IMG/VR virus record: IMGVR_UViG_3300020222_000028 | Location: 1-54,220 of that record | DNA length: 54,220 bases | Reading direction: 5' to 3' (one strand) | Source of the DNA: a virus | Lineage: Duplodnaviria > Caudoviricetes | Shown: piece by piece, positions 1 to 54,220 of the stretch | How positions within the stretch are numbered: position 1 is the first letter of the stretch | How the letters are laid out: each line of letters opens with the position of its first letter | The notes under the pieces: generated by a model | Seen by the model: only the letters and a program-made list of their open reading frames with translations | What the model was told of the DNA's origin: nothing | Database searches by the model: none | Program-made: the position numbers and the translations under genes

Positions 1-3000
1 GGTGATAATCCAATCTACACTCTTAGTGGATCTGCTGTTGAGAAGTTCGCAACTCAAGGTGGAGAATCAACTCAACTCTTCATTCTATCTGGTAATGCAG
101 ATCAAAAGAATACAGAATCATATGTTGCTACTGGATCTCTCTTCAGCATCGTTGATGGCAGCGAGGCGAGAACATATATCTATGTTGCTCAGTCGCCAGA
201 TACACCAGCAACGATTATTACCGAGACTTATGATGATATTACACAGACAGCAAATGCTTATGAGAACTATGGATTCATCACTGATGTAGTAACCACTTCC
301 GAAGACTATGGCATCACTGATGTTATAGAGTTCTTTGTACTCAAGGGTGCTGCTGACGAATCGTTCAATAAGGGTCTATACACAGCTTCTGGTTCTATTA
401 ACATCAGTGGAGTTGGCAAAGTTAGAGAGATTCCAAAATGGGTTGGCGGTGGTACGATTGCCATTGCTGGCACTATTACCGAGAAGAATACTGAGTCTTA
501 TACGGGCACAGGATCTATTGCTGCTCTATCTGGTGCTGCTGAAGCATTTGGTGCAAATCCACCAGAGAATACTCAAGCATTCACTTACAGTGGATCTGCA
601 GTTGAGAAGTTCAGAGCGAACCCACCAGAAGACTTTGCTCAGTACACCTTCGGCAACTTTGCAACCGAAAGCTTCACTGCACAGACGCCCGATAATACAG
701 TTGCGATTAGTATTGATGTTGATTCAGTTGAAAGAAATACTGAGTCTTATACGGGCACAGGATCTATTGCTGCTCTATCTGGTGCTGCTGAAGCATTTGG
801 TGCTAACCCACCAGAATCTACACAAGCATTTACTACTTCTGGTACTGCTGTTGAGAAGTTTAGAGCAAACCCACCCGAAGACTTTGCTCAGTACACCTTC
901 GGCAACTTTGCAACCGAAAGCTTCACTGCACAGACGCCCGATAATACAGTTGCGATTAGTATTGATGTTGATTCAGTTGAAAGAAATACTGAGTCTTATG
1001 TTGGTACTGGTAATGCATTCACCTTCGTTGATTCTGACGAAAAAGTAACATTTGACTATACTGTTGAGATACCAGAAGTTCTTAATGAGTATAGAAATCT
1101 TATTAAGGATGCCACTGTATCCACAGAAGATTATGGATTGATTTCCGTTGCTGCGGATTCGTTTGATGATTGGGGTGCAACTGCAAGAAGTTATATTGAG
1201 ATCATTCCAACATCTATTGTTCGTTCTGCTCCTAGAGAGTTTGGTGTCGGTAATCTATTTGCAGTATCTGGTGCAGCAGAAGTCTTTGGTGCTAACCCAC
1301 TAGAGAACACCCAGATCTTTAGCTACACTGGCACTGCTACGGAGAAGAATACCGAGTCTTATGTTGGTGTAGGACAATCTGATCTGACTGGTGATGCGGG
1401 TGAAGATTTAGTTAAGACTTACGAAGGTTCTGGTGGATTGTTCAATATTGGTGGATCTATCTTCTTCATTGGATACTATCCATACGTTGATTATATAACA
1501 TTATTTACTTCTGGCGCTGCTTCATATATTGAAGTTAATGCATTCAATGGAACTGGCACAACTTCGCTGACTGGTGATGCGGGTGAAGATTTAGTTAAGA
1601 CTTACGAAGGTTCTGGTGGATTGTTCAATATTGGTGGCGGATCTGAGGCAAGAGTATATGTATATGGTTCTGATGTTATCATCGGATTTAATGAAGTTGA
1701 TTACGGATTTATCACTGAAACACCAACTGCTGATATTGACTACAGTACCATCACTATTGGCGAAATCGGTGGAATCTTTGATTATGGCAAGATAACATTT
1801 GAAGAGACTATTATTTCTGCAACGGGTCTTGTTGATATTTCTGGTGCTGTATATGTTACCACATCTCCAGCATACTATGGATCTGGTACTCTCACTCTTA
1901 GCGACACTGCACTTGAAAGAAACACTGAGGCGTTCAACGGAACTGGTACTGCTTCGCTTACTGGTGTTGGACTTGAGAATAATACAGAAAGATATATTGG
2001 TGTTGGCAATCTATTTACAACTGGAGGACATAGCGAAGTATTCGGTGCTAACCCAGTTGAATCCACTCTACTCTTCATCTACGCTGGTGCTGGAGTTGAG
2101 AAGAACACTGAGTCTTACGTTGGTACTGGCACCGCAACTGCTAGCGGTGTTGGTATTGAGAAGAACACCGAAATATTCAATGGTTCTGGTAATCTATTCA
2201 CTACATCTGGTGCTGCTGAGGCATTCATTGTTGATGTACCACCATCAACTCAGATCTTTAATATCGCTGGATATTCAGTTGAGAAGTTCACTGCTAATCC
2301 ACCAGAAGACTTTGCTCAGTTCAGCATCAACGTTACTTCTGTTGAGAAGAACACTGAGGATTATGTCGGTATTGGATCTGTATCTATTGACATCACTTCC
2401 GTTGAGAAGAACACTGAAGTATATGTTGGTACGGGAACTTCAACTCTAAGTGGCGTTGGATTAGCGAATAACACAAAAGTTTATATTGGCGTCGGTTCTC
2501 TGTTCACTGTTGGTGGATCTGCAGAAAGAGTTCGTTTCAACCCACCAGAAGGCACACAACTATTTGCTGTAACTGGTTCTATCACAGAGAAGAACACAGA
2601 GTCTTACGTTGGCGTTGGATCTACTGCTCTCACTGGAGCTGGTATTGAGAAGAACACTGAGGTATTTGTCGGCACTGGTTCCACTGCTCTCACTGGAGCT
2701 GGTGTTGAGAAGAACACTGAGGTATACATCGGAACTGTAGTTTCTGCTTCGTTTGATGGAGTTGCTGAAACTAAATTCATCACGGTTTACACTGCTGTTG
2801 TTTCTGGTGATGGAAAGTACGTTGTTTCGGTATCTTCGGTTGAAAGAAATACCGAGTCTTACGTTGGTACTGGCACTGCAACTGCTACTGGTGTTGGTAT
2901 TGAGAAGAATACCGAAGCATTCCTTGGTACTGGAGAACTATTCTCGTTCAATGGTCTTGCAGAAAGCTTTACCGTCAACCCAGAAGAAGGTACAGTTCTC

Positions 3001-5148
3001 TACACATTCGTTGGCGCTGGCGTTGAGAAGAACACCGAGAAGTGGGTTGGAACTGGCACAACGACTCTCAGTGGAACTAAGATTGAGAAGAACACTGAGT
3101 CCTACGTTGGTGTTGGTACTGAGACTCTCGGCGGTGCAGCAGTTGAGAAGAACACCGAAATATTCAATGGTTCTGGTAATCTATTCACTACATCTGGTGC
3201 GGCTGAAGTCTTTGGTGCTAACCCACCAGAGAATATTGTTCTCTTCACTTATGCTGGAGCTGCAGTTGAAAGAAACACTGAGTCTTATGTTGGCACTGGC
3301 ACCGAGACTCTTACAGGAACTGCAGTTGAGAAGAATACAGAATCCTATGTCGGAACTGGTATTCTCAACGCTTTATCTGGTGCTGCAGAAGCATACAGTG
3401 CTCAGAAACCAGAGAATACTGTTCTCTTTACATTCGCTGGTGCTGGCACAGAAAGATTCATTGCTCAAACCCCAGAGAATACTCAACTCTTCAAAATCAC
3501 TGGATTCTCTGTTGAGAGAAATACCGAAGCACACTTCGGTACTGGAACTACAACTGTCGCAGGAACTGCAGTTGAGAAAAACACTGAAGTATACAACGGT
3601 ACTGGCACTTTCACTGCATCTGGCGTTGGACTCGAATCTTTTGCACCAGTATATATTGCATCTGGAAATCTATTTACTACATCTGGTTCTGCCGAGTCGT
3701 TTGGTGCTAACTCACCAGAAGATACTTCTCTCTTCACTATTCTTGGCTTTGCAGTTGAGAGAAATACAGAAGCACACTTCGCAACTGGTGAAGCAACTGT
3801 AACTGGCACAGCAGTTGAGAAGAACACCGAGTCTTATGTTGGTATCGGTCAACTATTCTCCTATACTGGAGCGGCAGAAAGTATAACTGTAAATCCAGAA
3901 GAAAATACTGTTCTGTTTACATTTGTTGGTTTCGCTGCCGAAAGTTTCTCTGCTCAAACACCAGAAAATACACAACTATTTGAAATCACTGGATTCTCTC
4001 ATGAAAGAAATACAGAAACATATGATGGTAGTGGAACACTAACTGCTTCTGGTGATGTATATGCTCCAATATTCAAATCATATTTTGGTTCTGGTTCTGT
4101 ATTTGCAATAAACGGAGCAGCAGAATCCTTTGGTGTCAATCCACCCGAAGATACTGTTCTCTATAACTTTGTTGGCGCTGCAACAGAAAGAAATACTGAA
4201 GTATACTATGGCGAAGAAATAATCTATGTTGAGATCGATTCTGATGAATCATCTTCAAGAATATATACTGGTTTTGGATCACTTTCCAGTGTATCTGGTG
4301 CAGCAGAAGTCTTTGGTGCTAACCCACCAGAGAACACTCAGTTATTTACATACACTGGCGCGGCTACAGAGAAAAACACCGAGTCTTATAGTGGTGTTGG
4401 AAATATCAATATTGATGTTTCTTCAACAGAAAAGAATACAGAATCATATGTAGGTGCTGGAACTTTAACTACATCTGGTTCTGTAAATGTTTCAGAAACA
4501 AATATTGTTATTGCTTCTGGATCTCTGTTTACATTCTACGGTGCTTCAGAATCTATAGGCGTAAATCCACCAGAAAGTATTGTTCTGTTTGCTTATAATG
4601 GAGCAGCAGTTGAAAGAAATACAGAATCATATGAAGGATTTACTGATATTTCAATTACTGGATTTATTGAAGAAAGAAATACTGAATCGTATGAGGGAAG
4701 TGGTTCACTAACATTTAATGGTATTTCTGATATTTCTTCCACAAATATTTACTTAGGTGAGACGGATATCCAACTATCTGGAACTGCAAACGAAGAATAT
4801 GTGCCTAGTGGATATAGAGGTAGAGGAACAGCTACTATATCAGGTGCTAGTGTAGAATCTATTAGTGAAGTATTTGTTGCTTCTGGTTCTCTATTTGGTG
4901 TTGGAGGTTCGGCAGAAGCAACCACAAATGTTGTTGACAGTAATATTTTTGCAACTATTAGTGGTTCTGCAGTTACCACCAAGACAAATATTGTTCTCGG
5001 GAACGGAACATTATTCACATTTAATGGTGTGGCAGAATCTATTAGTAGAAATCCAGACACACAAACAACAGCATTTGTTATTTCTGGTTCAAGTGCAACT
5101 GTCAATAATCCATATCGCCCACCCAGAACTTACGTCTCCATTATCTAA
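1..5148 (+). CDS. Giant repetitive virion structural/fibre protein, 5'-truncated (at least 1715 aa in window)
   Basis: Frame 1 is open from base 1 (GDNPIYTLSGSAVEKF...) to TAA at 5146-5148. The ORF-track start at 1138 is only the first TTG. Dozens of EKNTESYVGTG and GAAEVFGANPPE repeats; G/S/T/E-rich. Confidence 0.85.
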   Translation, partial: GDNPIYTLSGSAVEKFATQGGESTQLFILSGNADQKNTESYVATGSLFSIVDGSEARTYIYVAQSPDTPATIITETYDDITQTANAYENYGFITDVVTTSEDYGITDVIEFFVLKGAADESFNKGLYTASGSINISGVGKVREIPKWVGGGTIAIAGTITEKNTESYTGTGSIAALSGAAEAFGANPPENTQAFTYSGSAVEKFRANPPEDFAQYTFGNFATESFTAQTPDNTVAISIDVDSVERNTESYTGTGSIAALSGAAEAFGANPPESTQAFTTSGTAVEKFRANPPEDFAQYTFGNFATESFTAQTPDNTVAISIDVDSVERNTESYVGTGNAFTFVDSDEKVTFDYTVEIPEVLNEYRNLIKDATVSTEDYGLISVAADSFDDWGATARSYIEIIPTSIVRSAPREFGVGNLFAVSGAAEVFGANPLENTQIFSYTGTATEKNTESYVGVGQSDLTGDAGEDLVKTYEGSGGLFNIGGSIFFIGYYPYVDYITLFTSGAASYIEVNAFNGTGTTSLTGDAGEDLVKTYEGSGGLFNIGGGSEARVYVYGSDVIIGFNEVDYGFITETPTADIDYSTITIGEIGGIFDYGKITFEETIISATGLVDISGAVYVTTSPAYYGSGTLTLSDTALERNTEAFNGTGTASLTGVGLENNTERYIGVGNLFTTGGHSEVFGANPVESTLLFIYAGAGVEKNTESYVGTGTATASGVGIEKNTEIFNGSGNLFTTSGAAEAFIVDVPPSTQIFNIAGYSVEKFTANPPEDFAQFSINVTSVEKNTEDYVGIGSVSIDITSVEKNTEVYVGTGTSTLSGVGLANNTKVYIGVGSLFTVGGSAERVRFNPPEGTQLFAVTGSITEKNTESYVGVGSTALTGAGIEKNTEVFVGTGSTALTGAGVEKNTEVYIGTVVSASFDGVAETKFITVYTAVVSGDGKYVVSVSSVERNTESYVGTGTATATGVGIEKNTEAFLGTGELFSFNGLAESFTVNPEEGTVLYTFVGAGVEKNTEKWVGTGTTTLSGTKIEKNTESYVGVGTETLGGAAVEKNTEIFNGSGNLFTTSGAAEVFGANPPENIVLFTYAGAAVERNTESYVGTGTETLTGTAVEKNTESYVGTGILNALSGAAEAYSAQKPENTVLFTFAGAGTERFIAQTPENTQLFKITGFSVERNTEAHFGTGTTTVAGTAVEKNTEVYNGTGTFTASGVGLESFAPVYIASGNLFTTSGSAESFGANSPEDTSLFTILGFAVERNTEAHFATGEATVTGTAVEKNTESYVGIGQLFSYTGAAESITVNPEENTVLFTFVGFAAESFSAQTPENTQLFEITGFSHERNTETYDGSGTLTASGDVYAPIFKSYFGSGSVFAINGAAESFGVNPPEDTVLYNFVGAATERNTEVYYGEEIIYVEIDSDESSSRIYTGFGSLSSVSGAAEVFGANPPENTQLFTYTGAATEKNTESYSGVGNINIDVSSTEKNTESYVGAGTLTTSGSVNVSETNIVIASGSLFTFYGASESIGVNPPESIVLFAYNGAAVERNTESYEGFTDISITGFIEERNTESYEGSGSLTFNGISDISSTNIYLGETDIQLSGTANEEYVPSGYRGRGTATISGASVESISEVFVASGSLFGVGGSAEATTNVVDSNIFATISGSAVTTKTNIVLGNGTLFTFNGVAESISRNPDTQTTAFVISGSSATVNNPYRPPRTYVSII
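487..998 (+). repeat. Near-identical tandem duplication, 249-bp period (83 codons)
   Basis: CTGAGTCTTA recurs at 491, 740 and 989, with long identical stretches between copies. Confidence 0.9.
1384..1637 (+). repeat. 71-bp exact direct repeat (1384-1454 and 1567-1637)
   Basis: Both copies encode LTGDAGEDLVKTYEGSGGLFNIGG with identical DNA; offset 183 bp. Confidence 0.9.
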
Positions 5149-5151
5149 TCT

Positions 5152-5159
5152 TATAAATA
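5152..5159 (+). promoter_or_regulatory. T4-type late promoter TATAAATA
   Basis: Exact gp55 consensus, intergenic, upstream of ORF 5190. Confidence 0.85.
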
Positions 5160-5189
5160 AGAAAAGAAAGCATTCGGATAGGGAATTCC

Positions 5190-5378
5190 ATGACTACCAG
5201 AGTCAAACTAAGAAGAGGAACGACCGCTGAACATAATGTATTTACTGGTGCTGAAGCGGAAATTACATTTGATACTGATAAAAAATCAGTAATCATGCAT
5301 GATGGTACAACTCAAGGTGGATTTGAAGTTGCCAAACAGAGCACAGCAGTAGCCCTATCAATCGCCCTAGGTGGTTAA
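5190..5378 (+). CDS. Small fibre-related protein, stand-alone Mtd N-terminal-like domain (62 aa)
   Basis: RRGTTAEH-FTGAEAEITFDTDKK-HDG motif, paralogous to the N-terminus of ORF 12060. Confidence 0.75.
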   Translation: MTTRVKLRRGTTAEHNVFTGAEAEITFDTDKKSVIMHDGTTQGGFEVAKQSTAVALSIALGG

Positions 5379-5407
5379 TCTAGTAATATTAAGAGAGACA
5401 TAAAAAA

Positions 5408-8400
5408 ATGGCAAAACGCTTAGTACATAGTTACACCTTTTCCCCATCAACTAATACGGTAGTTATTGATGGCAATATTCATCTAAGAAGATTACTTCTG
5501 ATTACTAATGTATCAGAAAATATTCTCATTTACAACTTTGCAGAACCAACCTTAGGTGCGAGTTCCGTAACATTTGATTCTGTTACCGAACAGACAACTC
5601 TTGTCTTGGCAAAAAATTGTTCTGAAATGAGTGCTACGGATAGTCTTCAAATCTTCATTGAAGAGGATGCAGTTAAGTTTGAACCAGACGAGGCATATAC
5701 TGACCCAGTATCTAAGTTTAGAATCTCAGAAGCTCAGACTTTGATTGATACTGACTTTGAATATGGTCTTCAGTCAACTAAGTGGGAAACTCTTGAGATG
5801 CTCAATAATATCCCATCGTTTTTCAGCAGAAGTGGAGATACTCCTCTTGCGGTTACAAACGTAACCGTAACTGCAGATAATGATACATTGATTGTAACTG
5901 CACCTTCTCATGGTCTCTCGACAGGAACTCCCATTGATGTCCGTGGTCTTAGTGTAACTACACTTGAAGGTAGTTATATTATTAGATCGGTATTAGACTC
6001 CGATAGATTCACTTTTATCGCTAGAGAAGAAGCAACTTTTACTGGATCTGTTTTTGGTAGTTATACTACTATTGTTCCTGGGCAGTTTTATCAGAGTGCA
6101 TCAGTATCATATAAAAAAATCATTACAGATGCTGCAACCCCATCAACGATTACGATTGAAACCCCATTCCCATCTGGGTTTGTTTCTGGTGCTTCATTTT
6201 ATCTAACTAATACGATTGCTCTTACAAACATTTCGTTTGATTCTACTTTAGTAGATGTTGCCGATACTTTAACAAGCACCGCAACATTCGATCCAACTGG
6301 AACTCAGTCCGCTGGAACTTTAGATGGATATAATGTAACTATTTGGGATAAGCAAGGTGTTTCTGGTATCGCAAATAGCAGAACTATTACTAGCGATTCT
6401 ATTGATATTTCAACAAATAATATCACATTAAATGCTCACGGATTTACTGATGATACAGCTGTAGTTATTTTCCCTGCTGCTGGTGCTTCAATCCCTGACG
6501 GATTAACTGGTGGTAGAGCATATGTTCTCAGAACTGTTGATGCAAACGTTTTCTACCTAACAAGATATTGGGGTTCAACGTCAGCAGTTGATATTACTAG
6601 TGTAGGTTCTGGTCAGTTCCTTATTGTCAAGGCATATGGCGTAAGATCTATTAATCCTTCAACAGATAACTTTAAGTTCTACGAGTCTCCTGGGTGGGCA
6701 GCAACACAAAAATTTGTTTACTATAGAGGTGATCAATCCCCATCTCTTATTCAATCAACTTCTTACTCAGGCGCTTCTTCTGTATCTGGTCCTGCCGATG
6801 CAGTTGGAACTATTGGGGAATGGTATACTGCTGACACAGCAAACTTATCTAGTACATATTTTATTACTGCTGGTTCTACTGTTGATTGGACCACAAATAC
6901 TGCGTCAACTGGCACATACAATATTACAGAAGGACCACTTCTTGCCTTAAACTCACTAAGAAAAGAAGCAGGTTCTTTCAGTGGAACTGGTACTATTTCT
7001 ACCACTACTTTAACCATTTCAGCTGTAACTGATGGTCGTTTAAGAATCGGCAGTGTTATTTCTGGTACTGGTGTAACTGTTGGTACTAGAATCACTGCCC
7101 TTGGTACTGGTACTGGTGGTATTGGAACTTATACCGTAAGTGCTTCACAGACTGTTTCCGCCGCAACAACGATTACAGGTAACCTACAATATTCCGTAGA
7201 CTCACTAGCAGTAACTCCACTTGGAGCTACATCGCGCAAAGGAGAAACATATGATACTACTGGTTCTAGTGGTATTGCTCTTGTTACTCCGAATATGATC
7301 TCGGGTAACTTGATTAACTTTGGTGCAAACACACAACCATTCACAGATGCTCAAGGTGTTGCTGTTATTCCTCTTCCTGGAACAACTCTTCCTTCTGGTT
7401 TGATTGGTGGTAGAGCATATGCTATCAGAACAACTGGTCCTTCTGGAGCTTCAGCATCTACTCCAGCTCTAGTACTGGCACAAAACAGCACTACAGCACA
7501 GACTCTAACAGGATTTTCTGGTCCTGGATTCTTGCTGATTGCTGGTATGGTAATCAGCACCGTTGCTAATAACAGTGCAACGATTACCATGCAAGCTGCT
7601 GATGTCAATAATAACAATGCTGGTAGAGGTTTTGCGATCAATGGAACAACTGACCAAAAGTTTGTATACTTCAATGGTCCTGCTCTAAACAACCTTTCTT
7701 CAGCAGGAAACGTTTTCCAAAGTGCTATTAGTGGCGTTGGTTCTTCTGGTAACTCATGGGCAGCATCTGAATGGACTACTAATGGTAGCACATTTATTGG
7801 TACTGTTGCCACAACTAATGCCAGTGCTACTATTACCGTTTCTGCCTCACCAACTGCTATTACAGGATCACTTGAAATTGGTTCGGCAGTTGCTGGTCCT
7901 GGTATTCCAAACGGCGCATTTATCACTGCATTTGGAACTGGTACTGGTGGTGCTGGTACTTATACGATCAGTGCTGCTGCTGGTGCTGGATTTGGTACTG
8001 GAGTTATTACGGGTCAAAATATTAGTCTTACAAATACTTTCTTCAGTAGATCATATCCATCTGCAACCACAATGACTCTTTCTACTACAAGAGGTGGTAC
8101 AGCATTCAATTTCTCTGCTGCGTACTCATTTTCTACTGGTCAACAGATTCACCTTCTAGTTCCTTATCGTTCATTAGAAACCGCTTGGTCTATCTTCCAA
8201 CCTAATCACGGATATTCAAATAATGATGTAGTACGTTATGATTCCCACGGTTCTACTGCTATCAGTGGTTTAACATCTGGCACAGATTATTACGCAAGAG
8301 TCTACGATGTAAACAGATATTCACTATCTACAACTTCAGGTGGCGTTAAGATTAATCTCACTAACTTTGGCGCTACTGCAGCAAACACTCATGTGTTTGC

Positions 8401-11400
8401 TCAGACTAAGGGTATTCATGCATTCTTACCATACCAAGAATATACTGGAAGAAACCTTATCAACTTCCCATCTGCACACGGATTCTCAGATAACGACATC
8501 GTTACCTATTCAAATGGTGGGGGAACAAGTATTGCTGGTCTAACTCAGAATGCTGCAATATCAGTCTCTGCTATTACATCAAATTCTACTACATTTACAG
8601 TAACTACATCTTCAACTACATGGGCTGCAGGAGATGGTGTTGTAATCAATAATGTAACTCCTTCTGCTTATAACGGTAGTTGGACGATTGCTAGCACAAA
8701 CGGAAGTACTTCATTCACTGTTAACAGCACAGCAAACCCAGGATCAGCAACTGCTTTCGGAACGGCAACAAAAGGATATTTTGTTGAGCTTAGTACGCCA
8801 TTGAAGTTTGGTCTTAAGCAGACTGCAGCTGGTTCGCGTATAGATTTGGAAAGTTTTGGTTCTGGTTCTGCTCATGTCTTCACTGAAACTGTTTCCAATT
8901 CAACTGCCGATACTATTTTGAAAGTAAACCACGGATTAACTCCTGGAACAGAACTTGTCTATGATGATGGAGGTAACACAACGATTGGCGGTCTTACTGA
9001 CTTACAGACATATTATGTCAAAGAAGTTATTGGACTTGATAGATTTACTCTTGCTTCAGAACCAAATGGCGTAAGAGTTAACTTATCATCTGCTGGTACA
9101 GGAACACAGTCCTTTAATGTTCAGACTGCTGGTTCATTTGATGGTGCATATGATATTAGCAATGTTATTTCTCCAACTGAATATAGCTTCTCTGTATCGT
9201 CGCAAGTTCCAAAGATTCAACGAAGCGTAAACCCAACAACTCAGCTTAACACAACTACTGACCTGTTCACAATCACAAACCACCGTTTTGCTACTGGTAC
9301 TGCTGTTGAGTATAGCAATAACGGTAATACAAGCATTGGCGGTTTAACAAATAATGCAACTTATTTTGTTATTCGTACTGATAAAGATACATTCAAACTT
9401 GCGGATACTTATGTTGATGCACTAGCTGGAAACGTCAGAGATATTACTAATGCTGGTTCTGGAACTTCACACGTTTTTACATCATTCAGTGTTGTTGGCG
9501 AAGTTGTTGGAACTGGAACAGTTGCTGTATCAAGTGGTCTTTCAACTATAACTGGTGCTGGAACTACATTCCTTTCCACATTCCGTGTTGGCGATACCAT
9601 CATAATCAACCTAGGAAATGGATCAGTTCTTCAATCAGAGATCATCGCAATCAAGGACAACTTATCACTTACGATTGCGACAGCAGCTTCAACAACTTCT
9701 TCAAATCTAGCATATCTGATTCCTTCTGGTCTGTATGTACGTCCTGGTTGCTACAGTCTACATAGACCATTTGACGGTGGTGTTGAAATCAATGCTGGTT
9801 ATGGTGCTGACTCTCAGATCGTTCGTCAGACTCGTAGATACTTCCGTTATCAGTCAGGTAAAGGTCTTGTCTGTCAGTTTGCGATTAACTTCAATCCATC
9901 TATTGAGATTCAGTCAATCACTGCATCTGGTAATGTTGCTACAGTGTCTACTCTACTTCCACATGGTCTTATTCCTACTAAGACATTTATTGTTGAAGAA
10001 GCTGAAGTTACTTCTGGTGTGAATCACTACAATGGATCTTTTTCTGTTCAATCTGTTCTTTCTAGTACCACATTTACTTATGTGATGGCGGGAGAACCAG
10101 ATGACGCATCTGCAAACGGATTCCCCAAACTACAGGTTAGAAACTGGAATGGTGCTGCTATTCGCTGTGGTATGAATGACTTCCAAAATGGTATGTTCTG
10201 GGAGTATGATGGAACCACTCTGTATGCTGTGAGAAGAAACAGCACTCAGCAGGTTGCTGGTACAATCAACGCAACTAGGAATAGCTCTGTTATCATTGGA
10301 AACGGAACTCGTTTCGTAGAACAACTTTCTCCTGGTGACTATGTTGTTATTCGCGGTCAATCATACAAGATTACTAGTATCGCATCTAATACTACAATGT
10401 ATGTTTCGCCTTCATATAAGGGAGTAACTACATCTCGTGCAGTTATTACCAAAACTATTGATGTCAAAGTTCCACAAAATGAGTTTAGTATTGATAAATG
10501 TGATGGAACAGGTCCATCTGGTTATGTATTGGATATTGGCAGGATTCAGATGACCTATATTGATTACTCTTGGTACGGTGCAGGTAAGATTCGCTTTGGA
10601 TTCAAGGACCAAGATGGTCATGTTAAGTATGTTCACGAGTTCAAGCACAACAACAAAGAGTATGAAGCGTATCTACGTTCTGGTAACTTACCTGCTCGTT
10701 ATGAGATTGTTAACACAGGAACTCCACAGTTTGCTCCTTCACTAGCACACTGGGGTACTACGGTTGCTATGGATGGTAAGTATGAAGATGACGGTTCATA
10801 CCTCTTCACTGGTTCGTCCTCACTCCTTTCGTTCTCTGGTAGCTCAACGACAACTAACGGTGATACTACTGGCAACTACTTATATGTAAATACTGATGGT
10901 TCTACAAGTACGATTCCAACTACGTTTACAAACACAACAACGATTGGTACTGCATCAGTTAATGTTGTAACAAACAGAATCACTCTGGCAAACCATGGAT
11001 TTGCTGCAAACTCGTTGGTTCAATATCAAAACGGTGGTGGTGCTGGCATTAACGGATTAACTAATGGTGCGTACTACTTTGTAATCTCACCACAAACGAA
11101 TGACTTCCAACTATCCGCAACTAAAAGTGGTAGTGTTATTGATATCACCAGTACAGGAAACGCCGCTCAGTTCTTCCGCCATAACTTCAGATTTGCAGTA
11201 ACTCTTACTAACATTCCTGGTTATGGCAATAAACTGATTCATAGATTCACCACTGACGCTTCTGGTTTTGCTGCTATTGGATCTATTTCGTTCGGTACTC
11301 AAATCAAAGCAACTGCCATTAACTCAGTAACTGCAACTGCTGGTGGTCAGGCAAGAGTATATCGTGTTCTGAATGCTGGTAGCGGTAAAGCATCTATTGA

Positions 11401-12028
11401 CTTCTTCTTCACTGCTGATGCTGCTTCACAAACAACCAACCCACCTGGAACCACTGGATTCATTCCTGCTTCAACATCTTATGGCAGTGTTCAGCATACC
11501 GTTGGTACTGATACTCCAATCCCACCATTGATTCCACTACTTTCGATTCGTCTTGCGCCTTCTGTTGATAGTGGTCTTGTTGGTCTAACTGGTGTCCGTG
11601 ATATTATCAACCGAATGCAGTTGGATTTACAAACTGTAGGTCTACTCACAACGCACGACGTTGAGATTCGTTTGATTCTGAATGGTTCTCTAAACCAGTA
11701 TAACTGGCAGAACATCGGTAGACCTTCTCTGTGTCAGTTTATTTCTCACGTTAATGATGATACTGTAACTGGTGGTACTATTGTGTTTACCTTCCGTGCT
11801 ACTGGCGGATCTACAGAAGCTAGCGGTAAGAAGTTGGCAAACGTATTCAATCAGTCTATTGATAACCTACTATCACTAGGTAACTCAATCCTAGGTGGAG
11901 ATGGTGTATTCCCTGACGGACCTGACGTTCTAACGGTTGCTATCGCGCCATTGAACACTTCTGGTATTACTGTTAACTCACCGTTCTCCCTATCATCTAG
12001 GATCACTTGGTCTGAATCACAAGCATAA
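5408..12028 (+). CDS. Very large virion structural/tail fibre-like protein (2206 aa)
   Basis: T/S/G-rich; repeated NHG[FLY]...Y.N.G...I.GL....YYV...F.L modules; lies in the late fibre cluster. Confidence 0.8.
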
Positions 12029-12029
12029 T

Positions 12030-12037
12030 CATAAATA
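12030..12037 (+). promoter_or_regulatory. Late promoter CATAAATA
   Basis: 7/8 match to TATAAATA, intergenic before ORF 12060. Confidence 0.7.
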
Positions 12038-12059
12038 TCTAATAAAGAGATAGGAAACA

Positions 12060-13676
12060 ATGACTAAAGAAGTACAATTTAGAAGGGGTACTACAACCCA
12101 GCACAGCACCTTCACAGGTGCTCTTGCTGAGGTAACCGTTGATACTGATAAAAAGGTTGTCGTAGTACACGACGGTGTGACTGCTGGTGGGCAGGAGATG
12201 GTAGGTAGGACCGCTACACAAACACTCACAAATAAAACGCTCACCTCCCCGACTATTTCTGGTGGAACGATTAATAACGCTTCCGTTGGTGCTACTACCA
12301 GAGGTACTGGTGCATTTACAGCACTGGATGCAAATGGAAACGTCATTCTCGGTAGCGATACTGCTGATACTGTTACTATTAACGGTACTGTCAACAGTAC
12401 CCTCATTCTTGGAGATGGAGTTCAGATTCATGGTCCATCTACTCTAGTTATTGACCCAGCTGTTGTTGGAGATGATACTGGCACGGTTCAAATCAAAGGT
12501 AACCTAGAAGTTCTTGGAACTACTACTACTATTGATTCAACCACAGTCACATTCAACGATCCTTTGATTGTTTTGGGTGATGGATTGACAACTTCTGCAG
12601 AAGTAAATACTGGTGGTTTTACTCTAGGTACTACTGGCATCAGTATCAAATACAATAATACTGATACGAGATTTGACTGCACCGAAAGTATTGCTCTTGC
12701 ATCTGGCAAGTCATTAATCATCGGATCAACTACTGTCCTCACTGGTACTACAGTGTTTGGAAAAACTATTGGCGGAACAAACGCAGGTGATATTGTTTCT
12801 ATTGATGGAACACAAACACTAACAAATAAAACTTTAACAGCACCTAGGTTTGTCAATGATGGTTTTATTGCTGATAGTAATGGCAATGAGTTGATTGAGT
12901 TTGGCGTTGTTGCTGACGCGGTAAACGAAGTAAAGATCACCAACGCTGCAACTGGAGTTACTGGTCCTCTTATTCAATCAATCGGTGAAACAAACGTAGA
13001 TCTTCGTATCGGTGCTGCTGGCACTGGTGATATTGTTTTATCAAATGCTTTAAAGCCCCTCGCTGGTACAACAACAAAAGCACCTATTCATTTTACTGCA
13101 GGTTCAGAACTTTCTACTACAACAGCTGGTGCTTTTGAATATAATGGTACTCAGTTTTTCTTAACAAATGCTGATACCACAAACGGTAAAAAATATGTAG
13201 AAGCACTAGCACGTTACCAAGTAACAGCAAACCAAAGTTCTATTACTGGTACTTCTATTACTGATGTTTATGCTGCAAACAGTGCCTATTCTACTCTCGC
13301 TGGTGCTTATTATGAGATTGAATATCACATGTACTGGACTCGCGCAACAACTGCTGGTACTCACACATACACACTAGTAAGTACACAGAACTGGCAGTAT
13401 GCTGCATTGAGTGGCAATGGTTTACTAACTTCAGGAACAGCTGGTTTACACGTTAATACTGGTGCAGCTGGATCTCTTGCTCTTCCAGCATCTGCATCAA
13501 TGGCAATTGGCAACCATTACCATGTAGTTAGAGCATACTTCCAAGCAAACGCATCAACAGCAGGAAACATTCGTCTTCGTGTAACATCCTCCGCTAACGG
13601 TATTACACTTCAAAGAGGAAGTTTCTACGTTGTTAGAAGACTACCAGCGGGAAGCATCGGTACATTCGTTGCTTGA
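12060..13676 (+). CDS. Tail fibre protein with Mtd N-terminal-like domain (538 aa)
   Basis: N-terminal QFRRGTT...VTVDTDKK..HDG, TQTLTNKTLT repeats, GNL.V.GTTTTI motif and a C-terminal beta-rich head. Confidence 0.8.
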   Translation: MTKEVQFRRGTTTQHSTFTGALAEVTVDTDKKVVVVHDGVTAGGQEMVGRTATQTLTNKTLTSPTISGGTINNASVGATTRGTGAFTALDANGNVILGSDTADTVTINGTVNSTLILGDGVQIHGPSTLVIDPAVVGDDTGTVQIKGNLEVLGTTTTIDSTTVTFNDPLIVLGDGLTTSAEVNTGGFTLGTTGISIKYNNTDTRFDCTESIALASGKSLIIGSTTVLTGTTVFGKTIGGTNAGDIVSIDGTQTLTNKTLTAPRFVNDGFIADSNGNELIEFGVVADAVNEVKITNAATGVTGPLIQSIGETNVDLRIGAAGTGDIVLSNALKPLAGTTTKAPIHFTAGSELSTTTAGAFEYNGTQFFLTNADTTNGKKYVEALARYQVTANQSSITGTSITDVYAANSAYSTLAGAYYEIEYHMYWTRATTAGTHTYTLVSTQNWQYAALSGNGLLTSGTAGLHVNTGAAGSLALPASASMAIGNHYHVVRAYFQANASTAGNIRLRVTSSANGITLQRGSFYVVRRLPAGSIGTFVA

Positions 13677-13695
13677 TATTTACTTACATTTTCCG

Positions 13696-13723
13696 AGTCC
13701 CTCCTTATGGGGGGATTTTTTTT
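13696..13723 (+). terminator. Rho-independent terminator
   Basis: AGTCCCTCC-TTAT-GGGGGGATT stem followed by a T-run. Confidence 0.8.
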
Positions 13724-13730
13724 ATAAATA
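13723..13730 (+). promoter_or_regulatory. Late promoter TATAAATA
   Basis: Exact consensus abutting the terminator T-run. Confidence 0.85.
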
Positions 13731-13765
13731 TCTATGAAACATTATGGGGGGGAGAGTGAACCTTC

Positions 13766-14458
13766 ATGGCACTAGAAAACAAAAACTTTTCTGTTAAGAA
13801 TGGTTTATCCATTATTAACACTGAAGTAATCAGCGTAGACAGAAAAGCAAAAAATCTCACGTTTGATACTGCCGATTCTAATACATTAAAGTTAAATGGG
13901 AATCAGTTAGTAGCATCAGGTGCAGGAACATCTACTATTACTATACCAAGTGTCACTGATACATTGGTTGCTAAGAATACTGTAGATACTCTTACTAATA
14001 AAACACTTGATGATTTTGTTGTTCTAGGGACAATGACTGTTAATGGTTCTTATGGAACCGAAGGACAGATTTTGAAAGCAACAGGAAATGGAATGACGTG
14101 GGCAGATACATTCAATGGTCTACCTAGATTTGTTCCCAAAACTGCCAATTTTGTTGCAGAATCTCAAGGTCTATATTTAGTTGATTCTTCAAATAATACT
14201 ATTGAAATAACTTTACCTGATACAACAGAAATAGATTTATCGACAGGATTATATAAAGTTGAAAAAGGAGAAGGTATTGAGTTTATTGATGCTAAGGGTA
14301 TGTGGGGAATAAACTTCGTTAGATTAATATTAGGAGATAACACATCAAAATTTATTAACGCAGCAAACATTGAAGATGTCGAATATATATTCGATGTTTC
14401 TAACGTAATCGTTAGAGTTGTTTGGGATGGAGTATTTTGGAGAGTATTCTCAAAGTAA
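13766..14458 (+). CDS. Putative tail/baseplate-associated structural protein (230 aa)
   Basis: NKNFSVKNGL N-terminus, TLTNKTL motif and YLVDSS...ITLP C-terminal module; late operon. Confidence 0.7.
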   Translation: MALENKNFSVKNGLSIINTEVISVDRKAKNLTFDTADSNTLKLNGNQLVASGAGTSTITIPSVTDTLVAKNTVDTLTNKTLDDFVVLGTMTVNGSYGTEGQILKATGNGMTWADTFNGLPRFVPKTANFVAESQGLYLVDSSNNTIEITLPDTTEIDLSTGLYKVEKGEGIEFIDAKGMWGINFVRLILGDNTSKFINAANIEDVEYIFDVSNVIVRVVWDGVFWRVFSK

Positions 14459-14469
14459 GGAGAAAATAA

Positions 14470-15126
14470 ATGGCACTATATTTAAGTAGTGATTTATCTG
14501 GTTCTAGCTCTAGTTTTGGAGGTGGTAGTGGTAACATTAGTTCAGTTATTAGAACTACTACTAGTTGGTACTTTCATGCTTTAAGAAGAGATTCTGAAGG
14601 CATGTTGTATTACAACACCCTAAGACCAACTGATCCTGGAACTATTGATGTTTTCAACGAAGAAAATACACAGTTGTCGGATTTATTAGATGGCATAGAT
14701 AACGTAGATGCTAGATCTCCTATTTTGAGATTAAACTTATTGGCGGGTGGAACTAAAGTTGCTTCAGAGGCAAATGAAACATATTCAGTAAATAGTTTAG
14801 TATCTAACAATACAGGAAAAAATTTATCTTTAAATATTACTAGAGATGCTGAAGGTGTTATTAACAATATAGAAATAGTGAATGGTGGTAATGATTTTGC
14901 TTTAAAAGATCAAATCATTGTTTCGTCATCTTTGATCAAGGAAGAAAACTCCCAATCTGATTTATACTTAGAAGTAAGCGAACTAGTAAAAACATATTCA
15001 AACTCACCATCTGATAAATATCAACAGTATAGATTTGATGCGAGAAAAATTTCATATTATATTGACAATGAAGGATATTTGGTTGCTAAGTTTGGAAACC
15101 ACGATTATTCACAAGGACCACAATAA
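14470..15126 (+). CDS. Hypothetical virion-associated protein (218 aa)
   Basis: AAGGAG SD; operonic between structural genes. Confidence 0.7.
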   Translation: MALYLSSDLSGSSSSFGGGSGNISSVIRTTTSWYFHALRRDSEGMLYYNTLRPTDPGTIDVFNEENTQLSDLLDGIDNVDARSPILRLNLLAGGTKVASEANETYSVNSLVSNNTGKNLSLNITRDAEGVINNIEIVNGGNDFALKDQIIVSSSLIKEENSQSDLYLEVSELVKTYSNSPSDKYQQYRFDARKISYYIDNEGYLVAKFGNHDYSQGPQ

Positions 15127-15144
15127 CAACAGGAAGTACTAAAA

Positions 15145-18100
15145 ATGGCTGAATTTAGACTAGGTAGATTAAAGTTCAACTGGACTGGAGCATGGCAACC
15201 AAACCGTGCTTATGTACTGGACGATATCATCTCCTTCAAAGGCAACACCTATGTCTGTGTTGTCAATCACACTTCCGCTGCTAGCCAGGAAGCATGGGAA
15301 GATACAGATCTTAACGCAAGTCCAGCGGCAAAATGGGAACTCTATGTTCCTGGTGTCAGAAACGCTGGTGCGTGGACTCCAAATACCTTCTACGCAAGTC
15401 AGGATCTTGTGAGGTATGGTGGCAACATTTATATCTGTAAAGATAATCATACTTCCCCTTCTAACGAGAATCTTTTTTACCTAACCAACTTTGCTGGTAA
15501 CTGGGATCTGTTTCTTTATGGAAATGAAAATAAAGGAACTTGGCAAGCAACTACTTGGTATAAAGTCAACGATTTAGTAAAATACGGAAATAATATTTAT
15601 CTCTGTAATATTGGTCACACTTCGACAACAGCATTTGATATTACTAAGTTTAGTATATTTTTAGAAGCAGTTAAGTTTGAAGATAGTTGGAGCAATGACG
15701 TAGAATATCAACCAGGAGATATTGTTCTCTTTGGTGGTTATTCATACACCGCAAAAACTATTAATATAAACAAACAACCAAACAACTATGTAAACACTGA
15801 TTGGGAAGTAATCAGTGTCGGTTTTGATGCCAAGGGTATCTACAATTCAGCAACCATTTATGTTCCTGGAGATGTTGTAAGATATGGTGGTAATACTTTT
15901 GTAAAACTATTAACTAGTGTTGCTGGTGTTGCTCCCTCAGAATCTGGAGATGGTGCTCTCAAGTGGAGTTTGATTTCCGAAGGTCTTTCATATAAAAATG
16001 AGTGGGATAATCTGACCACTTATCAAAAGAATGATGTTGTAACATCAGCTTCGAGTACTTATGTTAGTATTGCATACAATAACACTGGAAGAGACCCTGG
16101 AACTAATGACGCAGATGGGTTCTGGGCAGTTGTTGCACGCGGAGATGAAGAGAGTACTATTACTGTTAAAGGTGATTTACTTTATAGAGCAACTGCTACC
16201 AATGCAAGATTACCAATCGGCAATCCTGGTCAAATCTTGTATGCCACAGAAAATGGCATTCCTGGATGGGGAAATGCAAAGACTAGAAAAGTATACTTCG
16301 TAACTCTAGATGGGGAAGATGATTTTTCTGAGGGTTATGGTGGTTCTATCGGCAGATCGTTTAGAACTGTAAAATATGCTACACAGATTGCCGCACAAGA
16401 AGGATGCGATGAGCAGAATCCTGCAACCATTTATGTAAAAGCTGGTGTTTATGACGAGCAGTGTCCCATCACTGTGCCACCTTATTGCTCTGTCGTTGGT
16501 GATGACAGTAGAGGAACTATTATTGAGCCTGGTCCTGGGGTCAGTCATATTCAAAAACTAATCATTGCTTCTACTTGTTTATTAAAACCAGGAGATACTT
16601 TAACGGTAAATACTCTTGCTGGCGCAACAAGAACTGCTAGAGTTCTTCACTTTGCTGATACAGACGCAACTCCTGTTGGTTCTGGGGAAGCAAATAGAAA
16701 GAAAATGGTTTATGTTGAAAGAATCGCAGGTGGTCCTATCATTGACACTGACACTTTCCTAAATGGAACTAACTTAGGTACTGCTCCTCAAGTAGATATA
16801 GTTTCGGTAGAAAATCTAGATAACACAAAAGCAACATTATTCTTCCTTTCGGAAGGTGTAATGCTAAAAGATTTAGTATTTAATAACCCAGATTTAGATG
16901 CAGGTTTTATCAAACCAGATATCACTGGATTAACGATCGAAGAACAGATTACAGATCAACTTGCAGATATTACAAAATCCCAAGTTGGATTTGTGTTCTT
17001 CAGAATCAATCCATTCCTCGTTTCACAAACAATCATTAAGAGTCCTTATATCTATAGTTGTGCATCTTATTGTCACAAAGGTATAGGTGCTATTGTTGAT
17101 GGTTCGGTTAACGAAGGAAAAGATCACCCTTCACACTTTGCTTCAGGTCACCAAAGTTTACTATTTGGTAACGTAACTCAATTCCCAGAAGACGGTGTTG
17201 CTATTTGGTGTAAAGATAACGGAAACTCTGAGATTGTTTCTTGCTTCACTTATTATTCTCATATTGGTTACGCTTGCTCTGGTGGCGCTCGTATGCGTTC
17301 ACTCGGAGGAAACAACTCATGGGGTAACTTCGGATGTTCCGCTAGAGGATTTGACCCAACCGAAATTCCTTTAGAAGCAACTATTCGTGGTACTGAGTTA
17401 AACTTCTACAATGCAGCAACAACTGCTGCAGAAACAGCAACTGTTAATGGTAACTTAGTATTAGGGACCATTACTCAGTCAGGAAAAGTGAATGGAGATT
17501 TCCAAGTTGGTTCTATTATTTCCAACGAAGGAGTTGCAAATGATACTGGTATTACTGACGTTGTTGGTAATGGAACAACTGCTACGGTTTCTTTTAATAC
17601 TAAACCATTCAATCCTTTCGTGATTGGCAAAAAGATTACTATCAGTGGTGTATCAAACAATGCTTTCAACGGAACTTTCACTATTACTGGTGTAGTAGGA
17701 ACTCAGGGTGTTATTACTGGTGTTCAGTTTGCTTCGACCACAACTGCTACTTCTTTAGGTTCAGGTGGTACTGTAAGACCTGCATTAGGAAAAGCAAGAG
17801 TTCTTTATGTTCTTGCTGGTAATGATTATACTAAAGTTCTCATTGAACCTATTACTGGATTTATTGGCGATGGACAAAGATGTGCTCAGATTACTGGAGC
17901 AGATCCAAACAATCCACCTCCAGTAAGTATTCCAGCAGCATCAACTGTTATTGCAAATAGTCAGTATCCTGCTGCTGACAATAGTACTAGTGCTGCAAAC
18001 CGAGCAACAAGAGGAGCTAAGTTTGCTGTTATTAATCTACCAGAAAAACCAAAGATTACTAGTGCTGTAACTTTTGCCAACAGTGGTGATAATATCAACT

Positions 18101-20466
18101 ATGTTGTTCAAGAGATTGAAAATTATAGCGATGGTCCATCTGCATCATTCAAAACTCTTGACGTAACTAGAACAGCAAGTTTACAAAACAGTGTTGTTAC
18201 TATTCCAATCGCTAAAACTGGTACTTTCCCAAATGGCGTTAATGTAGCAGCAGAGACTCATGTTGGTGGAACTGATATTTCTCTTTACAGTTTATTAACT
18301 GGCGCCAACAATCAAGTAGTTATTGATAATCCTGGAGATTTGTTAACTTCAACTTCAGCAACCAACATCAATATTCTAAATCCAGAAAGAGTAACTAATG
18401 CTTTACAAACTTACAATACTGCATCAACGACTCTATATCTATTAGTTGGAAATGAGTTGATGCTACCATCGACGGTTACCGATGATGCATTTAATAGCTA
18501 TGTAACTGTTACTAGAGGTCAAGAAGGTACGATTGCACAAGAGCACGCAGACCAAGATTCCCCCAACTTCCCACAAAATGCTGTTGTTAGATTTGTAGTT
18601 AAGTACACTCCAGTTACTACACTTCGTCAAGATGCAAATAATCTATCTAATGTTTTAACCTACAGTACATTAACTGGTAATGGAGGTTTACCTGTATTCT
18701 CATTTACAGATCAAGAAGGTTCACCAACAAAAACTATTGTTGAGGGAGATTTTATTAAGATTGATAACGAGTTTTTCCGAGTTGATTTGAAGACTTCGGC
18801 AAATCCAGGAACTGCTATTCTCACATTTTTCCCAGTAAAACTAATACCCGAAGCAAGTGGAAATGAGATACGGATTCGTTATCGCTACAGTCAGATTCGC
18901 CTAACTGGTCATGACATGCTTGAGATTGGAACTGGTGGTATTGCTACCACTAACTTCCCAGATGAGCCACTTGTCCGACCAGATGAAACTAGGGAAACTA
19001 ACTTTATTGCTCCTGCTAGAATTTATTATGTAACTACCAATCAAGATGGAAACTTTAAGGTCGGTCAGTTCTTTAGGATTGACCAAGCAACTGGTAAGTC
19101 AACTATTGATGCTTCAACCTTTGACCTAACTGGTTTATCAAACTTACAGTTTGCTTTACCAGATGGAACTAAAGTTGGTGTAGAAATTAATAAGTTTGAT
19201 GCAGATGGTACTTTAGGTGGTAGTGAAACTAGTGATTCATTTGTACCTACCCAAAAGGCAGTTAAAACCTATGTAGATACTAACTTTATTAACTCAAATG
19301 ATGATGTTACGGTTGGTTCCGAGCTATTAAGCAGGAACTTAACTGTAAACGGTAATACTAATATTACTGGCGATACAATCATTGGTGGAAGTTTACAGGT
19401 TAGTGGTACTACTACCAGTGTTAATACTACAGAACTTGTGGTAGAAGATGTTAATATTACTCTTGCTGCTGGTAATGTTACGGGAGACTCTGCTATTCAG
19501 GGTGCTGGTTTAACTATCAAAGGAACTATTGATAAAACTATTACATATGATGGTCTTGGTGATCTTGGAAGATTTGCAGTTAGCGAAAATGTTCTTCTTG
19601 CTCCTGGCAAATATATTGCTTCAAAACCAGCATTGGCAGATGGTACTGGAGTTTTAGCAACGGAAGAAATTATGATCGATACTAATGTCAGTGGATCCAC
19701 TGGTATTGGTCTTGTATTCCCAACTATTGCTCAGTTAGATATTGGTAATTCTTCAACTGCTATTACTCTTGGTGGTACATCTGGAACTACTTCAGTAAGA
19801 AATAGTTTGGTTCTTCCATCTGGAACCACTACACTAGCTCCAATGAGGTTTACTCCAACAGGTGCTGCTCTACTCACAACCGCACTGCAAGGTGGTTTTG
19901 AATATAACCAGATTGCATTCTATGCAACCCCAACTACTGAAAGTGGAAGAGGAATCATTCTCGCTCCACATATCCTGAGAGCTGCTGCAGATTTTGCACA
20001 AACAGGCACAACTAACACTGTTAGAAACGTATTCAGTCCAACTACGGCGGATGCCGCTCCCCTCAGAGCAAATACATTATACAGATTTAGAGGTGTTTAT
20101 TATCTATCTAAATCAACCACAACATCTGGTACTTGGAACTTACTGTTTACTTTCACAAACACGCCATCTAACTTCCGTTACACTGCTATTGGAGCAAACT
20201 CAGCCTCATCAACGGCCGCCTTGATTATGAACACAACTGCTCAAACATCAACGGCAGTTACTCAAAATGTAACTAATAATCAGGATTGCGCCATACGGTT
20301 TGAAGGTTACTTTGTATCAAACGCAACAACTGGTGGAACATTAACTCCTCAGTTTAACAAGAGCGATGCGGCCAACGCAACTGTAACTACTCGTATTAAC
20401 TCATACTTTGAGATTCAAGCTATGGGTGCTGCCAACCCATCGATTATCGCGGGTAACTGGAGTTGA
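15145..20466 (+). CDS. Large tail fibre/spike protein with N-terminal carbohydrate-binding-like repeats and a probable beta-helix (1773 aa)
   Basis: About six W...Y...D.V.Y.G..Y.C repeats; IYVKAGVY.E...VVGD beta-helix entry; C-terminal head similar to ORF 12060. Confidence 0.8.
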   Translation: MAEFRLGRLKFNWTGAWQPNRAYVLDDIISFKGNTYVCVVNHTSAASQEAWEDTDLNASPAAKWELYVPGVRNAGAWTPNTFYASQDLVRYGGNIYICKDNHTSPSNENLFYLTNFAGNWDLFLYGNENKGTWQATTWYKVNDLVKYGNNIYLCNIGHTSTTAFDITKFSIFLEAVKFEDSWSNDVEYQPGDIVLFGGYSYTAKTININKQPNNYVNTDWEVISVGFDAKGIYNSATIYVPGDVVRYGGNTFVKLLTSVAGVAPSESGDGALKWSLISEGLSYKNEWDNLTTYQKNDVVTSASSTYVSIAYNNTGRDPGTNDADGFWAVVARGDEESTITVKGDLLYRATATNARLPIGNPGQILYATENGIPGWGNAKTRKVYFVTLDGEDDFSEGYGGSIGRSFRTVKYATQIAAQEGCDEQNPATIYVKAGVYDEQCPITVPPYCSVVGDDSRGTIIEPGPGVSHIQKLIIASTCLLKPGDTLTVNTLAGATRTARVLHFADTDATPVGSGEANRKKMVYVERIAGGPIIDTDTFLNGTNLGTAPQVDIVSVENLDNTKATLFFLSEGVMLKDLVFNNPDLDAGFIKPDITGLTIEEQITDQLADITKSQVGFVFFRINPFLVSQTIIKSPYIYSCASYCHKGIGAIVDGSVNEGKDHPSHFASGHQSLLFGNVTQFPEDGVAIWCKDNGNSEIVSCFTYYSHIGYACSGGARMRSLGGNNSWGNFGCSARGFDPTEIPLEATIRGTELNFYNAATTAAETATVNGNLVLGTITQSGKVNGDFQVGSIISNEGVANDTGITDVVGNGTTATVSFNTKPFNPFVIGKKITISGVSNNAFNGTFTITGVVGTQGVITGVQFASTTTATSLGSGGTVRPALGKARVLYVLAGNDYTKVLIEPITGFIGDGQRCAQITGADPNNPPPVSIPAASTVIANSQYPAADNSTSAANRATRGAKFAVINLPEKPKITSAVTFANSGDNINYVVQEIENYSDGPSASFKTLDVTRTASLQNSVVTIPIAKTGTFPNGVNVAAETHVGGTDISLYSLLTGANNQVVIDNPGDLLTSTSATNINILNPERVTNALQTYNTASTTLYLLVGNELMLPSTVTDDAFNSYVTVTRGQEGTIAQEHADQDSPNFPQNAVVRFVVKYTPVTTLRQDANNLSNVLTYSTLTGNGGLPVFSFTDQEGSPTKTIVEGDFIKIDNEFFRVDLKTSANPGTAILTFFPVKLIPEASGNEIRIRYRYSQIRLTGHDMLEIGTGGIATTNFPDEPLVRPDETRETNFIAPARIYYVTTNQDGNFKVGQFFRIDQATGKSTIDASTFDLTGLSNLQFALPDGTKVGVEINKFDADGTLGGSETSDSFVPTQKAVKTYVDTNFINSNDDVTVGSELLSRNLTVNGNTNITGDTIIGGSLQVSGTTTSVNTTELVVEDVNITLAAGNVTGDSAIQGAGLTIKGTIDKTITYDGLGDLGRFAVSENVLLAPGKYIASKPALADGTGVLATEEIMIDTNVSGSTGIGLVFPTIAQLDIGNSSTAITLGGTSGTTSVRNSLVLPSGTTTLAPMRFTPTGAALLTTALQGGFEYNQIAFYATPTTESGRGIILAPHILRAAADFAQTGTTNTVRNVFSPTTADAAPLRANTLYRFRGVYYLSKSTTTSGTWNLLFTFTNTPSNFRYTAIGANSASSTAALIMNTTAQTSTAVTQNVTNNQDCAIRFEGYFVSNATTGGTLTPQFNKSDAANATVTTRINSYFEIQAMGAANPSIIAGNWS

Positions 20467-20484
20467 TAAATAAATAACATGATT

Positions 20485-20492
20485 TATAAATA
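20485..20492 (+). promoter_or_regulatory. Late promoter TATAAATA for gp13
   Basis: Exact consensus overlapping a hairpin arm. Confidence 0.85.
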
Positions 20493-20519
20493 CCTCTAGG
20501 AAACTAGAGGTATTTTTTT
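20488..20519 (+). terminator. Terminator/RBS-sequestering hairpin
   Basis: AAATACCTCTAG-GAAA-CTAGAGGTATTT perfect 12-bp stem followed by a T-run. Confidence 0.8.
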
Positions 20520-21344
20520 ATGGCTAAACCAGCCAGCAGAGAAGAACTAAAACAATATTGCCTCAGAAAACTAGGTGCTCCAGTTTTAGAAATAAATGTT
20601 GATGATGATCAACTAGAAGATTTGATTGATGATGCTCTACAATATTTTAATGAGCGTCATTTTGATGGCATGGAAAAACTATATTTGAAGCACAAGTTTA
20701 CAGAGGCAGAACTAGAAAGATTTAGAGAAGAAAACACCATTCATACATCAGATGACGGAAGTGAGTGGGAAGAAAGAAACAACTATATTGAACTTCCAGA
20801 TCATATCGTTGGTATCGAAAGAGTTTTTTCTTTGTCTATGACTGCTCTACGTTCTGACTTTTTTGGATTTGGAAACCAGTATTTCCTGATGGATATGTTT
20901 TCTTTAAACGCTGGTTACTCCTTAGGTAATGTTGATTTAGTTAACTACTATATGTTTAAACAATATTTTGAAACACTCGATATGGTTTTGAACAGTGGTG
21001 CTATTATTCAATGCAGATTTACAAAAAGAAACGGTAAACTTTTTATTGACTACAATCCTAAAGTATTGCAACAAGATAACTACTTTATTGTAGAATGTCA
21101 TCGTCTTCTCAATCCAGCAGATGCACCAAAAGTTTGGAATGATTGGTTTTTAAAAAGATATGTAACTGCATTGTTTAAAAAACAATGGGGTCAAAACTTA
21201 ATCAAGTTCAATGGCGTTCAACTTCCTGGCGGTGTTTCTATTAATGGAAGAGAACTTTTCGAAGATGCACTAAGAGAGATTGATGAGCTAGAAAGCAGAA
21301 TGATTTCTGATTATGAACTTCCACCACTAGACGCAATAGGATAA
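20520..21344 (+). CDS. gp13: Neck protein gp13
   Basis: LKQYCLRKLGAPVLEINV...QWGQNLIKF.GVQLPGG; synteny. Confidence 0.95.
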   Translation: MAKPASREELKQYCLRKLGAPVLEINVDDDQLEDLIDDALQYFNERHFDGMEKLYLKHKFTEAELERFREENTIHTSDDGSEWEERNNYIELPDHIVGIERVFSLSMTALRSDFFGFGNQYFLMDMFSLNAGYSLGNVDLVNYYMFKQYFETLDMVLNSGAIIQCRFTKRNGKLFIDYNPKVLQQDNYFIVECHRLLNPADAPKVWNDWFLKRYVTALFKKQWGQNLIKFNGVQLPGGVSINGRELFEDALREIDELESRMISDYELPPLDAIG

Positions 21345-21345
21345 T

Positions 21346-22245
21346 ATGTCAAAGAGCGTTTATTTTCCACAATACGGTGGAGTCAATACCGAACAAAGTT
21401 TAGTTCAGGATTTAGTTGATGAACAGATTCATCTGTTTGGAATGGATTTATTTTACATTCCAAAAACTATGTTGATTGATAGAAGTTTGAATGATGTCGT
21501 TTTAAACGAGTTTAGAGAAGCTCATCTTATAGAAATGATGTTAATCAACGTAGAAGGATTTGGTGGTTCTGGCGCAGTTGCGATGAGTAAGTTTGGATTA
21601 AAGTTATCTGATGAAATCACACTTGCTGTATCAAAAAGAAAGTGGTCATTGAAACCAGATTTAATGAGTTCTACATCTGTGCCTGGAAGACCAAATGAAG
21701 GTGATTTAATTTATGTTCCAATGACGAAGAACATTTATGAGATTAAGTTTGTAGAAAGAGAAGTTCCATTTTATCAGTTAGGTAAAAACTATATTTTTGC
21801 TTTGACATGCGAACTACTACAAAATGCGGATAATCTATTTGATACAGGTAATGAGGACATTGATGATTACAAAAAAGAAAACTATGTTTTTCCAGTATAT
21901 CTAAAAGCAGGTGGTGTTGGCAACTATGCTATTGGAGAGCAAGTTCAACAATCATATACTTTAGGCGGTTCATCTGTAGTCGTAACTGCGACTGTTGCCG
22001 CTTGGAATGCCCCAACTAGAAAATTAGATTTAACGTATATCGATGGAGTATTGCAACAAAATGTAGAACTTGAAGGACTAGATAGTAACTCTACGTGGGA
22101 AGTTGAATCATTTTCAACTATTGATTTTGATATCGATAACTTCGATAATGCTCAGAATAAATACTACGAAGATAAAGCCGATGAGATTCTGGACTTTAGT
22201 GAAGGAAATCCATTTGGTGAGTTTGGAGATATGGGAGTATTCTAA
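21346..22245 (+). CDS. gp14: Neck protein gp14
   Basis: EQSLVQDLVDEQI, RPNEGDLIY, PFYQLGK, DFSEGNPFG. Confidence 0.95.
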   Translation: MSKSVYFPQYGGVNTEQSLVQDLVDEQIHLFGMDLFYIPKTMLIDRSLNDVVLNEFREAHLIEMMLINVEGFGGSGAVAMSKFGLKLSDEITLAVSKRKWSLKPDLMSSTSVPGRPNEGDLIYVPMTKNIYEIKFVEREVPFYQLGKNYIFALTCELLQNADNLFDTGNEDIDDYKKENYVFPVYLKAGGVGNYAIGEQVQQSYTLGGSSVVVTATVAAWNAPTRKLDLTYIDGVLQQNVELEGLDSNSTWEVESFSTIDFDIDNFDNAQNKYYEDKADEILDFSEGNPFGEFGDMGVF

Positions 22246-23042
22246 TGTTAGGACAATATTATTATCACGAAATCATAAAGAAAAACGTCAAAGCTTTTGG
22301 AACCCTTTTTAATAATATTCAGATTGTTAAAAAAGATCCACAAACAGGTGATGTTATTCGGCAAGAAAAAGTTCCTCTTGCGTATGGACCTAAGAGTAAG
22401 TTCTTAGCCAGACTAGAACAAGATCCAAGTACAGAACGTAAAGTAAGTATTACGATGCCTCGCATCTCTTTTGAGATGACTGATATCACTTATGATTCAT
22501 CTAGAAAAACTTCTCCCATACAAAAATATAAACTGAGTGATACTGGTGAGAGTGTGAAGGTTCAGTATATGCCTGTTCCATATAATCTCAGATTTGAACT
22601 CGGAATACTTTCAAAAACCCAAGATGACGCATTGCAGATTTTAGAACAGATTCTGCCATTTTTTCAACCATCTTTTAATGTGACTATTATGCTCATTCCA
22701 GAAATGGAAGAGAAAAAAGATTTACCAGTAATATTAAATGGTATTTCATATGAAGATGATTATGAAGATGACATGATGCAAAGAAGAAGTATTACGTATA
22801 CTTTAGATTTTACTCTCAAGACTTATATGTATGGTCCTGTTAGTGATGCGGCAATCATTAAAAAAGCAACTGTGTTTGAAAATCTTGGAGATTTTAATGA
22901 ACATCGCAGATTTCTCAAGTATGAGGTTACTCCAGAAGCTATTACTGATTTAAATAATGATGGAGTTATTGATTCGACAGATGATAGCTTACTCATGCCA
23001 GACGATGACTTTGGATTCAATGAAGGCATTACACTACTATGA
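22245..23042 (+). CDS. gp15: Tail sheath stabiliser/terminator gp15
   Basis: FGTLFNNI, VPLAYGP, QILEQILPFFQP. Confidence 0.95.
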   Translation: MLGQYYYHEIIKKNVKAFGTLFNNIQIVKKDPQTGDVIRQEKVPLAYGPKSKFLARLEQDPSTERKVSITMPRISFEMTDITYDSSRKTSPIQKYKLSDTGESVKVQYMPVPYNLRFELGILSKTQDDALQILEQILPFFQPSFNVTIMLIPEMEEKKDLPVILNGISYEDDYEDDMMQRRSITYTLDFTLKTYMYGPVSDAAIIKKATVFENLGDFNEHRRFLKYEVTPEAITDLNNDGVIDSTDDSLLMPDDDFGFNEGITLL

Positions 23043-23452
23043 ACGAGTTTGAAAAAAATATGGAAGAAATCTTTGAGATTGATATAGCACCTATAGAAAA
23101 AACTACTGAAATGATTACGCAAGCAAATAGTGAAGTATCTGTTGATGCCAACAAAGATTATGAATATACCAGAGGAGAGTTATACAGGCTCATCTCACAG
23201 GGTCAGGAAGCGGTTCAGGGAGCGTTAGAGGTCGCACAGGAGTCTGGGCACCCTAGGGCGTATGAGGTCGCTGTGAACGCTATGAAGCAGGTCTCAGACA
23301 TGACTGACAAACTGATAGACCTTCAGCATAAAATGAAGAATCTCGGTAAAGAAGATAAGAAATCAACTCCAACTACTGTCAATAATACTATGTTTATTGG
23401 CACAACTGCAGATCTTCAGAAGATGATTAAAGATGCTGCTAAGAATAAATAG
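23039..23452 (+). CDS. gp16: Terminase small subunit gp16
   Basis: DYEYTR, HPRAYEV, FIGTTADLQKM. Confidence 0.93.
   Translation: MNEFEKNMEEIFEIDIAPIEKTTEMITQANSEVSVDANKDYEYTRGELYRLISQGQEAVQGALEVAQESGHPRAYEVAVNAMKQVSDMTDKLIDLQHKMKNLGKEDKKSTPTTVNNTMFIGTTADLQKMIKDAAKNK
23444..23451 (+). promoter_or_regulatory. Probable late promoter AATAAATA
   Basis: Overlaps the gp16 stop, upstream of ORF 23473. Confidence 0.55.
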
Positions 23453-23472
23453 AAAATAAACGGTAAGTAATA

Positions 23473-23748
23473 ATGAGATTAAAGATTTTAGGAACGGAAG
23501 TAGCACTTCCAACTACATCAGGCACAGCAACTACTGTTGGTGGAGCAGTAGAAGTTCGTCTTGTACATGATGCTGGCGGCAATCAAACACATTTAATAAC
23601 CATCACTGATGGAGAAGCATCACCAACAACGGTAGCAACTTTTAGTATGACTCCAAGTGAATCTTTAGTAATCAGAAAACTACCTACTCAAAAAATCTAT
23701 GCATCAAATGATGATGTAAGAGCTGTAGCAGTTTCGTATCAATCATGA
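23473..23748 (+). CDS. Hypothetical protein (91 aa)
   Basis: Operonic; ATGA overlap with the next gene. Confidence 0.75.
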   Translation: MRLKILGTEVALPTTSGTATTVGGAVEVRLVHDAGGNQTHLITITDGEASPTTVATFSMTPSESLVIRKLPTQKIYASNDDVRAVAVSYQS

Positions 23749-24248
23749 AAACTTTTAAACAACTCAAAGAATCACTTTCAGAAAATCATGTAGCAGTTGC
23801 CATGGGCAGAGAGATTGATGATGAAGGCGGAATGATTATGAGTCAACTAGACACGATTGATAACGCAGTGCAGCGTCTACGTGGTGTAGTGCAAGACCCT
23901 AAGATGCAACTTCCTGGTTGGGTTCAATCCAAAGTCACTCTTGCTTGCGACTACATTGATACTGCTGCCGATTATATGACTAGTAAGACTGAAGAGTATG
24001 TTGCTGAGGGGGCTGCTTGGACTAAAAAATCGGGTAAAAATTCCGAAGGTGGTTTAAATGAAAAGGGAAGAAAATCTTACGAGCGTGAGAATCCTGGAAG
24101 CGACCTTAAGGCACCTTCAAAAAAGGTTGGAAATCCCCGTAGGAAGAGTTTCTGTGCAAGAATGAAAGGTATGCGTAAGAGACAAAAAGATAGCAATAAC
24201 ACTGGAGAAGACCGTCTATCTAAATCGCTTCGTGCGTGGAACTGCTGA
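23745..24248 (+). CDS. Hypothetical protein, possible internal head protein with a basic C-terminal domain (167 aa)
   Basis: MKTFKQLKE start; acidic N-half; K/R-rich AW..K.GK..EGGLN..GR...SFCARM C-half. Confidence 0.75.
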   Translation: MKTFKQLKESLSENHVAVAMGREIDDEGGMIMSQLDTIDNAVQRLRGVVQDPKMQLPGWVQSKVTLACDYIDTAADYMTSKTEEYVAEGAAWTKKSGKNSEGGLNEKGRKSYERENPGSDLKAPSKKVGNPRRKSFCARMKGMRKRQKDSNNTGEDRLSKSLRAWNC

Positions 24249-24271
24249 CATTTCTCCACAAAACCATATCA

Positions 24272-24307
24272 TTTGTTACTTAACAAACATTCTTTTTCAT
24301 ATATAAT
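24272..24307 (+). promoter_or_regulatory. Possible sigma70-type promoter (TTAACA-16-TATAAT) with overlapping palindrome
   Basis: TTTGTTA-CT-TAACAAA at 24272-24287; TATAAT at 24302-24307. Confidence 0.45.
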
Positions 24308-24333
24308 ATCATTACAATATCAAGCTAAGACAC

Positions 24334-24573
24334 ATGGATACTAAAACCTGCCCCAAATGCGGGGCGTGCTGGATTGGTGGTCAGCATTTTTGGTCTGGCA
24401 CTACCAAGAAAGGCAGCGAGACAGAGCTTGCTAGTTTAGTTTGTGATAACAAAAGAATGAATGATGACAGATGCATCAACCCAGCAAAAGGAACAACAGC
24501 GGGTGATGGTTGGAAAAAAAGGTTAAATACATTTAAGAGTTTAGAAAGAGATTTAGAAAAAACAAATGAGTGA
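24334..24573 (+). CDS. Hypothetical Cys-rich protein (79 aa)
   Basis: CPKC...C...CINP motif; overlaps the gp17 start. Confidence 0.75.
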   Translation: MDTKTCPKCGACWIGGQHFWSGTTKKGSETELASLVCDNKRMNDDRCINPAKGTTAGDGWKKRLNTFKSLERDLEKTNE

Positions 24574-26227
24574 TGCAGTATATCTTGGTAATCCTAATCT
24601 AAAAAAAGCGAATACCGCTATTAGTTTTACAAAGGAACAAGTTGAAGAGTTCATCAAATGTAAAGATGACCCAGTTTACTTCGCAAAAAACTATGTAAAG
24701 ATTATCTCACTGGATGAGGGTCTTGTTCCTTTTGACATGTATGATTTCCAAGAGAAACTTATTGAAAATTTTCACAATCATAGATTTAATATAGCTAAAC
24801 TTCCAAGACAGACAGGAAAATCCACAACGGTTATTTCCTATCTGTTGCATTATGCTGTCTTCAACGACAACATTAAGATTGCTATTCTAGCAAACAAAGC
24901 AGAAACATCAAGAGAACTTCTATCACGTTTGCAGTTGGCATATGAGAATCTACCGAAGTGGATGCAGCAAGGTATTATAGCATGGAACAAAGGTTCGATG
25001 GAACTGGATAATGGTTCCAAGATTATAGCAGCATCTACTTCATCATCCGCTGTTCGAGGTAACTCTTTCAACATCATCTTCCTTGACGAGTTTGCGTTCG
25101 TTCCAAACCACATTGCCGAGCAGTTCTTCTCCTCTGTATATCCTACCATCTCGTCTGGTAAGAAGACAAAGGTGATTATTATTTCTACCCCACAGGGTAT
25201 GAATATGTTCTACAAGCTATGGCATGACGCAGAGCGTGAGAAGAACGGTTACGTGCCCCTGGAAGTGCATTGGAGTCAAGTTCCTGGCAGAGATGCCAAG
25301 TGGAAGGAAGAGACCATTAGAAACACCTCAGAGAGGCAGTTTACACAAGAGTTTGAATGTGAGTTCTTGGGATCGGTTGATACTCTTATCACGGCGTCTA
25401 AGCTGCGCTCTATGGTTTATGATGACCCATTGCATACTAACAAGGGATTGTCTGTTTACGAGGACGTAATAGATGACCATGATTATATTATGACCGTTGA
25501 CGTATCCCGTGGAACCAACAATGATTACTCCGCTTTTGTTGTATTTGATATTACCACTCTACCTTGGAAGGTAGTTGCCAAGTATCGAAACAATGAAATC
25601 AAACCAATCCTGTTTCCTAACATTATTGAGCAAGTTGCCAAAAACTATAACAAGGCATACATTTTAGCAGAAGTCAATGACATTGGAGAACAGGTCACAA
25701 ATATTCTTCACTATGACTTGGAGTATCCCAACATTCTGATGTGTGCTATGCGAGGTAGAGCAGGTCAGATTGTGGGTCAAGGATTCTCTGGCACCAAATC
25801 TCAGATGGGGTTGAAGATGTCTAAGGTGACTAAAAAAGTTGGGTGCTCAAACCTCAAGACATTGATTGAAGATGATAAGTTATTAATATCTGATTATGAA
25901 ATCATCAGTGAGTTGACAACATTCATTCAAAAAAATCAATCGTTTGAAGCTGATGACGGATACAATGATGACCTCGTGATGTGTCTGGTTCTTTTTGCGT
26001 GGTTGGCAGTTCAACCTTACTTTAGGGAGATGACTGATAATGATGTTCGTAAGAGAATCTACGAAGAACAGAAGAATCAGATTGAACAAGACATGGCACC
26101 GTTTGGATTTATATCAGATGGTATTATAGACGCCGAAGAAAAGTTTGTAGATGAAGATGGAAACATTTGGTATACCGATGGTTATGGAAATCCTTATGCA
26201 GATGTAGAGTACATGTTGGGATTCTAA
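24566..26227 (+). CDS. gp17: Terminase large subunit gp17
   Basis: Walker A PRQTGKST, Walker B IIFLDEFAF, ISTP coupling motif, nuclease DVS..DYS..DDLVM. Confidence 0.97.
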   Translation: MSDAVYLGNPNLKKANTAISFTKEQVEEFIKCKDDPVYFAKNYVKIISLDEGLVPFDMYDFQEKLIENFHNHRFNIAKLPRQTGKSTTVISYLLHYAVFNDNIKIAILANKAETSRELLSRLQLAYENLPKWMQQGIIAWNKGSMELDNGSKIIAASTSSSAVRGNSFNIIFLDEFAFVPNHIAEQFFSSVYPTISSGKKTKVIIISTPQGMNMFYKLWHDAEREKNGYVPLEVHWSQVPGRDAKWKEETIRNTSERQFTQEFECEFLGSVDTLITASKLRSMVYDDPLHTNKGLSVYEDVIDDHDYIMTVDVSRGTNNDYSAFVVFDITTLPWKVVAKYRNNEIKPILFPNIIEQVAKNYNKAYILAEVNDIGEQVTNILHYDLEYPNILMCAMRGRAGQIVGQGFSGTKSQMGLKMSKVTKKVGCSNLKTLIEDDKLLISDYEIISELTTFIQKNQSFEADDGYNDDLVMCLVLFAWLAVQPYFREMTDNDVRKRIYEEQKNQIEQDMAPFGFISDGIIDAEEKFVDEDGNIWYTDGYGNPYADVEYMLGF

Positions 26228-26460
26228 TGGAACAAGAAGATCAGTTTTCTCTAGAGATAGAACACTTGCTTTTCAAAGAAAGAACTTGTAAAGTTTGTGG
26301 AGAAACCAAAGATCTTTTATCGGATTTTTATTTAACTAGAAAATCAAAAAGATATTTGCCATCTTCATATTCATATGAGTGTAAAGATTGCACCGTAAAT
26401 AGAATACTTTCTAAAAGAACCAAAACCATACATAAAGAATATGAATACCCTGACTGGTGA
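26227..26460 (+). CDS. Hypothetical Zn-finger protein (77 aa)
   Basis: ATG overlaps the gp17 TAA; CKVC...FY...YECKDC. Confidence 0.75.
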   Translation: MEQEDQFSLEIEHLLFKERTCKVCGETKDLLSDFYLTRKSKRYLPSSYSYECKDCTVNRILSKRTKTIHKEYEYPDW

Positions 26461-26511
26461 CTAGTTCATGCATCGTTCATGCAAAAATTCTCGATTTGAA
26501 ATACTCATTTT

Positions 26512-26519
26512 CATAAATA
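26512..26519 (+). promoter_or_regulatory. Late promoter CATAAATA for gp18
   Basis: Intergenic, followed by a GAGGAG SD. Confidence 0.75.
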
Positions 26520-26560
26520 CTTTTAGATTAAAATGAACTACTTTTCACGAGGAGAAAAAC

Positions 26561-28189
26561 ATGGCAGGTCAAGTATCACCTGGAATTGTTCTTAGAGAGC
26601 GTGATTTAACAGCACAAACTATCGTCAATACTCAAGCAAATACAGCAGCACTTGTAGGTTTGTTTGAGAAAGGACCAGTTGGCGTTATTACTAATATTGC
26701 ATCAGAAAGAGAACTTCTAGACGTATTTGGGGGACCAAATACAAGTAACCACGAAGATTGGTTTACAGCTTCAACTTTTCTATCATATGGCGGACAACTA
26801 TTGATTGTTCGTATAGCACCATCAGATTCCGAAAATGCTACTGATAATGGAACTGGTGTATTGATTGCATCAAAAGATCAATACGAAGCACAATACACAA
26901 CATACAACTGGAAGTTTGCTGCAAGAACAGCTGGAGCATGGGGCAACAATCTAAAAGTTGTTATTGTAGATTACACTGCAGATTATGCAGATGCTGTTCT
27001 TTACGAAGACAACAACGGAAATGATGTAATGTGGTCAGCATTTGCTCCTGATTTTTCTTTTGCGGCAAATAATACATGCCACGTTGCCGTCTTAAATGAT
27101 GAAAACGAAGTATTGGAACTATATCAATATGTTTCTACGAATGAATCTGCATTAGATTCTGAAGGTGGTTCGATCTATTATGTAAATGTTTTAAAAAATA
27201 GATCACGTTATGTATATGCAGGAGACAACTTCACTTTAGTAAATGGAAAAGGCACTTTCAATCTAAGTGGTGGAACTGATGATTACACTGCTTCTGTTGC
27301 AGATTACACTGATGGTTATGACGTATTTTCTGATACCGAAGCAATCGACATTAATTTCATTCTAACTGGCGGCAGTCTTTCGACACAAAATGATACAGTA
27401 ACTAAAGCTCAAGCTGCAATCGCCCTTGCAACAGGAAGAAAAGATTGCATCACCTTTGTTTCCCCATATAGAAATTTTGTTGGGTTAGCATCTGCATCAG
27501 ATCAAAGAGATGCTATTATCGCATACTTTAATCAACTCGGCACTAGTAACTCATATACTATTTTTGATAGTGGATATAAGTATGTTTACGATAGATACAA
27601 TGATGTTTATCGTTACGTACCTTGCTGTGGAGATGTAGCTGGTCTTTGTGTACAAACTTCAGAAACATTAGAAGATTGGTATTCGCCTGCTGGAACACAA
27701 AGAGGCAATCTTAAAAACGTAGTTAAGTTAGCATATGTTCCAGGTAAAACCGATAGAGATAAACTCTACCAGAAAAGAATCAACCCAATCACTTCTTTTG
27801 CTGGACAAGGTGTAGTTTTATTCGGTGACAAAACTGCTTTAGCAACGCCTAGTGCATTTGATCGCATTAATGTTCGTCGTCTTTTCTTAGCTATCGAAAG
27901 AAGAATAGGAAATCTAGCAAAAAATGTTTTATTTGAACTAAACGATGAATCAACTAGAGCAACATTTTCAAATGCTGTAAGCTCATACCTCACAGAAGTA
28001 AAAGCAAAGCGTGGCGTTACCGACTTCTTAGTTGTTTGTGACGATTCCAATAATACTCCTGATGTGATTGATAGAAATGAGTTTGTTGCTGACATTTATG
28101 TAAAACCAACCAGATCTATTAACTTCATTACTCTTACTTTTGTTGCCACTCGCACTGGCGTATCATTCTCTGAAGTTGTTGGTAGATAA
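26561..28189 (+). CDS. gp18: Tail sheath protein gp18
   Basis: SPGI...E.D, WYSPAG..RG, GDKT...SAFDRINVRRLF, KPTRSINFITL. Confidence 0.97.
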   Translation: MAGQVSPGIVLRERDLTAQTIVNTQANTAALVGLFEKGPVGVITNIASERELLDVFGGPNTSNHEDWFTASTFLSYGGQLLIVRIAPSDSENATDNGTGVLIASKDQYEAQYTTYNWKFAARTAGAWGNNLKVVIVDYTADYADAVLYEDNNGNDVMWSAFAPDFSFAANNTCHVAVLNDENEVLELYQYVSTNESALDSEGGSIYYVNVLKNRSRYVYAGDNFTLVNGKGTFNLSGGTDDYTASVADYTDGYDVFSDTEAIDINFILTGGSLSTQNDTVTKAQAAIALATGRKDCITFVSPYRNFVGLASASDQRDAIIAYFNQLGTSNSYTIFDSGYKYVYDRYNDVYRYVPCCGDVAGLCVQTSETLEDWYSPAGTQRGNLKNVVKLAYVPGKTDRDKLYQKRINPITSFAGQGVVLFGDKTALATPSAFDRINVRRLFLAIERRIGNLAKNVLFELNDESTRATFSNAVSSYLTEVKAKRGVTDFLVVCDDSNNTPDVIDRNEFVADIYVKPTRSINFITLTFVATRTGVSFSEVVGR

Positions 28190-28223
28190 TAAAAATCATT
28201 CTAGTTTTACGAGGTAACAAAAA

Positions 28224-28817
28224 ATGGCAATCACAAGTAGTATTCAAACTTTTTTAAATAATGTACAAAATGGTGTAAGACCAAATCTTTATGAAGTCGA
28301 TTTCAGTTTCCCTGGGGAAACATCTTTAGCCGATGACGCCACCGATCAGTTAAGTGGACTGCTCTGCAAAGCAGCAGCATTACCTGCTTCTAACTTAGGC
28401 GTTATTGAAGTTCCTTTTCGTGGCAGAACTGTGAAAATTGCGGGGGACCGCACCTTTGATACATGGACTGCAACATTCATCAACGATAGAAACTTCGCTA
28501 TTCGCGGAGCTATGGAACAATGGATGGAAGCTATTAACGCACATGAAAAGAATAGTGCTACTCTTGTTCTCCCAGATACAACAAGTGGATATCTAGCAAA
28601 CATTCTAGTTAAGCAACTAGAAAGAGATGACAGTGCAGGTGGTGCTGTAAAAACTGTTTATAAACTATGGGGATGTTTCCCAACTAATATTTCTCAAATC
28701 GATCTTGCTTATGATAGCAATGATCAGATTGAAGATTTTACAGTTGAGTTTCAGATTCAATACTGGACTCGCGGCGATGCTGATCCATATACAAATATTA
28801 TCCAAGGACAAGCCTGA
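28224..28817 (+). CDS. gp19: Tail tube protein gp19
   Basis: RPNLYEV, VPFRGR.VKIAGDRTFDTW. Confidence 0.97.
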   Translation: MAITSSIQTFLNNVQNGVRPNLYEVDFSFPGETSLADDATDQLSGLLCKAAALPASNLGVIEVPFRGRTVKIAGDRTFDTWTATFINDRNFAIRGAMEQWMEAINAHEKNSATLVLPDTTSGYLANILVKQLERDDSAGGAVKTVYKLWGCFPTNISQIDLAYDSNDQIEDFTVEFQIQYWTRGDADPYTNIIQGQA

Positions 28818-28823
28818 TAAATA
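28816..28823 (+). promoter_or_regulatory. Late promoter GATAAATA for gp20
   Basis: 7/8 match at the gp19 stop. Confidence 0.65.
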
Positions 28824-28847
28824 TCAATAAAGTGAGTAAGTTTAAAC

Positions 28848-30464
28848 ATGAGTCAACTATTTGGATTCTCTATTAAACAAGAGGGGGGATTGAAAGGTCA
28901 ATCCCCCATTCCACCAAATGCCGACGATGGAGTAACCGCTGTAGCAGGCGGTTATTTTGGTTCGTATGTAGACATTGAAGGAGTAGCGCGTAATGAGTTT
29001 GAGCTCATTAGGCGCTATCGTGATATGGCACTTCACCCAGAAGTAGATTCTGCTATTGACGAAATCGTAAACGAAACTATTGTATCTGATTTAGATGATA
29101 GTCCCGTTCAGATAGAACTATCTAATCTAGAAGTAAGCACAAGTATTAAAAATAAAATCAGAGAAGAGTTTGATTATATTAAAAGACTTCTCAAATTTGA
29201 TTCTCGTTCTCACGAGATTTTTAGAAACTGGTATATTGATGGTAGACTTTATTATCACAAAGTAGTAGATTTAAACAATCCCAAATCAGGTATTCTCGAA
29301 CTTCGTTACATTGACCCAATGAAAATCAAGAAGGTCAAAGTTCAGAATAAAGATCAAAAAGAAATAATGAGTCAAGAGACTCGTGGCACAGCACTACAAT
29401 ATAACTTCGGAGAGTTTATTGAATATTACTTATACAATCCAAAAGGTTATGTAACTAGTGCAAACTTTGATGGCAATGCTATGGCAAATGGCATGAAGAT
29501 TGCTGCCGATGCTATTACATATGTTCCTTCAGGAATCCAAGATCTCAACAAAAAAATGACGTTGAGTTTCATGCACAAAGCAATCAAATCACTTAACCAA
29601 CTTCGCATGATTGAAGATGCGTTGGTTATCTATCGTTTGTCTCGTGCCCCAGAAAGAAGAATTTTCTACATTGACGTAGGTAATCTTCCCAAAGTAAAAG
29701 CGGAGCAATATCTACGCGAAACAATGGCACGTTACAGAAACAAACTTGTTTATGATGCAGCCACAGGAGAAATCCGCGATGACAAAAAGCATATGAGTAT
29801 GCTTGAGGATTTTTGGCTCCCTCGTCGTGAAGGTGGCAGAGGAACTGAAATCACAACTCTGCCTGGTGGTCAAAATTTGGGAGAGTTAAAGGATGTCGAA
29901 TACTTTAAAAAGAAACTATACAACTCACTTAACTTACCTCCATCACGTTTAGATGATGCAAACCAAGGATTCTCTCTTGGTCGTTCATCTGAAATCCTTA
30001 GAGATGAACTCAAGTTTTCCAAGTGGATTGGAAGATTAAGAAAGAGATTCAGTACTTTATTCCACGACACACTAAGAACTCAACTTATTCTAAAAGGAAT
30101 CATCACTCCCGAAGATTGGGAAGAGATGCAAGAGCATATTCAATATGACTATCAGTTTGATAATCATTTTGAAGAACTAAAGCAGGCAGAACTGATGGGT
30201 AATCGTCTGCAGGTTGCAACAGCTCTCGATCCTTTCTTAGGTAAATATTATTCTATTGAATATGTTCGCCGTCAAGTTCTCATGCAAAATGACGCAGAGT
30301 ATGACGAAATAACTAAGCAGATGGAAGCAGAGATTGCGGAAGGTAAAATACCAGATCCAATCCACACAAACCTAATGAACGCAGCAACTCTGGAGATGGG
30401 AGCTGTACCACCACCAATGCCAGAACCAGCAGCAACGCCAAAACCTAAAACATCTCAATCATAA
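28848..30464 (+). CDS. gp20: Portal protein gp20
   Basis: IYRLSRAPERRIFYIDVGNLPK, EDFWLPRREGGRGTEITTLPGGQNLGE. Confidence 0.98.
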   Translation: MSQLFGFSIKQEGGLKGQSPIPPNADDGVTAVAGGYFGSYVDIEGVARNEFELIRRYRDMALHPEVDSAIDEIVNETIVSDLDDSPVQIELSNLEVSTSIKNKIREEFDYIKRLLKFDSRSHEIFRNWYIDGRLYYHKVVDLNNPKSGILELRYIDPMKIKKVKVQNKDQKEIMSQETRGTALQYNFGEFIEYYLYNPKGYVTSANFDGNAMANGMKIAADAITYVPSGIQDLNKKMTLSFMHKAIKSLNQLRMIEDALVIYRLSRAPERRIFYIDVGNLPKVKAEQYLRETMARYRNKLVYDAATGEIRDDKKHMSMLEDFWLPRREGGRGTEITTLPGGQNLGELKDVEYFKKKLYNSLNLPPSRLDDANQGFSLGRSSEILRDELKFSKWIGRLRKRFSTLFHDTLRTQLILKGIITPEDWEEMQEHIQYDYQFDNHFEELKQAELMGNRLQVATALDPFLGKYYSIEYVRRQVLMQNDAEYDEITKQMEAEIAEGKIPDPIHTNLMNAATLEMGAVPPPMPEPAATPKPKTSQS

Positions 30465-30477
30465 ATAAAAATAAATA
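30460..30477 (+). promoter_or_regulatory. Tandem late promoter motifs CATAAATA and AATAAATA
   Basis: At 30460-30467 and 30470-30477. Confidence 0.65.
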
Positions 30478-30486
30478 TTAAATCAA

Positions 30487-30687
30487 ATGGATACTATTGA
30501 AGTTGTAAATGCCGTTCGTAACGGCGATAGAGTTCAAGCACTCGATAAAATCGCTGACATCCTCTATGGAAAAGCAGCGGAAGCAATGCAAGATTACAAG
30601 CAAGTCGTTGCTCATTCTTTTTTCGATGAACCAGAATCTCCTGACGAGGAGGTAGAAGAAACACCATCAGAGGAAACAGACCAATGA
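30487..30687 (+). CDS. Small acidic prohead core-like protein (gp67-position)
   Basis: 66 aa with an acidic tail, between gp20 and gp21. Confidence 0.7.
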   Translation: MDTIEVVNAVRNGDRVQALDKIADILYGKAAEAMQDYKQVVAHSFFDEPESPDEEVEETPSEETDQ

Positions 30688-31328
30688 AACTAATCACCGA
30701 GAGCATTGAGGATATTCGAATCCTCGAAGAAGAATCAAACGGTAGAAAAATTCTACACATTGAAGGTGTATTTCTTCAAGGTGATATTAAAAATCGTAAT
30801 GGTCGCGTCTATCCATTTGGCGTTCTTGAACGCGAGGTTGGTAGATACAATGAGCAATATGTAAATGTTGGTCGTGCTCTCGGTGAACTAGGTCATCCTG
30901 ATGGTCCCACTGTAAATCTAGATCGTGTGTCACATAAGATCGTTTCACTCAAAGCAGAAGGAAGCAACTTTGTTGGTAAGGCACAAATCTTAAATACACC
31001 TATGGGAAATATCGCCAAGTCTCTTCTGGAGTCAGGAGTTAAACTTGGAGTTTCTTCTAGAGGCATGGGTTCGATCGAAGAAAAGAACGGGGCTAACTAT
31101 GTACGTGATGATTTTATGCTCGCTACTGCTGCCGATATTGTAGCAGATCCCTCTGCACCTGACGCATTCGTGAATGGAATCATGGAAGGAAAAGAGTGGG
31201 TGTGGGAAAATGGGATTATTAAGGAAGTTAATATTGCTAAATACCACAGATATATTTCTGAATCAACCAGAAAAAATATTGAGGAGAGGTCGTTGAAGGC
31301 GTTCAACCACTTCTTACAAAGTTTGTAA
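30684..31328 (+). CDS. gp21: Prohead protease gp21
   Basis: GELGHP, GVSSRGMGS, DIVADPSAPDA. Confidence 0.97.
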   Translation: MKLITESIEDIRILEEESNGRKILHIEGVFLQGDIKNRNGRVYPFGVLEREVGRYNEQYVNVGRALGELGHPDGPTVNLDRVSHKIVSLKAEGSNFVGKAQILNTPMGNIAKSLLESGVKLGVSSRGMGSIEEKNGANYVRDDFMLATAADIVADPSAPDAFVNGIMEGKEWVWENGIIKEVNIAKYHRYISESTRKNIEERSLKAFNHFLQSL

Positions 31329-31331
31329 TTT

Positions 31332-31339
31332 CATAAATA
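31332..31339 (+). promoter_or_regulatory. Late promoter CATAAATA for gp22
   Basis: Intergenic match. Confidence 0.75.
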
Positions 31340-31381
31340 ATCATAGAATAAACATATAGTAAGTATTACGAGGAATCTCAA

Positions 31382-32512
31382 ATGTCAGATAACTTAAACG
31401 AAAAGTTTGAGGAGCTTGTAACTGAGTCAGAAGTTGGCACAAGTGCGCTTTCTCCCGCAATCGTTCCTGGCCAATCATCTGGTATCGGTCAATACATGCA
31501 TCCTGTAACTGGTCAAGTCGGTGACGCACAAACTCGCGGTGGTGGAAAAGATAGTGGATTTACACTTGCCACTTCACTTGCTCCTGGTCAATCAGAAGAA
31601 GACAATGGTGGTTCGGATTTTGAATCACCAGAGGGTGAGGACAATCCTGGAGCAAAAGCAGCAAAGCATAACAAAAAAGTTAGCGATGCTCAAACTACTT
31701 CCAAAGGTGTTGAGTCGGCATTTTCAGTTAAGTCATCTGGTTATGGCGTAGAGAATGGTCAGAACAATACTAAAGTATTTGGCATGGAAGCAATCGAATA
31801 TTCCGCTGCGGAAGACGTTGCTGCCCTCACCGAAGGCGAAGAGTTCTCCGAAGATTTCAAAGCGAAAGCAACGACAATCTTCGAAGCTGCTGTTAAGTCG
31901 CGTATCGAAGAGCAAGTATCTTCAATCGCAACTAAACTCGAAGAGCAGTTCTCCGCCAAACTCCAAGAAGAGATTGCTACTCTCTCCGAAAAAGTTGATG
32001 AAACACTCAGCTATGCAATCACCACTTGGGTAGAAGAGAACCAAGTTGCACTCGATGCAGGTCTCAAGCTTGAGATTGCTGAAGAGTTCATGGGTGGTCT
32101 GAAAAAAGTTTTTGAAGAAAACTACCTCAATCTCCCAGAAGAGAAAGTCGATGTTGTAGAAACAATGACTGAGGAGCTTTGTGAAATGGAAGGTCGCTTA
32201 AACGAACAGATTGAGCGTAATATTGATCTTAATAATAAACTCGCTGGTTATCAAAAAACCGTTATCCTCAATCATATGAGCGAGGGTCTCGTTGATACTC
32301 AAAGAGAAAAACTTGCTTCTCTTGCTGAAGGAGTAGAGTTTGTTTCTGAAGAAGACTTCAAGAACAAAGTCGCAACTCTCATTAGCAGCTACTTCCCTAA
32401 GCATGTAGTTAATGAGCAAGTAGTCCCTGAAGTCTCAGGTGAGCAATCAACTGAAGAAGTATCGCCAGTAATGGCAGCATATCTTCAGGCGATTTCACGC
32501 TGGAGCAACTGA
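31382..32512 (+). CDS. gp22: Prohead scaffolding protein gp22
   Basis: FSEDFKAKATTIFEAAV; acidic coiled coil; synteny. Confidence 0.93.
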   Translation: MSDNLNEKFEELVTESEVGTSALSPAIVPGQSSGIGQYMHPVTGQVGDAQTRGGGKDSGFTLATSLAPGQSEEDNGGSDFESPEGEDNPGAKAAKHNKKVSDAQTTSKGVESAFSVKSSGYGVENGQNNTKVFGMEAIEYSAAEDVAALTEGEEFSEDFKAKATTIFEAAVKSRIEEQVSSIATKLEEQFSAKLQEEIATLSEKVDETLSYAITTWVEENQVALDAGLKLEIAEEFMGGLKKVFEENYLNLPEEKVDVVETMTEELCEMEGRLNEQIERNIDLNNKLAGYQKTVILNHMSEGLVDTQREKLASLAEGVEFVSEEDFKNKVATLISSYFPKHVVNEQVVPEVSGEQSTEEVSPVMAAYLQAISRWSN

Positions 32513-32516
32513 TAAT

Positions 32517-32524
32517 AATAAATA
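32517..32524 (+). promoter_or_regulatory. Late promoter AATAAATA for gp23
   Basis: Intergenic match. Confidence 0.7.
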
Positions 32525-32559
32525 ATTTTAACCCAATCACTCAACGGAGTAAAAGCAAA

Positions 32560-33981
32560 ATGTCTGATACAAGAATTTTGCAGGAAAAGTGGGCACCTGT
32601 TCTAAATCACGGTGGTCTTCCTGAAATCAAGGATGCATATCGTAAACAGGTTGTTGCTACCCTGCTAGAAAACCAAGAGCGTGCTATTCGTGAAGAGTAT
32701 GCAATGCTCGGAGAAGTTACCTCTCAGGTAAACTCACTCGGCGCTGCAACCATCGCACCTGCTGGTTCAGCTCTATCCTCAAGCAACACTGCTGGTCTTG
32801 CTGGTTTCGATCCTATCCTAATCAGCCTAATCCGCCGTTCAATGCCTAACCTTGTCGCTTATGACATCGCTGGCGTTCAACCAATGAGCGGTCCTACTGG
32901 TCTCATCTTTGCGATGAGAGCTCGTTACGAGAACCAGAACGGTGCTGAAGCACTCTACTACGAACCAGACGAAGGTTTCTCAGCTGGTTACGATGCCAAC
33001 AAGGGCGACTACAATGTTCGTTCTGCTGCTGGTGTTGGTGGCGATGCTGAGGGTAATAACCCTGCTGTTCTTAATGACGGCACTCCTGGCACCTATGAAG
33101 TTGCTCGTGGCATGAGCCGTGAGACTTCTGAAGTTCTAGGCGAAGCAAATACTCTGTTCCGCGAGATGGCGTTCAGCATCGAGAAAACCTCGGTGACTGC
33201 TAAGACACGCGCACTCAAGGCAGAGTACACCTTAGAACTAGCACAAGACCTTAAGGCAATCCACGGTCTTGATGCTGAGCAAGAGCTCGCCAACCTACTC
33301 TCAAGCGAGATCCTCGCTGAGATCAACCGCGAAATCATCCGTACCGTTTATACTGTTGCACTTCCTGGTGCTCAGCAAGACGTTGCTACTCAAGGTACTT
33401 TTGACCTTGATATCGATTCAAACGGTCGTTGGATGGCAGAAAAGTTCAAGGGTCTCCTATTCCAGATTCAGCGTGATGCAAACGCAATCGGTCAACTCAC
33501 ACGTAGAGGTAAAGGCAACTTTATGATCTGCTCAGCAGACGTTGCTTCCGCTATGTCGATGGCTGGTATGCTTGATTACGCTCCTGCTCTCAACACTTCA
33601 CTTAACGTTGATGACACTGGTAACGTATTTGCTGGTGTTCTTCAGGGTGGTATCCGTGTTTACATCGATCCATTCGGTGCTCCTGTTTACTCACAGGGTC
33701 AGGCTGCTAAACACTACTACGTCATGGGTTATAAGGGCACCTCACCTTATGATGCAGGTCTCTTCTACTGCCCATACGTTCCTCTCCAAATGGTTCGTAG
33801 TATCAATCCTGATACCTTCCAACCTAAGATTGGATTCAAGACACGTTACGGTATGGTCAGCAACCCATTCGTTTCAACAACGAATAGCAATGGTATCGCT
33901 GGTGCTACTCCTGACGGTTCTGCTCTCACCGCTAATACTAACCAGTATTACAGAAGAGTTAAGGTTACTAACCTCACCTGA
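32560..33981 (+). CDS. gp23: Major capsid protein gp23
   Basis: GVQPMSGPTGLIFAMR, ELAQDLKAIHGLDAE, FQPKIGFKTRYG. Confidence 0.98.
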   Translation: MSDTRILQEKWAPVLNHGGLPEIKDAYRKQVVATLLENQERAIREEYAMLGEVTSQVNSLGAATIAPAGSALSSSNTAGLAGFDPILISLIRRSMPNLVAYDIAGVQPMSGPTGLIFAMRARYENQNGAEALYYEPDEGFSAGYDANKGDYNVRSAAGVGGDAEGNNPAVLNDGTPGTYEVARGMSRETSEVLGEANTLFREMAFSIEKTSVTAKTRALKAEYTLELAQDLKAIHGLDAEQELANLLSSEILAEINREIIRTVYTVALPGAQQDVATQGTFDLDIDSNGRWMAEKFKGLLFQIQRDANAIGQLTRRGKGNFMICSADVASAMSMAGMLDYAPALNTSLNVDDTGNVFAGVLQGGIRVYIDPFGAPVYSQGQAAKHYYVMGYKGTSPYDAGLFYCPYVPLQMVRSINPDTFQPKIGFKTRYGMVSNPFVSTTNSNGIAGATPDGSALTANTNQYYRRVKVTNLT

Positions 33982-33998
33982 TTTACAGGTCAAGGTAG

Positions 33999-34024
33999 AG
34001 ACCCCCAAAAGGGGGTCTTTTTTT
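33999..34024 (+). terminator. Rho-independent terminator after gp23
   Basis: AGACCCCC-AAAA-GGGGGTCT followed by a T-run. Confidence 0.9.
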
Positions 34025-34029
34025 ATGCA

Positions 34030-34037
34030 AATAAATA
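34030..34037 (+). promoter_or_regulatory. Late promoter AATAAATA for gp3
   Basis: Just after the terminator. Confidence 0.7.
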
Positions 34038-34056
34038 GTGAAAAAAGGATAAGGTC

Positions 34057-34569
34057 ATGCCTGCTAAGTGGTTTGATGAACAACCAAAAAATAGAAACTT
34101 TCTTGCCCCAGCTGGATTTAAGTTGGAGTTGGAGTTATTTCCTGGCGTAGATTTTTTCTGTCAACGTTCTGGTGTTCCAGATATTTCTGTAGGAACTACT
34201 GAAGTTCCAACTCCATTCAGAAGTCTACCGATCCCTTCTGCAGGTGGAGTTCGTTATGGTGATTTTAGAGTTCGATTTATTATTGATGAAGATTTAAAAA
34301 ACTATTTAACTATATTTGATTGGATACAAAAAAATAATCTAGCAGAAACATATGATGACAGTGGTATACAATTTTGTAATGCAGAGCTGCATATTTTAAA
34401 TAGTAACTTTAGAACAAATAGAATAGTAAACTTTGAAAAACTTTTCCCAGTTGATTTATCTGGTGTTGAGTTTGACGTAGCAGACCAAGACGTTGATTAC
34501 ATTACAGCTGATGTAACATTTAAGTTTTTTAAATATTATTTTACAGATAAAAATCACAAGGAGTTATGA
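34057..34569 (+). CDS. gp3: Tail completion protein gp3
   Basis: NRNFLAP.GFK, FFCQ...P, FIIDEDLKNY; cyanophage-type synteny after gp23. Confidence 0.88.
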   Translation: MPAKWFDEQPKNRNFLAPAGFKLELELFPGVDFFCQRSGVPDISVGTTEVPTPFRSLPIPSAGGVRYGDFRVRFIIDEDLKNYLTIFDWIQKNNLAETYDDSGIQFCNAELHILNSNFRTNRIVNFEKLFPVDLSGVEFDVADQDVDYITADVTFKFFKYYFTDKNHKEL

Positions 34570-34572
34570 TAT

Positions 34573-35049
34573 ATGAAGTTTGATGATTTGAGAACACTTT
34601 TTAATCATGTTAAATCAGAATGGCAAGAAGATTCACATATCGATTTCCAGTTTAAAAACAAACAATACTCAGCAGACCTAGCACAAATATCGCTAGACAT
34701 TCCTTACCAGCACAATAAATATTTAAACTTCTATAACGATTTCTCAACAGAGAAGACAGCACTGGAGTTCCAGTATCGTATGAAGTTAAAAGAAAAAAGA
34801 GAATATTATCAAGGGGAAGCAGATCCCGAAGTTTACAAAGAAAAACCTTTTGGACAATCCATTAAAACATCCGAGAAGATGAAAGTATATTTGGAAGCGG
34901 ATGAGGATTTGATTAATATTGAAATGAAGATAGAGTTTATTAACAAGGCACTTTTCTTTTTGGATAATATTCTTAAAATGATATCCAACAGAAGTTTCCA
35001 AATCAAAAACGCTATCGAGTGGGAGAAATTTATTAATGGTAGCACCTAA
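34573..35049 (+). CDS. uvsY: Recombination mediator UvsY
   Basis: IP..H.KYL, YY.G.A, NRSFQIKNAIEW. Confidence 0.9.
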   Translation: MKFDDLRTLFNHVKSEWQEDSHIDFQFKNKQYSADLAQISLDIPYQHNKYLNFYNDFSTEKTALEFQYRMKLKEKREYYQGEADPEVYKEKPFGQSIKTSEKMKVYLEADEDLINIEMKIEFINKALFFLDNILKMISNRSFQIKNAIEWEKFINGST

Positions 35050-36527
35050 TGTCAGAACTTGTAGTAGCAAAGAAGAATAACATCTTCCTCACAATCAAAG
35101 CAGAACCACACGTTCACTATGAACTCGCAGATTATTTCACATTTGATATCCCTAACGCCAAGTTTATGCCCCAGTATAAAAGTGGCATGTGGGATGGAAA
35201 GATTCGACTCTACTCGCCAGGAACAGGCGAGCTCTATTGTGGTCTCATCTCACACCTCAAAGAGTGGAGCGGAGTCAAAGGTTATTCAATCGAGTATCAA
35301 GGTAATAAGTTCTATGGAGATGTAGAAGAAGTTAATCCACAGATTACACCAGAAGGTGTTAGTGGATTCATGAATGCTATCTGCTCCAATCATACACCAA
35401 GAGATTATCAAGTCAAGGCAGTATACGAAGCTCTTCTAAACAATCGCCGTCTGTTACTTTCTCCCACTGCTTCTGGTAAGTCACTGATGATTTACTCGTT
35501 AGTGAGATACTACTATGCTTCTGAGTATAAAAAGACAGGAAAGAAAACTCTCATCATTGTTCCCACCACTTCACTGGTCGAACAGATGTATAAAGATTTT
35601 GAAGATTACGGTTGGGATGTAGAAGAACATTGTCATAAGATTTACGGAGGTAAAGATAAGAACGTAGAGAAAGCAGTTATCATTTCTACGTGGCAATCTA
35701 TCTACAAGTTTCCTAAGCGTTGGTTTGATGACTTCTCCTGTGTGATTGGAGATGAAGCACACCTATTCAAATCTAAATCACTGACTGGCATCATGACTAA
35801 ACTCCATGAAGCTAAGTATCGTTTTGGTTTTACTGGAACACTTGATGGTTCTGCTACACACAAATGGGTGCTGGAAGGATTGTTTGGTGAATGTAAGCAT
35901 GTTACTAAAACAGAAAAGTTAATCAAAGAAGGTCATCTATCGGATTTTCGTATTAAGGTTCTTTTACTCAAACATGAAACAGAGCAGTTCTTTGATTATC
36001 AAAATGAAATCGATGCGATTGTAGATAATCCAAAACGTAATCGTTTGATTAGAAACTTAGTGCGTGACTTAGAAGGTAACACTTTGGTTCTCTTCAACTA
36101 TGTTGAGCGTCACGGAATGCCTCTATACGAAAGCATAAATAGAGTTGTTAAAGAAGGTCGTAAAGTTTTTCTGGTCTATGGTGGTGTAGACACAGAAGAG
36201 CGCGAAGAGATTAGAAGGATTACTGAAACTGAAAATGACGCAGTAATCGTAGCTTCATACGGAACATTCAGCACTGGCATTAACATTCGTAATCTACACA
36301 ATGTTGTGTTTGCCTCACCATCAAAATCAAGAGTAAGAAACTTACAATCTATTGGGCGTGTATTGCGTAAGGGCGATAACAAAACTTATGCAACTCTTTA
36401 TGATATTGCTGATGAGTATTGCAGAACTCCTCAGAAAAACTACACCCTGAAACATTTAGATGAACGATTGAAAATATACGAAGAAGAAAAGTTTAATGTA
36501 GAAATAATAAAAATAGATTTAAGATAA
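35049..36527 (+). CDS. uvsW: SF2 DNA/RNA helicase UvsW
   Basis: PTASGKS, DEAH, GFTGT, LQSIGR.LR. Confidence 0.96.
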   Translation: MSELVVAKKNNIFLTIKAEPHVHYELADYFTFDIPNAKFMPQYKSGMWDGKIRLYSPGTGELYCGLISHLKEWSGVKGYSIEYQGNKFYGDVEEVNPQITPEGVSGFMNAICSNHTPRDYQVKAVYEALLNNRRLLLSPTASGKSLMIYSLVRYYYASEYKKTGKKTLIIVPTTSLVEQMYKDFEDYGWDVEEHCHKIYGGKDKNVEKAVIISTWQSIYKFPKRWFDDFSCVIGDEAHLFKSKSLTGIMTKLHEAKYRFGFTGTLDGSATHKWVLEGLFGECKHVTKTEKLIKEGHLSDFRIKVLLLKHETEQFFDYQNEIDAIVDNPKRNRLIRNLVRDLEGNTLVLFNYVERHGMPLYESINRVVKEGRKVFLVYGGVDTEEREEIRRITETENDAVIVASYGTFSTGINIRNLHNVVFASPSKSRVRNLQSIGRVLRKGDNKTYATLYDIADEYCRTPQKNYTLKHLDERLKIYEEEKFNVEIIKIDLR

Positions 36528-36528
36528 T

Positions 36529-36948
36529 ATGGAAGAAGAATTTTACGCATCCATAAAACTTACTTCGGGTGAAGAGATTGTAGCTAAAGTTAGTTACGAT
36601 TCAAATGATGATGTTATTGTGGTATTAGAACCTAGAGTGATTGAAAAAGTAGAACAAAAAAAAGGAAAGATGATTGTGGAAGGAATCGTCTTTGATGATT
36701 GGATGAATGCTACTTTTGAAAATATGTTTATTATTCCTCGTTCTCAAATTATTACTATGATTGAACTTGATGAACGTATTATTTCTTTCTATGAAGATCA
36801 TTTAAAAGATAAAAGTCAATATAGAAAATCAAGAAGCAAAGAATCAAACTCTTCATCTAAAAGACAAAATCCCAGAAACTCAGAAGGTTATCTGGGATCT
36901 ATTAAAGAATCTAAGAAGTTATTAGAAGAGATATATAATAAATCTTGA
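36529..36948 (+). CDS. Conserved hypothetical protein, Sm-like fold suspected (139 aa)
   Basis: IKLTSGEEIVAKV...LEP...W......FIIP...IITM pattern. Confidence 0.75.
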   Translation: MEEEFYASIKLTSGEEIVAKVSYDSNDDVIVVLEPRVIEKVEQKKGKMIVEGIVFDDWMNATFENMFIIPRSQIITMIELDERIISFYEDHLKDKSQYRKSRSKESNSSSKRQNPRNSEGYLGSIKESKKLLEEIYNKS

Positions 36949-36963
36949 AAGCGCAACACTGCT

Positions 36964-36992
36964 ATTATATACGATTTTAAGGGTTGTGTCAA
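36964..36992 (-). promoter_or_regulatory. Perfect sigma70 consensus promoter on the minus strand
   Basis: Reverse complement reads TTGACA (36992-36987), 17 bp, TATAAT (36969-36964). Confidence 0.75.
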
Positions 36993-36997
36993 GCCCC

Positions 36998-37026
36998 TTT
37001 ACAATAACCGTTAGGTGTGTTACAAT
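36998..37026 (+). promoter_or_regulatory. sigma70-type promoter for gp55
   Basis: TTTACA-17-TACAAT with TG extension. Confidence 0.8.
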
Positions 37027-37040
37027 ATTAACACCAACGG

Positions 37041-37565
37041 ATGTACACTATGCTAACAGTCGAAAAGCCAATGGGTAGACGCACAACCAAGGAAAACTAT
37101 GTTAATAACCGAGAGTTCCTCGATGCCCTGATGGTGTATCGACAGCAGGTTTCTGCAGCTAAAAAAGCAGATCTACCCAAACCTAAAGTTCCCAACTATA
37201 TTGGGGAATGTTTTTTAAAGATTGCTACCCACCTATCATACAAACCTAACTTTGTCAACTACATGTTTAGGGATGATATGATCTGTGATGGGATCGAAAA
37301 CTGTCTTCAGTATATCGATAACTTTAATCCAGAGAAGTCAACCAATCCATTTGCTTACTTCACTCAGATTATCTATTATGCTTTCTTGCGTAGGATTCAA
37401 CGTGAGAAAAAGCAACTAGAAATCAAAACTAAGATTCTTGAAAAGTCTGGGTTTGATGAAGTTTTGTATACAGACAGTTACAGCGGTGACATGGCTGGTT
37501 ATAATAGCAGTTACTCTGATATGAATAGTATCAAAGAATCCCTTGAAATGAGATCTAAACGATGA
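37041..37565 (+). CDS. gp55: Late-transcription sigma factor gp55 (start may be 37050 or 37071)
   Basis: YVNNREFL, YIGECFLKIATHLSYKPNF, NPFAYFTQI. Confidence 0.96.
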   Translation: MYTMLTVEKPMGRRTTKENYVNNREFLDALMVYRQQVSAAKKADLPKPKVPNYIGECFLKIATHLSYKPNFVNYMFRDDMICDGIENCLQYIDNFNPEKSTNPFAYFTQIIYYAFLRRIQREKKQLEIKTKILEKSGFDEVLYTDSYSGDMAGYNSSYSDMNSIKESLEMRSKR

Positions 37566-38611
37566 CAGTAGCATTGATTACAGACCAACATCTAGACGGG
37601 AGAAAGGGAAGTGTTGCGTTTTGGGAATACTTCAAAAAATTCTATGACGAGGTATTCTTTCCTACACTTGAGAAACATGGAATCAAAACTGTTATTGACC
37701 TCGGTGACACGTTTGATAATCGTAAGGGGATTGATTTTAATGTTTGGAGCAGGGTGCGTCAACATTATTTTCAACGCCTTGAAGACATGGGTATCTTCGT
37801 TCACATGATTCTTGGCAATCACTGTACCTATTATAAGAATACCAACGAGATTAACTCACCCGATTTGCTGCTGAAAGATTTTAGTAATATTGAAATCTAC
37901 TCTCGCCCAGAGACAGTAATGATTGATGGCACTAAGATTCTTATGATGCCATGGATTAACTCTTCTAACATGGAAGAGACAATGGCTTGGATTAATGATA
38001 CCAGTGCTGAGATTGCCATGGGTCATTTAGAGCTGAATGGTTTTGAAGTTACTCCTGGTATGAAGATGGAGCATGGCATGGATCCTTCTATCTTCAAAAA
38101 ATTCAAACAAGTATTCTCTGGGCACTTTCATCACAAATCTACCAGAGGTAACATTACATACTTAGGTAACCCCTATCAAATGTTTTGGAATGATTATAAA
38201 GACGAGCGAGGATTTCATCTCTATGAGCCAAAGACAAATAAACTCAAGCGGGTCAAGAACCCTTATGAGATTTTCCAGAAAATCTATTATAATGATTCTA
38301 CTAGTTCTCATCTCAGCTTCGATACCTGTGAGTGTGCAAATACTTTTGTCAAGATTATTGTAGAAGATAAAAAAGATTACTTGGCATTTGAAAAGTTCGT
38401 TGACGAAGTATTTGCTAAGCAACCACATGACGTAAAGATTATCGAGACATTAGTGAACGATGCATTTGTTGAAGATGATGAAGTCACTGAGGTTAAAGAT
38501 ACATTAACTCTTCTCAACGAATATATTGATGAGGTAGAGTTAACCGTTGACAGAAACAAACTTAAGAGTATCATGAAGACACTATATATTGAAAGCTGTG
38601 AGGTAGTATAA
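37562..38611 (+). CDS. gp47: Recombination endonuclease gp47 (Mre11/SbcD-like)
   Basis: TDQH, DLGD, GNH, SGHFH. Confidence 0.95.
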   Translation: MTVALITDQHLDGRKGSVAFWEYFKKFYDEVFFPTLEKHGIKTVIDLGDTFDNRKGIDFNVWSRVRQHYFQRLEDMGIFVHMILGNHCTYYKNTNEINSPDLLLKDFSNIEIYSRPETVMIDGTKILMMPWINSSNMEETMAWINDTSAEIAMGHLELNGFEVTPGMKMEHGMDPSIFKKFKQVFSGHFHHKSTRGNITYLGNPYQMFWNDYKDERGFHLYEPKTNKLKRVKNPYEIFQKIYYNDSTSSHLSFDTCECANTFVKIIVEDKKDYLAFEKFVDEVFAKQPHDVKIIETLVNDAFVEDDEVTEVKDTLTLLNEYIDEVELTVDRNKLKSIMKTLYIESCEVV

Positions 38612-38899
38612 ATGTTTCTGATCACTCTCCAAGAACAACCAGACGGTGTTTACTCGGTGCTTGACGAAGAGGGCGATCATGTAGTATACTTCTTTCGGGA
38701 GGAAGATGATGCCGAAAGGTATCTTGGTTTGTTGGAAGCAAACAGCACAGAAGAAAATCTTCCTCCTTTAATGACATACGAAATAGATGCCAAAGCTGGT
38801 ATCGGAATGTGTGAGATGAGAAACATGAAGTATCTCATCGTTGAACCCGACGACATTATTGTTCCCCCTCATTACTATGATAATCTTCAAGACGATTAA
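38612..38899 (+). CDS. Hypothetical protein (95 aa)
   Basis: Operonic; F.EEDDAERY motif. Confidence 0.75.
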   Translation: MFLITLQEQPDGVYSVLDEEGDHVVYFFREEDDAERYLGLLEANSTEENLPPLMTYEIDAKAGIGMCEMRNMKYLIVEPDDIIVPPHYYDNLQDD

Positions 38900-40601
38900 A
38901 TGGAAAAACTTTCTATCTACTGGCAATCAGTTTACTGAAATTTCGTTAACTGACAGTAAAAGTAGTTTGATTGTGGGGGCAAATGGTGCTGGCAAGTCAA
39001 CCATTCTCGATGCCCTCACTTTTGCTTTGTTTGGTAAACCATTTAGAAAGATTAACAAACCACAGCTACTCAACTCTATCAATCAATCAGATTGTGTTGT
39101 GGAAGTTAACTTTGATGTTGGTAGAAATAAATATACAGTAACTCGTGGTATTAAACCTAACAAGTTTGAAATACAACAGAATGGTGTGCTGCTTGATCAA
39201 GATGCATCTGCTGTAGATCAGCAAAAACATTTTGAGCAAACCATTCTCAAAATGAACTACAAATCATTTACTCAGATTGTGGTGCTAGGTTCATCTACCT
39301 TTGTGCCTTTCATGCGTCTTCCCCTGGCAGCTCGTAGAGAAATCATCGAAGACATCCTTGACATTCAAATCTTCTCAACAATGAATGTCAATCTAAAAGA
39401 AAAGATTAAAGTAATCAATGATGAGTTGAAAGACCACGAATATAAACTGTCTTTGGTCAAAGAGAAGATTGACATGCAAAAGCAGTTTATGCTTGACATT
39501 GAAAAGAAGAATAAAGAAGACATTCAGGAAAAAGAGAATCGTAAAGACACCCTATTAAAAGAGGCACTAGATTATGAATCGGAAATCCTCAATAACGACA
39601 CGGAAATCAACGCTAAGACCACTGCCGTTTCAGACACGCAGACTCTTAAAACAACGATATCTAAGATCACTTCGATCAAAGAGAAACTGTCAACCAAGCG
39701 AAAGTCACACGCAAAAGAGAAGAAATTCTTTGAGGAGAATGATGCTTGCCCAACATGCGGTCAGAGTATCGCAGAGCATTTTAAACAAGAAAAGATCACG
39801 ATTCTCTCGGATAAACTTGCTGAGGTGGAGAAAGGCGTGTCTGATTTGGGACAACAACTTTCAGATCTCCAAAGTAAAGAAGATACCTTTATTCTTTTGA
39901 TTGATGAAATAAACGAACTCAATCAAAAAAATAGACAACTCAATAATGAAATTAAGTCACTTCATAAACGAATTGAAGAACTGGACGACGACATCAGAAA
40001 ACTCAGGGATTCAGATGTCAATCAACGGGAGCAGTTTTCAATTCTTAAATCCCTTAGCGAAGACGGGAAGCGAGTCCAAGAAACAATTTCTGAAACAAAA
40101 GAAGAAAAAGACTGCTTACTCACAGCGGCACAACTTCTCAAAGATTCGGGCATCAAAACGCGCATCATCAAAAAATACTTACCGACGATGAATAAACTCA
40201 TCAACGATTACCTAGAAAAAATGGAGTTTTCTGCAAGTTTTATGCTGGATGATAACTTTGAAGAAGTAATCAAATCACGTTACCGAGATGAATTTAGTTA
40301 TGAATCTTTTTCTGAAGGTGAAAAAGCTAGAATTGATATTGCTCTATTGCTTACTTGGCGTAGTGTTGCTAAACTTAAGAATAGCGTGGATACTAATCTT
40401 TTAATCTTAGATGAAATCTTTGATGGGTCACTTGACCAATCTGGCAATAGCGACCTTGGATGGATTCTAAGAAGCTTTGATGATAAAACAAATGTGTTTG
40501 TTATTTCTCATCGAGAAAATATGGCGGATAAATTTGAAAGATGCTTAAGATTTGAGAAGCATAAAAATTTCTCATACGTCACTGACGAAATATTTGATTG
40601 A
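38877..40601 (+). CDS. gp46: Recombination ATPase gp46 (Rad50/SbcC-like)
   Basis: ATG at 38877; GANGAGKST, CPTCG hook, FSEGE, LILDE. Confidence 0.96.
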   Translation: MIIFKTIKWKNFLSTGNQFTEISLTDSKSSLIVGANGAGKSTILDALTFALFGKPFRKINKPQLLNSINQSDCVVEVNFDVGRNKYTVTRGIKPNKFEIQQNGVLLDQDASAVDQQKHFEQTILKMNYKSFTQIVVLGSSTFVPFMRLPLAARREIIEDILDIQIFSTMNVNLKEKIKVINDELKDHEYKLSLVKEKIDMQKQFMLDIEKKNKEDIQEKENRKDTLLKEALDYESEILNNDTEINAKTTAVSDTQTLKTTISKITSIKEKLSTKRKSHAKEKKFFEENDACPTCGQSIAEHFKQEKITILSDKLAEVEKGVSDLGQQLSDLQSKEDTFILLIDEINELNQKNRQLNNEIKSLHKRIEELDDDIRKLRDSDVNQREQFSILKSLSEDGKRVQETISETKEEKDCLLTAAQLLKDSGIKTRIIKKYLPTMNKLINDYLEKMEFSASFMLDDNFEEVIKSRYRDEFSYESFSEGEKARIDIALLLTWRSVAKLKNSVDTNLLILDEIFDGSLDQSGNSDLGWILRSFDDKTNVFVISHRENMADKFERCLRFEKHKNFSYVTDEIFD

Positions 40602-40607
40602 CTTATA

Positions 40608-40641
40608 GGGGGTTGCTTCGGCACCCCCTTTGCCGTATAGT
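40608..40641 (+). promoter_or_regulatory. Hairpin overlapping an early-type promoter (TTGCTT-17-TATAGT)
   Basis: GGGGGTTGC-TTCG-GCACCCCC stem; -35 at 40613-40618, -10 at 40636-40641. Confidence 0.65.
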
Positions 40642-40664
40642 AGGTTCAACAACGCAAGAGACCA

Positions 40665-42803
40665 ATGCTGAACATGGAAGTCAAGGGCAATCTTGCCCGA
40701 CTCCTCGCTACCGAAAACCTCATCGTTGAGCATCGCAAGGTTGAGACCGCCATGTTCAATGTGAAAGACCGTGTGCTCACGCTGCCTATGTGGGATGTGG
40801 CATCGCCCAACGTCTACGATATGCTCGTGGGGCATGAGGTGGGTCATGCTCTGTATACGCCTGACAAGTGGGGCGCGGACTATGGTATCCCCCAATCCTA
40901 TCTCAATGTCTGCGAAGATGCTCGCATTGAGAAAATGATGAAGCGTAAGTTTCCTGGTCTCGCTCGCAACTTCTACACTGGATACAAAGAGTTGCATGAT
41001 GCTGACTTCTTTGAAGTTGGTGAGCGCAGCATGGATTCCTATCAACTGATTGACCGTATCAATCTTTACTTTAAGATTGGCGTTCATGCTGGTGAGGTAT
41101 TCACTTGGAAACCTGAAGAAAAAGTTCTGGTTGATGAACTGGAAGTTGCAGAAACTTTTGATGAAGTTGTAGAAGTTGCTCGTAAGATTCTGCAGTATAC
41201 GCAGGAGCAGCAGAAGATTGAGGTGGAAATGGATACTGCCAACTCTACTCAAGGTGGGGGTGATTCTACCCCAGATGAGGGTGATAGTTCTGAAGGTCAG
41301 GGTGAGCAACCTCAGCAAGTTTCTGGTAACGGCAACCAAACTCAGGGTGGTGCTGATGCAGACCAACCACAGGATTCTGGCGATAGTTCTACTGCTGGTC
41401 AATCTGGTGGCACTGAGAACTTTGATTCTGAAACTGACAAGGCATTCAGCGAGAAGCAGAAGCAACTGTCTTCTAATCATTACTCGCAAGAACTTCACTA
41501 CATTGAGTTGCCGCCACTGAATGTTGAGACCTTTGTGATTCCTAACAAGCAGGTGATGGAAGATTGCGGTGTTACTTATGGTGAGCAGGGAGCATCTCTT
41601 TTCATTGAAGTAGATAGTTCGTATGCTAAGTTTCGTGCAGAAGCTCAGCGTGAGGTGAACTATCTGGTCAAAGAGTTTGAGATGCGTAAATCTGCTGACC
41701 AGTATGCTCGTGCATCTACTGCCAAGACTGGTATCCTTGACACTCAGAAACTCCACACCTACAAGTGGAATGAAGATGTGTTTAAGAAGATTAACATCGT
41801 GCCTGACGGTAAGAATCACGGTCTGATTTTTATTCTTGACTGGTCTGGTTCTATGGGTAACTGCCTGGTGGATACTGTTAAGCAACTGCTGAACCTCGCA
41901 TGGTTCTGTAAGAAAGTGCAGATTCCTTTTGACATCTATGCTTTCACTAATGATTACTGGGGTGCTCGTAACTACGATTACTCTTCTATGACTCGCACTA
42001 AATCTAAGAAGCACCACAAAGAAGTGCCTGGTTATGTTTCCATCTACGAAAACTTCCGTCTGCTGAATATGGTCAGCAGCAACGGTCGTAATGGTAAAGA
42101 CCTTGAAGCTCAACTGAAGAACTTCTGGCGTCTTGCTAACTGTGAAGGTGGGTATCGTTCTTACTGCAACCCTCCTGGTTACGGTCTGTCTGGCACTCCT
42201 CTCCATGAGGCAGCGATTTCTCTGACTGCTGTTATCCCTGACTTTCAGAAGCGTAACAAGGTGCAGAAAACTAACGTGGTTATTCTGACTGACGGCGAAT
42301 CTCAATCTATTAACTACATTGTTGAGAATCCTTATCGTCACACCCGTGTAGGTTACAACCATGTTGGCAATGATTGTGTACTGCGTGACCGTAAAACTGG
42401 GCGTGTTTATCCTCGCTTTGAGGGCGGATACTATGGTTGCTCTGATAAAATCACCAAAGTGTTTCTGCAGAATGTGCGTGACCGTTTCCCCGATGTCAAT
42501 CTTATTGGTATTCGTCTGATTAGTGGTCGTCATCTTCACAGTGCTTATAGCAATGGTGACTGTAAGATTCCTTATAGTGACATTCAAAAGCAGTGGCAGA
42601 AAACTAAATCTGCTGAGCTGGTTGATCATCTTGGTTATCAATCTCTTTATCTGATGGCACTTGATGGGTTGTCTGCTACCACTGAGTTTGAAGTGGAAGA
42701 TGATGCAACCAATAAGGAGATTGGCAACGCTTTCAAAAAAGCACTTGCCAAGAAAAGTGTCAATAAGAAGATGCTGACCTCCTTCGCCTCACTCATCAGT
42801 TAA
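40665..42803 (+). CDS. Metallopeptidase-like (HEXXH) plus vWA domain protein, CobT-like partner (712 aa)
   Basis: HEVGH...EDARIE, acidic linker, MIDAS DWSGS...T...LTDGE. Confidence 0.88.
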   Translation: MLNMEVKGNLARLLATENLIVEHRKVETAMFNVKDRVLTLPMWDVASPNVYDMLVGHEVGHALYTPDKWGADYGIPQSYLNVCEDARIEKMMKRKFPGLARNFYTGYKELHDADFFEVGERSMDSYQLIDRINLYFKIGVHAGEVFTWKPEEKVLVDELEVAETFDEVVEVARKILQYTQEQQKIEVEMDTANSTQGGGDSTPDEGDSSEGQGEQPQQVSGNGNQTQGGADADQPQDSGDSSTAGQSGGTENFDSETDKAFSEKQKQLSSNHYSQELHYIELPPLNVETFVIPNKQVMEDCGVTYGEQGASLFIEVDSSYAKFRAEAQREVNYLVKEFEMRKSADQYARASTAKTGILDTQKLHTYKWNEDVFKKINIVPDGKNHGLIFILDWSGSMGNCLVDTVKQLLNLAWFCKKVQIPFDIYAFTNDYWGARNYDYSSMTRTKSKKHHKEVPGYVSIYENFRLLNMVSSNGRNGKDLEAQLKNFWRLANCEGGYRSYCNPPGYGLSGTPLHEAAISLTAVIPDFQKRNKVQKTNVVILTDGESQSINYIVENPYRHTRVGYNHVGNDCVLRDRKTGRVYPRFEGGYYGCSDKITKVFLQNVRDRFPDVNLIGIRLISGRHLHSAYSNGDCKIPYSDIQKQWQKTKSAELVDHLGYQSLYLMALDGLSATTEFEVEDDATNKEIGNAFKKALAKKSVNKKMLTSFASLIS

Positions 42804-42814
42804 TCTAATCACTC

Positions 42815-42849
42815 GGGGGCTTGTGCCCCCACCCTTTTTCCTCTATAAT
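42815..42849 (+). promoter_or_regulatory. Hairpin overlapping an early-type promoter (TTGTGC-17-TATAAT)
   Basis: GGGGGC-TTGT-GCCCCC; -10 at 42844-42849. Confidence 0.65.
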
Positions 42850-42875
42850 ACTTACATACAAAACGACCCCACCCC

Positions 42876-43973
42876 ATGAAAAACTTTGAAGTCGCCCCCA
42901 TCATCGAGCGTTTCGGTCAGGTTGTGACTGCCGCTGACCTTCGCACCTATGCCGATGAAACTGGCACTACCTATCAAACTCTCACTAAGAAACTGGAATC
43001 GTTCAAGGTGCAGCGTGGTCTGTGGCATCTGACTGCTGTAGAGCAACTGGAACAAACCTATAATCAACCTGCTGTTGAACCTGTGGTAGAGAAAGTCGAA
43101 AACCTTATCCCCGATAAAGATGATAACTTCGTCAGCTTTGGTAACTTCACTGATATTAAAAAGATTATTTCTTCTCGTCAGTATTACCCTGTGTTCATCA
43201 CTGGTCTGTCTGGTAATGGTAAAACTTTCGGTGTAGAACAAGCTTGTGCCCAACTGAAGCGTGAACTGATTCGTGTCAACATCACTATTGAAACTGACGA
43301 GGATGACCTGATTGGTGGTTTCCGTCTTATCAACGGTGAAACTGTGTGGCACGATGGTCCTGTGGTTCAAGCACTGAATCGTGGCGCTATCCTGCTGCTG
43401 GATGAGATTGACCTTGCCTCTAACAAAATCCTCTGCCTGCAATCTGTGCTTGAGGGTAAGGGTGTCTTCCTTAAGAAGATTGGTAAGTATGTCAAACCCG
43501 CTGATGGTTTCAATGTGTTTGCAACCGCCAACACTAAGGGTAAAGGTTCTGATGATGGTCGCTTCATCGGCACTAACGTTCTCAACGAAGCCTTCCTTGA
43601 GCGTTTCCCTGTAACTTTTGAACAGGCATATCCTTCTGTCAAGGTTGAAACTGCCATTCTGAAGAAAGCTGCAGAGTCGCTGAATGCTTACGATGCTGAG
43701 TTTGTTGAGCGTCTGGTAGCATGGGCAGAGATTATTCGTAAGACCTTCTACGATGGTGGTGTTGACGAAATCATTTCTACTCGCCGCCTTGTGCATATCA
43801 TCCGTGCCTTCAGCATTTTCGGCAAGCGCAAGAAAGCCATTGATGTTTGTGTCGCTCGCTTTGATGACGAAACCAAGCAATCGTTCATGGAACTCTATTC
43901 CAAGATTGATGCTTCTATTGACACTACCAAAGATGAACCCGAACTGACTGTTGAAACTGATGTTACCTTCTGA
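42876..43973 (+). CDS. cobS: CobS/MoxR-like AAA+ ATPase
   Basis: GLSGNGKT, LLLDEID, TANTKG, LNEAFLERF, STRRL. Confidence 0.9.
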   Translation: MKNFEVAPIIERFGQVVTAADLRTYADETGTTYQTLTKKLESFKVQRGLWHLTAVEQLEQTYNQPAVEPVVEKVENLIPDKDDNFVSFGNFTDIKKIISSRQYYPVFITGLSGNGKTFGVEQACAQLKRELIRVNITIETDEDDLIGGFRLINGETVWHDGPVVQALNRGAILLLDEIDLASNKILCLQSVLEGKGVFLKKIGKYVKPADGFNVFATANTKGKGSDDGRFIGTNVLNEAFLERFPVTFEQAYPSVKVETAILKKAAESLNAYDAEFVERLVAWAEIIRKTFYDGGVDEIISTRRLVHIIRAFSIFGKRKKAIDVCVARFDDETKQSFMELYSKIDASIDTTKDEPELTVETDVTF

Positions 43974-44170
43974 TGTTTGAAAACCTCTCTCGCCACACCC
44001 TCATTCGTAAAAAAGATGGGGGTCTTTTTTTAATCAAGTGCCGTATCACTGAATCACATGGCAACAAAGAAGTATTTTGTTACCTTGGTCATCTCTACGT
44101 TACGGAGGTTGACTACGAAGCAGCAAAGTGCTATACTAACCAAATAGATTCTATTATCCAGGAAATCTAA
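43973..44170 (+). CDS. Hypothetical protein (65 aa)
   Basis: TGATG coupling with cobS; fills the gap to the next gene. Confidence 0.6.
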   Translation: MFENLSRHTLIRKKDGGLFLIKCRITESHGNKEVFCYLGHLYVTEVDYEAAKCYTNQIDSIIQEI

Positions 44171-44172
44171 CT

Positions 44173-44481
44173 ATGCAATGGAAATACAATGAAGACAAAA
44201 TCCTCAAAGAAGTTGAGGAGTATGTTGTGAGCACTTACGGTAGTCACTACTGTGGTCATAATGATGCCTATAATGACATTCAAACGATTGATTTGATGGC
44301 AGCAAAAGACCTGGCACCAGATTTTTGTCAGGCAAACATTCTCAAATACGGTAGTCGTTATGGTGACAAAGATGGTCATAACAAACGAGACCTTCTCAAA
44401 GTGATTCACTATGCTATGCTGCTGCTTCACTTTGATAGACACTATAGTCGCATGGAAAACGGTCTTGGAGAGTTTAAATGA
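44173..44481 (+). CDS. DUF3310-like protein
   Basis: HY...IQTID...FCQANILKY.SRYG.K...DLLK..HY. Confidence 0.75.
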   Translation: MQWKYNEDKILKEVEEYVVSTYGSHYCGHNDAYNDIQTIDLMAAKDLAPDFCQANILKYGSRYGDKDGHNKRDLLKVIHYAMLLLHFDRHYSRMENGLGEFK

Positions 44482-45140
44482 GCACAGTCGCACTATCTCA
44501 AACCACACTGAATATTCTAAAGAACTTCGCCACGATTAATAATGGCATCATTATCAAAAAGGGTAACACTCTACGAACCATTTCCAACGCTGAGAATATC
44601 CTGGCTGCGGCAAATGTGGAAGAATCTTTTCCTCAAACCTTTGCTATCTACGACCTCAACCAGTTTATTGCTGGTCTGTCTTTGTTTGACAATCCTTCTT
44701 TGGTGTTTGACAATAATGACTATGTTACTATCAAAGATGGGCGTAGTCGTGTCAAATATTATTTCTCAGACCCTGAGATTACACTCAAAACTGCACCAGA
44801 CAAATCGGTAAAGTATCCTGGTTCTGATATTCAGTTTACTCTGTCTGCCTCTGATATCGCCGCCATTCAAAAAGCAACTGGTATCTACAAGCTTCCTGAT
44901 TTAAATATCAGTTCCGATGAAGAGATTGTTCTTTCAGTTCGTGACAATGAAATCACAACGTCAAACACTTATGATATCATTGTTCCTGGAACATTTGAAG
45001 GTTCCCATTCTCTTGACCTGAAAGTAGAAAACATTCGTTTGCTTCAGGGTGATTATCAAGTGGGTGTTTCCAAGCATCACATTTCTAAATGGAAGCATCT
45101 GACACTTGACCTTACTTATTACATTGCGCTTGAACCTTGA
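44478..45140 (+). CDS. gp45: Sliding clamp gp45
   Basis: LKNFATIN, FAIYDLNQF, YYIALE. Confidence 0.95.
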   Translation: MSTVALSQTTLNILKNFATINNGIIIKKGNTLRTISNAENILAAANVEESFPQTFAIYDLNQFIAGLSLFDNPSLVFDNNDYVTIKDGRSRVKYYFSDPEITLKTAPDKSVKYPGSDIQFTLSASDIAAIQKATGIYKLPDLNISSDEEIVLSVRDNEITTSNTYDIIVPGTFEGSHSLDLKVENIRLLQGDYQVGVSKHHISKWKHLTLDLTYYIALEP

Positions 45141-46081
45141 TGAAAAACTTCCTGTGGGTGGAGGAATACAGACCTCATAAGATTGAAGATTGTATCCTCC
45201 CTACTTCGTTAAAGAAAGTATTTACTGGATTCATTGAGCAGGGTGAGATTTCTAATCTCTTGCTCTCTGGTCCTCCTGGCGTTGGTAAAACTACCGTTGC
45301 CAAAGCATTGTGTGAGCAACTCGAACTCAGTTACATTGTTATCAATGGTTCGGATGAAGGTCGTTTTCTTGATACAATCCGAACTCGTGTTAAACAGTTT
45401 GCTTCTACTATCAGTTTGACTGGTGGTGGTAAGCACAAGGTTGTGATTATTGATGAGGCAGATAACACCACCCATGATGTTCAGCTCTCGCTGCGAGCAT
45501 TCGTAGAAGAGTTTCATAGCAACTGTCGCTTCATCTTCACCTGCAACTTCATCAACAAAATCGTTGAACCGCTGCACTCACGCTGTACGGTCGTTGATTT
45601 CCGCATTAAGGCAGGCGAACAGCAGAAGTTACAGGCGCAGTTCTTTGAGCGCCTACAGGGCATCCTAGACGCCTCTGGCATGGCGTATGAGGACAAGGTG
45701 CTGGTCAAACTGATTCAGCGTTACTACCCCGACTGGCGACGCCTGCTGAACGAAGCGCAGCGTCACTCTGCCAGCGGTGCCCTTGACTCTGCTGTGCTCT
45801 GTGACATTGCTGATGTAAACACAGACCAGTTGATGCGAGCGATGAAGGGTAAGGAATATAATGTTGTGCGTCAGTGGGTGGTTGATAACATGGATAGTGA
45901 CCCTAACACTATCATTCGTAAAATCTACAACTCTTTGACTGAGGTGCTTGAAGGTTCTTCTATTCCTCCTGCTGTGTTGGTGCTTGCTAAGTATCAATAT
46001 CAGATTGCGTTCGTAGCTGATCAAGAGATTAATCTTCTCGCTTGTCTAACTGAAATTATGGTGGAGTGTAAGTTTAAATGA
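45137..46081 (+). CDS. gp44: Clamp loader large subunit gp44
   Basis: WVEEYRP, GPPGVGKTT, DEAD, HSRC. Confidence 0.97.
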   Translation: MMKNFLWVEEYRPHKIEDCILPTSLKKVFTGFIEQGEISNLLLSGPPGVGKTTVAKALCEQLELSYIVINGSDEGRFLDTIRTRVKQFASTISLTGGGKHKVVIIDEADNTTHDVQLSLRAFVEEFHSNCRFIFTCNFINKIVEPLHSRCTVVDFRIKAGEQQKLQAQFFERLQGILDASGMAYEDKVLVKLIQRYYPDWRRLLNEAQRHSASGALDSAVLCDIADVNTDQLMRAMKGKEYNVVRQWVVDNMDSDPNTIIRKIYNSLTEVLEGSSIPPAVLVLAKYQYQIAFVADQEINLLACLTEIMVECKFK

Positions 46082-46590
46082 TTGATTTTGCTCAGATTGA
46101 TTTGCCTTGGGTTGCTAGAACTCTCTCTACTATTTCCACTCCCACTGAAAATATTCAGTATTTTGATGTTGGGAGAATGGTGGAAATGATTTACGAGGAA
46201 TGTAGCAATGGGTTGCTGGTGAGGCAAAATAGTATTGGAGTTGATTTAGTTGACGGCAACAATGTCACTTATGAAAGTAAAAAGGTGACGTTTAAAAACG
46301 TTGCAAAAAAATCGGTTAGGGGTGCCATTGTTATGAATGGGTGGGGCGAAAAAGATGTGTCAGATTTTGTTCCTGCTGATTACTATATTTTTACCGACCC
46401 CAAACTGCTGAGAGCTTGTTGTGTTCCCAGTAATATGCTGTATAATATTAAGAAAAGCGGCACGAATATTGTTGCGTCATGTAATCCACAACCAGAGCAT
46501 TTTTTCCTAGATGGCGGTGAACGTATTGAAAGAGATTACTTCCATGAAAAAGAAATCTTTGCTAGAAACTTTATTCGGAGTATGAAATGA
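46078..46590 (+). CDS. Putative PD-(D/E)xK endonuclease (170 aa)
   Basis: G.MVE...GVD-x8-YESK motif spacing; ATGA-coupled on both sides. Confidence 0.55.
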   Translation: MIDFAQIDLPWVARTLSTISTPTENIQYFDVGRMVEMIYEECSNGLLVRQNSIGVDLVDGNNVTYESKKVTFKNVAKKSVRGAIVMNGWGEKDVSDFVPADYYIFTDPKLLRACCVPSNMLYNIKKSGTNIVASCNPQPEHFFLDGGERIERDYFHEKEIFARNFIRSMK

Positions 46591-47477
46591 AATCCCTGAA
46601 AACCCCTCTTCGTTATCCTGGTGGCAAATCTCGTGCCATGAAATATCTACTACCTAAGTTCCCTAAAGATATCACAGAATACCGTGAACCTTTTCTGGGT
46701 GGCGGCAGTCCTGCTATTGCATTCAGTAAGGAATACCCAGACATTCCTGTATGGGTGAATGACCTTTACAATCCTTTGTTTACTTTCTGGTGTATTCTGC
46801 GTGATGAAGTAGATGGTCTCTATGAGATTCTGAAAGGATATAAAGAAGAATACAATACACCTGATGCCGCCCGTGAACTATTCAATCAAATGAAGATTGA
46901 ACTGAACCACCCAGAATCAGAAGATCTTTATCGTGCTGCTGCTTTTTATGTCATCAACAAATGTAGTTTCTCTGGTCTGACAGAATCATCTTCATTCTCT
47001 CCACAAGCAAGTGACCACAACTTCACTATGCGTGGTATTGAGAATCTTCCTAAGTATTCTGAACTGATTCATAACTGGAAGATTACAAATCTCAACTACT
47101 GGGAGATGATGATGACATCTGCTCCTGTCGGAACATTCTGGTTTTTTGACCCTCCTTACGATATCAAAGATAATCTCTATGGTAAGAAAGGAGAACTTCA
47201 TAAAGGATTTGACCATCAGATGTTCCATGCTTACATCACTCAAGGTAATGTAAAAGATAACTGGATGATTACCTACAACACCAATCCTACTCTCATGGAG
47301 TGGTATGATGGATACAATCAAACCAAATGGGATTTAACTTATACTATGCGTTCTGTAGGTGACTACATGAATGAACAAAAAGACCGTGCAGAACTTTTGA
47401 TTACTAACTATGACGAAACCAACTCTATCCGAATATCTGACTTCTATCAATCAAACCAAGAAGTCGGTAGTTATTGA
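46587..47477 (+). CDS. dam: DNA N6-adenine methyltransferase, Dam/D12 family
   Basis: LRYPGGKS, EPFLGGG, ND, DPPY. Confidence 0.92.
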   Translation: MKSLKTPLRYPGGKSRAMKYLLPKFPKDITEYREPFLGGGSPAIAFSKEYPDIPVWVNDLYNPLFTFWCILRDEVDGLYEILKGYKEEYNTPDAARELFNQMKIELNHPESEDLYRAAAFYVINKCSFSGLTESSSFSPQASDHNFTMRGIENLPKYSELIHNWKITNLNYWEMMMTSAPVGTFWFFDPPYDIKDNLYGKKGELHKGFDHQMFHAYITQGNVKDNWMITYNTNPTLMEWYDGYNQTKWDLTYTMRSVGDYMNEQKDRAELLITNYDETNSIRISDFYQSNQEVGSY

Positions 47478-47796
47478 TGAAGAATCAGAAAAAGCATATC
47501 CACCTTTCATTGTAAACAAATGTCTATCTGCTTTCCATGACACAGTTCTCTTTGCCAATGAGATGAACATGTATCCTCAGTTGGATAAGAAGATGCAATA
47601 TGACTTTTTTATAAATAGTATCAATCCGCGTAAGCGGTTTTCGCCTTGGGCGAAAAAATCTCAAGTAGAATACCTTGATGCGATTAAGGAGTATTATGGT
47701 TATAATGACGATAAAGCTCTACAAGCATTGAGAATATTATCTAAGAATCAACTTGAACACATTAAAAAACTTGTAGACAAAGGTGGGAAACGATGA
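47410..47796 (+). CDS. gp62: Clamp loader small subunit gp62
   Basis: YPPFIVNKCLS, ANEMN, QYDF...RKRFS.W, KEYYGY. Confidence 0.93.
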   Translation: MTKPTLSEYLTSINQTKKSVVIDEESEKAYPPFIVNKCLSAFHDTVLFANEMNMYPQLDKKMQYDFFINSINPRKRFSPWAKKSQVEYLDAIKEYYGYNDDKALQALRILSKNQLEHIKKLVDKGGKR

Positions 47797-48221
47797 CTCC
47801 TGATATCGAAGTAGAATGGAAGCAAGCTGATATGGTTGAGGTTACTCTCAATGAACCTGATGATTTCCTCAAAGTTCGTGAGACCCTAACTCGCATCGGT
47901 GTTGCTTCTAGAAAAGAAAAAAAGATTTATCAATCTTGTCATATCTTACATAAGCAAGGCAAGTATTATATCGTTCACTTCAAGGAGCTGTTTGCTCTTG
48001 ACGGAAAGAATACAAATCTTTCAGTGAATGATGTTCAACGTAGAAACAGAATCATTCAACTCCTCAGTGACTGGGGATTGATTGCTGTTGTAAAAGCAGA
48101 TGCTATTGCAGATGTTGCGCCGTTGAATCAAATCAAGGTTCTGGCTTTCAAAGAGAAAGACGAATGGACGCTTGAAAGTAAATACAACATTGGTCGTAAG
48201 AAGACCGAAGCAACCGAATAA
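47793..48221 (+). CDS. regA: Translational repressor RegA
   Basis: DDFLKVRETLTRIGVAS, QSCHILHKQG.YYIVHFKE. Confidence 0.97.
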   Translation: MTPDIEVEWKQADMVEVTLNEPDDFLKVRETLTRIGVASRKEKKIYQSCHILHKQGKYYIVHFKELFALDGKNTNLSVNDVQRRNRIIQLLSDWGLIAVVKADAIADVAPLNQIKVLAFKEKDEWTLESKYNIGRKKTEATE

Positions 48222-48227
48222 TTTAGT

Positions 48228-48251
48228 AGGGAGTTCCACACTCCCTTTTTT
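48228..48251 (+). terminator. Rho-independent terminator after regA
   Basis: AGGGAGT-TCCAC-ACTCCCT followed by a T-run. Confidence 0.85.
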
Positions 48252-48276
48252 ATTGCTCTTTGATATATAATACTAT

Positions 48277-48331
48277 GAGATGCCTTAGGGGTCTCTAATA
48301 AAAACTCGCTTATTCAAGGAGCAATCAAATG
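48277..48331 (+). promoter_or_regulatory. ROSE-like RNA thermometer candidate in the hsp20 5' UTR
   Basis: 5' hairpin at 48277-48295; CUC-G-CUU (48305-48311) pairs with SD AAGGAG (48316-48321) leaving a bulged G. Confidence 0.6.
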
Positions 48332-48772
48332 ACGAATACATATACATGGGATGTTTACACCCCATTCAACGTAGGATTGGAAAATGTTTTTAATCGACTT
48401 GATGCTATGTCAGGTCACAATACAAACTATCCACCCTACAACATCATCAAAAACGATAATGCTAACTACGAAATTGAAGTCGCTCTGGCTGGATTTAAAT
48501 CAGATGAGATCGAGGTCTCTACTGAACAGAACATTCTCAGAGTTGCCTCTAAAGTTGAGAAACGAGATTCTGAAAGAACATACATTCATAAAGGTCTCTC
48601 CAAGCGTTCATTCTCCCACAGCTGGCAACTCGCAGATGATGTCAGAGTATCCTCTGTAGATTTTGCAGATGGTCTATTAACAATCTCATTGGAGAAGATC
48701 ATCCCAGAACATCAGAAACGTACTACATATAATATTGGTGCTGATAAGCAACAACTTCTAACCGAAGGATAA
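48329..48772 (+). CDS. hsp20: Small heat shock protein Hsp20
   Basis: NYPPYNI, ALAGF, HKGLS.RSF, DGLL.I.L. Confidence 0.95.
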   Translation: MTNTYTWDVYTPFNVGLENVFNRLDAMSGHNTNYPPYNIIKNDNANYEIEVALAGFKSDEIEVSTEQNILRVASKVEKRDSERTYIHKGLSKRSFSHSWQLADDVRVSSVDFADGLLTISLEKIIPEHQKRTTYNIGADKQQLLTEG

Positions 48773-48780
48773 ATAAACGC

Positions 48781-48852
48781 GGGGTAACCCAAATATCGTC
48801 GGCACCAGGGGCACGGCTGGTCAGAATCAGCCCTTGCCCCCTTTTATTTTTT
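48781..48852 (+). ncRNA. Candidate structured small RNA or long terminator downstream of hsp20
   Basis: Late motif GATAAATA at 48768-48775; stem GGGGCA-C-GGCTGGT-CAGA-ATCAGCC-CT-TGCCCC followed by a U-rich tail. Confidence 0.4.
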
Positions 48853-48862
48853 GTGTTATAAT
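48834..48862 (+). promoter_or_regulatory. sigma70-type promoter TTGCCC-17-TATAAT with extended -10
   Basis: TG-n-TATAAT at 48854-48862; drives the operon leading to gp43. Confidence 0.75.
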
Positions 48863-48886
48863 ATTGAAATCTATAGGAGATTTTTT

Positions 48887-49249
48887 ATGGTCCCAAAAAT
48901 TGTTTTGACAAAGTACGGAGAAAAACTAATCACTGCAGTCGGAGAAGTAACTGATACAGAAACAGGAAAGGGATTGGGGTTTGTTTTCAAATGCCCTTAT
49001 ACTTTGAGTATGACGCCTTCAGCAGAAGGACAGTTTTCTGTAAACTTTACTAAGTGGATTCCTTATTCTATTGATAATGAGTTTAAAGTTCCTTATGATG
49101 TTGTATCTGCTGTTGGAGAACCAGAACCAGATATTCTAAATGTTTATATTGAAAAGTTTGGAGATAGATTAAATGACAACGACACCGTATCAACCACTGA
49201 TTCAAGTGATAGTGCTGAAGAATCAGGATTATCTGATAGCGCAGATTGA
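48887..49249 (+). CDS. Hypothetical protein, Sm-like fold suspected (120 aa)
   Basis: AGGAG SD before ATG 48887; KIVLTKYGEKLI...P...WIPYS...VP.D.V. Confidence 0.75.
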   Translation: MVPKIVLTKYGEKLITAVGEVTDTETGKGLGFVFKCPYTLSMTPSAEGQFSVNFTKWIPYSIDNEFKVPYDVVSAVGEPEPDILNVYIEKFGDRLNDNDTVSTTDSSDSAEESGLSDSAD

Positions 49250-49565
49250 GGAAAGAGAAGAAAGCCCAGAGTGTCTTCTAACAAATCCATATCGTATTAT
49301 AGATATGAGTTATTGGGATTACTCGAACAGAGAACAAAAACATGTTGCACCCGCAGGAGCGGTCTTTGTTGAACAATCTGAAGAAACTGAAATCAATGAA
49401 AAGACAGGAGAGGAAGTAATCACCACACAAACAGATTACATCACTCTTCAAAAGTTTCCCAGGTATACTACACAATCTCAGGTGTATCTCAGGTCAGATG
49501 ACATTCTGACCATTTGCGATCCTGGTCATCTTGTGCTAGAATGCTACCAGAAGACTGTGGGTTGA
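49173..49565 (+). CDS. Hypothetical protein, Sm-like fold suspected (130 aa)
   Basis: IVLKN...LIAQIEE...LTNPY...FP.YT...L..D.ILTI.DP. Confidence 0.75.
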   Translation: MTTTPYQPLIQVIVLKNQDYLIAQIEEREESPECLLTNPYRIIDMSYWDYSNREQKHVAPAGAVFVEQSEETEINEKTGEEVITTQTDYITLQKFPRYTTQSQVYLRSDDILTICDPGHLVLECYQKTVG

Positions 49566-49568
49566 CGC

Positions 49569-52061
49569 ATGAGGTTTTATACGAACATTGAACAGGCGGG
49601 GAATCGCATCCTCGTTCGTGGATATGAAAATGGTGACCGTGTTCAGTATCGTGTAAACTATAATCCCAAACTATACATCCCCTGTAATAAACAGACGGAT
49701 CATAAGAGCCTTGATGGGCGTTACCTCAAAGAGGTGCGCCCTGGTTCTATTAATGATTGTCGTCAGTTTATCAATCAATATGAGGGTGTAGAAGGATTTG
49801 AGATTCATGGAAATACTAGATACTTATATCAGTATATCAACGAGGCATATTCTGATGACGAGATTCGTTTCGATTCTTCTCTCATCCGCACATTTACTTT
49901 GGATATTGAAACTGGAGCAGAGAATGGTTTCCCTGATATTGAATCAGCAGACCAAGAGATTCTCCTTATTTCTATCCGTGATTCTTTTACAAATCGCATC
50001 ACTGTCTGGGGATCAAAAAGTTTCAAGAATGAAGACAGACAGGTTGATTACATCCACTGTAACGATGAGACGAAACTCCTTTCTAGCTTCCTCGGTTGGT
50101 GGCAGGAAAATACTCCAGATGTGATTACAGGTTGGAATGTTCAACTATTCGATATTCCATACATCTGCCGCCGCATGGATAGAATGCTGGGTGAAGACCA
50201 CACAAAACTTCTGTCGCCTTGGAAACTAATCTCTTCTCGTGAGATTTATATCAAGGGTCGCAAACAGATTGCATATGATATTCCTGGCGTTGCTTGTTTG
50301 GATTACCTGGAACTTTACAAGAAGTTCACATACACCAACCAAGAATCATATCGACTTGATCATATCTGTTCTGTAGAACTTGACGCTAAGAAACTCGACC
50401 ACTCTGAGTTTGATACTTTTAAGGAGTTCTACACGAAAGATTGGAATAAGTTTGTGTTGTATAACATTCATGACGTTCGCCTTGTTGACCAACTGGAAGA
50501 CAAGATGAAGCTGCTTGAGTTGGCATTCACTATGGCATATGACGCCAAAGTAAACTACGAAGATGTTTATTCTCAGGTGCGTATGTGGGATAACATTATC
50601 TTCATCTATCTGGCGAAGATGGGTATTGTGATTCCTCCTAAGAAAGATAGCGTCAAGGATGCTAAGTATGCTGGTGCGTATGTGAAAGAACCTATTCCTG
50701 GCATGTATGATTGGATTGTGAACTTCGACTTGAACTCGCTGTATCCACACCTCATCATGCAATACAACCTGTCGCCTGAGACGCTCCTAGACCGCCGTAG
50801 CAGCGTCAATGTGGATATGCTGCTGGATAAAGCGTTCGATACCTCAGACCTCGTAGGGGAGACCCTGTGCGCCAATGGAACGCATTATACGACGAAGCAG
50901 CAGGGGTTCCTTCCCAAGTTGATGGAGAAGATTTACGAAGACCGAACCATCTACAAAAAGAAGATGCTTGCTGCCAAGCAGCAGTATGAGAAAACCCCAA
51001 CGATTGAGTTGAAGAAAGAGATTGCTCGCTGTAATAACATTCAGATGGCACGAAAGATTCAACTCAACTCTGCCTATGGTGCTATCGGTAACGAGCACTT
51101 CCGTTACTACAAACTTGAAATCGCTGAAGCAATCACTCTTTCTGGTCAGCTATCTATTCGCTGGATTGAGAAGAAGATGAATGCTTATCTTAATAAAGTT
51201 TTGAAAACAGAGGATGTTGATTATGTTATTGCTTCAGACACTGATTCTATGTATCTTAATCTGGGCCCTTTGGTTGAAACTGTATACAAAGGAAGAGAGA
51301 AAACTTCTGAGAGCATTGTCTCGTTCCTTGATAAGGTCGCTTCGTTGGAACTTGAAAAGTTTATTGAAAGTTCTTACCAAGAACTGGCTGACTACCTCAA
51401 CGCCTACGACCAGAAGATGAAGATGAAGCGTGAGAACATTGCTGAGCGTGGTTTCTGGACCGCCAAGAAACGCTATGTTCTCAACGTCTGGGATAGTGAA
51501 GGTGTGCGTTATGCCAAACCCAAGATGAAAATCTGTGGTATGGAGACCGCTCGTTCCTCCACTCCAGCTTACTTTCGTGACAAACTGGAGCAGGCATATA
51601 CAATCATCATTACTAAAACTAACGATGACTTGATTGACTTCATCAACGAAATCAAAGAAGACACAAAGAAACAGAACTATCTCAACATCGCATTCCCTCG
51701 TGGATGTAACGGTCTGAAGAAGTATCGTAGTGCTGCTGACATCTATCAGAAGTCAACACCGATTCAGGTGCGTGGTGCTCTGCTGTATAACTATTACATT
51801 CGTAAGAACAATCTGGAGCACAAGTATCCTGTCATTCAAGAAGGCGAGAAGATTAAGTTTATCTATCTGAAGACACCAAATCCCATTCGTGAGAATGTCA
51901 TCTCGTTCTTTCAACAACTGCCGAAGGAACTGAACCTTGACAAATATATCGACTATACGCTACAGTTTGAGAAGAGTTTCCTCGAACCGTTGAAAACTGT
52001 GCTAGAATGTATTGACTGGCAATACGAACGCAAAGGCAGTTTAAGTAGTTTTTTCTTTTGA
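49569..52061 (+). CDS. gp43: Family B DNA polymerase gp43
   Basis: Exo DIET; DLNSLYP; K...NSAYG; SDTDS; KKRY. Confidence 0.98.
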   Translation: MRFYTNIEQAGNRILVRGYENGDRVQYRVNYNPKLYIPCNKQTDHKSLDGRYLKEVRPGSINDCRQFINQYEGVEGFEIHGNTRYLYQYINEAYSDDEIRFDSSLIRTFTLDIETGAENGFPDIESADQEILLISIRDSFTNRITVWGSKSFKNEDRQVDYIHCNDETKLLSSFLGWWQENTPDVITGWNVQLFDIPYICRRMDRMLGEDHTKLLSPWKLISSREIYIKGRKQIAYDIPGVACLDYLELYKKFTYTNQESYRLDHICSVELDAKKLDHSEFDTFKEFYTKDWNKFVLYNIHDVRLVDQLEDKMKLLELAFTMAYDAKVNYEDVYSQVRMWDNIIFIYLAKMGIVIPPKKDSVKDAKYAGAYVKEPIPGMYDWIVNFDLNSLYPHLIMQYNLSPETLLDRRSSVNVDMLLDKAFDTSDLVGETLCANGTHYTTKQQGFLPKLMEKIYEDRTIYKKKMLAAKQQYEKTPTIELKKEIARCNNIQMARKIQLNSAYGAIGNEHFRYYKLEIAEAITLSGQLSIRWIEKKMNAYLNKVLKTEDVDYVIASDTDSMYLNLGPLVETVYKGREKTSESIVSFLDKVASLELEKFIESSYQELADYLNAYDQKMKMKRENIAERGFWTAKKRYVLNVWDSEGVRYAKPKMKICGMETARSSTPAYFRDKLEQAYTIIITKTNDDLIDFINEIKEDTKKQNYLNIAFPRGCNGLKKYRSAADIYQKSTPIQVRGALLYNYYIRKNNLEHKYPVIQEGEKIKFIYLKTPNPIRENVISFFQQLPKELNLDKYIDYTLQFEKSFLEPLKTVLECIDWQYERKGSLSSFFF

Positions 52062-52067
52062 GGTATT

Positions 52068-53096
52068 ATGAGTTTTTTACAATCTGTTATTAAGGAGTTA
52101 GATAATGAGTTTGCGAGTGTGGCGGATGACGGAATCGCAACGGGGGATTGCGACGGCTTTGTTGATACAGGCAGCTATATTCTCAACGCTCTCATTAGTG
52201 GGAGTATTTTTGGAGGATTACCCTCAAACAAAATCACCGCACTTGCTGGTGAATCCTCTACTGGTAAAACATTCTTCGCCCTCTCTATCGTCAAACATTT
52301 CCTGAATAGTAATCCTGATGCTCAGGTAATCTATTTTGAAACAGAATCTGCCGTGTCTAAAGACATGATGGTTTCTCGTGGTATTGATGTGAAGCGTGTT
52401 GGTCTTGTTCCTGTTACTACGGTTCAAGAGTTTCGCACACAATCTATCAAGGTTGTGGATGAGTATACCAAACTGAAGAAAGAAGATAGACCACCGCTGC
52501 TGTTTGTTCTTGACTCTCTGGGTATGTTGTCTACATCCAAAGAGATTCAGGATGCTACTGATGGTAAAGAAACTCGTGACATGACTCGTGCTCAGGTCAT
52601 CAAATCTATCTTCCGTATTCTGTCACTGAAACTGGCGCAAGCTGGTATTCCTCTTATCGTTACCAACCATACATATGAAGTAGTGGGTGCATATGTGCCG
52701 ACGAAAGAAATGGGTGGTGGCACTGGTTTGAAGTATGCTGCATCAACGATTCTCTTCCTGTCAAAGAAGAAAGAGAAAGATGGAACTGAAGTTGTAGGTA
52801 ACATTATCAAAGTGAAAGCACAAAAGTCACGCTTTACAAAAGAAAACTCAGACATCGAAACGAGGCTCTACTATGACGCAAGGGGATTGGATAAGTATTA
52901 TGGATTACTGGAGTTGGGTGAGAAATACGGAGTATTCGAACGCAAGGGCAATCGGATTGCTGTTGGGGAATCTTCCGTTTATCCTTCTGTTATCCTTGCC
53001 AATCCTGAGAAGTATTTCACAGAGGACATCCTCCAAGCCCTAGATGAATGTGCCCGTAAAGAGTTTCTATATGGAGTAGCGGATGGAGAGGATTGA
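52068..53096 (+). CDS. uvsX: RecA-like recombinase UvsX
   Basis: [25 protein letters not shown]. Confidence 0.96.
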
Positions 53097-54220
53097 GACA
53101 ACTATTTTACGCAACCTCCTGTGTAACGAACAGTTCTACAGGAAGGTTGTTCCTTTTGTAAAACCAGATTACTTTAATGAGATTCATGAAAAGGTAATCT
53201 ACGAAGAAGTGTGGAACTTTGCAAGCAACTATGAACTTGTTCCTACCAAAGAAGTATTGACAATCAACTTAGAAGCAAGGAAAGATTTAAATGAGGAAGT
53301 ATATCAAAACGCAGTTAAAACGATTCAAGAACTTACTACTGAATCAGTCGAGCACCAGTGGTTGCTTGACACCACAGAGAAGTGGTGTAAAGACAGAGCA
53401 ATCTATCTCGCACTCTTGGAGTCTATCAAAATCGCAGATGGCGGCAATAAGAAAGTATCAACTGATGCGATTCCAAGCATTCTTCAAGATGCCTTAGCAG
53501 TATCTTTTGACGAACATGTAGGTCACGATTATCTTGAGAATAGTGTAGAACGTTATGAGTTCTACCACATGACTGAAGAGAAGATTCCTTTCCATCTTGA
53601 ATACTTTAATAAGATTACGAAAGGTGGTCTACCAAATAAGACATTGAACGTAGCTCTTGCTGGCACTGGTGTAGGTAAGTCGCTCTTTATGTGTGACCTT
53701 GCCGCTCATTGTTTGTCGATGGGGCGTAATGTTCTTTACATCACACTGGAGATGGCAGAAGAGAAGATTGCAGAACGTATTGATGCTAACCTTTTCAATG
53801 TCAACATCAAAGACCTTGTGGATTTGCCCGAGACAATCTTTCAAAGTCGTATCAACGAACTCAAAAGAAAAACTCAGGGTCGCCTAATCATCAAAGAATA
53901 TCCAACAGCATCAGCACACGTCGGTCATTTTAAATCTCTTCTCAATGAACTCCAACTCAAAAAGACTTTCAGACCTGATATTATTTTTATCGATTACCTT
54001 AACATCTGTGCTAGTGCAAGATATAAAGGAGCGATTGTAAACTCCTATACCTATGTCAAAGCAATCGCAGAAGAACTACGTGGTCTTGCTGTCGAACACA
54101 ATGTCCCTCTTGTCTCAGCGACGCAAACAACCCGTAGTGGTTTTGGCAATAGCGACGTGGATCTTACTGATACTTCGGAATCCTTTGGTTTACCTGCTAC
54201 TGCTGACTTTATGTTTGCTC
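53083..54220 (+). CDS. gp41: Replicative helicase gp41, 3'-truncated by the window end
   Basis: Not in the ORF track. ATG 53083 [12 protein letters not shown]..., [32 protein letters not shown]. Confidence 0.96.

Follow-up and report, generated by a model that had tools for sequence, protein, structure and literature searches.

A conserved ROSE-like leader upstream of hsp20 in cyanomyoviruses and its possible role in temperature sensing

The hsp20 gene of a T4-like cyanomyovirus is preceded by a real and strongly conserved ROSE-type leader in an unusual carrier. Our main reading, to which we assign a probability of approximately 0.6, is that the hsp20 mRNA is monocistronic and that this region forms its short, ROSE-like 5' leader of two hairpins, which came down along with an IbpA-type gene common to phages and proteobacteria. 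Direct temperature sensing by the leader is something that we infer solely from its homology to validated thermometers. The window, i.e., the whole stretch of 54,220 nucleotides that was analysed, is a 54-kb fragment of the phage with a CheckV completeness of 30%, and its regA-hsp20 stretch is approximately 66-74% identical to the closest isolates (S-PM2 and others). Locally, the genes are arranged as Dam-type methyltransferase, gp62 clamp-loader subunit, regA, hsp20, two DUF6561 genes, and DNA polymerase, and the regA-hsp20 synteny also exists in S-PM2 and other cyanophages. The features of the hsp20 locus are as follows.

47793..48221, plus strand: regA, translational repressor, the gene 5' of hsp20 (Pfam PF01818, E = 3.9e-44)
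48228..48252, plus strand: intrinsic terminator-like hairpin and T-run after regA (terminator scan; 7-pair stem 48228-48246, then TTTTTT)
48261..48271, plus strand: TGaTATATAAT, extended -10-like promoter element (read from the sequence)
48277-48328, plus strand: leader, the hsp20 5' UTR with a putative transcription start (from the sequence)
48277..48295, plus strand: hairpin 1, GAGAU-G-CC / UUAG / GG-GUCUC, with G48282 unpaired (sequence; covariation in relatives)
48305..48321, plus strand: hairpin 2, the proposed sensor, CUC-G-CUU / AUUC / AAG-GAG (sequence; invariance in relatives)
48306..48310, plus strand: U(U/C)GCU anti-Shine-Dalgarno (anti-SD) motif, here UCGCU with bulged G48308 (sequence; conservation)
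48316..48321, plus strand: Shine-Dalgarno (SD) sequence AAGGAG (sequence; present in 61/62 leaders)
48329..48772, plus strand: hsp20, IbpA-type small heat-shock protein of 147 aa (Pfam PF00011, E = 9.6e-17)
48808..48852, plus strand: terminator-like hairpin and U-run after hsp20 (RNAfold of 48773-48860; stem 48808-48840, then CUUUUAUUUUUU)

The terminator-like hairpin after regA has a fold energy of -9.8 kcal/mol and appears to separate hsp20 as a transcription unit of its own. Since a second terminator-like hairpin (48808-48840) follows the gene, hsp20 looks monocistronic; this second structure (48808-48852) was not listed by a simple terminator scan. The TGaTATATAAT box (48261-48271) was not called by a sigma-70 scan because a -35 match is absent. 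A (G)ATATATAAT block located 5-8 nt 5' of hairpin 1 is kept in most of the 63 aligned leaders, and transcription of hsp20 would probably start at around 48277-48279, near hairpin 1. In 23 metatranscriptome runs, the share of sampled words present did not exceed 0.11, and no mRNA ends were visible in contigs of relatives (90-99% identity) from four metatranscriptome runs. A 163-nt RNA-library contig of a relative (depth 3.7, 15 differences) spans 48162-48321 and thus crosses the regA terminator into the leader; it could stem from regA transcription running past the terminator or from carried-over DNA. The two DUF6561 paralogues (48887-49249 and 49173-49565) that separate hsp20 from the DNA polymerase gene are adjacent and overlapping, and the first of them is a weak match below the cut-off (E = 8.7e-4).

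The first-pass annotation, made from the sequence alone, had described UCGCU (48306-48310) pairing with AAGGAG (48316-48321) around a bulged G48308, together with a 4-nt loop and an upstream hairpin. Each of these details is borne out by the sequence. The lower part of hairpin 2 consists of the pairs C48305-G48321, U48306-A48320, and C48307-G48319, and beyond the bulged G48308 the pairs C48309-G48318, U48310-A48317, and U48311-A48316 lead to the loop AUUC (48312-48315). The upstream hairpin (48277-48295) and the 4-nt loop are both there as claimed, with hairpin 1 comprising five pairs, the unpaired G48282, and then two C-G pairs. The ATG at 48329 lies 7 nt past the SD.

The fold of the window leader alone is no better than chance. 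The minimum free energy (MFE) of the 69-nt leader is -11.7 kcal/mol (z = -1.56), and 13 of 200 shuffles folded equally well; the corresponding values for the 32-nt SD region are -2.9 kcal/mol and z = -1.06, and here 25 of 200 shuffles did equally well. At 37 C, RNAfold favours GCUU/GAGC, an alternative pairing that also covers the SD, and for the window leader the ROSE register is the MFE structure only at 10 C or below. The alternative requires C48322, the C after GGAG, which is present in just 18 of 62 relatives. For hairpin 1 of the window, RNAfold favours a register with a G.G mismatch (-7.6 versus -5.8 kcal/mol at 37 C); the bulge register is fixed by S-PM2-type relatives.

Across relatives, however, the comparison is decisive, and the structure lies far beyond chance. 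A protein-guided scan of IMG/VR yielded 181 relatives, of which the best 80 (Hsp20 76-100% identity) were examined, and the leader was present in all 80, in 54 distinct versions. It also occurs 5' of hsp20 in the cyanophages S-PM2, P-HM1, S-CREM1, Syn9, S-SSM6a, and P-SSM7, as well as in Melnitz, a phage of OM43, and PA5oct, a jumbo phage of Pseudomonas. A MAFFT-only alignment of 46 distinct phage leaders (A2), from which the covariance model R1 was built, was used along with a model-fitted alignment of 62 leaders (A5), which leans towards the structure. In hairpin 1, 96.6% of positions are paired in A2 and five of the seven pairs have compensatory changes on both sides, while all seven have them in A5. 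Hairpin 2 is paired at 99.6% (46 leaders, MAFFT) and 99.7% (62 leaders), with no compensatory changes in either alignment. None of 500 shuffles matched the observed covariation, and slid controls fell to 32-62% paired in A2 and to 30-62% overall. Covariation across phage hsp20 leaders, which the first-pass annotation had offered as a check, was therefore found for hairpin 1 and was lacking for hairpin 2 in the 62 aligned leaders. Its lack in hairpin 2 is expected, because one strand is the SD itself.

Both unpaired Gs (G48282 in hairpin 1 and G48308 in hairpin 2) are invariant in all 62 phage leaders. CUCGCUU is present in 58 of these and CUUGC in 3, and the spacer and the stretch from the SD to the ATG vary. 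The sole compensatory case within the SD helix comes from S-TIM5 (CCAC-G-CUU...AAG-GUGG), in which a U-A pair has become A-U. The pairing of hairpin 2 is thus suggested by its invariance together with the single S-TIM5 case. Of the 63 phage hsp20 leaders, R1 recovered 62 and missed S-TIM5 alone; among those recovered were 16 of the 17 that had played no part in its construction. Over the whole 54-kb window, it identified one site, the leader, with 76.9 bits. A weak match at 14433-14475 (10.6 bits, E = 2.2) was put down to chance, as both helices are mostly skipped. Furthermore, a pattern scan of IMG/VR for hairpin 2 followed by an ATG returned at least 120 stretches; among the 80 sampled, the motif was followed by an Hsp20 gene in 72, and two more end at a contig edge. 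Judged by these patterns, the leader is under strong selection in phages.

Leaders of the same kind were also found in bacteria. Each prokaryote species was represented by a single genome, and these genomes were scanned for IbpA-type peptide patterns derived from a 6-row alignment, which was used since a 19-row Hsp20 alignment has no conserved stretch. We examined the best 80 of 258 relatives. Almost all of these 80 are proteobacteria with 34-48% identity, including Pelagibacterales, Polynucleobacter, and other alpha, beta, and gamma lineages. Cyanobacteria are absent among the best 80 of the 258 loci, an absence that is partly built in because the scan patterns are IbpA-specific. The phage-only model R1 matched 49 of 79 ibpA-type loci at E ≤ 0.001, with one further locus (L091, see below) set aside. 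All 49 matches are on the strand of the gene, directly upstream of it, and end at the start codon, and several of the matched loci sit on megabase chromosomes. In the bacterial leaders, hairpin 1 covaries at six of seven pairs and both bulged Gs are invariant (48/48 for the anti-SD G). The anti-SD motif is UUGCU, with a U.G pair, in 43 of 47 distinct bacterial leaders, while phages have UCGCU, with a C-G pair, in 59 of 62; leaders of Pelagibacterales, Polynucleobacter, and other aquatic proteobacteria thus share the bulged Gs with the phages but differ in this motif. We have seen no curated entry for these aquatic proteobacterial ibpA-type leaders anywhere.

The window Hsp20 is 38% identical to E. 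coli IbpA (E = 4e-31). A tree of 121 proteins, 40 of them from phages and 81 from bacteria, shows the two groups intermingled, and its starred branches force at least four changes. As the tree is unrooted and many branches are long, the donor and the direction of transfer cannot be named. Homology of the phage leader to proteobacterial ibpA leaders is indicated by these comparisons, and the simplest reading is that gene and leader move together. On some bacterial-MAG contigs the hsp20 locus is of the phage type, and such contigs probably represent phage DNA that was binned wrongly. The leader of L091, from an Acidimicrobiaceae MAG, is for example identical to that of S-CREM1 across the aligned stretch, and L102 groups with Prochlorococcus-phage proteins in the 121-protein tree.

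Among the Rfam families, ROSE_3 (RF02523) gave a full-length match (model positions 1-69) at 48274-48334 with 21.7 bits and E = 0.076, and its alignment covers both hairpins, ACUCGCU, AGGAG, and AUGAC in register. ROSE_3 also matched 3 of 20 phage loci tested (26.6-37.1 bits) and 5 of 20 bacterial loci tested (27-33.5 bits); its gathering cut-off of 43 bits was reached neither by the window nor by any of the phage and bacterial loci tested. Within 47800-48900, a search with ROSE (RF00435) and ROSE_2 (RF01832) at E ≤ 10 came back empty. As a control, the leader of E. coli ibpA, a validated thermometer, scored 100.4 bits on ROSE_2 and 20.8 bits on ROSE_3, the latter being close to the score of the window.

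ROSE-like elements are defined by between two and four hairpins, the last of them holding the SD in imperfect pairing to U(U/C)GCU that leaves a bulged G (PMC11182007; PMC3669281). All of these structural features are found in the phage leader, namely its position in the 5' UTR of a small heat-shock gene, two hairpins, U(U/C)GCU, and the bulged G. The ROSE-like reading of the first-pass annotation accordingly stood up as a structural description, with every hallmark of a short ROSE-like element present and homologues in proteobacteria.

Among the closest known systems is the ibpA leader of Pseudomonas (Krajewski, Nagel and Narberhaus 2013, PMC3669281). Like the phage, it has two hairpins in a 5' UTR of 52-62 nt upstream of an IbpA-type gene, with the SD in the 3' hairpin, imperfect U(U/C)GCU pairing with a bulged G, a free AUG, and a hairpin I that is conserved and the more stable of the two. 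Unlike it, the phage leader is AT-rich and has no G-C pair closing the upper stem of hairpin 2, is preceded by a sigma-70-type -10 box rather than a sigma-32 promoter, and is carried by a virus of cyanobacteria. The Pseudomonas element was reported to give 4-6-fold induction from 25 to 42 C, hairpin II alone being enough, and a role of hairpin I in folding or mRNA stability was discussed (PMC3669281). The last two hairpins of E. coli ibpA follow the same plan as the phage leader, with five pairs, a bulged G, two or three pairs, and then CUCGCUGAUUUCAGGAG, and its anti-SD hairpin likewise pairs CUCGCU with AGGAG around a bulged G. It differs from the phage in having extra 5' structure, a longer UTR, and a G-C pair within its upper stem (CUGA/UCAG). 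Temperature-responsive translation is also reported for the phage mRNAs of lambda cIII and SPbeta blyA; however, these are unrelated in sequence and structure, control lysis-lysogeny or lysis genes and not a chaperone, and are not of the ROSE type.

The lack of this G-C pair is accompanied by a low predicted stability of hairpin 2. Nearest-neighbour energies in the ROSE register are, for phage and E. coli ibpA, respectively:

37 C: -1.7 and -4.1 kcal/mol
30 C: -2.55 and -5.0 kcal/mol
25 C: -3.2 and -5.7 kcal/mol
15 C: -4.4 and -7.0 kcal/mol

The median over 61 phage leaders is also -1.7 kcal/mol at 37 C. This value is weaker than every validated Pseudomonas hairpin, which span -4.1 to -7.6 kcal/mol, and -5 to -6 kcal/mol is stated as required for an effect on initiation (PMC3669281). 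Between 20 and 25 C, hairpin 2 of the phage (-3.8 to -3.2 kcal/mol) is about as stable as that of E. coli at 37-42 C (-4.1 to -3.4 kcal/mol), and linear extrapolation of the energies would place its two-state melting point approximately 17 C below that of E. coli. Such low stability would fit aquatic hosts, and the switch may be leaky. The predicted SD accessibility of hsp20 was 0.30 at 15 C and 0.36 at 37 C (rank 14 of 43 window genes). This measure is a poor test of thermosensing, because it is equally flat in the validated E. coli ibpA leader.

According to the thermometer reading, hairpin 2 would limit 30S binding at low temperature, and warming would melt its weak helix and allow more Hsp20 translation, as in ibpA of E. 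coli and Pseudomonas. Owing to its A-U-rich upper stem, hairpin 2 would operate at temperatures about 15-20 C lower than the E. coli element does, a shift in keeping with aquatic hosts. The role of hairpin 1 is most likely to help folding or to shield the 5' end, and Hsp20 itself may bind the leader and add feedback. A wider version of this proposal, which we regard as tentative and on balance doubtful, is that gene and sensor RNA form one cassette across phages of unrelated hosts (cyanobacteria, OM43, and Pseudomonas) and proteobacteria. In the infected cyanobacterium, the leader would then be a dual sensor of temperature and folding load that needs none of the host's heat-shock regulators and whose set-point is some 15-20 C lower than in enteric bacteria; heat would open the weak SD helix, and free phage Hsp20 would clamp it shut via its Arg93 surface.

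A feedback of this sort could also be the main function of the leader. It would then be mainly an operator at which free Hsp20 blocks translation until misfolded proteins titrate the chaperone away and translation resumes, so that the element senses aggregation and temperature is secondary. IbpA of E. coli, Cedecea, and Vibrio was reported to repress its own translation via a ROSE-type 5' UTR, with Arg93 being indispensable (PMC10474464). R93 of the window Hsp20 aligns with R93 of E. coli IbpA, among 19 phage Hsp20s an equivalent is found in 90% or more, with Lys in its place in PA5oct, and a hairpin 2 as weak as this one would profit from a protein clamp. Since the phage protein retains this Arg, self-repression has to be taken seriously as an alternative or an addition. 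Nevertheless, Arg at this position is common in alpha- and gamma-proteobacterial IbpAs and is therefore explicable by ancestry alone, and as the main function we consider self-repression unlikely; it is compatible with a thermometer, and the two could act jointly. Quite unlikely, in our view, is a constitutive structure that senses nothing, in which hairpin 1 keeps RNases off the 5' end and translation is held at a constant rate by hairpin 2. Hairpin 1 is indeed stable (-5.8 to -7.6 kcal/mol at 37 C) and sits at the putative 5' end, a stabilising function has been discussed for its Pseudomonas counterpart (PMC3669281), and the predicted occlusion of the SD is little altered by temperature. However, the bulged G and the anti-SD, which are invariant in 62/62 leaders, are hard to explain by a fixed rate alone, and in E. 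coli and Pseudomonas this architecture has been proven to act as a sensor.

The conserved sequence might also be a DNA site or a different operator, either a Pho box recognised by the PhoB of the host or an mRNA operator for RegA. A Pho box was predicted at -31 in the S-PM2d counterpart (ATTCAAACTCGCTTAAATA; PMC10976474), and regA lies directly 5' of hsp20. On the other hand, the same source reports that PhoB binding to the S-PM2d fragment was absent by EMSA and that the gene is not phosphate-regulated (PMC10976474), so that the Pho box upstream of S-PM2d hsp20 is refuted by published EMSA. Furthermore, the compensatory changes in hairpin 1 favour an RNA structure over a DNA site, and the element is also present at bacterial ibpA-type loci (79 were searched with R1, for the leader alone). 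We regard both versions as highly improbable. The ROSE-like leader inherited with its IbpA-type gene thus remains our preferred reading.

RNA thermometers were deemed very rare in phages as of 2024, when just one example from a phage genome, lambda cIII, was said to have preceded that of SPbeta blyA, and the leader of a sigma-70 gene in a gut phage had newly been proposed as a third (PMC11182007). The gene concerned here is widespread, as hsp20 is listed as one of 25 core genes common to all 16 cyanomyoviruses compared (PMC3037559). A literature search, with subscription journals outside its coverage, returned no publication describing a ROSE-like leader of cyanophage hsp20, and by word search or term count the leader is not discussed in the cyanophage sHSP papers PMC3827213 and PMC5028025. 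If the thermometer reading is true, a large group of ocean and lake viruses would carry its own temperature-responsive chaperone switch, which would bear on the response of infection yield to warming water. In that case, the leader would also be a ROSE variant with a naturally low working temperature, of use both in research and as a genetic part.

The comparison also corrects two annotations of relatives, the S-PM2d hsp20 'Pho box' and the P-HM1 hsp20 start. The sequence listed as a 'putative Pho box' in S-PM2d (ATTCAAACTCGCTTAAATA; PMC10976474, Table 2) is the anti-SD strand of hairpin 2, the counterpart of window positions 48300-48318. In P-HM1 (GU071101.1), the annotated GTG start of hsp20 (L083:1328) falls within hairpin 1. 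The SD-preceded ATG at L083:1379 is likely the true start, and the annotated protein is therefore probably 17 residues too long.

Several variants were found among the relatives. S-PM2-type leaders (L082:1060-1135 and 12 IMG/VR loci, namely L039, L056-L058, L060-L062, L065, L071, L072, L075, and L078) have a third hairpin, GAUGGG...CCCAU, 5' of hairpin 1. Its inner stem varies in a compensating way, the promoter box is shifted upstream, and the three-hairpin form resembles classical ROSE elements. A sigma-32-like -10 box (CCCATACGC) in these loci was rejected as a promoter, being the 3' strand of the covarying extra hairpin, and a CTTGAA-like -35 is absent at the right spacing. At L069:1079-1213, the minus strand has a sub-threshold match to Rfam L20_leader (31.6 bits against a cut-off of 58.7), where the other strand carries the hsp20 leader and the regA terminator. 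The match is apparently accidental and driven by the terminator.

In S-CREM1 (L081:1015-1738), three small minus-strand ORFs and an annotated glnA riboswitch are located between regA and hsp20. Since the S-CREM1 leader is intact beside hsp20, the leader stays with this gene and not with regA. Finally, TATAAATA, a sequence resembling a T4 late promoter, lies ahead of some leaders (L081, L087, L066, and several of L172-L251), and TATAAT lies ahead of others. Given this difference in upstream elements, the timing of hsp20 expression may differ between phage lineages.
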